From IMG/VR virus record IMGVR_UViG_3300025519_000061, positions 1 to 32,407 of that record: DNA of 32,407 nt; one strand, written 5' to 3'. Each line of letters opens with the position of its first letter. The stretch's first letter is position 1. This DNA comes from a virus. Taxonomy: Duplodnaviria; Caudoviricetes. A program made the translations under genes and the position numbers. This document shows positions 1 to 32,407 of this stretch, in pieces. The notes under the pieces are model-generated. The model was not told where the DNA came from and did no database searches. It saw nothing but the letters and a program-made list of their open reading frames with translations.

Positions 1-273
1 TTAAATGCGATGCATAGCTTGGAAAATATCTTCCAGTTGGATATTGATTTTTAGATTTAGTTTTTCTCCAAGTTCATCCATCTCTTTTTGCAAGTTCTCT
101 AAATTAGCTCCCGTCATATCGACAATCATCATCATTGTAAAAAAACCTTGAAGGATGGTCTGGCTAATATCTAGAATGTTAATTTTATGATTGGAAAGGA
201 TCGTCGTAACATTGGCAATAATTCCGATCTGATCTTTTCCAATAACACTGACTACTGCACGTTTTTTTTCCAA
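1..273 (-). CDS. ACT-domain protein (UPF0237/GcvR-like), host gene, ~90 aa
   Basis: AVVSVIGKDQIGIIANVT...INILDISQT is an ACT signature. The likely start is TTG at 273 behind GGGGTG; the 146-aa ORF-track extension runs through the riboswitch. Confidence 0.85.
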   Translation of the reverse strand: MEKKRAVVSVIGKDQIGIIANVTTILSNHKINILDISQTILQGFFTMMMIVDMTGANLENLQKEMDELGEKLNLKINIQLEDIFQAMHRI

Positions 274-291
274 TTTTGTCACCCCATGTTT

Positions 292-320
292 AAAAAAATA
301 AGATTGGATAATTCCAATCT
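292..320 (-). terminator. Intrinsic terminator of the riboswitch expression platform
   Basis: AGATTGGA-ATTA-TCCAATCT followed by TATTTTTTT on the minus strand. Confidence 0.75.
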
Positions 321-351
321 CAAGACAGAATAACTTCGACAGATTGTTCCT

Positions 352-414
352 CTTCTGTCCTTTTGCCTGAGATTGTGAATCCGTCGGCGCCGGGATACCC
401 GGACTCTCCAGAAG
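352..414 (-). ncRNA. Glycine riboswitch, single aptamer
   Basis: CTTCTGGAGAG...CGCCGACGG...ATCTCAGGCAAAAGGACAGAAG matches glycine aptamer motifs (GGAGAG, CCGAAGG-like, CTCAGG, AAAAGGAC) with P1 CTTCTG/CAGAAG. Confidence 0.85.
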
Positions 415-989
415 TTGCTCCTTTTGTAGTGTTACCCACAAAATTCATCGCATTCGTTTTCACATGAATATAGTCATATTATCAATGAAACGGGGGATGG
501 TCAATAGCTAATCACCACGAAATTTTGTCAATTTAGATGGGATTGTTCTGCTTAATATCCGATGTGCTAGCAGACTATCAAATTTTTGAATTTGGTAGTT
601 GAATTTTTTGTATAAACTGAGGGAATATGGTGGATGTGACAAACTACTATTCAATGCTAAATGTCCTATAAATATCAAAAATACCTAGACTAGCGTATTC
701 CAAACTCTTTCTGATTAGCACTCAAAAGGGTTTACGGAAGAATTTGAGTCAAATATAGTGTTATCTAATTAATCAAGACACAGTGTGTTGTGGTTTGTGC
801 GATAGTTTATTTGAAAAAGGGACATTTTGGGTGGTTGCCTTTTCTATCTTCCCCTTCAAAATATGAAGTTTTGTAAATTTCTTGGCAGATCCGAATTACG
901 ACAAATTTCTTTTAATATCCCTGCATAAATTTAACCCTTTCAGCCTTTAGTTTGAAACTAGTTATTTCTAAAAATTGATACGAATATCC

Positions 990-1018
990 TTGCAAAATAT
1001 TTTTATTGGTTATATAAT
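990..1018 (+). promoter_or_regulatory. Sigma-A promoter of the tRNA
   Basis: TTGCAA-17 bp-TATAAT. Confidence 0.8.
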
Positions 1019-1047
1019 AATTTTTGTCAGCGTTATAAAAAGAGTAC

Positions 1048-1120
1048 GGGGCATTAGCACAGCTGGGAGTGCGCTACGCTGGCAGCGTAGAGGTCACCGG
1101 TTCGAGCCCGGTATGCTCCA
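1048..1120 (+). tRNA. tRNA-Ala(GGC), CCA not encoded
   Basis: Acceptor stem GGGGCAT/ATGCTCC with G3:U70, D arm GCAC/GTGC, anticodon stem CTACG/CGTAG with loop CT-GGC-AG, T arm ACCGG-TTCGAGC-CCGGT; followed by TCA. Confidence 0.97.
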
Positions 1121-1126
1121 TCAAAC

Positions 1127-1164
1127 AACCCTAGAGCCATCAAGGTTTTAGGGTTTTTATTTTT
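1127..1164 (+). terminator. Terminator after tRNA-Ala
   Basis: AACCCTAGAGCC-ATCAA-GGTTTTAGGGTT followed by a T tract. Confidence 0.8.
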
Positions 1165-1185
1165 AAATTAACTTTTGTAGAAATA

Positions 1186-1227
1186 ACGAATTGTTGACGA
1201 ATTGTTGACGAAATTAAATTTCGTCAA
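1186..1227. repeat. Tandem 11-bp repeats plus an 11-bp inverted repeat, probable integrase arm-type sites
   Basis: ACGAATTGTTG x2 + ACGAA (1186-1212); TTGACGAAATT-A-AATTTCGTCAA (1205-1227). Confidence 0.6.
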
Positions 1228-1276
1228 ATGTAAACACTTCAATTGCATTTTAGCTCCTTAGTGGTGGTCTTCTTAT

Positions 1277-1323
1277 AAAAAAATGGCACTCTTAATGGAA
1301 AAATGCCCTTTTTTTAAGGGCAT
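1277..1323 (-). terminator. Terminator of the two-gene accessory operon
   Basis: ATGCCCTT-N5-AAGGGCAT-TTTT, with an overlapping GGCATT...AGTGCC-ATTTTTTT hairpin. Confidence 0.65.
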
Positions 1324-1358
1324 TAATACTACATCAAAAATCAACTTTAATATTTATT

Positions 1359-1856
1359 TTAAGGTGCTTCATTAATTTTAGGTTTAACAGCTTTATTTTC
1401 CGTTTTATCAGAGGAAGATTCATTTAATACATTAGTTAATATTTTTAGTGATATTTTTAAAATTCGATAGGACGAGAAAATAACAAAAGAGAACAAAGAT
1501 ATGTAGATAACTACTAATAAATTTGAGAAATTTCCCTTATAATCAAGAAAAATAAATAAAATTATCGAAAAAACCACTAAGAATAATCCACCTATTACAG
1601 TTTCAGCAATATAAGAAGTTAACAATCCATTTCCGCCTGCCTCATTTATATTTTTCATTACCTCTGAATTTGTTAAGGAAATAAAGATCGATACCATAGT
1701 ACTTAAAAATGCAATAATAATTGCTGAAAATGTAACAGTTGCAGATAATATTTCTTTAAAATTCTCAATGTCATTAATTTCCAATCGAAATATATAAATG
1801 ATAAAACCTAAAAAGATACTGATTATATATGGGTAGGTTCTTTCGATGATTCTCAC
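1359..1856 (-). CDS. Membrane protein with ~4 TM helices (RexB/KwaA-like effector candidate)
   Basis: 165-aa ORF with four hydrophobic segments, GGAGGTG RBS and GTG start. Confidence 0.8.
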   Translation of the reverse strand: MRIIERTYPYIISIFLGFIIYIFRLEINDIENFKEILSATVTFSAIIIAFLSTMVSIFISLTNSEVMKNINEAGGNGLLTSYIAETVIGGLFLVVFSIILFIFLDYKGNFSNLLVVIYISLFSFVIFSSYRILKISLKILTNVLNESSSDKTENKAVKPKINEAP

Positions 1857-1873
1857 TAATAAACACCTCCATT

Positions 1874-2788
1874 TTATACATAAGTGTAATTAATTTCCTC
1901 AACTCTCTTTCTATATAATGTATGCATTCGACTTATCACAGTTTCATGAAGAATATTTCTGGCTTGTGTATCAAAATCAGATTCCTTAAATTGATAGTAA
2001 TCTACCAATCTATGTTGAATTAAATCAACCGGTTCGACACTTGAATTTTCATCAGCTTTTCTTCTAACTTCTAATTTTTGCACGTTGGGATCATTAACCA
2101 TTTCTTCTATTTCCTCATATATTGGAATTCTGCTTGATTTCTTAGAACCCTTTGGCTCAATACTAATTTTAAATCGTATGTTTACAGACTCCTTTATATC
2201 ATCTGCTTTATCTAAAATTTGACCTAGTGACTTTTTAGTTGTAGTTCTTGCGTTTTTTATATCTGAAATCGATATTTCTGCACTTCTAATTAGATGGTCT
2301 TTTCTTAATAATTCAACTGCTCTTGGGTGAATCAGTGGCCTAAAAATCACGTTAAAACCTGGTTCATTTATCACAGAAGTAAAATAATTTGATACGGCCG
2401 TTGGAGAAAGGCTAAACCTATTCCTCCTCATCATAATAATGTAGTTTGACGGATCATATAATGCTGATATCTCTTCTCCTAATCCCTCATCATCCTCGAA
2501 ATCCTCAAAATAACTATATGTACCATCATCCTTAGTGATTATTGGGAAATCACTTTTACGAATTCGAACAAAATGAAGATTCCACTTATCATTTATACAT
2601 TCAAGATTTTGCAATCTTGCTTGATCATCTCCCATCCAATATACCCTTTCAGTTACTTGAATTCCTTGCAATTGCCTAAAAAGATCAGATAAATCACATG
2701 GTATCTCCTCAACTACTTCCTTTTCTTTATTGTATCTGGTAGCATAAACTTTAAAATAATCAAATCTTACATTTTTACTTAATGCCAT
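1874..2788 (-). CDS. Soluble ~304-aa protein, DUF6731-like by recollection (RexA-like sensor candidate)
   Basis: N-terminal VRFDYFKV and EGLGEEISALYD...MRRNRFSLS motifs. The start is moved to ATG 2788 behind GAGGGG. The family call is tentative. Confidence 0.7.
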   Translation of the reverse strand: MALSKNVRFDYFKVYATRYNKEKEVVEEIPCDLSDLFRQLQGIQVTERVYWMGDDQARLQNLECINDKWNLHFVRIRKSDFPIITKDDGTYSYFEDFEDDEGLGEEISALYDPSNYIIMMRRNRFSLSPTAVSNYFTSVINEPGFNVIFRPLIHPRAVELLRKDHLIRSAEISISDIKNARTTTKKSLGQILDKADDIKESVNIRFKISIEPKGSKKSSRIPIYEEIEEMVNDPNVQKLEVRRKADENSSVEPVDLIQHRLVDYYQFKESDFDTQARNILHETVISRMHTLYRKRVEEINYTYV

Positions 2789-2831
2789 TACATTCATCCC
2801 CTCATTGTTATTAAGATAGTTCACTAGACAT

Positions 2832-2860
2832 ATTCTACAAATAGGGGACTAATTTCCTTC
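2832..2860 (-). promoter_or_regulatory. Sigma-H-type promoter of the accessory operon
   Basis: GAAGGAAATT...GTAGAAT; the 19-nt AGGA-GAAT spacing is slightly long. Confidence 0.5.
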
Positions 2861-2925
2861 TTTTTTACAAACCTGTCACAATTTTGCAACACCCTCCCTA
2901 ACCAATCAGCTAGGGAGTTGTTTTT

Positions 2926-3837
2926 TTAATCCACATCTTTTTTATAAACCCACGAAACTATATCTTTAAGCAGCACCATATCGCTTTTTACTTGTTGGAT
3001 AGTGTAAGTGTTACCTTTAACCCAGCTAGGGATAGACTGACCTGTCGCATACTTAGATGCTGATTTTTTAATTTTAACCTTTTGGCCAACTTTAAAATCC
3101 TTAGGTTTGGATCCAGTCACTTTTAAAACTTGGCCAGGATAGATCGTATCACTAGTTAATCCGTTTAGAGATTTTAACTCGTTGACCGTCATTCCGTATT
3201 TTTGACTGATCCCCCATAGCGTATCGCCGGATTTGACTTTATACGTGCCACCTGCTTGTGGTTCTGGTGCAGGTTTTGATTGCGTTTTTTGCTTTAGCCC
3301 AAAGGCTTTTTCAAGTCCATTGACATGACCTTGGGCTATCCGGTCAATCCATGAGCTCTGTTTTAATTTTGCTGCATCCTTGGCATTATCGATAAAAAGA
3401 TTTTCTGTCAATATAGCAGGCATACTTGATTCTCTTACCATGTGGAGATTCGCTTCTTTCTCACCACGGTTAACGACTTCATTCCCTAATGCCTGGATCA
3501 CTTGGCCGTGAATAATGCTTCGTAACCGATTGGTTTCTTGTTTTCCGCTGTATGCTTTGTTATACGTGTACGATTCAAACCCTGTTCCGCCGCCTGCGTT
3601 AATGTGGACGCTAATTAGGTAGTTAGCACCCCAAGCATTCGCCATGTCTGTACGTTGTTTTAATGCTAGTGTTTTGTCAGTATCACGACTTAACTTGACC
3701 TCTACACCTTTGTAATTGGCTAATTTAGCTTTAATTTTTTTGGAGATTGCTAACGTTAAGTTCTTTTCTTTTAAACCATTTCCAACAGCCCCAGAGTCCG
3801 AACCACCGTGTCCTGGATCAATGAATATTTTAACCAT
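2926..3837 (-). CDS. Endolysin: Amidase_3 N-acetylmuramoyl-L-alanine amidase, LysM and a C-terminal SH3-like domain
   Basis: IFIDPGHGG, E, SVHINA and ILTENLF zinc-amidase motifs; YKVKSGDTLWGISQKYG LysM. Confidence 0.95.
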   Translation of the reverse strand: MVKIFIDPGHGGSDSGAVGNGLKEKNLTLAISKKIKAKLANYKGVEVKLSRDTDKTLALKQRTDMANAWGANYLISVHINAGGGTGFESYTYNKAYSGKQETNRLRSIIHGQVIQALGNEVVNRGEKEANLHMVRESSMPAILTENLFIDNAKDAAKLKQSSWIDRIAQGHVNGLEKAFGLKQKTQSKPAPEPQAGGTYKVKSGDTLWGISQKYGMTVNELKSLNGLTSDTIYPGQVLKVTGSKPKDFKVGQKVKIKKSASKYATGQSIPSWVKGNTYTIQQVKSDMVLLKDIVSWVYKKDVD

Positions 3838-4097
3838 TATTTTTCATCCTCCTTTTTAAGATTTCTTACCATTTCAAAGGAACCGGTACTTGCCAAACCA
3901 CTTGCTAGACCACCGAGTAAAATCTGTGGGGTTAATGACCATGCATTTAACCAAACATTGAGTAAAACCCCTAACACAGCCATGATTAATGGTATATACT
4001 TGTTTGGCACAAAATCTAAGCTGTTTTTAATGATGTAGCCAAAACATAGACAAATGGCAGCAACTAAAACTACTACGTAATCTACTAAAATTTCCAT
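3837..4097 (-). CDS. Holin
   Basis: Hydrophobic ~86 aa with PNKYIPLI and GLASGLASTG motifs and a basic tail; AGGAG RBS; abuts the lysin. Confidence 0.85.
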   Translation of the reverse strand: MEILVDYVVVLVAAICLCFGYIIKNSLDFVPNKYIPLIMAVLGVLLNVWLNAWSLTPQILLGGLASGLASTGSFEMVRNLKKEDEK

Positions 4098-4137
4098 CAA
4101 TGTTTCTCTCCTTTTTAATTTGTTTATATAAAAACGA

Positions 4138-4356
4138 TTACCGTGGCGGCAATCGCTCTTCAATGTCATCAAGTTTTGTGATGACAATGTCGTACTTCGT
4201 GCTAAAGTTTTTCAAAATCTCGTTTTGATCATCAATGACTTGATTTAACTTCTTCTCACGTTCCTGTGCCTCCTTTCTACTCGAGTAAAAAAGCCAAACA
4301 AAAAGGACCGCGAACGGCCCTTGTGTCACAAAATATTGAATTAAATTTGCGTCCAT
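4138..4356 (-). CDS. BhlA/UviB-family holin-like protein
   Basis: QGPFAVLFVWL...KEAQEREKKL signature. The start is at 4356 or 4371. Confidence 0.85.
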   Translation of the reverse strand: MDANLIQYFVTQGPFAVLFVWLFYSSRKEAQEREKKLNQVIDDQNEILKNFSTKYDIVITKLDDIEERLPPR

Positions 4357-4391
4357 AATCACACCGTCCATTAAATCAATTTAAGTAAAAC

Positions 4392-4419
4392 AAAAAAGAG
4401 CAACCACAAAAGGATGCTC
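4392..4419 (-). terminator. Intrinsic terminator upstream of the lysis cassette
   Basis: GAGCATCC-TTTTGT-GGTTGCTC followed by TTTTTT. Confidence 0.65.
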
Positions 4420-4470
4420 AGGAAAAATCCGTTTTTTAGTCCTTTGAAAAAGTCCATAAAATCACTCCGA

Positions 4471-4500
4471 AATTAAAGCACCCCGAAGGATGCTTTAATT
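4471..4500 (-). terminator. Terminator of the 67-aa moron
   Basis: AATTAAAGCATCC-TTCG-GGGTGCTTTAATT. Confidence 0.75.
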
Positions 4501-4502
4501 AA

Positions 4503-4706
4503 TTATTTTTCTTTTAAAATTATTGTTACTGAATACCCAGATGGAGTATCTTCAAAAATTTTTTCGTCAATTCTGTAATATCTTCCTTCCGAACCAACCA
4601 TAGAGCTGTTTACTAATGCATTTAATTCTAACTGGCTTAATTCTAATCGCTTGGTATCTAACTCATGATCATCAGGATAAATCAAATCTACTTTTATTTT
4701 GTCCAT
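4503..4706 (-). CDS. Small accessory (moron) protein, 67 aa
   Basis: GGGAGG RBS, own promoter and terminator. Confidence 0.75.
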   Translation of the reverse strand: MDKIKVDLIYPDDHELDTKRLELSQLELNALVNSSMVGSEGRYYRIDEKIFEDTPSGYSVTIILKEK

Positions 4707-4735
4707 GTGTAAAAACCTCCCTTTCTACCTACTAA

Positions 4736-4762
4736 ATTCGACAAAAAAGGAGGAAATCCTTT
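4736..4762 (-). promoter_or_regulatory. Sigma-H-type promoter
   Basis: AAAGGATTT-CCTCCTTTTTT-GTCGAAT (AGGA-17-GAAT). Confidence 0.7.
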
Positions 4763-4772
4763 TTCTTGTATA

Positions 4773-4803
4773 TAAAATAAGTGTCCATTTTATGTGGACA
4801 CTT
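4773..4803 (-). terminator. Hairpin/terminator after the tail-spike region
   Basis: Perfect 9-bp inverted repeat AAGTGTCCA/TGGACACTT followed by ATTTT. Confidence 0.65.
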
Positions 4804-4817
4804 CTTACTATTTTTCA

Positions 4818-6208
4818 CTAGATTACGTCAGTAATATTAAGCCCGTCAGGGATGTACGTGCCTCTAAATGCTTGCAATACAATTTCCATGTCATCTCCTG
4901 AATATACAGAATAGGTGTCCTTGCCACCACCATTACAATTTACTAACACTAGTTTACCTTTGGTTGTGGCACCGTCATTATCTGCTCTAAATGCAGATCT
5001 TTGAATCTGGTTATTGGCTAACCCGTCTTGCGCGGTACAATCATAGTATACAGATAAACAACCATTCGCGTCATTAACAACAGGACCTGTGCTTTCGAAG
5101 TACAAGCCATAAACTCTTAAAACACAAATACCGTCGTGTGCTGTGGAGCAATTAGCTGTCCTAGTAGTAGAAAATTTACCGTGTCGATAACTTGTACAGT
5201 TATATTCGACGACTAAACACTTTCTTCTATCTTCCGAAGAAACACTGCTGTAGTGATAATTAAACCCATCCTCTCCACCATACGCCGCAATACAACTAAA
5301 CAAAAATATATTCTTTACATTTTTGAAAGATATCGCATTTATTTCATTGTTTCTATTAATTCTTAAATCTCCGCCTGCAAAAACAGAATTATTCGCAATA
5401 AAAGTTCCTGACACCCCACCCGTAGTACTAGCTGTAATAACCATTGAATCTGTGCTTCTACCATGTAAAATAATACAATTTTCAACATATAGTTCGGCAT
5501 TATTTATTAATGTTGGTTCGAAATGTGCGCTTGATACATTAATGGCATAGTTTGCGTCATTTGGAGGCTGTTCGTCCCATGTGTGAATATAAACATAATC
5601 GTTATCAAAGTACCAAGTACCTTTTTCGCTATGGCATTCCGCAAGCGAAATTTTGTTTTCTAAAGGTATTGGTACGCCGTATTCATCTTTATGGCGCAAA
5701 TCAAATACCGAGTAAACCCCAACGTAAGCTGTTTTCCATGTGCCAGTTTCATCCTGTTCCCAATTTAGCCCGGGATAATGACTAGTGATATACACTTTTT
5801 CATCAGGGTTAGCAGGCATATAGCAATAGTTTTCCCGTTTATAGTGCGGTTTCTAACACCTCTTATTACGTGCGGACTAAGACACTTTATTACAAATTTA
5901 TTACCTGGTCGTGCCATTGCTTCATCCACTGCATAATACATATCTAGGTATGGTTTTTCTCTCGAACCGTCACCTGTGGAATTACTACCGTTATTTGAAA
6001 TAAAAATTTCTTCCCCGTCTCTATACTTCTCAAAGTTAAAATCATGATGAATCTTACCATCGTTTTTTCTGATAATATTAAAAGGCAAAGGAGCAAATCC
6101 ATCTGTCGTTTTTAACATGAAACCTAATGAACGTTTTAAATCTTCTAAGGTTGCTTTTTCTGCCAGTTGTGTTGTAACCGACTCATATTCTTGGTCTATT
6201 TCTTCCGT
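4818..6208 (-). pseudogene. Orphan tail-spike C-terminal module (right-handed beta-helix, depolymerase-like); no RBS or start at its 5' end; frameshift near 5820
   Basis: The frame opens at 6208 as TEEIDQEYESVTTQLAEK... and contains IFISNNGSNSTGDGSREKPY. One missing base at GCT AT^ATG CCT joins ORFs 5765-6118 and 4818-5819, which carries EDGFNYH and NCSTAHDG rungs. Confidence 0.7.
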
Positions 6209-6220
6209 TTACGCTATTAA

Positions 6221-7969
6221 TTAAAATTTAGTTCCAGGGTAGTCTTCCGTTATTGTTCCAGTCTCCACCTCTCTCCAATGTTCAAACGCTCTCACATCAT
6301 CAGTAGGTGTAAACTTAATTAATATCCTTTGTCCTCTCATTTGTAGTGTTCCTGATGTCGTTTTCCAATAAAATTTAATTTTTACAGGATTCGCAAACTG
6401 ATTAGTAGGAACAATTACCTTACCTGCATACATCAAATTTGCTTCGGTTCTTCTACCGCCGTCAACCATTACTTCAGTGTTGTATTGTTGGGTTGGCAAG
6501 TCAAGATGATTCGCACCACCTGTTCCACCACTAGTACTATAACGTTCATTACGATTTTGTTCGATTGAACAAGAAAAATAATTAATCGAATTAGGATCTT
6601 CATTAATGTGATTAAATATTGCATGAATTTCTATTAAGCCATGTACAGCAGGATAAAAAGTATACGTGTATTCACTTATTTCTTCCCAAGATGTTGACGT
6701 AGTGGACTTTGGAGGATGGACTCCGCCTGTTAATTTACCTGTCATTAATATTACTTTTGGTTCGCTTACTTTTTCGTATTTAATATTATTGCATAATGTA
6801 GCTTGTACAATCATATTCCCAAAAAATTCTACCATTCTTGTAATATCAGGTATAGATTCAACAGGATCAAACGCACCTCTTACCCATTCGGTCGAAGCAG
6901 TGATCATTCCAAAATTTTCGGCTGCATAGTTAAAATCAGTTGCTTCGGGTATAACGTCTATCATAGTATCGGGTTTTACTGGTGCTAAAGCATGCATTAT
7001 TTGAGCATAAAGATTCCCCATCGAATTATTGTGTATAGGTATTGCTGTATACATTTGATGCGAATCTTGTTTGGTGTCTGTATTGTGAAAATCCATGTAC
7101 AAATGAGCATCAGGATAACTTTCAAAAACTGTTTTCAACGCAATTGTTTCCGGTTCAGAGAAAGGTGCTGGACCACCATGCTCATTACCTGTCCAATTGT
7201 AATCAAAGTTTCGGTTAATATCTACACCGTTTGAGTTATATCTATCATGATTATTCAATGCCCACGGGTTTATAATTGGAACTACCACGATTCTTACGTT
7301 ATTACGCATGTATGCCATTTGTGGGTATTTGTCGTAGTCATAGCAGATGTGATGCATCACTCGCAAAAGTCCTCTAAATCCTAGTAGTTCTGACCCATGT
7401 ATTAAACTGCTCAAAATGATCGTTTTTTCGTATTTTTCAGGTTCAAAAACATATTTATAAATATCAAATTGACCTGAGGCATCTTTACTTAAAAATGTCT
7501 TTGTAATGTACTCAGGATAATCATTCATTAGAGCGTCATATTTTGCATAATAGGCACTAGTAGTTGCTCCGCCACCACCAGGAGCAATTTCACCTGCCGA
7601 TGGCTGGGTAGGTGCTTTCCATAGATCATGTGGACTGCCACTAAAAATGATAGTTTTTTCCAACTGCGCATCAACTTTATCCATTCGTTTTCCGATTGTT
7701 GTATATGATTGTCCGTCGTATCCGGACACTCTTGCGTCAACAACTTCGGCAGCACTCGGATTTTCGAGTGACATATTCGCAATCTGCTCATCGTATTTTT
7801 TCGCTAGGCTTGCTTGTTTTGTTTCAGTTGATTGACTCCTAGAGTTTGCTTCATCAGCTATATTTCCAGCTTCTTCAATTCCAGAAGCCAATGATTCCCG
7901 GACTTCTCGTCCGTATATTTTTGTGCGGATGTCATCAGCTAATTGTTTTATTTTCGTTGGTATTGCCAT
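6221..7969 (-). CDS. Tail spike/receptor-binding protein: N-terminal anchor, M14 zinc carboxypeptidase domain and beta-rich C-terminus
   Basis: N-terminal IRTKIYGREVRESLASGIE and EVVDAR tail motifs; HGSE, NSNGVDINRNFD, SEPET and DFH M14 motifs. Confidence 0.85.
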   Translation of the reverse strand: MAIPTKIKQLADDIRTKIYGREVRESLASGIEEAGNIADEANSRSQSTETKQASLAKKYDEQIANMSLENPSAAEVVDARVSGYDGQSYTTIGKRMDKVDAQLEKTIIFSGSPHDLWKAPTQPSAGEIAPGGGGATTSAYYAKYDALMNDYPEYITKTFLSKDASGQFDIYKYVFEPEKYEKTIILSSLIHGSELLGFRGLLRVMHHICYDYDKYPQMAYMRNNVRIVVVPIINPWALNNHDRYNSNGVDINRNFDYNWTGNEHGGPAPFSEPETIALKTVFESYPDAHLYMDFHNTDTKQDSHQMYTAIPIHNNSMGNLYAQIMHALAPVKPDTMIDVIPEATDFNYAAENFGMITASTEWVRGAFDPVESIPDITRMVEFFGNMIVQATLCNNIKYEKVSEPKVILMTGKLTGGVHPPKSTTSTSWEEISEYTYTFYPAVHGLIEIHAIFNHINEDPNSINYFSCSIEQNRNERYSTSGGTGGANHLDLPTQQYNTEVMVDGGRRTEANLMYAGKVIVPTNQFANPVKIKFYWKTTSGTLQMRGQRILIKFTPTDDVRAFEHWREVETGTITEDYPGTKF

Positions 7970-8042
7970 TTTTTATGACCTCCTTCAAAAGTTGCTCGCT
8001 TAACTCTTTGATTTTCTGTGCTAAATCGCTTATTTTAGCCAT
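7935..8042 (-). CDS. 35-aa ORF MAKISDLAQKIK..., possible relic spike N-terminus
   Basis: ATG overlaps the Tal stop, GAAGGTG RBS; overlaps the start of the spike gene. Confidence 0.35.
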   Translation of the reverse strand: MAKISDLAQKIKELSEQLLKEVIKNGNTNENKTIS

Positions 8043-9516
8043 TGTTCACACCTTCTAATGCTACTACTCTAGCAACTAAATCATCTAAATCAACCTCATT
8101 TACGACTGTAATTTTGTTTAATTTTATTTTGTCGGCTGCTATCATTAGACCATCCGTTGTAGGAGTAACAGGGCCGTAATTAGGTATTTCGTCTATTGCT
8201 GTATTCAGATTATCTATTGCTGTTTGCAAGTCAGATACCGCTTGTTCCAGTGCAGGTATATCATTTTCAGCTATTGTTTGTTGGACTTCTTTCACTGCGT
8301 TATCAACGGTGGTTAATTCGGTTTTTAAAGTTGCAATGGTCTGCGTTTGCTGATTAACTGTACTTTCTAACTCGACGACCTTTTGAGCTGATTTGTTTGC
8401 TTCGTTTTGGTACTCAGACAATGTTTTAAATTTATCGCCAATAGTCAAATCACTACTTTGTGGTTCATTGATGTTTATTGACTTTCCAATAATTCGGAGA
8501 CGTTCATCTATCCCCATGATTGGATTTTTAACTGGATGAGAGTTACCAACATCCAAATAATCAATGTCTAAACCTATTAAAAATAGGTCCAGTGCTGCTA
8601 TTTTATATTGATTTAATGATGTTTTCTGATTAGCAAACCAATCTTGTCCTTTACTTAACAGATTGTTTGGATCCGTTACATCATCCCAAGTTACCGCCCC
8701 ACCTTGTATACCAAACTCCTGTTTTAATGCTTCATTGTCGATATAAGGTACTCCATTGTTTACACTTTCAATTGTCAGTCTAGCTTCAGATGCATCTGTT
8801 GCAGTTTCATCTTCGCTTTCTACTCTTGCTCCTAATGGTGTCAATCTAGTTATAATTTCTGTTGGATCCACATCTACACTCATACTTACAAGGTTTTTAG
8901 CAATCTTGATTTCGGTTGACTTATCCTCCCCAACTCGGACTAGATAATCTAAAAAACGAACACCGTTTTCCTTTCGGATTTGAAGTTCGCCACCCAACCT
9001 GTCTATTAATTTTTCTTTGATAGTATCAAATGTACTTTTATCTGCTGAAGTATATAAATAAACATAATCGTTCGGATCAATTACCGTTACGTTTCCTATT
9101 TGGAATTGTTTGTACGTTTCTACTTGGCTATTATGATAACTAAGTAATTCAGTCAGTAATTCTTCAGGTGACCCCCTAAATTCTCGGTGTTTTTGCATGC
9201 TGTCGTGCAAATAGCCAAGTTCTCCCTCACATTCGTAAGACTCATCAAAAAGACCGCTTGAATCCATGTTTTTAGATGGACCAAGAACACGACCTTCGAA
9301 TTCATATTTATTTGTTTTCAGATTCAGGACATTAATCAAGGTCTTTAATGGCTTTATCTTTCCATATGCGGGATTGTTTAGATAAAAAGAAAAACTAAAT
9401 GAATCAATCTTATTAATCTCTTTTTTTATCGTACCAGCTGGTAGTTTTAAGTCATTTACATATGGACTATGAATAACTGTTTCTATCCCATCATTAATTA
9501 TTGTGACTTTGTACAA
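8035..9516 (-). CDS. Tal/baseplate hub (prophage tail endopeptidase family) with coiled-coil C-terminus
   Basis: Follows Dit; IITRLTPLG, SVNNGVPYI and WDDVTDPNNLL motifs. Confidence 0.85.
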   Translation of the reverse strand: MYKVTIINDGIETVIHSPYVNDLKLPAGTIKKEINKIDSFSFSFYLNNPAYGKIKPLKTLINVLNLKTNKYEFEGRVLGPSKNMDSSGLFDESYECEGELGYLHDSMQKHREFRGSPEELLTELLSYHNSQVETYKQFQIGNVTVIDPNDYVYLYTSADKSTFDTIKEKLIDRLGGELQIRKENGVRFLDYLVRVGEDKSTEIKIAKNLVSMSVDVDPTEIITRLTPLGARVESEDETATDASEARLTIESVNNGVPYIDNEALKQEFGIQGGAVTWDDVTDPNNLLSKGQDWFANQKTSLNQYKIAALDLFLIGLDIDYLDVGNSHPVKNPIMGIDERLRIIGKSININEPQSSDLTIGDKFKTLSEYQNEANKSAQKVVELESTVNQQTQTIATLKTELTTVDNAVKEVQQTIAENDIPALEQAVSDLQTAIDNLNTAIDEIPNYGPVTPTTDGLMIAADKIKLNKITVVNEVDLDDLVARVVALEGVNNG

Positions 9517-9517
9517 A

Positions 9518-10231
9518 CTAAATCAACTCCTTATAAAAAATAAAGGAGATAGTGCCATCACCATTTATCTTTAAGGTATTTTCTCCACTTTTTAGCATAA
9601 AATCTTGGTCCCTCGTTTTGCCAGGAGCAATTGTATAACTTACACCATCTTTTTCTATTGTCATTAATGCAGATGTATTAATTTCTGGTATAACATCAGG
9701 GGTTCCCGGATTAATGAGTGTAACTTCTAATGTTCCATTTACTTCAAAACCAACTGTTTGAGCCACATCTATTTCAAAATTAAAGCTATCCCAGATATCA
9801 TTCCCCTCTGGAAGTTCTGCAATCATAAACGGATATGCTATAAAGTTGACTGTTAGAGCTCCAGTATCCCAGTTTTCCCGAAAAGAAGCTTCGTTCTCGA
9901 CTTCTGCTAAAAAATAATAGCCAGGGATTGCGTCATCATAAAGTTTCTGCTTTCCATGGCTATTCATTAACCAATTAATTAAAACGGTTTTAAGGATAGT
10001 TAATTTATGTTTGGTATTTCCCTTAGGATCCACAAGATTAAAAGTATAAGATAATTTTCGTGACGTATATGTCTGCGAACCGTACATTTCGCTAAAATCA
10101 TACTCAACGTTGGAAAAAGGTACCTTTATCTTGATTTTTTCTTTTTCTGGAAATCCAATATCTCTTTCTGATATTGTAAATCCCATATCTTTAAAAGAAT
10201 GTTTTCCAAGATAATTAATTCCGTACCACAT
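9518..10231 (-). CDS. Distal tail protein (Dit)
   Basis: Follows TMP; GKHSFKDMG N-terminus and LKSGENTLKI C-terminus. Confidence 0.85.
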   Translation of the reverse strand: MWYGINYLGKHSFKDMGFTISERDIGFPEKEKIKIKVPFSNVEYDFSEMYGSQTYTSRKLSYTFNLVDPKGNTKHKLTILKTVLINWLMNSHGKQKLYDDAIPGYYFLAEVENEASFRENWDTGALTVNFIAYPFMIAELPEGNDIWDSFNFEIDVAQTVGFEVNGTLEVTLINPGTPDVIPEINTSALMTIEKDGVSYTIAPGKTRDQDFMLKSGENTLKINGDGTISFIFYKELI

Positions 10232-12702
10232 TATGCTAACCCTCTTTCAATGCGGCGTATTCTACTTCCACCTTCATCATCCGTGTAGTTACCAATAACC
10301 TTTGCAAAAGTCTTTCCATCCACCTGAAGTATAATAGGCCTTGAAGTATTGTCATTTGTTTTTTGAATATTAGAATTTAATAACTCCTGAAACGTTTCTT
10401 TCATAATACTTTTAATCATCTTTTCAGGTGCAACAATTTCAGGGTTTCCTATCCCGGCATCACCTACCATTGCAAGGGTAGGACTAGAAACAACTCCACC
10501 CTTTGCTAGCTTGGGGATAGTTGGTATATTGATACCAAATGACTTACCACCAATAACTGGTACCCAATCAGGTGCACTGAATTTGAGTTTATTTAAACCG
10601 CCTATCATGGTATTGATTCCTCCAATGATTCGGTTGATAAATCCCTTTATAGTTGACCATATACCAGACCAAATACCAGATATTCGGCTTTTCACACCTT
10701 CAAAAGCCTTAATAATTCCATTTTTGATATTGTTAAATATATTCGTAGCTGTATTTTTAATATTATTCCAGGTATTTGCAAAAAATGTTTTTATTCCATT
10801 CCAAACGTTAGATACAGATGTTTTTAAATTATTAAACGCAGATACAATCGAATCTTTAACATTATTAAATATAGTAAAAGCTGTATTTTTAATGTTGTTC
10901 CAAGTATTAGAGAAAAATTGCTTAATAGCATTCCAAATTTCTGACGCTTTCGATTTAATATTTTCCCACGTTTGTACAATCCAATCTTTTACAGCCGTCC
11001 AAATTTCAACTGCTTTTGCCTTGACCGTGTCCCAGTTTTTCCAAAGTGCGACGCCAATTGCGATTAATGCGCCTATGACACCAATTGCTATCAAAACTGG
11101 TGCTGCAATTGCTCCTATACTTATCCCTAATGCTCCTGCTGCCATTGACAGTGCGGTGATAATTGGCGAGATAGCTAAGAATATTCCCATCAAAATACCA
11201 AGTACAGTAACAATAGCGGTGATTGTTGCTACTAGAGTTGGATTGTTTTGGACCCATTCAGCGATCTTTGATATTATGTCAGCGATAAATACTAATACCG
11301 GTTCTAAAGCTATTTTTAAATCACTTAATGCTTTTTTAAACTCAACGGTTGGGGATGAATCTACCTTTTTTACAGACTCATTTAATTGATCTTGATTTTC
11401 TTTCGCGGTAGTGAGATGGTCATTCATGCCAAGTATGGTATCGGTTATATTCTCGCCTTGGTCTTCCCACATAGTGCCAAATATTTGCACTCCTAGGGCA
11501 TTTCGAGTCGCTTCATTCTTAACACCTACTAAAGCCTTTGCCACTTCTTGCATGGCTTTATTTCCTTTATCTCCGCCTTCTGCAACTGCTGCTCCCCAAT
11601 CTTGTAATTGTTTTGTGGATATGTCAGTATTGGCCAATAAGTCTTGAGTTGCCTTAGGCACTTCCGCACCAAACTCAGCTAAACGGATACGTCCTTCTTT
11701 TAGGCCATCAAGTAAGTTATCAATGTTCCAAGTTCCGGTATCAACCCCAGCTGCCATTATTGCCTGAATTTCTTCAGCATTATATCCTGCTCGTTTTAAT
11801 TGGCCTCCATATTCCGAAATTATATCAATTTGTTCGGGCGGGAATCCTATTTCTAAAAGCCTGTTTGTTAAACCAAGGGCTTCCTCGTTAGAAATTCCCA
11901 TTTCCCTAGACATTTCATTAACTTCTTGAATTAACTCTGTAAAATCCACACCCGAATAAGCCGCTGTAATTGCTCCAGCACCCTTTATAATAGCTGTATT
12001 TGCTTCATCGCTTGCATCTTTATTTAATGCCCATTGACGCCTTACACCTTCCAGTGCTGCTTCCGCATCTACACCATAAGCACTTACGGTATTAATAGCT
12101 TCCTTTATGGCTTTCTTTGATTCCTCTGGAACTTCAAAGGATATATCAATTTTTGTATTTAGTTCCGATACGTCGAATGACTTTTCGATTACTCCGGCAA
12201 TTCCTCCACCTGCAGCAGCACCGGCAATCATGTTTCCTAGTTCTGTTCCAACACTTTTTATTTCCTCTTTAGCATTATCCGCTTCTTTAGAAACCTGTTG
12301 GAAATCTTTTTTCAAATTTTGCGGCGCATTTGTATCATCAATTGTGGATAGTTCTTTTTTAAAGCTATCTAATTTGCTTTCTGTTTGAATAATTTCTCGT
12401 TGAAATGCCCGATATTGATCAGCACCGATTTCGCCAGATTTATATTGTTGTTCTACTTGTTCTTGCGCTTTTTTTAGTGTATTGAGCTTTTCTGTTGTAT
12501 TTTCAACTTGTTGAGTAAGAATTTGTTGTTTTTGGGCTAACAACTCAATGTTTCCAGGGTTAAATTTTAGAGCAGACTCAACTTCTCTAAGTTCACTAGA
12601 CAAATCACGACTTCGTTTATTCACATCTTGTAGCGCCTTATCGAGACCTTTTGTTTCTCCGTCAAGTTCGATTGTAATACCTTTTATCCGCTTATTTGCC
12701 AT
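10231..12702 (-). CDS. Tape measure protein
   Basis: IKGITIELDGET N-terminus, hydrophobic segment, periodic Trp/Phe repeats, LAKGGVV...MVGDAG motif. Confidence 0.93.
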   Translation of the reverse strand: MANKRIKGITIELDGETKGLDKALQDVNKRSRDLSSELREVESALKFNPGNIELLAQKQQILTQQVENTTEKLNTLKKAQEQVEQQYKSGEIGADQYRAFQREIIQTESKLDSFKKELSTIDDTNAPQNLKKDFQQVSKEADNAKEEIKSVGTELGNMIAGAAAGGGIAGVIEKSFDVSELNTKIDISFEVPEESKKAIKEAINTVSAYGVDAEAALEGVRRQWALNKDASDEANTAIIKGAGAITAAYSGVDFTELIQEVNEMSREMGISNEEALGLTNRLLEIGFPPEQIDIISEYGGQLKRAGYNAEEIQAIMAAGVDTGTWNIDNLLDGLKEGRIRLAEFGAEVPKATQDLLANTDISTKQLQDWGAAVAEGGDKGNKAMQEVAKALVGVKNEATRNALGVQIFGTMWEDQGENITDTILGMNDHLTTAKENQDQLNESVKKVDSSPTVEFKKALSDLKIALEPVLVFIADIISKIAEWVQNNPTLVATITAIVTVLGILMGIFLAISPIITALSMAAGALGISIGAIAAPVLIAIGVIGALIAIGVALWKNWDTVKAKAVEIWTAVKDWIVQTWENIKSKASEIWNAIKQFFSNTWNNIKNTAFTIFNNVKDSIVSAFNNLKTSVSNVWNGIKTFFANTWNNIKNTATNIFNNIKNGIIKAFEGVKSRISGIWSGIWSTIKGFINRIIGGINTMIGGLNKLKFSAPDWVPVIGGKSFGINIPTIPKLAKGGVVSSPTLAMVGDAGIGNPEIVAPEKMIKSIMKETFQELLNSNIQKTNDNTSRPIILQVDGKTFAKVIGNYTDDEGGSRIRRIERGLA

Positions 12703-12717
12703 GGTCTCACCTCGCTT

Positions 12718-12921
12718 TTAAAAACGGTCAAAATCTGCTTGTGTTGCTTTTCTCTTTTTCTTTTCCTTTTTTGGTTTCATAAAATCTGTAAACTCATCTA
12801 TATAATCAAGACAAACTCCAATGTCCATCATTTCCATATCATCAGGTGTCAGTTTAGATAGCTTACATAACAATAAAAAAGAATCGGTTGTGATGTAATC
12901 ACCTTCCGATTCTTCACCTAC
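12718..12921 (-). CDS. Tail assembly chaperone -1 frameshift extension (gpGT-like)
   Basis: A AAA AAG slippery site just before the TAG. The -1 frame reads VGEESEGDY...RKATQADFDRF* and ends just before TMP. Confidence 0.85.
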   Translation of the reverse strand, partial: VGEESEGDYITTDSFLLLCKLSKLTPDDMEMMDIGVCLDYIDEFTDFMKPKKEKKKRKATQADFDRF

Positions 12922-13259
12922 TTTTTTTTAGTTTTAAATTGATGTACTAGCAATTCCTGTACAGTTTCCATAACTTCCTCAAGAGGAAATTTATCAAACC
13001 CATCTAACCATTGTATTGGTTCAGGGATACTTGGATCTGCCGTCTTTGCATACACCCAAATCAGGTTATAAAAAACTGTCATATCAAGTTTTTCTAGTAC
13101 TTCATAATTTTCCTTTTTTGGGTCAAACTTAGTTAAAGTGTGCATTTTTAAAATGTCACTAAAAAAATCGCGTCCGAACTGCGTTTTATAACGAATAGGG
13201 GTTGCGGCATTAGACCGTAACCTCACTTGTTTTCCATCTATTTCTATTGTTTTCTCCAT
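12918..13259 (-). CDS. Tail assembly chaperone (gpG-like)
   Basis: MEKTIEIDGKQVRL...YKTQFGRDFF; lies between MTP and TMP. Confidence 0.88.
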   Translation of the reverse strand: MEKTIEIDGKQVRLRSNAATPIRYKTQFGRDFFSDILKMHTLTKFDPKKENYEVLEKLDMTVFYNLIWVYAKTADPSIPEPIQWLDGFDKFPLEEVMETVQELLVHQFKTKKK

Positions 13260-13861
13260 TATTCTTCCCCTCCTGCATTGCCTCCATCAGTAGACCCAGG
13301 TGTCCATACACTTTGGAACCAACCATTATAAATGGCATCAGGAGTCGCAAAAGTGGTACTTACCTTAACAATAGGACGTTGATTAATCACAATTGGTGTT
13401 GCTTTATATGTTAATTCTGTCGGATTTGGTTCTGTCGAATCTGTTTTAGTGGTTGAAGAAAGACTCGGACGTCTTGCATTACAATTAAACATTACATGAC
13501 GGCGTGCTTTAACGTCGTTTTCAAATTGAAATAGTAATGCAAATGGTTTTGTTTGTACATCCGCATATTCCATCAATACTTTGTCTGTATCATCTAGTTC
13601 TTCTTTTAAAATATCTTGTTTGAATGAATCTGGTAACCTAGCAATACTAAGTGTCCCCTCATAGCCTTGGTTATTGTCTGCATAGTAATAAACCATATTA
13701 TCCGCATAAAATTCGATTGGGTCACCAACTGGGTCATTTGTCATTTCCACTGCACCTGGAATAGCAATAGGTTTTTCGAATGTAATAATACCACCCTCAA
13801 TAGTATAAGGAGCATAATGAACGTTACTCAAACCATAAACAATTTTTTCTTCTGTTGGCAT
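13259..13861 (-). CDS. Major tail protein (phi13 family)
   Basis: YGLSNVHYA, FYADN, NNQGYEG and FALLFQF motifs. Confidence 0.92.
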   Translation of the reverse strand: MPTEEKIVYGLSNVHYAPYTIEGGIITFEKPIAIPGAVEMTNDPVGDPIEFYADNMVYYYADNNQGYEGTLSIARLPDSFKQDILKEELDDTDKVLMEYADVQTKPFALLFQFENDVKARRHVMFNCNARRPSLSSTTKTDSTEPNPTELTYKATPIVINQRPIVKVSTTFATPDAIYNGWFQSVWTPGSTDGGNAGGEE

Positions 13862-14191
13862 TTATATCAACCTCACTTCGTATAGTTTTTGATACATCTT
13901 TTCAGATTCGATATACGCTTCATACGAATTCCACGGAATTTCATATAAGTCTAGTAAATTCTCCAATTTTTGTTCAGCTTCGAAATCTTTGAAATCAGTG
14001 TAAAGCTCAATGTCAACACTGCTAATTTTGTGATACGTTTTATTGTCCGCCATGAAGTTGTCTGTTTGCGGGAGCACATAACAAATAAATGGCGGGTCAG
14101 GTGCCGGATTCGTTTCAGTTGATTCAAAATGTGAATAGGTTACGGGATAACCGGTAGCCTTCAAAATATTGACTAATTCAAGTACCGTCAT
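13862..14191 (-). CDS. Tail completion/terminator protein
   Basis: Position; PPFICY, ADNK and IELYTD motifs. Confidence 0.75.
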   Translation of the reverse strand: MTVLELVNILKATGYPVTYSHFESTETNPAPDPPFICYVLPQTDNFMADNKTYHKISSVDIELYTDFKDFEAEQKLENLLDLYEIPWNSYEAYIESEKMYQKLYEVRLI

Positions 14192-14544
14192 CCTCTAATC
14201 ACCTTCTCGATACGACTCTCAAACTCTTCTATAGCTTTTTGTTCGACAGGCGCAATATGCGGTTTTCCCGGCACACGTCCGCCACCGCGTTTTGCGTGAC
14301 CACGTTCAAGCAAGTGTGTCAACGAATATCCAGTAGCATTATGGATGACTTGTGCTGTACCCACCTTAGACCTTTTCCAGCCTTTTGCGTATTCACCGGT
14401 ATCTTTTGGACTCTTTTGCTTAAGTTCTTTTACTGCTTCTTTCGCTACTTCAATCTTTTCTTTCTCTATTTGTTCTGAAACTGCCGTAGTATAAACCTCT
14501 AAGGCAGATACAATTTCTTTTGTTAAATCCTTAATTTTAACCAT
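14188..14544 (-). CDS. HK97 gp10-family neck protein
   Basis: SPKDTGEYAKGW and LTHLLERGH motifs. The start is approximate. Confidence 0.85.
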   Translation of the reverse strand: MVKIKDLTKEIVSALEVYTTAVSEQIEKEKIEVAKEAVKELKQKSPKDTGEYAKGWKRSKVGTAQVIHNATGYSLTHLLERGHAKRGGGRVPGKPHIAPVEQKAIEEFESRIEKVIRG

Positions 14545-14848
14545 GGACATCACGCTCACATGTAAGTTCTACTAGTTTAAAGTCACTTGTAAATGTTCTA
14601 ATAACTCTATATTTTGTTCCTGTAAACACAACTTTTCTCTCACCGTTATATTCAAAGTAGTGGAGGACAAAAATAATTTCAGGCTTTAAACCTGTAGCAT
14701 AAGCACCATAAAATTCATTACGACCTATTGATTTTACACTACATAAAACAGTTTTCCTCGACTCTACTGTTCGCTGACTTTTTAAACTATCGCTAACAAC
14801 AGTTTCTGATACCAAATCCAACTCATGATCAAATCTCACGGACATCAC
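14537..14848 (-). CDS. Head closure protein
   Basis: SIGRNEFY, EYNGER and YRVIRT motifs; position. Confidence 0.8.
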   Translation of the reverse strand: MMSVRFDHELDLVSETVVSDSLKSQRTVESRKTVLCSVKSIGRNEFYGAYATGLKPEIIFVLHYFEYNGERKVVFTGTKYRVIRTFTSDFKLVELTCERDVHG

Positions 14849-15114
14849 CCTGACGCTAATTGCGTAACTAATGTAAAAAAAGCAGGAGAGAATTTGATTT
14901 CCCCTGCTTCAGAATCCCACAAGTCATTTACTCCCATGACAATAACACCAATGGCCAATTCACCATTCATGTTTTCATCGGTTACACCTGCATTTTTCAA
15001 AAATGCTTTTACAGATAAAACCTTTTGCTTTATCACTGGATCTATTTTTTCATTTGGATCAGTTGAAATACCTAATCCTTTTTTCACCTCAATAACAAGC
15101 TCATCCGTTGTCAT
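14845..15114 (-). CDS. Head-tail adaptor (HK97 gp6-like)
   Basis: ~90 aa directly after the capsid gene; FLKNAGV motif. Confidence 0.75.
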   Translation of the reverse strand: MTTDELVIEVKKGLGISTDPNEKIDPVIKQKVLSVKAFLKNAGVTDENMNGELAIGVIVMGVNDLWDSEAGEIKFSPAFFTLVTQLASG

Positions 15115-15126
15115 CTACCCACCACC

Positions 15127-16395
15127 TTATTCGGTAGCTTTTTTCTTAATTAAGACCACTCCGTTTTTATCTGCAAGTTTACCATCGGCAATTAATGTTG
15201 ATTTGCTAATCCATTCATCAGTATCCTCGTTAAAGTAACGTTTGAATGTCATCTGCATATTACTATTCACCATGTAATCCGATAGTTTCACTAAGATACC
15301 AACTACTTCACCATCTGCAGCATCATCAATGGATGGCAACAATTCTTCAACCGGAATTACGTCTTTACCTAACAATTTTTCTTGGATAGTTCCATCTAAA
15401 CCATATGTTACACGTGCAATTGGTTGACCATTTGCATCAGTCATACCTTCAATATACTTTGTCCAGTCTGCATCAGCCATAATTAAGACTGCGCCGCTCC
15501 GATAACTACGAGGCAACTTACCAAATACAGTTGTCCAAGTTTCGTAATTTCCAAAATCAGCAGGATCTAGTTCAACAATTTGTTTTACTGGAATAGTATC
15601 ATTTACAATACCCAACGGCTGCCCTTCTCCAGTACCATTAATAATAGCCTCTTCTAACGCAACAATCATAGCTTCATAGATATTGTCTGATACAGTTTGT
15701 TCGAAAACAGGTAAAGATACTGTTTCAGCAACTAATTCTACAGCTACACGTACTTGCAATTTGTGATAAGAAAAGGAAATTGTTCCTGATGTTGCTTTCT
15801 TTTGTTTTTCTGCAACACTTCCTGCGGCAACCCAAGTTGCTTTAGGTTTTGCATTTGAAAGTGGAATTTGTAAGCCACCTTGAAGACTTGTTTTAGTAAC
15901 ACGCGACCAAATTCGACCATAATCTTTTAATTTCTCTACGATTCTATTCAAAATCGTAGTTGGGATGACTGCCCCAATATCTCCTGTTCCAGTTGTCGCA
16001 TCGGCTCGAAATTCAAGATTTTGGGAACGAACACCACGAGTCACATAATCCATAAATGCAGAACGATATTCAAGTGTATCAAATCGATCTGTAGCACGTT
16101 GTTCATTTTGATTTTGTTTTTGACCATTCAGTCCATATGCTCCCAAAATATTTACTGGACCTTGAGGTTGGTTTCGTTGTTGTGGATCTCCTGCACCTCC
16201 AGATTGATTATCGTTAACTTCATCTGGAATCTCATCAATCATACTTCGTAATTCAGCGATTTCAGCATTCAATGTTTCCAATTCTGCATTAATACTACGT
16301 AGTTCGGCAACTGAATCAGTTGTCTGTGCTTGAGTACCAAGTGCTTGTTTTCTTTCTTCTTTCTTTTGTAATAATGCTTGTAATTTTTTCTTCAT
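15127..16395 (-). CDS. Major capsid protein (HK97 fold, with N-terminal delta/scaffold domain)
   Basis: Coiled-coil N-terminus; GAVIPTTI and AIINGTGEGQPLGI motifs. Confidence 0.95.
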   Translation of the reverse strand: MKKKLQALLQKKEERKQALGTQAQTTDSVAELRSINAELETLNAEIAELRSMIDEIPDEVNDNQSGGAGDPQQRNQPQGPVNILGAYGLNGQKQNQNEQRATDRFDTLEYRSAFMDYVTRGVRSQNLEFRADATTGTGDIGAVIPTTILNRIVEKLKDYGRIWSRVTKTSLQGGLQIPLSNAKPKATWVAAGSVAEKQKKATSGTISFSYHKLQVRVAVELVAETVSLPVFEQTVSDNIYEAMIVALEEAIINGTGEGQPLGIVNDTIPVKQIVELDPADFGNYETWTTVFGKLPRSYRSGAVLIMADADWTKYIEGMTDANGQPIARVTYGLDGTIQEKLLGKDVIPVEELLPSIDDAADGEVVGILVKLSDYMVNSNMQMTFKRYFNEDTDEWISKSTLIADGKLADKNGVVLIKKKATE

Positions 16396-16399
16396 GTAT

Positions 16400-17056
16400 T
16401 TATTCCTCCATTTTAAGTAAAATTTGAGATCTAATTTTTAATAGTTCAAGCTCGTTTTTCGAGTTATCCAACTGAGACCGGGCATTCTCCAATGCCTTTG
16501 CCGCATTATCCAATACAGCTTGGTCACGAGCATTTATGTCAGTTCCGGTATATGCCGGAAAATTGACCGCACTTACTTCAATAACTTTTTTGATTTTTTG
16601 AATTCGCCTGGTGGGCATTTCACTTTCAAGGTCTTCCCATTTTTCTTCATCAACATAAAAAATAAAAGACATCCCGTCGATGTCCCCTCTTTTTATAGCA
16701 CTATATAAAGACCTAGCTTCATTGTTATTTTCCACATCAAGATTTGCCTTGATATAGAGTCCTTTATCGTCCAAGACTAACTGCATTGTAGAATTACCGT
16801 TATTCCTCCGACTCCTTGCCAGCGGAATTTTTTTTAAATCATGATTCACACTAAATAGCACATCAGTAAAATCACACCCATCAAAGGCACCCCGTTCAAT
16901 GATTTCGTTAAACCATCCGCCAATATTTGTTATCTGATCATAGATTGCCGGATGACCTTCAATATAATTTCCCTCATCAACTGCCCGTAGATCCATCAAT
17001 CCAAAATTTCTTACAACAGGCAGCTCTTTTTTGGGTAACTTATTCCGATTATTCAC
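16400..17056 (-). CDS. HK97-type prohead protease
   Basis: EIIERGAF, NHD, GMSFIF and EVSAVNFPAY motifs. Confidence 0.95.
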   Translation of the reverse strand: MNNRNKLPKKELPVVRNFGLMDLRAVDEGNYIEGHPAIYDQITNIGGWFNEIIERGAFDGCDFTDVLFSVNHDLKKIPLARSRRNNGNSTMQLVLDDKGLYIKANLDVENNNEARSLYSAIKRGDIDGMSFIFYVDEEKWEDLESEMPTRRIQKIKKVIEVSAVNFPAYTGTDINARDQAVLDNAAKALENARSQLDNSKNELELLKIRSQILLKMEE

Positions 17057-18308
17057 TATTGTTTTTCCCTCCCTGAGTTGTAGTATTTATTCTCTTCATT
17101 TGATATGCATTTGCCAAACTTACATCAATATAGTTTAGGGACATTGTCCTTCTATCTCCACCCTCAATAGGAGGGTAACCAAGTAATGCTAATTTTTGAT
17201 TATCAGTTAATAAACCCTGTTCACCGGCTGTTTTTATCAAGTTCAATTTTGCGTTTGTACTTAAGTACATCATGTCGCGTTGATAAAAAATTATTTCATT
17301 GCCAACATCAAGCTCTCTAGGTGTGAATAATGTTTTTGAAAAAGCTTGTCCTAAGTTGATCACAACTGATTCCAATGTTTTTTCATAAAACGCCTGGTAT
17401 TGATCATCATTAAAATCGCCTGATAAAATGGGTAAGGAAACTCCGTAATATCGAAGGATTTTATTATCAAGAAACTCCAATGTATCTTTATCTACCAATT
17501 TAGGATCTGGTTTTAAGTCAATATAATCGCTTTTTAAATCCATTGGTATAATGCCAGATTTTCCACTGGCAATTGCCTTTTCAAACTTCTCTCTTTCAGC
17601 TTGCATTTTAGGATCCTCAAGCATGGTATTTACTTTTATAATTCCTCTAATGGAAAGACTGGATTTCACAGCCTTTTCTAAACCTTGTAACAAAGTGTCA
17701 TTGATATGTAGAACCTTAAGTAAGGCTGTGTTGTCGGGCTGACCGTTAACTCCACCACCCATGATGTCATTTGCCCCAAATCGTTTTCGCAAATGAATTA
17801 CATCTGAATAGCGTAGAGTAAATTTTTCACCACTAGCAAACCGCATTTCTATAAATAACTCATTCGTTGAATCTTGTAAAAAAGTGACGATGGTAGGGTT
17901 TAGTGGATAAAATCCAGTATATTCCTTGTATTGATTTCCACTCGTATCTGTTTTTATTTCATACATTGGATAGATGAATACATTTAGATTTGTATATAAA
18001 AGCCAGGTTACTTTATATAAAAATTCACTTGTTGTCATGAGTTCATTCGGAGCAAATTTAAACAATCTATTAATACTACCCTTAACCACTGATTGCATTC
18101 CGTTGTTATCGGTCCTTATATGTTTCGGTCTAAGCTTACTAATCTCAGAAGCTATAACATCAACACACATCTGAACCACATCGGAGGCGTATATATTTTG
18201 CCCAAATTGTGTAAAAATTGGGCTGTATCCATCTAACATTTTTGCTTGCTCATAATATTGTGTATTTGATGATGAAAATAAGCCCTTGAAAAAATCTTTG
18301 AAAGCCAA
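17049..18308 (-). CDS. Portal protein (HK97 family)
   Basis: PNELMT and DVIHLR motifs; lies between TerL and the protease. Confidence 0.93.
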   Translation of the reverse strand: MAFKDFFKGLFSSSNTQYYEQAKMLDGYSPIFTQFGQNIYASDVVQMCVDVIASEISKLRPKHIRTDNNGMQSVVKGSINRLFKFAPNELMTTSEFLYKVTWLLYTNLNVFIYPMYEIKTDTSGNQYKEYTGFYPLNPTIVTFLQDSTNELFIEMRFASGEKFTLRYSDVIHLRKRFGANDIMGGGVNGQPDNTALLKVLHINDTLLQGLEKAVKSSLSIRGIIKVNTMLEDPKMQAEREKFEKAIASGKSGIIPMDLKSDYIDLKPDPKLVDKDTLEFLDNKILRYYGVSLPILSGDFNDDQYQAFYEKTLESVVINLGQAFSKTLFTPRELDVGNEIIFYQRDMMYLSTNAKLNLIKTAGEQGLLTDNQKLALLGYPPIEGGDRRTMSLNYIDVSLANAYQMKRINTTTQGGKNNSE

Positions 18309-18312
18309 TTAA

Positions 18313-20040
18313 TCACCTCCCCACTAGTTGCATAAATTCTGAACGATTGTCAATGTAAACTCTATAACAGATTATAAGAGTTACGGCTCCATCAATTTTT
18401 TTGTCATCCTGGTCTTGTACTTTTACAGGTCGAATTTCCATTCTGCTATTAAGTTCTAATGCTGTATTTTCTAAGCAATACTTATCGATTGGATTGTTAT
18501 TATAATTAATTAGTTTGCTCCTCAAATCAGCTTCTACAAGTTTCATTGGGTCAGACATACTAGAAAATTCCTGACTTACTTTAACAGTATCAAATCCGAA
18601 GTCCTCCATTTCTTTTGACCAATAGACCGCTGACCATTTATCATACCCTGTCTTATAAACTCTGATTCCATAATCTCTATAAAGACTAACGAAAAATTTT
18701 GTTACAAGGCTAAAATCATTTTCATTACCTGGTGACACCACAACTAAATCATTTCTAATCCAATCCTCAAACCTTCTTTTCTCTTCTGTTGACATGTTTT
18801 CAATTTTTGATTCTGGTATAAAATATTTTTGATAGGTGTATTTTTTCTTGTCTCCTTTTCTCATCAAAAGAACTCTTGCGCTGGCAAGATCACCTGTTTT
18901 TGATAAATCAACTCCACCAATAGCAAAACAGCCTCTAAATTCTTCAAGGTCAAACACTTCTTCATTGATGATATCTTCATGGTTAAGCCAAGCCTGTGCG
19001 TTATTTTGCTTAATATTAAAGTCTTTAGATAAAACAAAAACACGCATGGCCTTGTCGGTTCTTGCTTCTTCAATCATTTTCCGCAAAAAACTCCATTTTT
19101 TTATAACACCTACACCCGGATTCGATTTCACCCAAGTCTTTTCATCTTGCCAAACTTCTTTTTCACTGTCCTGTGTATATAACCAAATTCTCCATCTTGG
19201 TCGCTCAAGTTCCCCATTTAGCACTTGCCTAGCTTCCTTCAATCTTCCGTCAAGATAACCATCATTAACGACTCCTTCTGTTGTTAATTCGATATATAGA
19301 GGATCATCTTGAGTAGATAAAGCTTGTCTTATCGGCATGATTGATGAATTATCTTTTAACTCATGCACCTCATCCACAGCACCAACTTTTATGTTTCGGC
19401 CTTCTTTTGCTCCGGTTTTTGCAGATATTTTTCGGATAGATCCTTTATTTTGGTAACTAAATTTCCCCCTCTTTTTAGGACGCTTGGGGTTACCAAAGAA
19501 AATACCTTTAATGTTTTTCCTGGTAACCTTAGCAAGGGTTTTACTTTCTTCTCTCATTGCGTCAATTGCCTGAAACATTAAATCAGCTTGCTCATAATCA
19601 TTGGAAGCACAAAGTATTTTTGTACCCATTTCTCCACAAAAAAACTCCGCTAAATTAATTGCAGAAATAAGAGGGGTCTTTCCATTTTTCCTGGCAACTA
19701 AAAAAAGGACGTCTTGAATTAATCTAACCCATCGATTAACTTCTTCGTCCCAAACTTTAAATATATATATTGATTCTATAAATGCCTTTTGAAAAAGCAT
19801 TAAAATAAATGGTTTCCCTGCAAACGGCGCTTCAAAATGTCTACACTCTCTTTCAATGAATTTGATTCTTTTATGAGCATCTTCAAAATCTATTTTTACA
19901 TCCGGATTATTAAACAGGGGAAGAATTCTATCAAACTCTTGCATTAATTCCTTGCCTACAAGAATCTCTCCTGATTTACATTTGCTTATATACTGCAAAA
20001 GATATGAGTGATTAAGATATGGATATAAATTTGAACTCAT
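18313..20040 (-). CDS. terL: Terminase large subunit
   Basis: VARKNGKT Walker A, VDEVHE Walker B, GGVDLS and KIDGAV nuclease motifs. Confidence 0.96.
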   Translation of the reverse strand: MSSNLYPYLNHSYLLQYISKCKSGEILVGKELMQEFDRILPLFNNPDVKIDFEDAHKRIKFIERECRHFEAPFAGKPFILMLFQKAFIESIYIFKVWDEEVNRWVRLIQDVLFLVARKNGKTPLISAINLAEFFCGEMGTKILCASNDYEQADLMFQAIDAMREESKTLAKVTRKNIKGIFFGNPKRPKKRGKFSYQNKGSIRKISAKTGAKEGRNIKVGAVDEVHELKDNSSIMPIRQALSTQDDPLYIELTTEGVVNDGYLDGRLKEARQVLNGELERPRWRIWLYTQDSEKEVWQDEKTWVKSNPGVGVIKKWSFLRKMIEEARTDKAMRVFVLSKDFNIKQNNAQAWLNHEDIINEEVFDLEEFRGCFAIGGVDLSKTGDLASARVLLMRKGDKKKYTYQKYFIPESKIENMSTEEKRRFEDWIRNDLVVVSPGNENDFSLVTKFFVSLYRDYGIRVYKTGYDKWSAVYWSKEMEDFGFDTVKVSQEFSSMSDPMKLVEADLRSKLINYNNNPIDKYCLENTALELNSRMEIRPVKVQDQDDKKIDGAVTLIICYRVYIDNRSEFMQLVGR

Positions 20041-20363
20041 TCATAATCACTCAAATCCTCGTCATCATCTAACATATTTTTATTTAAGATACCGTTTAAT
20101 GTTTTAATAATAACCGAATAACTATTGACGTTTTTTAAATATTGTTTAGCTGCTTCAACCGGTTTCTGCATAGCTGGATTGCTAGGATGAATCTTAACCA
20201 TCCCAATTTCAGCCAATGTTTTTCTTAGGAAAAAATTTTCCGATTTAAGAAAAGCTGCATCCTCAATTAATCCTTCAACTAACTTGCGTTTAGATTCATC
20301 AACAGAGGTGAAAATCTCTGTCAATTTCTGCAACTCTTGTTGATACACGGCCTTTTTAGACAT
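20037..20363 (-). CDS. Terminase small subunit (P27-like)
   Basis: ~108 aa overlapping the TerL start; LVEGLIEDAAFL and YSVIIKTL motifs; GGAGG RBS. Confidence 0.75.
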   Translation of the reverse strand: MSKKAVYQQELQKLTEIFTSVDESKRKLVEGLIEDAAFLKSENFFLRKTLAEIGMVKIHPSNPAMQKPVEAAKQYLKNVNSYSVIIKTLNGILNKNMLDDDEDLSDYE

Positions 20364-20394
20364 AGTTTTTTCAACCTCCAACGAATTTCAAAAT

Positions 20395-20468
20395 TTTCGG
20401 CGTGTGTGTAAGAAAGGTCCCCCCCTCGGTCCCCTCAGGCACTAGGAAAATTGATGACCGGGGGGATA
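20395..20468 (-). other. Candidate cos region
   Basis: GC-rich island TCCCCCCGG...GGGGACCGAGGGGGGGACC between HNH and terS, the usual cos position. Confidence 0.5.
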
Positions 20469-20708
20469 TAATTGCTGAATAGATTCATGGAAAAATTTAT
20501 TATGTTCTATAGTTTTAGTATTTAATCCGCCACTAGTCGTATCATGATGTTCAACATGTATAAACGTAGGATGAATCTTATCACCATTAGTAATCCAGTC
20601 AAAAGAAACTCTAATCATACCAGTAACTTCTTGACCTTTATACATAACTTTCGGTGTACTATTAATATCATCTAATACTAATTGAAACATAGGTTTGTCT
20701 TTCATCAT
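20442..20708 (-). CDS. Hypothetical phage protein
   Basis: 88-aa ORF with GAGGTG RBS. Confidence 0.7.
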   Translation of the reverse strand: MMKDKPMFQLVLDDINSTPKVMYKGQEVTGMIRVSFDWITNGDKIHPTFIHVEHHDTTSGGLNTKTIEHNKFFHESIQQLYPPGHQFS

Positions 20709-20714
20709 TTCACC

Positions 20715-21398
20715 TCATTTTGTAAAAGTCTCAAACCACTTCTCAATATACTTTGTCCACTCATCTTTCCTGTACTTTCTTTCCTCATCTACTTCTAATC
20801 TACTTAAACAGTCTTCCTTGCTTACATCCATAAAGATTAGTTCTGCTCCTAGATCATTGGCTAATCGTTCACGTTTATATTTATCTGCATATCCACCAAT
20901 TACCCAAGCATTATGCCACTTTCCAAACCTCGTCTTGATATTATCTATTAAATGATTATGAATACCAATTACATTAGAGAATAAGTTATCTGGTTTATCA
21001 TAGTAAGGTAGCATTGACACAGCAGAATATAATTGGTCCATATTGACGACTAGATCACCACGTTCCATGTTTTGACGGACAAATGTTGTTTTACCACTCA
21101 TTGGTGGTCCATATACTAAATAAACTTCTTTAGAGCCCTTATAGCCAAAACGTTTATGGGTTCTGTTATGACAATCAAAGCAAACTAATTCAATGTTAGA
21201 TGGGTTCAAACTAATAGTATGATCATGGACGTTTTCGGGAGTAAGCTCTATTTTATGGTGGCCAATAATATCTTTTGATTTTGCTATAACCTTACCACAA
21301 TGTTCACACTTATTTCCGCGTTCATTAATCAAGTTTAACCGCAATGTTATCCACTCATCAGAAGCGTAAAAAGATTTTAGTATGGAATATTTAGCCAT
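20715..21398 (-). CDS. HNH endonuclease fused to a P-loop NTPase domain
   Basis: CEHC...HHK...N...CFDCHN..H, then LVYGPPMSGKTT. Confidence 0.88.
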   Translation of the reverse strand: MAKYSILKSFYASDEWITLRLNLINERGNKCEHCGKVIAKSKDIIGHHKIELTPENVHDHTISLNPSNIELVCFDCHNRTHKRFGYKGSKEVYLVYGPPMSGKTTFVRQNMERGDLVVNMDQLYSAVSMLPYYDKPDNLFSNVIGIHNHLIDNIKTRFGKWHNAWVIGGYADKYKRERLANDLGAELIFMDVSKEDCLSRLEVDEERKYRKDEWTKYIEKWFETFTK

Positions 21399-21404
21399 AT
21401 CTAA

Positions 21405-22088
21405 TCACCACGCCTTTTGTTTTGCTGTATCGATATCCGCTTTAATTTTATTGATTCTCAACCGATGTTCCTCTTTCACTTCTTCAGGTGGTAAAGTTCT
21501 TAATAGTTCTTCATATTGTTTTATCTTTCGTGATATTGCTGCCATAGCTGCAGCTTGTGAGGTTAAGGCCTTTGCTTGTTTATCCCAAGCATGTTGAATT
21601 TCATATTCGATTTCCTCTGATGAACTTTTATCGTCCGAATAACTCTTTTGTTTCTTTATTACTTGTGTCATGTCTTCTTTGTCTTTAACATACATAATCT
21701 TTTGAGCACGAATAAAATTGGTAAACATGACAAGAATTTCTTCATAAACGATATCTAATGTACTCATACCCTCTCGAACTGCTTCGTATATTTCTTGTAA
21801 TTCTTCATCATTCGGTAACCACTTTTTAAAATACCCATGTTTAACAGCATTTTGATTTCCCAAAGGAGCACCACCTTTATTACCTACTGCATTTTTGTTA
21901 CGATATGGAGCCCCTCTTTTCGGATATGAATCTGGTATTTCTTCCCATTTGTCTACACATTTCCATTTTCTAACTTGACTAGCACTAATGCCTAGTTCTT
22001 CTGCAATCTCTTTAGGTTTCTTCTGTCGCCCACTCTGGAGCCATAATTTAAGGGCTTTTAATCGTTTTGGACTTATTTGTCTAGACAC
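21405..22088 (-). CDS. Second terminase-small-subunit-like protein (YqaS/XtmA type, N-terminal HTH)
   Basis: EIAEELGISASQVRKWK HTH and GAPYRNKNAVGNKGGAPLGNQNAVKHG motif. Confidence 0.8.
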   Translation of the reverse strand: MSRQISPKRLKALKLWLQSGRQKKPKEIAEELGISASQVRKWKCVDKWEEIPDSYPKRGAPYRNKNAVGNKGGAPLGNQNAVKHGYFKKWLPNDEELQEIYEAVREGMSTLDIVYEEILVMFTNFIRAQKIMYVKDKEDMTQVIKKQKSYSDDKSSSEEIEYEIQHAWDKQAKALTSQAAAMAAISRKIKQYEELLRTLPPEEVKEEHRLRINKIKADIDTAKQKAW

Positions 22089-22224
22089 ATCAAAAACCTC
22101 ACCTCCGGGCGAATTGAGTTGTTTTCACGTTTTGTTTTTTTCTTAATTTGGAGCGATAAGATTTCAAATGAAAAATGTTTGGGAAATAGAAAAAAATCAC
22201 CTAAAAAAACTACTCAAAAAAATG

Positions 22225-22250
22225 AAAAAAACACCTGAAAAATGGTGTTT
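22225..22250 (-). terminator. Terminator between the recombinase and packaging genes
   Basis: AAACACC-ATTTTTCA-GGTGTTT followed by TTTT. Confidence 0.55.
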
Positions 22251-22251
22251 G

Positions 22252-22281
22252 AGTGAATCATAATATATATTCTGTTGCACT
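22252..22281. other. dif-like tyrosine-recombinase core site A
   Basis: AGTGAATCATAA-TATATA-TTCTGTTGCACT: 12-bp imperfect inverted arms (9/12) with a 6-bp spacer. Confidence 0.7.
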
Positions 22282-22336
22282 GTTAAAATAAATTAAAATC
22301 TTGATATTTCAATATCCTTTCATGTTTTACTAATTG

Positions 22337-22367
22337 ACTGCAAATCATATATATTTTGTGTTGCACT
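22337..22367. other. Related core-type site B, directly repeated
   Basis: ACTGCAAATCAT-ATATATT-TTGTGTTGCACT; right arm 11/12 identical to site A. Confidence 0.6.
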
Positions 22368-22371
22368 AAAT

Positions 22372-22935
22372 CTAAAAAGAAAGTCGTTTTGTCTGTTCGT
22401 CCATCATCTCTTGCGTGACTCCGATGTACATTAAAGTGATGGTTTCATTGGAGTGATTGAACATTTTCATTAGTAACGCTAAGTTAGAAGGATTCTGCAT
22501 GTAAAGATGATATCCATATGTTTTTCTCATCGTATGAGTACCAATTTCTGTAAGACCAAAATGTTCTCCTGCTTCTTTTAACATGCGATAGGCTGTACTT
22601 CTATCTATTGGTTGACCTTTTATTTTGCTCTTAGTTTTTTTCTGTCTACTCTGAAATAAGTACTCATTATCATCTTTTCCAGCAATAAAGGTATTTAAAT
22701 CCTCTCTTATTGATGGATGTATGAGGAACTTTTTAGCTTTTCTCGTCTTACTCTCAATAATGTTTACATGTGTACCCTTGACCATACCAACACGTAAACT
22801 AAGTAAATCACTTACTCGAAGGCCACTATAAATCCCCATACAAAAAAACAAGTAGTTACGTAAACTCCTTGCTTTCAAGTATTCTTTGATTCCTTTAATA
22901 ACTTTTGGATCTCGAATCGGTTGTACAAAATTCAC
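22372..22935 (-). CDS. Small tyrosine recombinase (catalytic domain only)
   Basis: GLRVSD (R), SKT (K), HTMRK (HxxR), FNHS (H), YIG (Y); 187 aa. Confidence 0.92.
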   Translation of the reverse strand: MNFVQPIRDPKVIKGIKEYLKARSLRNYLFFCMGIYSGLRVSDLLSLRVGMVKGTHVNIIESKTRKAKKFLIHPSIREDLNTFIAGKDDNEYLFQSRQKKTKSKIKGQPIDRSTAYRMLKEAGEHFGLTEIGTHTMRKTYGYHLYMQNPSNLALLMKMFNHSNETITLMYIGVTQEMMDEQTKRLSF

Positions 22936-22941
22936 AGGTTT

Positions 22942-23139
22942 TCACCTTCTCCTCATAGCGCCTCTTACTCGTTTATAAATATCCATTCTCACTCCCATCA
23001 GGTCCTCTAAATCCCGACGGCTAATTTTTTCTGTAAATTTTTTCGTTTTACTATCATCAGATTGTATCATATTATCTTTCATTAGTTGCTTAAATTTCTT
23101 TTGTTGTGATTCTGATAAAAAATCAATCATCTTCATCAA
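22942..23139 (-). CDS. Small basic phage protein
   Basis: 65 aa, AGGGGG RBS, LMG...YKRVRGAMRRR C-terminus. Confidence 0.7.
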   Translation of the reverse strand: MMKMIDFLSESQQKKFKQLMKDNMIQSDDSKTKKFTEKISRRDLEDLMGVRMDIYKRVRGAMRRR

Positions 23140-23159
23140 TATTCCCCCTGTTTTATAAC

Positions 23160-23424
23160 ACCACCTTGTGCTAACTGCTTATATAAATTATCCCGTTAAG
23201 TAACAATTCCCCGGGAGATTGGCTAAGGATTGTATCAACGGTCGCTGAACTAATTCAGACTCTTTGCAAAGGAATTTCACACTTTGCATTCCCGTGGCTA
23301 TCGTGCGCAATACTGCCTAGACTCCAGTTGCTCCCCCGTAAATTCAGCCGACAACCTTCATAGTCACTCGATACACCCGAGTACATCTTGATAAAGGAAA
23401 GATGCTTCTCCTTTTTTTGTTTCT
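23160..23424 (-). ncRNA. Candidate structured late-leader RNA
   Basis: ORF-free, GC-richer than its flanks, with several nested helices. Confidence 0.5.
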
Positions 23425-23430
23425 GTTAAA

Positions 23431-23507
23431 ATCGTAAACTTTATTTAAAAATAAATATTCCCTTGTTTTATCCATAATTTTGTCCCTATTTTTCTCTGGT
23501 TTTTGTC
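23431..23507 (-). promoter_or_regulatory. ArpU-dependent late promoter with four GA(C/T/G)AAAA direct repeats
   Basis: Repeats at 23466, 23478, 23490 and 23501 (period 11-12 bp); -10-like TACGAT at 23436-23431; no good -35. Confidence 0.6.
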
Positions 23508-23526
23508 GTAGAAATGAAAAACAGCA

Positions 23527-23898
23527 CTAAATGATTCTAAGTGCTGTGGCGATTTGAAATATAGCTTGCTTTTTATACATGTAATATTGGTCCTTTGTAA
23601 TTCCCATATCTAAGTACAGTTCAATGTCTTTAATTCTTGTTGCACTAAGATACTTTTTTTCAATAATTTCTCGCTCAATTTCATCAAGTGCCTCATTGAT
23701 TGCCCGGTTAATTTGCTTAAACTTTATAATTTTTTCTTTTTCATTGTTGTTAAGCATTGGAAATAAAATTTCTAATCCTTCATCTTCAATTTCCTTTTTA
23801 TTTTCCATAGCAATTCGCAATGCTTTAAATTCCTTTAATTCCTTGATAACAATGTTTCTTACCTTTCTTTCATCTATTCCTTGTACTAATAGATCCAT
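23527..23898 (-). CDS. ArpU-family late transcriptional activator
   Basis: INRAINEALDEIEREIIEKKYL and YYMYKKQAIFQIATALRII motifs; position before the packaging module. Confidence 0.85.
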   Translation of the reverse strand: MDLLVQGIDERKVRNIVIKELKEFKALRIAMENKKEIEDEGLEILFPMLNNNEKEKIIKFKQINRAINEALDEIEREIIEKKYLSATRIKDIELYLDMGITKDQYYMYKKQAIFQIATALRII

Positions 23899-23919
23899 TC
23901 ATTATTCCCCCCTTTAAAT

Positions 23920-23987
23920 AAAAAAGACACCAATTATCAGCAAATTTTGCCGTAATCAGTGTCCTCAGGCTTTCCAATCTTGGACTA
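23920..23987 (-). terminator. Terminator with AGTCCAAGA..GGAAAGCCTG leader, directly upstream of the ArpU gene
   Basis: GACACTGATTACGGCAA...TTGCTGATAATTGGTGTC followed by TTTTTT. Confidence 0.7.
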
Positions 23988-24004
23988 TATTCTTTTGTAA
24001 TAAT

Positions 24005-24334
24005 CTAATAATCTACAACATCCCAGCAATGGCATTTTAAGCAAATATTAATTTGTAATCCTCTGTCATCACTATCCCAATCATCCTCTGGAATATCTGT
24101 AACTAATGCTGTACTTATCCGATAACTACAAATTGTTGATTTGGAAACATTATTATAATTTCCATTTGTTTCATAACAATATCCACAGTGTTCCTTAAAT
24201 GTAGACGAAAAATAACTATCCAAATTTTTGTTGACTTGTTTTAGATTCTGGAATAACCAAAACAATTCTACCTCGCTAGGTTCTACATTAGAAGCTGCCC
24301 AACTGCCTCTAAAATTCTTGATTTTAAGTTCCAT
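24005..24334 (-). CDS. Hypothetical protein with two CxxC motifs (possible zinc binder)
   Basis: CGYC and CLKC; GAGGTG RBS. Confidence 0.7.
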   Translation of the reverse strand: MELKIKNFRGSWAASNVEPSEVELFWLFQNLKQVNKNLDSYFSSTFKEHCGYCYETNGNYNNVSKSTICSYRISTALVTDIPEDDWDSDDRGLQINICLKCHCWDVVDY

Positions 24335-24370
24335 TCTTTTTCACCTCATTAATTTTTGAAATACGAATAA

Positions 24371-24712
24371 TTAATAACCGATATAAACAACAATTGCTTT
24401 AATCCAATTTAATTGGTCAATTCTGCTTATCGTAATTGCATTTATATTTGCTGCTTGTTTGTCATCCGCACATTGCACATCAGGATATAGCTCTTCAAAG
24501 ACTTCATCTGCTATTTCATCAAATAACTCATCTTCATTTTCAAAACGTAACCACACTTTTTCATCGATTGTCGTGTATTCATCAATTAAAATTCTCGTTG
24601 GGTAACCAAGAGTATAAGGATATTCGCTTCCTTCATCTGGGTACAAAAAAATTAATTTTCTATCAGGGTTAGATATTAAAATATCAATTAATTCCTGTGT
24701 TTTATTTATCAT
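24371..24712 (-). CDS. Hypothetical acidic phage protein
   Basis: 113-aa ORF with AAGGA RBS. Confidence 0.7.
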   Translation of the reverse strand: MINKTQELIDILISNPDRKLIFLYPDEGSEYPYTLGYPTRILIDEYTTIDEKVWLRFENEDELFDEIADEVFEELYPDVQCADDKQAANINAITISRIDQLNWIKAIVVYIGY

Positions 24713-25091
24713 TGTTTATCATCCTTTTTTACAACATAATTTCTTTCAATTATCCATTACACAGTTTCATCGAATTGTACGTTAAAAGATACAAGTTAAT
24801 CGATAAGTCTAATTTCCATCTCAGGGTGTTCTTCCAAATAGTCATATAAATCATCAATAGTGTACAATGCGTTATCCTCTACTATAGAGGAAATAATGAT
24901 AAGTAAATCAAAGTATTTTATTTTCATAACCTACACTCCTTCGCAATTTCTTTCAATTGCTCTGTACATTTTTTATTCAAAACCAGCTTTAAAGCTGGCA
25001 CTTTTACCTTTTTCATATTTCTGTTGCAAGGCTGGATTCTTAGTCATAACTTATCACTCCTTAACAAACCGTCTCGCAAAAAGTAATTGCC

Positions 25092-25346
25092 CTACTTTCG
25101 AGTTAGATTGTTGATTTCTTCGTTAAGCCGGATAATTTCTTGTTTTGCCTTGTGCAGCTGATTTTCTAAAAATGCGTTAATTCTGATTGCTTGGTCTTTT
25201 GCAGCTAAAGCATGATCAAGTTGCTCTTTCAATGCCTCGTATCGCTTAGTAATTGACTCATTTTGACCGATTAGGCTTGTTTTTGTACTATTTATCTTGG
25301 AAACTTTTAAATCGTCGTATAAGCCATTTTTGATGATATTTGACAT
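25092..25346 (-). CDS. Hypothetical coiled-coil protein
   Basis: 84-aa ORF with heptad pattern; weak RBS. Confidence 0.5.
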   Translation of the reverse strand: MSNIIKNGLYDDLKVSKINSTKTSLIGQNESITKRYEALKEQLDHALAAKDQAIRINAFLENQLHKAKQEIIRLNEEINNLTRK

Positions 25347-25430
25347 TTTTAGGGTATTTAACTTTCAGAGTGAAAATTGATAGATTAACCATCAAAAATC
25401 AACCTCTTCCATAATCTTAATTAGTGTGAT

Positions 25431-25886
25431 TTATGATGTTTTACTTCTTCCGTACCATTCTTTTAGCCTTTTCCCTCTTAATAGATTTCCAAGACGTTCT
25501 TCGCAAAATGTCAGCATATCATCTCTTTGTTTGCCCCAATACGTTTCATCGAAATTCTCTTCTTCTTCTCTTATCGTGCCTACATCATAGTTATAAATAA
25601 CAGCCATCAAGAGCAGTAGAGTATCTTCCTCGTTCAATGAGTCTAACCACTCTTGATTGTTTTTGATTGTTTTCTTTCTGGCAGGACTGCCTGTTGTAAT
25701 GATTAATGTGTTGTTTTCGATTTCGATACATTCTGCATAATCTATCGGCTCATCTACCAACGTGTACGGAACATTTTCAACACTACCTTCATAGACAGCA
25801 TTCGCTTCACCAGAATTTACATTTGTTAGTTTTACAACAATTTCCGTTTCAGGAGATAATTTTTCAAGCAGTTCTTTTAATTTCAT
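25431..25886 (-). CDS. Hypothetical phage protein
   Basis: 151-aa ORF, ATGA overlap with the upstream gene. Confidence 0.7.
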   Translation of the reverse strand: MKLKELLEKLSPETEIVVKLTNVNSGEANAVYEGSVENVPYTLVDEPIDYAECIEIENNTLIITTGSPARKKTIKNNQEWLDSLNEEDTLLLLMAVIYNYDVGTIREEEENFDETYWGKQRDDMLTFCEERLGNLLRGKRLKEWYGRSKTS

Positions 25887-26293
25887 TTTTGTTTACCACC
25901 TCTATAAAAATCAGGAAGTTCTCGCCATGCTATAACATGAGTGTGATTCCAATAATTTTTGGGGCCTATTTTATCTGTACCGTCATAAAAAGCGATTGCT
26001 AAACTTCTCGAAGTGCCTGTTTTAGTTTCATCCCAACATCCGCCATGATAATAATTCAATTCAGATGTAACTAAGTAATGACCTTTTTTTTCTGGAAGTC
26101 TTTCAGATACAGGAACCCAACCTTCATTTTCTTTTTCAAGTAACCAATCCACCTGAATAAGAATATCCTCAAATATATCTCGTACCTGTTTATCCAGTTT
26201 TAAACCTAAAGCATAATTCACCCTGTCTGTAATTGCTCTCGCATTATAAGTATTCATTTTTAAAATCCTCCTTATATCACTCTGATAGTTCAA
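25883..26293 (-). CDS. DUF551-domain protein
   Basis: WVPVSERLPE...YLVT...VIAWRELP. Confidence 0.8.
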   Translation of the reverse strand: MNYQSDIRRILKMNTYNARAITDRVNYALGLKLDKQVRDIFEDILIQVDWLLEKENEGWVPVSERLPEKKGHYLVTSELNYYHGGCWDETKTGTSRSLAIAFYDGTDKIGPKNYWNHTHVIAWRELPDFYRGGKQK

Positions 26294-26447
26294 TATCTCA
26301 TTTTTATCACTCCTTACTACGGTTTGGATTATTCTGCTTTCGCCAACCGTTCATCCTAATGATAACGTTTTCCCCGGCTTCAATTAACATCTTGCTATAG
26401 GTTGTACCAAGCTTGGGATAGGTTTGTTCCCAAGTTTGGTGGAATAA

Positions 26448-26648
26448 TTATAGTAACTCGTATTCTTCAAACTTTATTCGCTTTGCTTTACCATTTACAG
26501 TTTCGATGATCGTATAGCCATGATTTACAGCATTACATTTACTCACCTTTCCTTGGTTGCCATCAAGTATAATAATCTTTATCTTTCCTGGTTCTACTGA
26601 TTCAGTAACGGATAAATTATCATTCAATTCAACACGTTCAATTTTCAC
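26448..26648 (-). CDS. XtrA/YqaO-family protein
   Basis: IIILDGNQG...HGYTIIETVNGKAKRIKFEE; GGAGGTG RBS. Confidence 0.75.
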   Translation of the reverse strand: MKIERVELNDNLSVTESVEPGKIKIIILDGNQGKVSKCNAVNHGYTIIETVNGKAKRIKFEEYELL

Positions 26649-26721
26649 ACGAACACCTCCATGGTATAATAAAGGTATTCGGCTCTTTATATTATCCGGT
26701 CATCTTGCACATGGCCGGAGT

Positions 26722-26898
26722 TTAATTTTTATGGTTAATTACTTCAAAAGTCATTAGACAACCAAACCCATAACCATATTCTTTTATTTCACTTTCTTTT
26801 TTCCAACCTCGCCTTTCATGCATTTCTATTACTTTTTTAATCTTGTCTTCTGTTAAACCGTAGACAATTTTTCTTAGACACTTTGATTTTCCCCTCAT
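26722..26898 (-). CDS. Small hypothetical protein, 58 aa (not in the ORF track)
   Basis: MRGKSKCLRKIVYG...; AAGGAGG RBS; abuts the upstream stop. Confidence 0.6.
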   Translation of the reverse strand: MRGKSKCLRKIVYGLTEDKIKKVIEMHERRGWKKESEIKEYGYGFGCLMTFEVINHKN

Positions 26899-27165
26899 TC
26901 AAGTGATTAACCTCCTTAAATTGATTTTTTTTACTTTACCGACTTTAGCAAGATAAAATAAAGCTAAGAAAATCTCATCTGGATCCTTACGTCCAAAAAC
27001 GTTCATCATTTCAGTTACGCTACACCCGTCCCGATTCATATTAGCCAAGCAAATAAGTTCTTTTTCGTCCCAAATAAGGTCACTGTCTTCAAATAAAACA
27101 ACAATATTTCTACGACTATTGGTTAACAGATTTTTTTCAATCCATCCTTCTGCCAATGTTGGCAT
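26899..27165 (-). CDS. Hypothetical phage protein (possible HTH)
   Basis: 88-aa ORF with AGGGG RBS. Confidence 0.65.
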   Translation of the reverse strand: MPTLAEGWIEKNLLTNSRRNIVVLFEDSDLIWDEKELICLANMNRDGCSVTEMMNVFGRKDPDEIFLALFYLAKVGKVKKINLRRLIT

Positions 27166-27169
27166 ATGA

Positions 27170-27340
27170 CTAACCCCTTTTAATCAGTTCAATGGTTAAA
27201 GCGTTTTTGGCTTCGTAATAATCAAGACTTTGAACGTCTCTGCCATTATGATTAGTGATACCTAACATCTGCAGTTCTTTGATGATTACTTCTCTTTTTA
27301 TTCCGTTTTTTGACAGAAGAGCTGCTTTAGATAGCAACAT
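27170..27340 (-). CDS. Small protein, 56 aa, FbpA-like (not in the ORF track)
   Basis: MLLSKAA...REVIIKELQMLGI...SLDYYE; AAGGAG RBS. Confidence 0.6.
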   Translation of the reverse strand: MLLSKAALLSKNGIKREVIIKELQMLGITNHNGRDVQSLDYYEAKNALTIELIKRG

Positions 27341-27554
27341 TCGTTTTCACTCCTTTTTCAATTTGGATAGTTTCATTTTGTCGAATCACAATCGCTTTAT
27401 TGTATGAATTGTAAAAATCACCTGTTGTGTAAAAGCGATTTAATGCCATATGTTCATCTTCTGGAGATAAACAGACTGTTTTAGACTTAACTTCATCACT
27501 TTGCCAAATAATTATCGAATAGGGTTGGCAACTAAACCCAAAAAGTTGAATCAT
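27327..27554 (-). CDS. Hypothetical phage protein
   Basis: 75-aa ORF coupled to the helicase-loader stop; AGGAGG RBS. Confidence 0.65.
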   Translation of the reverse strand: MIQLFGFSCQPYSIIIWQSDEVKSKTVCLSPEDEHMALNRFYTTGDFYNSYNKAIVIRQNETIQIEKGVKTNVAI

Positions 27555-28334
27555 CTAAAAGGCCTCCTTCCTGCGGTAATCTTGACCTTCTAGCCTAATT
27601 GCGTGGGCATTAGCAGTCATCCTTGAAATAATTCGAGGACCATTATTCCCGTACTTCCGTTCTAACTCACTTTCTGTATAATTCGTTGTGCAGATGTTCG
27701 CTTTTTCGATACGCATATCAAAAATCTTATATAATACATCCGATGCCCAGGATTCATGCCCATCATCATTGCTCTTGACATATTCTGCACCAATATCATC
27801 AATCACCAATAAGTCTAATCGCTCAATCATGTCAAAAATTTGTTCTTCAGAATACTTATCGCCACTGTATGATTTTTTTAGCTTGTCCAATAAATGAGTA
27901 GACTTAATATACAAAGCCGTGTATCCCTTTTGACGGATTGCTTTCACGATTGCATAAGCTAAATGACTTTTTCCCAGTCCCGGATCCCCGCTAATTACAA
28001 GAGACTTTTTCCCATCGAAATCTTTCACGTATTTAACCGCTATTTGTTTTGCTTTTAGTTGTGTTTCATGCCGTGGTTTATAACTACTAACAGAGGCTCT
28101 TTCGATATCACTAGTTACTTTTTCAAAATCAGTGACAAAAATTTCCAGTCTTTTTTGTTTTAAATCCTCAATGCTTGGCAATTTAAGAGACTTTATAAAC
28201 TCATTATCAACACATGTTTTACATGCACCCATGATTCCCCTAGGCGTCTCATACAGCTTGTAAACCATACCACAAGTTGCACAAGTCTCTTCACCAACTG
28301 CTTTCAACAAAGTAAAGTTCCTAATCGATTTCAA
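27555..28334 (-). CDS. DnaC/IstB-like AAA+ helicase loader
   Basis: GDPGLGKS Walker A, LLVIDDIGAE Walker B, TTN and RIISRM motifs; N-terminal CxxC pairs. The start is probably TTG 28334. Confidence 0.9.
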   Translation of the reverse strand: MKSIRNFTLLKAVGEETCATCGMVYKLYETPRGIMGACKTCVDNEFIKSLKLPSIEDLKQKRLEIFVTDFEKVTSDIERASVSSYKPRHETQLKAKQIAVKYVKDFDGKKSLVISGDPGLGKSHLAYAIVKAIRQKGYTALYIKSTHLLDKLKKSYSGDKYSEEQIFDMIERLDLLVIDDIGAEYVKSNDDGHESWASDVLYKIFDMRIEKANICTTNYTESELERKYGNNGPRIISRMTANAHAIRLEGQDYRRKEAF

Positions 28335-28351
28335 TGACCACCATCCCTTTC

Positions 28352-29191
28352 TCAAAATCTATCTTTCTTTGGATCATATCTAGGTTTTTTATTCCCGGGA
28401 TTGCTATTGCTCCTACTCGGCTCAATTTCTGCAAGGGTTAACAAGGACTCGTTTTCCCAGTTTCGTAGTATTCCTTCAACGTACTTCAAATAACGCTTAT
28501 TGTTTGAACAAGCAATTTCTAAGGCTTTTAAAATCATTTCTTTTGGATTTTTAAATTTAGAATCATCCAACCACGACAACAACTGTTCTTTCCCGCTCAT
28601 GTTATTTAGACCAAAACCATTGTTGTCCCAAAAGTTAATAATTTCTCGGACGTCATCCTTTTCTTTTTCTTGTTGTTGTTCTTTTTCTTGTTGTTGTTCT
28701 TTTTCTTCTTCTTTTTCTTTTTCTTCTTTTTCCCCCCTTAACGTAGACGTATCGTCATACGTTACGTAGTACGATTCGTAAATAGACCGAATAGAGTCAT
28801 TTGGAACATTAACACCAACGTACTTAATGAGCGTTATATCCTTAACTTCCTTTAATTCAGCTTTTATACAGTCAAGTATTGGTTTACCACCTCTTACAAG
28901 GTTATATTTTCCCCAGTTTTTGATTGCTAGCTCTCGAGTATCCGGGTTATATTGGATTAATCTATGGTGCTCTATAAATCTATTCATTAAGGAATTTACA
29001 CTTTCTATTGAATAACCCATATCAAAGGCAATTTGTTTTTTGGTTATTTGGTAAATACCTATTTGAGTAGTATTTGGATTGGTTAAAAGATACAGAAAGA
29101 AAAATTTATCTTCCGGCGTCATATCTTCAATTACCTTCCCATCATTCCAAAAATCCGTATGAACCATTCTAAACTTTGCCACCGTCTCCAC
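28352..29191 (-). CDS. Replication initiator with a DnaD/DnaB_2 domain
   Basis: FWND...EDKFFFLYLLTN N-terminus; YVEGILRNW C-terminal motif. Confidence 0.9.
   Translation of the reverse strand: METVAKFRMVHTDFWNDGKVIEDMTPEDKFFFLYLLTNPNTTQIGIYQITKKQIAFDMGYSIESVNSLMNRFIEHHRLIQYNPDTRELAIKNWGKYNLVRGGKPILDCIKAELKEVKDITLIKYVGVNVPNDSIRSIYESYYVTYDDTSTLRGEKEEKEKEEEKEQQQEKEQQQEKEKDDVREIINFWDNNGFGLNNMSGKEQLLSWLDDSKFKNPKEMILKALEIACSNNKRYLKYVEGILRNWENESLLTLAEIEPSRSNSNPGNKKPRYDPKKDRF
28659..28781. repeat. Putative phage origin inside the initiator gene
   Basis: Clustered ACGT/TACG/CGTA motifs (28741-28781) beside an A-rich tract containing GAACAACAACAAGAAAAA x2. Confidence 0.55.
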
Positions 29192-29366
29192 CCCAATCTT
29201 TACGCATTAAACAAACAGCAAAAGGACCTTGAACATATAAAAACTCATAATTTGGATAACCGACTTCTAAATATTTTTTAATTGCACCGACAAAATCCTT
29301 ATCCATTTGTTTTTTTAAAATACTTTCCGGCAACATCACTTTTGACAAATCACTGAACTGGATCAT
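29169..29366 (-). CDS. Hypothetical phage protein
   Basis: 65 aa, YLEVGYPNY; coupled to its neighbours. Confidence 0.65.
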   Translation of the reverse strand: MIQFSDLSKVMLPESILKKQMDKDFVGAIKKYLEVGYPNYEFLYVQGPFAVCLMRKDWGGDGGKV

Positions 29367-29530
29367 AGCGCTTCCTCAATTGCATAAGCGACATTTTTTT
29401 GTTTGAATGATAACAACATTTCTTGCGCCACTTTTTTACATTCAGAAACAGAATCGGCGAAAATTAGCACTGTCTCCAAAGTTGGATATTTTCCGTTTTT
29501 GTATTCGTAAAAGTCAATTTTGAATAGCAT
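29363..29530 (-). CDS. Small hypothetical protein, 55 aa (not in the ORF track)
   Basis: MLFKIDFYEY...; AAGGAGGT RBS; ATGA overlap downstream. Confidence 0.65.
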   Translation of the reverse strand: MLFKIDFYEYKNGKYPTLETVLIFADSVSECKKVAQEMLLSFKQKNVAYAIEEAL

Positions 29531-29548
29531 ATTTCAACCTCCTTTTTT

Positions 29549-29654
29549 ACCGGTGCGTACCGTACTGGCTAGGATATGAGGATGACAATAATTTAGGGGA
29601 TGGGGATGTTAAGTTCATCCTAGCCAGTACGGCAAGCCCAATTGGACTTGCGGT
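29549..29654 (-). ncRNA. Candidate three-way-junction sRNA with a C-rich loop
   Basis: Perfect 16-bp stem 29560-29575/29617-29632, small hairpin CAAGTCC/GGGCTTG, closing ACCG/CGGT. Confidence 0.6.
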
Positions 29655-29696
29655 TAAAAGTAGTTATCTGTTACAATATAGTTGCCAATAAAATTC

Positions 29697-29867
29697 TCAT
29701 GCAGTGAGTGTTCCATCACTTGCTGCTTTTTGTTTTTCTAGAAAATATTTTTTCTTTGCTACATTCTCAGTCTTTAACACAATAGTTGGGTCTTTTTTAA
29801 TTTCTTTACATACTGCTACTACTTCCCCTGCCTTCATCAATCTACTAGCGGACATTACAAACTTCAT
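29697..29867 (-). CDS. Small hypothetical protein, 56 aa (not in the ORF track)
   Basis: MKFVMSASRLMKA...; GGAGG RBS; ATGA overlap. Confidence 0.6.
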   Translation of the reverse strand: MKFVMSASRLMKAGEVVAVCKEIKKDPTIVLKTENVAKKKYFLEKQKAASDGTLTA

Positions 29868-30154
29868 ACTGTTTCCTCCATTTCTAACGACTCCATTATG
29901 TTCAACATCTTTTTACAGTCTACACTGCCAATTAGCCATTCATCGGAGATCTTTTCAGTTTCCTTGTTGAACTCGTAATACCGCGTAAATGCTTTAGTCA
30001 CAAAAACAAACGATATAAAATAATCATCTTCATTGAATACTTCTAGTTTCCACTGCATTCCTTTTTCTTTTGCGTACTCTATGTGTTTAGAAATCCTATT
30101 TGCAAGTTCATCACAATATTTTCCTTTCAATTCCGATAAGGTTATTTCACGCAC
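29864..30154 (-). CDS. Hypothetical phage protein
   Basis: 96-aa ORF, GGAGG RBS, GTG start. Confidence 0.7.
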   Translation of the reverse strand: MREITLSELKGKYCDELANRISKHIEYAKEKGMQWKLEVFNEDDYFISFVFVTKAFTRYYEFNKETEKISDEWLIGSVDCKKMLNIMESLEMEETV

Positions 30155-30168
30155 TTAACAACCCTCCA

Positions 30169-30687
30169 TTACTTTTTGTAGTTTCGTAATTTCAGCGATA
30201 AACGCCATTCCTTAAAAATTTTTTTCATTGAAAATTTGTAGTCCCTGCATAAAATTCCGATTAAATTTACTAATGAAGTTGCTGCATCCAATATTTCAAA
30301 CATTGCCTGTTTCAATTGTTTTTTCTCAATTTCATCCAAGCAATTGGTCGGTTTATACCAACAGATACTTTCAAGATTTTCTAATGCTTCTTGGGTTTCT
30401 TTTTTAGCTAGAATCATCATGCTACTTGGATGTTTATCTATGTAATCACCATCTAGGAATGGGATGGCAACTTCACCTGCTGCAGCGTTCCAAGTAACGA
30501 AATAATATTCAACATCATCTACAGCAACAGCAATATCATCACGTAAATCATCCGGTATTTTTCTTGTTCCAATCTCGTATTTTGCAAGGCTTTCTCTGGA
30601 TACTGGCAACTTCCATGCCAATTCTTCCTGAGTTAAACCCTTTCTCTTTCTAGCTTTTGCTAATTCTTCCCCTACGTCATTCACCAT
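30169..30687 (-). CDS. XRE-family HTH regulator with C-terminal helical domain
   Basis: LAKARKRKGLTQEELA...SRESLAKYEIG. Confidence 0.85.
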   Translation of the reverse strand: MVNDVGEELAKARKRKGLTQEELAWKLPVSRESLAKYEIGTRKIPDDLRDDIAVAVDDVEYYFVTWNAAAGEVAIPFLDGDYIDKHPSSMMILAKKETQEALENLESICWYKPTNCLDEIEKKQLKQAMFEILDAATSLVNLIGILCRDYKFSMKKIFKEWRLSLKLRNYKK

Positions 30688-30748
30688 TTGTCCTCCCTTT
30701 GTACCAAACAGATAATTTCTTTGTTACATATAAAAGCGTAAATTATAG

Positions 30749-30934
30749 TTAGATAACAACATTACTATGTTCTTGCATGTCTAACCAACGATCGATTGCT
30801 TCAACAGTGAAAAAAATGCGTCTGCGAACACGAACATGTGGAATTTGTTTTTCTCGGACCATGTTATAAATCGTATCCGGATGAACACCGATATAATCGG
30901 CTACTTCATTGACGGTTAATGTTTTTCTTTGCAT
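30749..30934 (-). CDS. Excisionase-like HTH protein (HTH_17)
   Basis: LTVNEVADYIGVHPDTIYNMVREKQIPHVRV. Confidence 0.85.
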   Translation of the reverse strand: MQRKTLTVNEVADYIGVHPDTIYNMVREKQIPHVRVRRRIFFTVEAIDRWLDMQEHSNVVI

Positions 30935-31052
30935 GATAATTTACCTCCTAATTATTTAGTCAGTCTTTATATCAGACGGCCAATTTGCTTGAATGAACTG
31001 CAATTCAGAAAGGAGTGCTAATGTTGACTATTCCATGCTGATCAACTCCTTG

Positions 31053-31081
31053 AAAGGATTTTCCTCACTTCCTGTCGAAAT
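31053..31081 (+). promoter_or_regulatory. Sigma-H-type promoter
   Basis: AAAGGATTTT...GTCGAAAT. Confidence 0.55.
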
Positions 31082-31107
31082 AATGTATTTGGAAGGAGGG
31101 ATATAAA

Positions 31108-31335
31108 ATGAGATGGACAGCCGAAATTGTTTTAAAATCTGGTAAATATACAACAGTTACCGACTTGCAAACAATTAACTGGAAAAGCCATAGTGATGGT
31201 TCAATTGTTAGCAAAACCGATTTCAAGAATTTTATCCTTCCGACAAATCGAATTCTTACGTTTGTCGGGGAAAACAATGTTGTTTCTCTGAACTCATCTG
31301 ATATTGAGTATCTATCGTTATATCAGACTAATTAA
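31108..31335 (+). CDS. Small accessory protein on the strand opposite the early operon
   Basis: 75 aa, AAGGAGG RBS, own promoter. Confidence 0.8.
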   Translation: MRWTAEIVLKSGKYTTVTDLQTINWKSHSDGSIVSKTDFKNFILPTNRILTFVGENNVVSLNSSDIEYLSLYQTN

Positions 31336-31456
31336 TTTCAACTTCAACAAAAAGAGTGCAGTGCGGGCTGTGCTCTTTCTCAAAGTCTAATAGTTGTTTA
31401 GCAATTTGTTTCGCTTCTTCTATGTCTGAACACACAACTTTTACTTTTAATTCCAT
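31328..31456 (-). CDS. Small hypothetical protein, 42 aa
   Basis: MELKVKVV...KEHSPHCTLFVEVEIN; GAGGAG RBS. Confidence 0.5.
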   Translation of the reverse strand: MELKVKVVCSDIEEAKQIAKQLLDFEKEHSPHCTLFVEVEIN

Positions 31457-31562
31457 TAAAATCACTCCTCGTTAATGTTCAATTTTTGCTGGATAACTAA
31501 CATCTGTTGGTAAAATTTTTACGTATTTCTGGATTTTGTTGCATCTTGAATATTCACTTGAA

Positions 31563-31793
31563 TCACCTCTCTTCTAATTGTTTTATAACGGATTCGGTTA
31601 GTTTGTTGTCAAAAAAAACACCAGGATTAACACCAAGTACATCTGAAATTATTTTTAGTCTTTCAACATCAAGTCTTACCTCACCTGAAGATATATGGAT
31701 ATAGCCTTGTAATGACATATTTAACTTATTTGCAATAAAAGTCTTAGATATGCCCTTTGCTTTCCTTACTTTTTCAACATTTTCATGAATCAT
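31563..31793 (-). CDS. Cro-like XRE HTH regulator
   Basis: 76-aa HTH divergent from the repressor. Confidence 0.88.
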   Translation of the reverse strand: MIHENVEKVRKAKGISKTFIANKLNMSLQGYIHISSGEVRLDVERLKIISDVLGVNPGVFFDNKLTESVIKQLEER

Positions 31794-31808
31794 TTACGCA
31801 CCTCCTCA

Positions 31809-31926
31809 ACTAACGTTTTCCGTTACTTATATAATACTAACGATTTTAGTTAGTGTCAACATATTTTTATTATTTTTTCTCAAATATCGTTAGTATTATA
31901 TCTGAATTCGTTAGTTATGGTATTAT
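31809..31926. promoter_or_regulatory. Lysis/lysogeny switch: ACTAACG-N5-CGTTAGT operators and divergent promoters
   Basis: Operators at 31809-31827 and 31836-31854, half-sites ending at 31894 and 31915. Minus strand: TTGACA-17-TATTAT (31859-31831). Plus strand: TG-N-TATTAT (31918-31926). Confidence 0.8.
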
Positions 31927-31963
31927 TTTGAATATAAGAGTCTTTTAGAGGGAGTTTTACACA

Positions 31964-32407
31964 ATGAATATTGGGGATCGTATTAGAAAAAAAAGAAAAG
32001 AAAAAAATTTAACCCAATCTGAGCTAGGAAAATTGGTAAATGTATCATCGCAAGTAATCTCCAATTGGGAACGTGGTTATACTGGTCTTAGCCATGATGA
32101 TATCGCCAAACTAGCAATAGCTTTAGATGTTTCCACAGATTTTTTATTGGGTAACGATTCAAAGGACAAGCTCCCAGAACTAACACCAAAAGACGAGCGT
32201 GACATTGCAAAGGATTTAGAAAAAATCATTAGCAGTCTGGACAATCCTAATGATGGTTACTCTCATTTTGATGGTCAATCAATTGATGACTTAGATGAAG
32301 AGGATCGTGAATTACTAAAAGCAGCTTTAGAAACATCCATGAAAATTGCCAAGCAAATTGCCAAGAAAAAATATACACCAAAGAAATACAGAAAAAACGA
32401 TAATTAA
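31964..32407 (+). CDS. CI/ImmR-like prophage repressor
   Basis: IGDRIRKKRKEKNLTQSELG...ISNWERG HTH; KDERDIAK...YTPKKYR C-terminus. Confidence 0.92.
   Translation: MNIGDRIRKKRKEKNLTQSELGKLVNVSSQVISNWERGYTGLSHDDIAKLAIALDVSTDFLLGNDSKDKLPELTPKDERDIAKDLEKIISSLDNPNDGYSHFDGQSIDDLDEEDRELLKAALETSMKIAKQIAKKKYTPKKYRKNDN

Follow-up and report, generated by a model that had tools for sequence, protein, structure and literature searches.

Swapping of receptor-binding domains is a main route by which phages change host, and it is usually ascribed to ordinary or illegitimate recombination or to inversion within one genome. In integrons, the tyrosine recombinase IntI is encoded beside a strong attI site, while the cassettes carry degenerate half sites and form attC arrays; in Rhs and CDI systems, orphan modules are the rule. 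Judged part by part, the closest published system to the locus described here appears to be the Rin shufflon of Bifidobacterium prophages, where, as the available account has it, a XerD-like tyrosine recombinase lacking an arm-binding domain is encoded beside a receptor-binding gene, with one crossover site in the gene and one just past its 3' end, directly oriented (PMC6109161). Rin inverts among several Rv genes per genome at identical 11-bp asymmetric rix sites, and a second locus has been proposed to rely on an enzyme in trans (PMC6109161). The same text describes Gin, Cin and Min as serine invertases acting on inverted sites to give a fixed, small tail-fibre repertoire (PMC6109161). For E. 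coli phage tailspikes, the portion of the source available describes a conserved anchor and an exchanged receptor-binding domain with flanking conserved motifs (PMC10408124).

The tail spike locus that we analysed lies in a window of 32,407 nucleotides, the whole stretch of DNA under study, and carries one site within the spike gene (L) and one after it (R). Set against Rin as there described, it has the same constant N-terminus and variable C-terminus and the same combination of an in-gene and a post-gene site; in relatives of the window, though not in the window itself, an Xer-like gene that may be of the same enzyme type accompanies the receptor-binding locus. Unlike Rin, no Rv array is seen (only 1 of 58 genes has a further L site followed by a long frame), nor are inverted partner sites (reverse-strand scores reach 13 in 2 of 21 recombinase loci), and in place of identical rix sites there are two split palindromes of 34 bp, L and R, which differ from each other and have unlike spacers. 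The variety here lies between phages, each with one cassette of 1-4 kb and its cargo. With Gin, Cin and Min the locus shares a site-specific change of the tail-fibre C-terminus that alters host range, whereas its candidate enzyme is of the tyrosine type and its sites are directly oriented. The outcome is also that of E. coli tailspike mosaicism, from which, as described there, the palindromic site and a dedicated candidate recombinase set it apart (PMC10408124).

The tail spike locus of the window

The window is a prophage whose late operon, on the minus strand, comprises tape measure, Dit, Tal, spike, a start-less module, holins and amidase; this gene content suggests a Bacillota host. The features that concern us are the following.

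9518-10231, minus strand: Dit, upstream of the spike (context 8035..10231; phrog_33, phrog_3558 and PF06605 across Dit and Tal)
8035-9516, minus strand: Tal-like tail protein, upstream of the spike (same phrog_33, phrog_3558 and PF06605 basis)
7969-6221, minus strand: tail spike gene, stop codon 6223-6221
7662..7969, minus strand: conserved N-terminal spike anchor, codons 1-103 (phrog_14448 match at residues 5-100)
7642..7675, minus strand: site L1, with a 14-bp left arm (7675-7662), spacer GGAAAA (7661-7656) and a degenerate right arm (7655-7642); position weight matrix (PWM) score 21.1
6221..7661, minus strand: expressed cassette, an M14 zinc-carboxypeptidase-fold spike module (PF00246, E 3.5e-17; phrog_4722, E 7e-71)
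6187..6220, minus strand: site R1, with a cassette-borne left arm, spacer GGAAGA (6206-6201) and 3 nt (AAT) of backbone arm, then a break; R score 8.4
6165..6200, minus strand: vestige of an anchor tail from a different family (DQEYESVTTQL residues), its last part being the L2 left arm (aligns with anchor tails of L315, L341, L342 and P0025)
6145..6178, minus strand: site L2, with which the orphan opens; spacer GGCAGA (6164-6159); its L score of 24.5 is the window's highest
4818..6164, minus strand: orphan spike module, predicted beta-helix, a pseudogene with no ribosome-binding site (RBS) or start and a frameshift near 5820 (phrog_16653, phrog_32409)
4779..4817, minus strand: hairpin (4803-4779) common to relatives (L004, L006, L254, L260, L053); the R site that precedes it there is missing
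2926..4371, minus strand: two holins and an amidase endolysin, downstream context (PF10960, PF16079, PF01520)

An earlier, sequence-only reading had the spike switch from anchor to enzyme domain at GCG CAG TTG GAA AAA (7669-7655, from codon 101), and these coordinates are borne out. The look-alike that it noted, GCG TAA ACG GAA GAA ATA at 6214-6197, indeed lies 6 nt past the spike stop (6223-6221) in the spike frame, and the second junction, CAA CTG GCA GAA AAA, is present at 6169-6155. Residues 178-298 of the spike match Peptidase_M14 (E 3.5e-17), and related M14 modules occur in L006/P0014 and in L426 (28%). The locus reads anchor, L1, M14 module, R1 broken 3 bases into its right arm, a 42-bp foreign anchor tail, L2 and the orphan, with no R2 before the shared hairpin.

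The two junctions give the top two L-type PWM scores in the 32.4 kb (24.5 and 21.1; next 12.5), L1 but not L2 having belonged to the training set of the L matrix. As an R site, R1 comes only 7th in the window (8.4), owing to its broken right arm. Every high-scoring site of the window lies on the minus strand. L1 and R1 are 1455 bp apart and in frame, their spacers agreeing at 5 of 6 positions; the L1 spacer is of the R-like GGA kind, unusual among L sites. A search for exact repeats between the junctions found none, owing to the degeneracy of the sites. The same 14 nt as in R1 are found at the module stop in L004/L005, there behind a different module, and behind an inserted gene in L006, and the R1 spacer follows five unrelated left sides (L006, L016, L018, L254 and L260).

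Site architecture and exchange point in relatives

A search with residues 1-106 returns 37 proteins including the window's own, and a QLA-like motif falls within residues 85-150 in 28 of the 36 homologues. Fourteen relatives, 79-84% identical in the anchor, switch to unrelated modules directly past AQL(A), and the modules found on anchor homologues include GDPD, pectate-lyase-like, deacetylase, SGNH, CHAP and M14 types. These homologues and pairwise identity profiles show that divergence falls at one sharp point, the QLA junction, as the sequence-only reading had supposed. In 15 pairs with like anchors, identity holds through spacer position +1 or +2 and then drops, and in 7 pairs with like backbones it begins at position 0; taken together, the profiles place the exchange point at the GG dinucleotide. 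By this evidence exchange occurs at the spacer edge, as expected of a loxP/dif-type core site, and the L spacer moves along with its cassette, the R spacer belonging to the backbone.

The junction is also constrained as DNA. Across 25 loci, retrieved through the protein, the recombinase or the R motif but not through L DNA, and related to one another so that p-values overstate their independence, the junction leucine is TTG in 23 (4.9 expected), and codons near L end in T at position -4 in 24 of 25 (10.4 expected) and in G at position +4 in 16 of 23 (3.6 expected). A similar third-position excess is present at four codons next to the junction TTG and is weak at a fifth. Judged from these counts, synonymous codons at L are fixed beyond what the protein needs.

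L and R are directly oriented sites of 14+6+14 bp. The left arm of L, which is coding, and the right arm of R, which is not, form 14-bp inverted repeats around a 6-bp spacer, and the cassette-side arm copies are degenerate at both L and R. Logos and covariation agree with the core layout of loxP/dif-type sites, two inverted arms of 11-14 bp around an asymmetric spacer of 6-8 bp, and the R site of L296 is a complete natural example. Position 3 of the spacer is C in 39 of 42 L sites and A in 23 of 24 R sites. Each phage has a single cassette of 1-4 kb, and R stands at its end, after the cargo genes and before the holin or the next tail gene. By their translations, cargo ORFs often resemble Wzy-like, SGNH or acetyltransferase genes; in the relatives, cargo genes and holins were identified mostly from such readings and not by profile tests.

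A conserved motif after the modules, which the sequence-only reading had called for, is recovered in two sets of new loci. The first comprised 90 viral stretches chosen by the L-arm pattern alone and 10 genome hits, with spikes labelled by hand and training copies, duplicates and short loci removed. In 13 of its 25 spikes, GG plus four nucleotides followed by an inverted copy of the locus's own arm (at least 11 of 14) lies within 3.5 kb downstream, against 1 of 38 chance loci (Fisher p 5e-6) and 1 of 22 upstream windows; the other 12 spikes have no strong inverted arm within 3.5 kb. The second set, 70 stretches retrieved with the arm of the window itself, was scored with PWMs trained on author-chosen sites (42 L and 24 R): an R score of at least 15 was reached in 12 of 17 spike rows, or 10 of 14 once three known loci were removed, versus 1 of 28 non-spike rows. 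That sole high-scoring row (L491) proved to be a spike mislabelled by the labelling rule. An R test by PWM alone had been dropped in favour of the own-arm test for its noisy control (at a score of at least 12, 14 of 52 negatives vs 15 of 25 spikes). Arms covary between the two sites, with 237 matches to the own arm vs 218.7 +/- 3.8 after permutation (n=21, related loci with no correction for descent), and the inverted arm matches at 14 of 14 positions in L256 and L283. Overall, the sites and their base-sharp exchange are well supported.

A strict L pattern gave 10 hits in 401 genomes vs 5 in the control, 4 of them spikes, and is too strict for counting; the R pattern had no hit in 16 genomes, and a 14-mer post-stop scan of viral contigs returned 119 stretches, near chance expectation. 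Anchor searches in 301 and 91 genomes recovered mostly long pre-neck-appendage-like proteins lacking the junction, which indicates that many phages do without the system, and a scan of genome contigs added 2 distant loci.

A candidate recombinase and probable one-cassette replacement

In L294 and L340, a 330-aa Xer-like gene lies 200-500 bp behind R. The L294 protein, in which the motifs R-K-H-R-H-Y are visible, scores 224 bits against NF040815 (cutoff 220). It differs from host XerC and XerD, whose equivalog cutoffs it does not reach (226 vs 335 and 214 vs 330 bits), and is not universal, close relatives occurring in 15 of 401 genomes; it also differs from integron integrases in failing the IntI models (TIGR02249, 104.6 bits vs cutoff 265; NF011946, 65.8 vs 435). 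Among 22 loci fetched by the recombinase protein alone, 16 have the gene after tail genes and/or before holin or Tal, including phiCp-D (MW478291) and TPELB_ph1 (PP197244, with a second integrase), and the remaining 6 are outside a tail context; the neighbours are annotated for these two phages and elsewhere were read from translations. Upstream of the recombinase, a site with a score of 13 or more is present within 5 kb in 11 of 21 loci vs 2 of 21 on the reverse strand, the other 10 loci having no scoring site. In L426, an anchor of the window's family and an M14 module occur together with both sites and the recombinase. The gene is present in cis in 3 of 38 site loci, with one further case (L475) in the second set, and the L294 family is absent from the 32.4-kb window.

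The window does encode another tyrosine recombinase, of 187 aa (22372-22935), which we rejected as the enzyme, as it fails to co-occur with the sites: PF00589 ORFs of 181-186 aa are found in four site-bearing records (G759, G760, G769, G780) and in three without QLA junctions (G796, G797, G800), and are missing from the near-complete site-bearing records G758, G761, G773, G774 and G783.

Based on the above data, we propose that a fixed anchor is probably combined with an exchangeable cassette between L and R, which co-resident phages would swap by means of a phage Xer-like tyrosine recombinase acting at GG. The cassette, an enzyme or receptor module often accompanied by cargo genes, would be bounded by L and R, and strand exchange is predicted at GG, the left edge of the spacer. 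The L294-family enzyme would act on both sites, working in trans for phages that lack the gene (the window and 35 of 38 site loci), and the unlike spacers (GGC at L, GGA at R) would favour replacement over self-excision. Enzyme and replacement mechanism are, on comparative sequence grounds, likely. Like integrons, the system combines a candidate enzyme next to a strong site, degenerate cassette half sites, a fixed crossover base and, ahead of some of the recombinase genes, a LexA-like box (6 of 23 loci vs 0.7 in the control); unlike integrons, there are no arrays (1 of 58 genes), and the product is an in-frame protein fusion instead of promoter read-through.

More tentatively, natural recombinase-mediated cassette exchange could be widespread in Bacillota phages, with an SOS-inducible enzyme, incompatible L and R sites, modules traded together with surface-modifying cargo and the enzyme serving in trans as a public good for the many phages, more than half, that have sites but no recombinase. 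If so, host range and superinfection exclusion would be transferred jointly among siphoviruses, myoviruses and families of hosts. A defined site pair with a candidate enzyme would explain the base-sharp boundary between anchor and module in many Bacillota tail spikes, as well as why annotations of cultured phages show a second 'integrase' between the tail genes and the holin; it makes the idea directly testable by plasmid assay, offers simple mining of depolymerase modules and linked surface-modification genes, and may provide a new recombinase/site pair for genetics. Within the literature covered, in which subscription papers are sparsely represented, we found no account of the L/R sites or of this recombinase position.

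The orphan module and rival explanations

GGAGG precedes the starts at 7969 and 4706, and no RBS-like sequence stands before 6208, 6118 or 5819, in keeping with the earlier statement that the frame reopens with neither RBS nor start. That statement also described a single frame of about 460 codons; there are in fact two, of 147 codons (6208-5768) and 344 codons (5852-4821). The two halves align to the same single proteins, P0038 and P0039 (61% and 63% to P0038), which sit on other anchors, and so represent a single module that a frameshift of one base near 5820 has split; these matches, with the missing RBS-like sequences, also speak against independent starts at 6118 and 5819. The frameshift region shows 0 differences in contigs of X1 (10.6x) and X2 (95x), either of which may be the window's own source. 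The suggested beta-helix type agrees with an AlphaFold model of the 3' half (pLDDT 93.9), whose best, though weak, matches are beta-helical tailspikes and lyases (4ru4, E 3.8e-5, TM 0.30). A PDB sequence search with the orphan profile gave short, weak matches only, and a search of viral contigs with the 3' half recovered the window's own copy alone.

The leader of the orphan resembles the anchor tail of L315, L341 and L342 and not that of its own spike, and no R site of its own is found, the best R score near 4820 being -4 where L053 has 21. Like Rhs and CDI loci, the window has a start-less C-terminal module behind an expressed gene; unlike them, it holds a single frameshifted exception, and no intact orphan that could be restored in frame turned up. 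Of the 58 genes that carry an L site and are followed by 1.5 kb or more of sequence, a few of them chance non-spike rows, the window's alone shows a further L site from which a frame longer than 6 codons runs on. The frames of L and R agree in just 8 of 24 loci. These counts and the foreign leader do not support the idea that new modules routinely displace the old C-terminus as a recoverable silent orphan. The orphan is now a pseudogene, whichever way it arose, and a broken one-off, not a reserve module. The in-frame excision that the sequence-only reading envisaged survives in its geometry, L1 and R1 being in frame over 1455 bp, and fails in its product: with the orphan frameshifted and its R missing, excision would yield a truncated protein.

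We consider it unlikely that all this is ordinary tail-spike mosaicism, in which homologous or homeologous recombination by phage single-strand annealing proteins or RecA in the anchor and lysis regions would leave the motifs as mere conserved boundaries. E. coli phages do exchange anchor and receptor domains at conserved motifs, in the text available to us (PMC10408124), the recombinase is missing from most site loci, and 20 of 39 orphan-module homologues lack a QLA-like motif by regular expression, some of them having near-variants. However, mosaicism leaves unexplained the fixed synonymous codons, the covarying non-coding inverted arm copy up to 2.7 kb away, the degenerate cassette-side arms at both sites and the position of the recombinase. 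An integron- or Rhs-like array, with circular cassettes integrating at L, older modules pushed downstream and excision restoring them, is quite unlikely, even though the parts of the window stand in the order that it predicts, L1 and R1 sharing a frame and 5 of 6 spacer positions, and spacer inheritance suits integration of a circle as well as a double exchange. Double-junction genes are known (L016, L315, L330), the R site of L296 has a full left arm and resembles an empty site, and L416, L417 and L426 have additional genes separating R from the recombinase, with no further scoring site among them. Against an array stand the single orphan among 58 genes, with its frameshift, foreign anchor tail and missing R, the 8 of 24 loci with R in frame, and the lack of an L1/R1 excision joint in contigs of four runs (X1-X4), contigs being prone to drop rare variants.

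Very unlikely, in our view, is the possibility that the sites are genuine but served by a host XerC/XerD-type recombinase or a prophage integrase, the adjacent Xer-like gene being a passenger. Some near-complete site-bearing records do have an end-placed integrase-sized match alone (G758, G761, G773) or no PF00589 match (G774, G783), but integrase types differ among site-bearing phages, and it is right next to the sites that enrichment of the L294 family is seen. L and R also seem unlike the Bacillus dif site, which counts against a host recombinase.

Under the favoured reading, replacement of one cassette, the arrangement in the window is likely an aberrant product. R1 would have been mis-joined to a look-alike 42 bp upstream of the L site in the spike gene of a second phage with another anchor family, stranding that phage's spike module, which would then decay. 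Neither the palindromic architecture of the sites nor the cargo genes nor the candidate recombinase had been noticed in the sequence-only reading. As an alternative origin, the M14 cassette may have been inserted into a double-junction gene like those of L016, L315 and L330, an origin favoured by the unusual GGA of the L1 spacer.

Unusual site arrangements among relatives and in the window

In the relative L296, a membrane-protein cargo gene ends with a complete palindromic site that has a full left arm and lies 2712 nt past the spike stop; an anchor-like peptide accompanies this site, which has the appearance of an empty one. An in-frame spacer of 35 codons (RTSNEIV...) that brings an L site of its own, the split palindrome at the QLA junction between anchor and module, is found on at least two anchor types (loci L016 and L315; proteins P0002, P0006, P0009, P0011 and P0025), and L330 shows a double junction of 7 codons. 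In L254, the phage backbone and the R site, the partner that follows module and cargo, are present, with an upstream ORF of 851 aa that is of different build and in which a regex search returned no QLA-like match. In the window, position weight matrices pick out further site-like stretches, of lower score, amid small early/middle genes:

24968-24935 and 24786-24728, minus strand: three stretches (best L score 12.5, best R score 13.9)

These possibly arose by chance, or possibly constitute another cassette point.

Other settings of the candidate recombinase

The L294 family of Xer-like tyrosine recombinases, the candidate enzyme for these sites, also occurs in a non-tail context (L413, L414, L415, L421, L425 and L427), where some members are broken and L413 has a groEL-like ORF near the recombinase gene. 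Four of the six (L413, L414, L415 and L425) have in common, just 5′ of the recombinase, a short palindrome whose spacer is CAAAGA-like, and are perhaps chromosomal capture platforms. The family also adjoins myovirus-type tail-fibre loci (L418, L420, L422 and L423), in which the L-like arm codes for VTTH or AHK-type peptides, not QLA. Small antisense genes directly 5′ of the recombinase promoter, which we read as HTH/RHH regulators, are seen in L220, L404, L407, L408, L417, L419, L422, L423 and L428.

Other genes of the window

1359-2824, minus strand: two-gene moron, DUF6731 protein and membrane protein (phrog_10865, phrog_17119)
22372-22935, minus strand: tyrosine recombinase of 187 aa that consists of the catalytic domain only (phrog_216)

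The moron, located after the endolysin, is a possible defence pair. The 187-aa recombinase precedes the packaging genes and is 42-49% identical to similar ORFs of other phages.

Follow-up and report, generated by a model that had tools for sequence, protein, structure and literature searches.

A catalytic-domain-only tyrosine recombinase and its adjacent three-part DNA unit in Gram-positive temperate phages: a probable multimer-resolution system with natural crossovers in relatives

A 187-aa tyrosine recombinase and the non-coding DNA unit directly downstream of its gene probably constitute a stand-alone multimer-resolution system, as deduced from sequence and comparative analyses. Both are encoded in the window, i.e., the whole stretch of 32,407 nucleotides analyzed, which represents a portion of a temperate siphophage with a Bacillota host. 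As judged from alignments, the catalytic residues are intact, the three-part unit is conserved, one copy of its crossover site (site A) is present per phage region, and natural crossovers have taken place within this site in B. cereus-type relatives. The system is real and widespread, and apparently active. These results support an earlier sequence-only reading in part, namely in that the phage has a recombination system of its own, equipped with conserved cognate sites, which most likely serves resolution. A literature search, with thin coverage of subscription papers, found no functional study of the recombinase family or its sites, and the gene is annotated without function in phi3626, SM1, phiCD6356, phIS3501 and the record named phi105. 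New here is the arm linkage in 182 B. cereus-type units, which places crossovers at positions 11-24 of site A. With the crossover site named, along with a probable accessory and a probable bend site, the function of this gene can be tested directly.

On the minus strand of the window, repressor and replication genes are followed by an ArpU-family late activator gene, a 65-aa ORF, the recombinase gene, the non-coding unit and a terS-like gene. An HNH gene, a PF03354-type terL and the head, tail and lysis genes come next; an integrase and a portion of the prophage are located beyond the 32-kb window. The features considered are as follows:

23527..23898, minus strand: ArpU-family late transcription activator (TIGR01637 above cut-off)
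22942..23139, minus strand: 65-aa ORF preceding the recombinase gene, no assigned function
22372..22935, minus strand: tyrosine recombinase of 187 aa, catalytic domain only (PHROG 216, PF00589)
22337..22367, minus strand: site B, imperfect 12-7-12 dyad, putative accessory non-crossover binding site
22294..22306, minus strand: IHF-consensus-like 13-mer, putative bend site for an HU-type host protein
22252..22281, minus strand: site A, 12-6-12 dyad with spacer at 22264-22269, crossover site as deduced from its conserved single copy and from crossovers in relatives
22229..22250, minus strand: terminator-like hairpin and T tail directly after site A (consensus scan)
21405..22088, minus strand: terminase-small-subunit-like gene, the first after site A; the slot in the window holds no cargo gene

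A domain search of the 65-aa ORF gave no core-binding-domain match, and relatives in which the activator gene abuts the recombinase gene have no space for this ORF. Late expression, previously proposed for the recombinase, does not hold as a family trait because the gene abuts that of the late activator in 32 of the 39 representatives with an activator nearby (60 of 74 candidate ORFs scanned); in the window, a gap of 591 bp separates the two genes.

Regarding the recombinase itself, the earlier description of a 187-aa protein that keeps R-K-H-R-H-Y and has no N-terminal domains was confirmed. PF00589 is its sole Pfam content (residues 13-175 of 187 aa), and the residues R40, K63, H134, R137, H161 and Y170, corresponding to the tyrosine-recombinase pattern R-K-H-R-H/W-Y, are invariant in all 130 aligned relatives as well as in 26 of 26 proteins including distant plasmid proteins. 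The predicted structure (pLDDT 94) is a single bare catalytic domain with the tyrosine-recombinase fold, matching XerA, XerH and Cre at a TM of about 0.7. Cleavage and strand exchange via a 3'-phosphotyrosine are predicted, with indirect support from the natural crossovers in relatives. Curated models of XerC, XerD, XerS and XerA scored the protein at 39-58 bits, against cut-offs of 220-335, which places it outside these families, and models of FimB/FimE-type invertases gave weak matches far under the cut-off. Simple tyrosine recombinases, as defined in the accessible part of PMC8138268, consist of a core-binding and a catalytic domain, and the phage enzyme with its catalytic domain alone falls outside that definition. 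The short form is the family norm: relatives among the 120 matches listed of 854 comprise 185-219 aa. A search for longer proteins, which provides weak evidence, found none with an N-terminal extension; one relative among 349 candidates carried a C-terminal extension. If a 187-aa recombinase does work with no core-binding domain, it would be of structural interest and would provide a compact tool.

The closest protein in the databases, at 96%, carries a name from Caldibacillus thermoamylovorans. Relatives were found in 216 of 50,697 phage records, including 128 Streptococcus phage records, and in 1,141 of 72,556 plasmid records, among them non-phage plasmids of 8-12 kb. Two related small recombinase genes in tandem, without a site A match, were observed at 4416-5513 of locus L143. 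Moreover, Streptococcus suis satellite records (L408, 9172-9714) end in a relative of the recombinase; they may represent truncated prophages.

Downstream of the gene, two arm-spacer-arm sites of about 30 bp had been described as core sites. The repetition of their arms at a distance of 86 bp was confirmed, yielding a unit of 116 bp in which the four arms score 29, versus a maximum of 19 in 12 shuffles. The assumed equal core status found no support. The arms of site A are symmetric at 9 of 12 positions around a palindromic spacer, whereas the 31 bp of site B read as 12-7-12 with 8/12 symmetry and reach only 3/12 if read as 12-6-12. Due to its 7-bp spacer and its linkage to upstream DNA in relatives, site B looks like an accessory site and not a second core.

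Between both sites lies the 13-mer at 22294-22306, an element missed in the sequence-only reading, which resembles the IHF consensus. Among 51 representatives, an IHF-like motif with at most one mismatch was found between the sites in 20, in 19 of them at exactly 25 bp before site A, compared to a mean of 2.7 and a maximum of 8 in shuffles; the window is the only one of the 51 with a perfect match to that consensus. Downstream of the sites, the A-tracts reported earlier are present. With spacings of 13, 13, 9 and 13 bp they are not helically phased, and three of the five tracts are part of the hairpin and tail at 22229-22250. The terminator consensus scan from which this hairpin derives found 2 matches versus 0.8 expected.

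A matrix with site A as its only seed, trained on a set of 56 representatives, separated 40 matches from shuffles (best 5.7 bits). The expectation that the sites are kept beside homologues was borne out: site A was found in 153 of 160 homologue loci, often displaced by insertions along with site B, and in 65 of 80 metagenome loci. A true second copy occurred in one of the 160 loci, in none of the 80 metagenome loci and in none of 120 pattern-found loci, 40 of the latter having short flanks. The window contains a single match at 35 bits, the next best scoring -2. Phages phi3626, SM1 and phiCD6356, all outside the training set, share the layout of A and B with the window at matrix scores of 1.9, 13.6 and 19.5 bits, respectively; since 1.9 bits is low, the assignment in phi3626 rests on symmetry (11/12). 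In 42 of 91 B. cereus-type loci (e.g., L020, L029 and L091), a second insertion slot was observed between the recombinase stop codon and site B. These insertions shift the entire unit by distances above 100 bp that reach about 4.6 kb, and one of them codes for an OLD/TOPRIM ATPase.

The proposed covariation of enzyme and site was observed as a correlation but does not show specificity co-evolution. Mantel rho versus the enzyme amounted to 0.23 for the left arm, 0.65 for the spacer, 0.62 for the right arm, 0.55 for the linker and 0.18 for the downstream flank (all p=0.002). This pattern follows shared ancestry and gives no evidence of specificity co-evolution.

The evidence on recombination at site A originates from relatives. 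Clustering of the 54 bp that follow site A in 91 loci encoding a B. cereus-type enzyme gave 44 unrelated clusters, versus 4 for the linker. Since a sharp edge alone could merely mark the end of selection, linkage was tested base by base in 182 units, obtained by dereplication at 97% from 189 with an indel-free linker out of 258. Sliding-boundary linkage amounted to 0.27-0.72 up to position 7 (left of position 13), to -0.07 to 0.03 at positions 13-31, and to 0.57 beyond. Within 23 groups sharing the same linker, positions -73, -64 and 10 were uniform in 22, 23 and 21 groups, respectively (6-7 expected; 6.2 for position 10), and position 29 in 5 (4.6 expected). Position 15 was uniform in 16 (12.7 expected, p=0.06; because pairs and groups share ancestry, linkage p-values are optimistic). 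In 29 groups sharing the same downstream DNA, position 29 was uniform in 21 (9.4 expected), position 15 in 25 (19.6 expected) and position 10 in 17 (11.9 expected); only three variable positions inside site A are common. Upstream DNA is therefore co-inherited with the left arm of site A and downstream DNA with the right arm, the spacer being tied in part to either side, and natural crossovers accordingly map to positions 11-24. Based on these alignments, site A qualifies as a natural crossover point in B. cereus-type relatives.

Individual pairs of units illustrate the same boundary. Ten pairs have near-identical downstream DNA but differ in their linkers; four of them show the last mismatch at position 10, four at or before position 0, one at 15 and one at 29. 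In 16 pairs that are near-identical upstream and differ downstream, the first mismatch never lies before position 25. Three pairs show 25-33 differences up to position 10, followed by 1-9 over 2,497 bp. Two prophages (G159 and G160) share 99.5-100% identity over 25 kb rightward of the site and match leftward only in patches of 77-95%, their early halves being different. Another pair (G156 and G157) shows 98% identity over 2.7 kb and then 92.5%.

In the window's own clade, nine of ten pairs from five related loci are 84-100% alike across the 50 bp preceding the site but only 50-72% alike downstream of it, and terminase families vary. The two closest relatives, long pieces from two of four runs compared with the window, are unbroken through site A and diverge inside terS instead, which counts against a crossover there. 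A DNA search of 151 genomes revealed no close new relative of the window. At 21767-22171, the terS-like gene is replaced in its 5' part, along with the DNA upstream of it, by unlike sequence of equal length in two close relatives, representing a DNA-binding-domain swap. Furthermore, an HNH-AAA fusion within 20037-22088 is flanked by two terS candidates, namely an HTH protein of 227 aa and a protein of 114 aa encoded ahead of terL.

The DNA following site A is variable in most loci. The gene terS directly follows site A in the window and accounts for 5 of 80 distinct first genes, while other loci have a variable slot that extends from site A to a conserved sequence, probably a late promoter, present in 120 of 129 units. 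Cargo begins within a few bases of the end of site A. PADLOC models (E<=1e-5) were matched by 12 of the 80 distinct first genes, several via shared domains only and without a background set for comparison, and Pfam domains of first genes include TIR, RelA/SpoT, HEPN, DUF3800 and AbiGi-like. Across the loci L020-L160, L174-L253 and L324-L390 the slot is hypervariable and mostly unannotated, with TIR, RelA/SpoT plus Panacea, HEPN, DUF3800, AbiGi-like and AAA proteins among its gene types. It represents a candidate pool of new anti-phage systems, and the present results draw attention to this slot of mostly uncharacterized, partly defence-like genes. In L080, a second site A lies 1,190 bp downstream of the first and has a linker-like sequence of its own ahead of it, and one reverse-oriented gene is situated between the copies; this tandem looks like an insertion through a crossover at site A.

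Phage mosaic boundaries are usually ascribed to homologous or illegitimate recombination, and the crossover point offers a base-level cause for one sharp boundary of this kind. Since genomes have been joined within site A in related Bacillus phages, the enzyme likely cuts and rejoins DNA there and would be the author of these crossovers. Recombinase copies on site B and the bent linker would restrict the reaction mainly to two units on one fused circle, site B and the IHF-like motif acting as a putative topological filter as in Sin res and the IRS of TnpI. The selected job would be the conversion of dimers of circular phage or plasmid DNA to monomers. If two different phages were fused by homologous recombination and then resolved at site A, hybrids would arise with the early half from one phage and the cargo and late half from the other. 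A single junction at site A is what resolution of a fused circle would leave, in agreement with the hybrids seen. Resolution of heterologous circles would make site A a constant exchange position next to a variable gene slot of partly defence-like content, and would so swap the replication and packaging halves between phages. The single copy per replicon and the presence on small non-phage plasmids fit multimer resolution. Linkage gives the position of the crossover and is equally compatible with resolution or direct fusion; as direct fusion would leave an identical trace, resolution is merely the proposed direction. Integrating phages have no obvious need for dimer resolution, and monomers would hinder cos packaging if the recombinase gene were expressed late. 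Moreover, rare spacer variants accompany many different downstream segments, which strict spacer matching would not predict. These points speak against resolution.

On plasmids, the family-specific two-site test was passed in only one of 14 loci, in which the unit is located upstream of the gene and inverted, and this low number is a further point against the proposed system; a generic unit test on plasmid loci gave false positives. Dyads upstream of the gene were recognized in about half of the plasmid loci by eye only (L164, L165, L167, L434, L435, L437, L439 and L441), and the inverted unit at 6764-6890 of L163 extends to the ribosome-binding site. Upstream dyads on plasmids suggest autorepression.

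Among known systems, TnpI of Tn4430 and its IRS offer a close parallel. According to the accessible part of PMC2847244, the IRS is a 116-bp site used by one tyrosine recombinase in a Bacillus host, with a core dyad cleaved at a 6-bp stagger and dispensable accessory recombinase-binding motifs that impose resolution even on symmetric cores; the latter matters here because the window's spacer is palindromic. A core dyad with accessory motifs is likewise apparent in the phage unit, in which A would be the crossover point and the related arms of B are linked to upstream DNA. Differences are that the accessory motifs of TnpI are direct repeats in a Tn3-family transposon, whereas those of the phage unit are arranged as an inverted dyad at a distance of 86 bp, an IHF-like motif lying in between, on a prophage or plasmid, and that the phage enzyme consists of the catalytic domain only.

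The site spacing of Sin res differs from that of the phage unit. Sin is also a serine recombinase, whereas the phage enzyme is of the tyrosine type. Sin res of Gram-positive plasmids combines two dimer-binding sites with HU bound between them, as described in the accessible text of PMC9943657; the phage unit would follow this layout if its IHF-like motif, enriched at a fixed offset between both sites, is a bender site of the HU/IHF type. XerS/difSL, XerH/difH, XerA/dif and CodV-RipX/dif share the Xer-type fold and inner core with the phage system, and xerS adjoins its site as the phage recombinase gene does (PMC5357621, accessible part). Unlike these chromosomal systems, the phage enzyme lacks the core-binding domain and scores far under the Xer model cut-offs, and its mobile unit has 12-bp arms, a second site and a linker motif. 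Cre plays a cyclization role in phage P1; it has an N-terminal domain, and loxP is a simple site without accessory parts. Most carriers of the phage recombinase have a terminase of the cos-phage family, and cos phages circularize without a recombinase. Common to Cre/loxP and the phage system are a phage-encoded single recombinase and one crossover site per genome. Cre/loxP is cited for dimer resolution in the accessible part of PMC8138268. Invertases of the FimB/FimE type are similar in length (about 200 aa), but the model matches are far below cut-off and an inverted pair of crossover sites bounding an invertible segment is missing in the window, which has one site A match over 32 kb and excludes part of the prophage.

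Recombination of site A between separate molecules as the selected job, either fusing sister circles to packageable multimers or exchanging halves and cargo between phages, is possible though less probable than resolution. The linkage break at site A is equally expected from such fusion, and one spacer is common to 30 of 51 divergent relatives, as cross-phage recombination would need; yet host dif spacers are conserved too, without cross-element exchange, and the spacer is highly variable within the window's own clade. The 68 different downstream clusters counted in a larger set of 169 units, the packaging genes adjoining the site and the L080 tandem with its own linker point in the same direction, as do the PADLOC matches, a count that lacks a control set. 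Frequent occurrence of the family on plasmids argues against fusion, and accessory sites usually impose resolution (accessible part of PMC2847244). A dedicated exchange point in Gram-positive temperate phages, at which the recombinase joins genomes, swaps early and late halves and trades defence genes in the adjoining slot, may be envisaged tentatively; if true, modular evolution of phages would have an enzyme as its engine, and the exchange would not be a by-product of dimer resolution. Integron-like capture of circular cassettes at site A is improbable: cargo does start a few bases past the site end, and L080 has a gene between two direct copies, but second copies of site A are virtually limited to that locus and cargo terminates at a conserved unrelated sequence instead of a site copy. 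Arrays of cassettes were not observed, L080 being the one tandem case. It is equally hard to believe that the protein merely binds or nicks the unit for regulation or packaging, with breakpoints arising from homology-driven recombination in the conserved 30 bp. Tolerated spacer mismatches would agree with this, as would a promoter-like match overlapping site A, although such matches are at chance level (8 found, 7.3 expected). However, the linker, which is homologous and longer, keeps its linkage, as does site B, while linkage vanishes within 19 bp inside site A, and the catalytic residues are invariant.

A partnership of the enzyme with host XerD/RipX is least probable, and so are recombination at chromosomal dif and a rearrangement of the tail junction. 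Site A shares 14 of 15 inner bases with three chromosomal dif-like sites (B. subtilis dif not among them), and the dif-like inner right arm is kept in the window's clade, whereas agreement in the outer arms is limited to 0-1 of 6 bases on the right and 0-2 of 7 on the left. The CodV/RipX site is an 11-6-11 arrangement, and some Streptococcus and Lactococcus species use XerS/difSL instead, according to the accessible part of PMC5357621; site A has neither this arrangement nor the conserved outer XerD/RipX arm. The proposed host partnership therefore finds no support, given furthermore that the window's spacer occurs in one of 51 relatives, that site A is self-symmetric, and that the enzyme family and the unit extend to streptococcal phages such as SM1. 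The 15-mer said to be shared with dif is indeed present, also in chromosomal dif-like sites (L432, L433), but 15 of its 17 matches are not dif-like; as the outer arms differ as well, specific dif mimicry was rejected. Across the family, the inner core matches dif at a mean of 10.9 of 15 positions, the window being at the top of the range, and the likeness is best described as a shared inner Xer-type core. A cos-specific role likewise found no confirmation: among 56 large downstream ORFs scanned, 37 were of the PF03354 type, 3 GpA, 4 Terminase_3/6N and 12 other or unclassified, and a tie to a single packaging type was discarded because GpA and Terminase_3/6N phages also carry the recombinase. 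The suggested link to tail-spike swapping was rejected as well, the junction at 6203-6215 matching the arm at 7 of 12 positions at best and scoring at background (<=-13 bits versus 35 for site A). As a separate observation, the products of the tail region at 4818-7969 include a protein of the zinc-carboxypeptidase (M14) type and another that resembles hydrolases, which likely represent wall- or capsule-degrading spikes.
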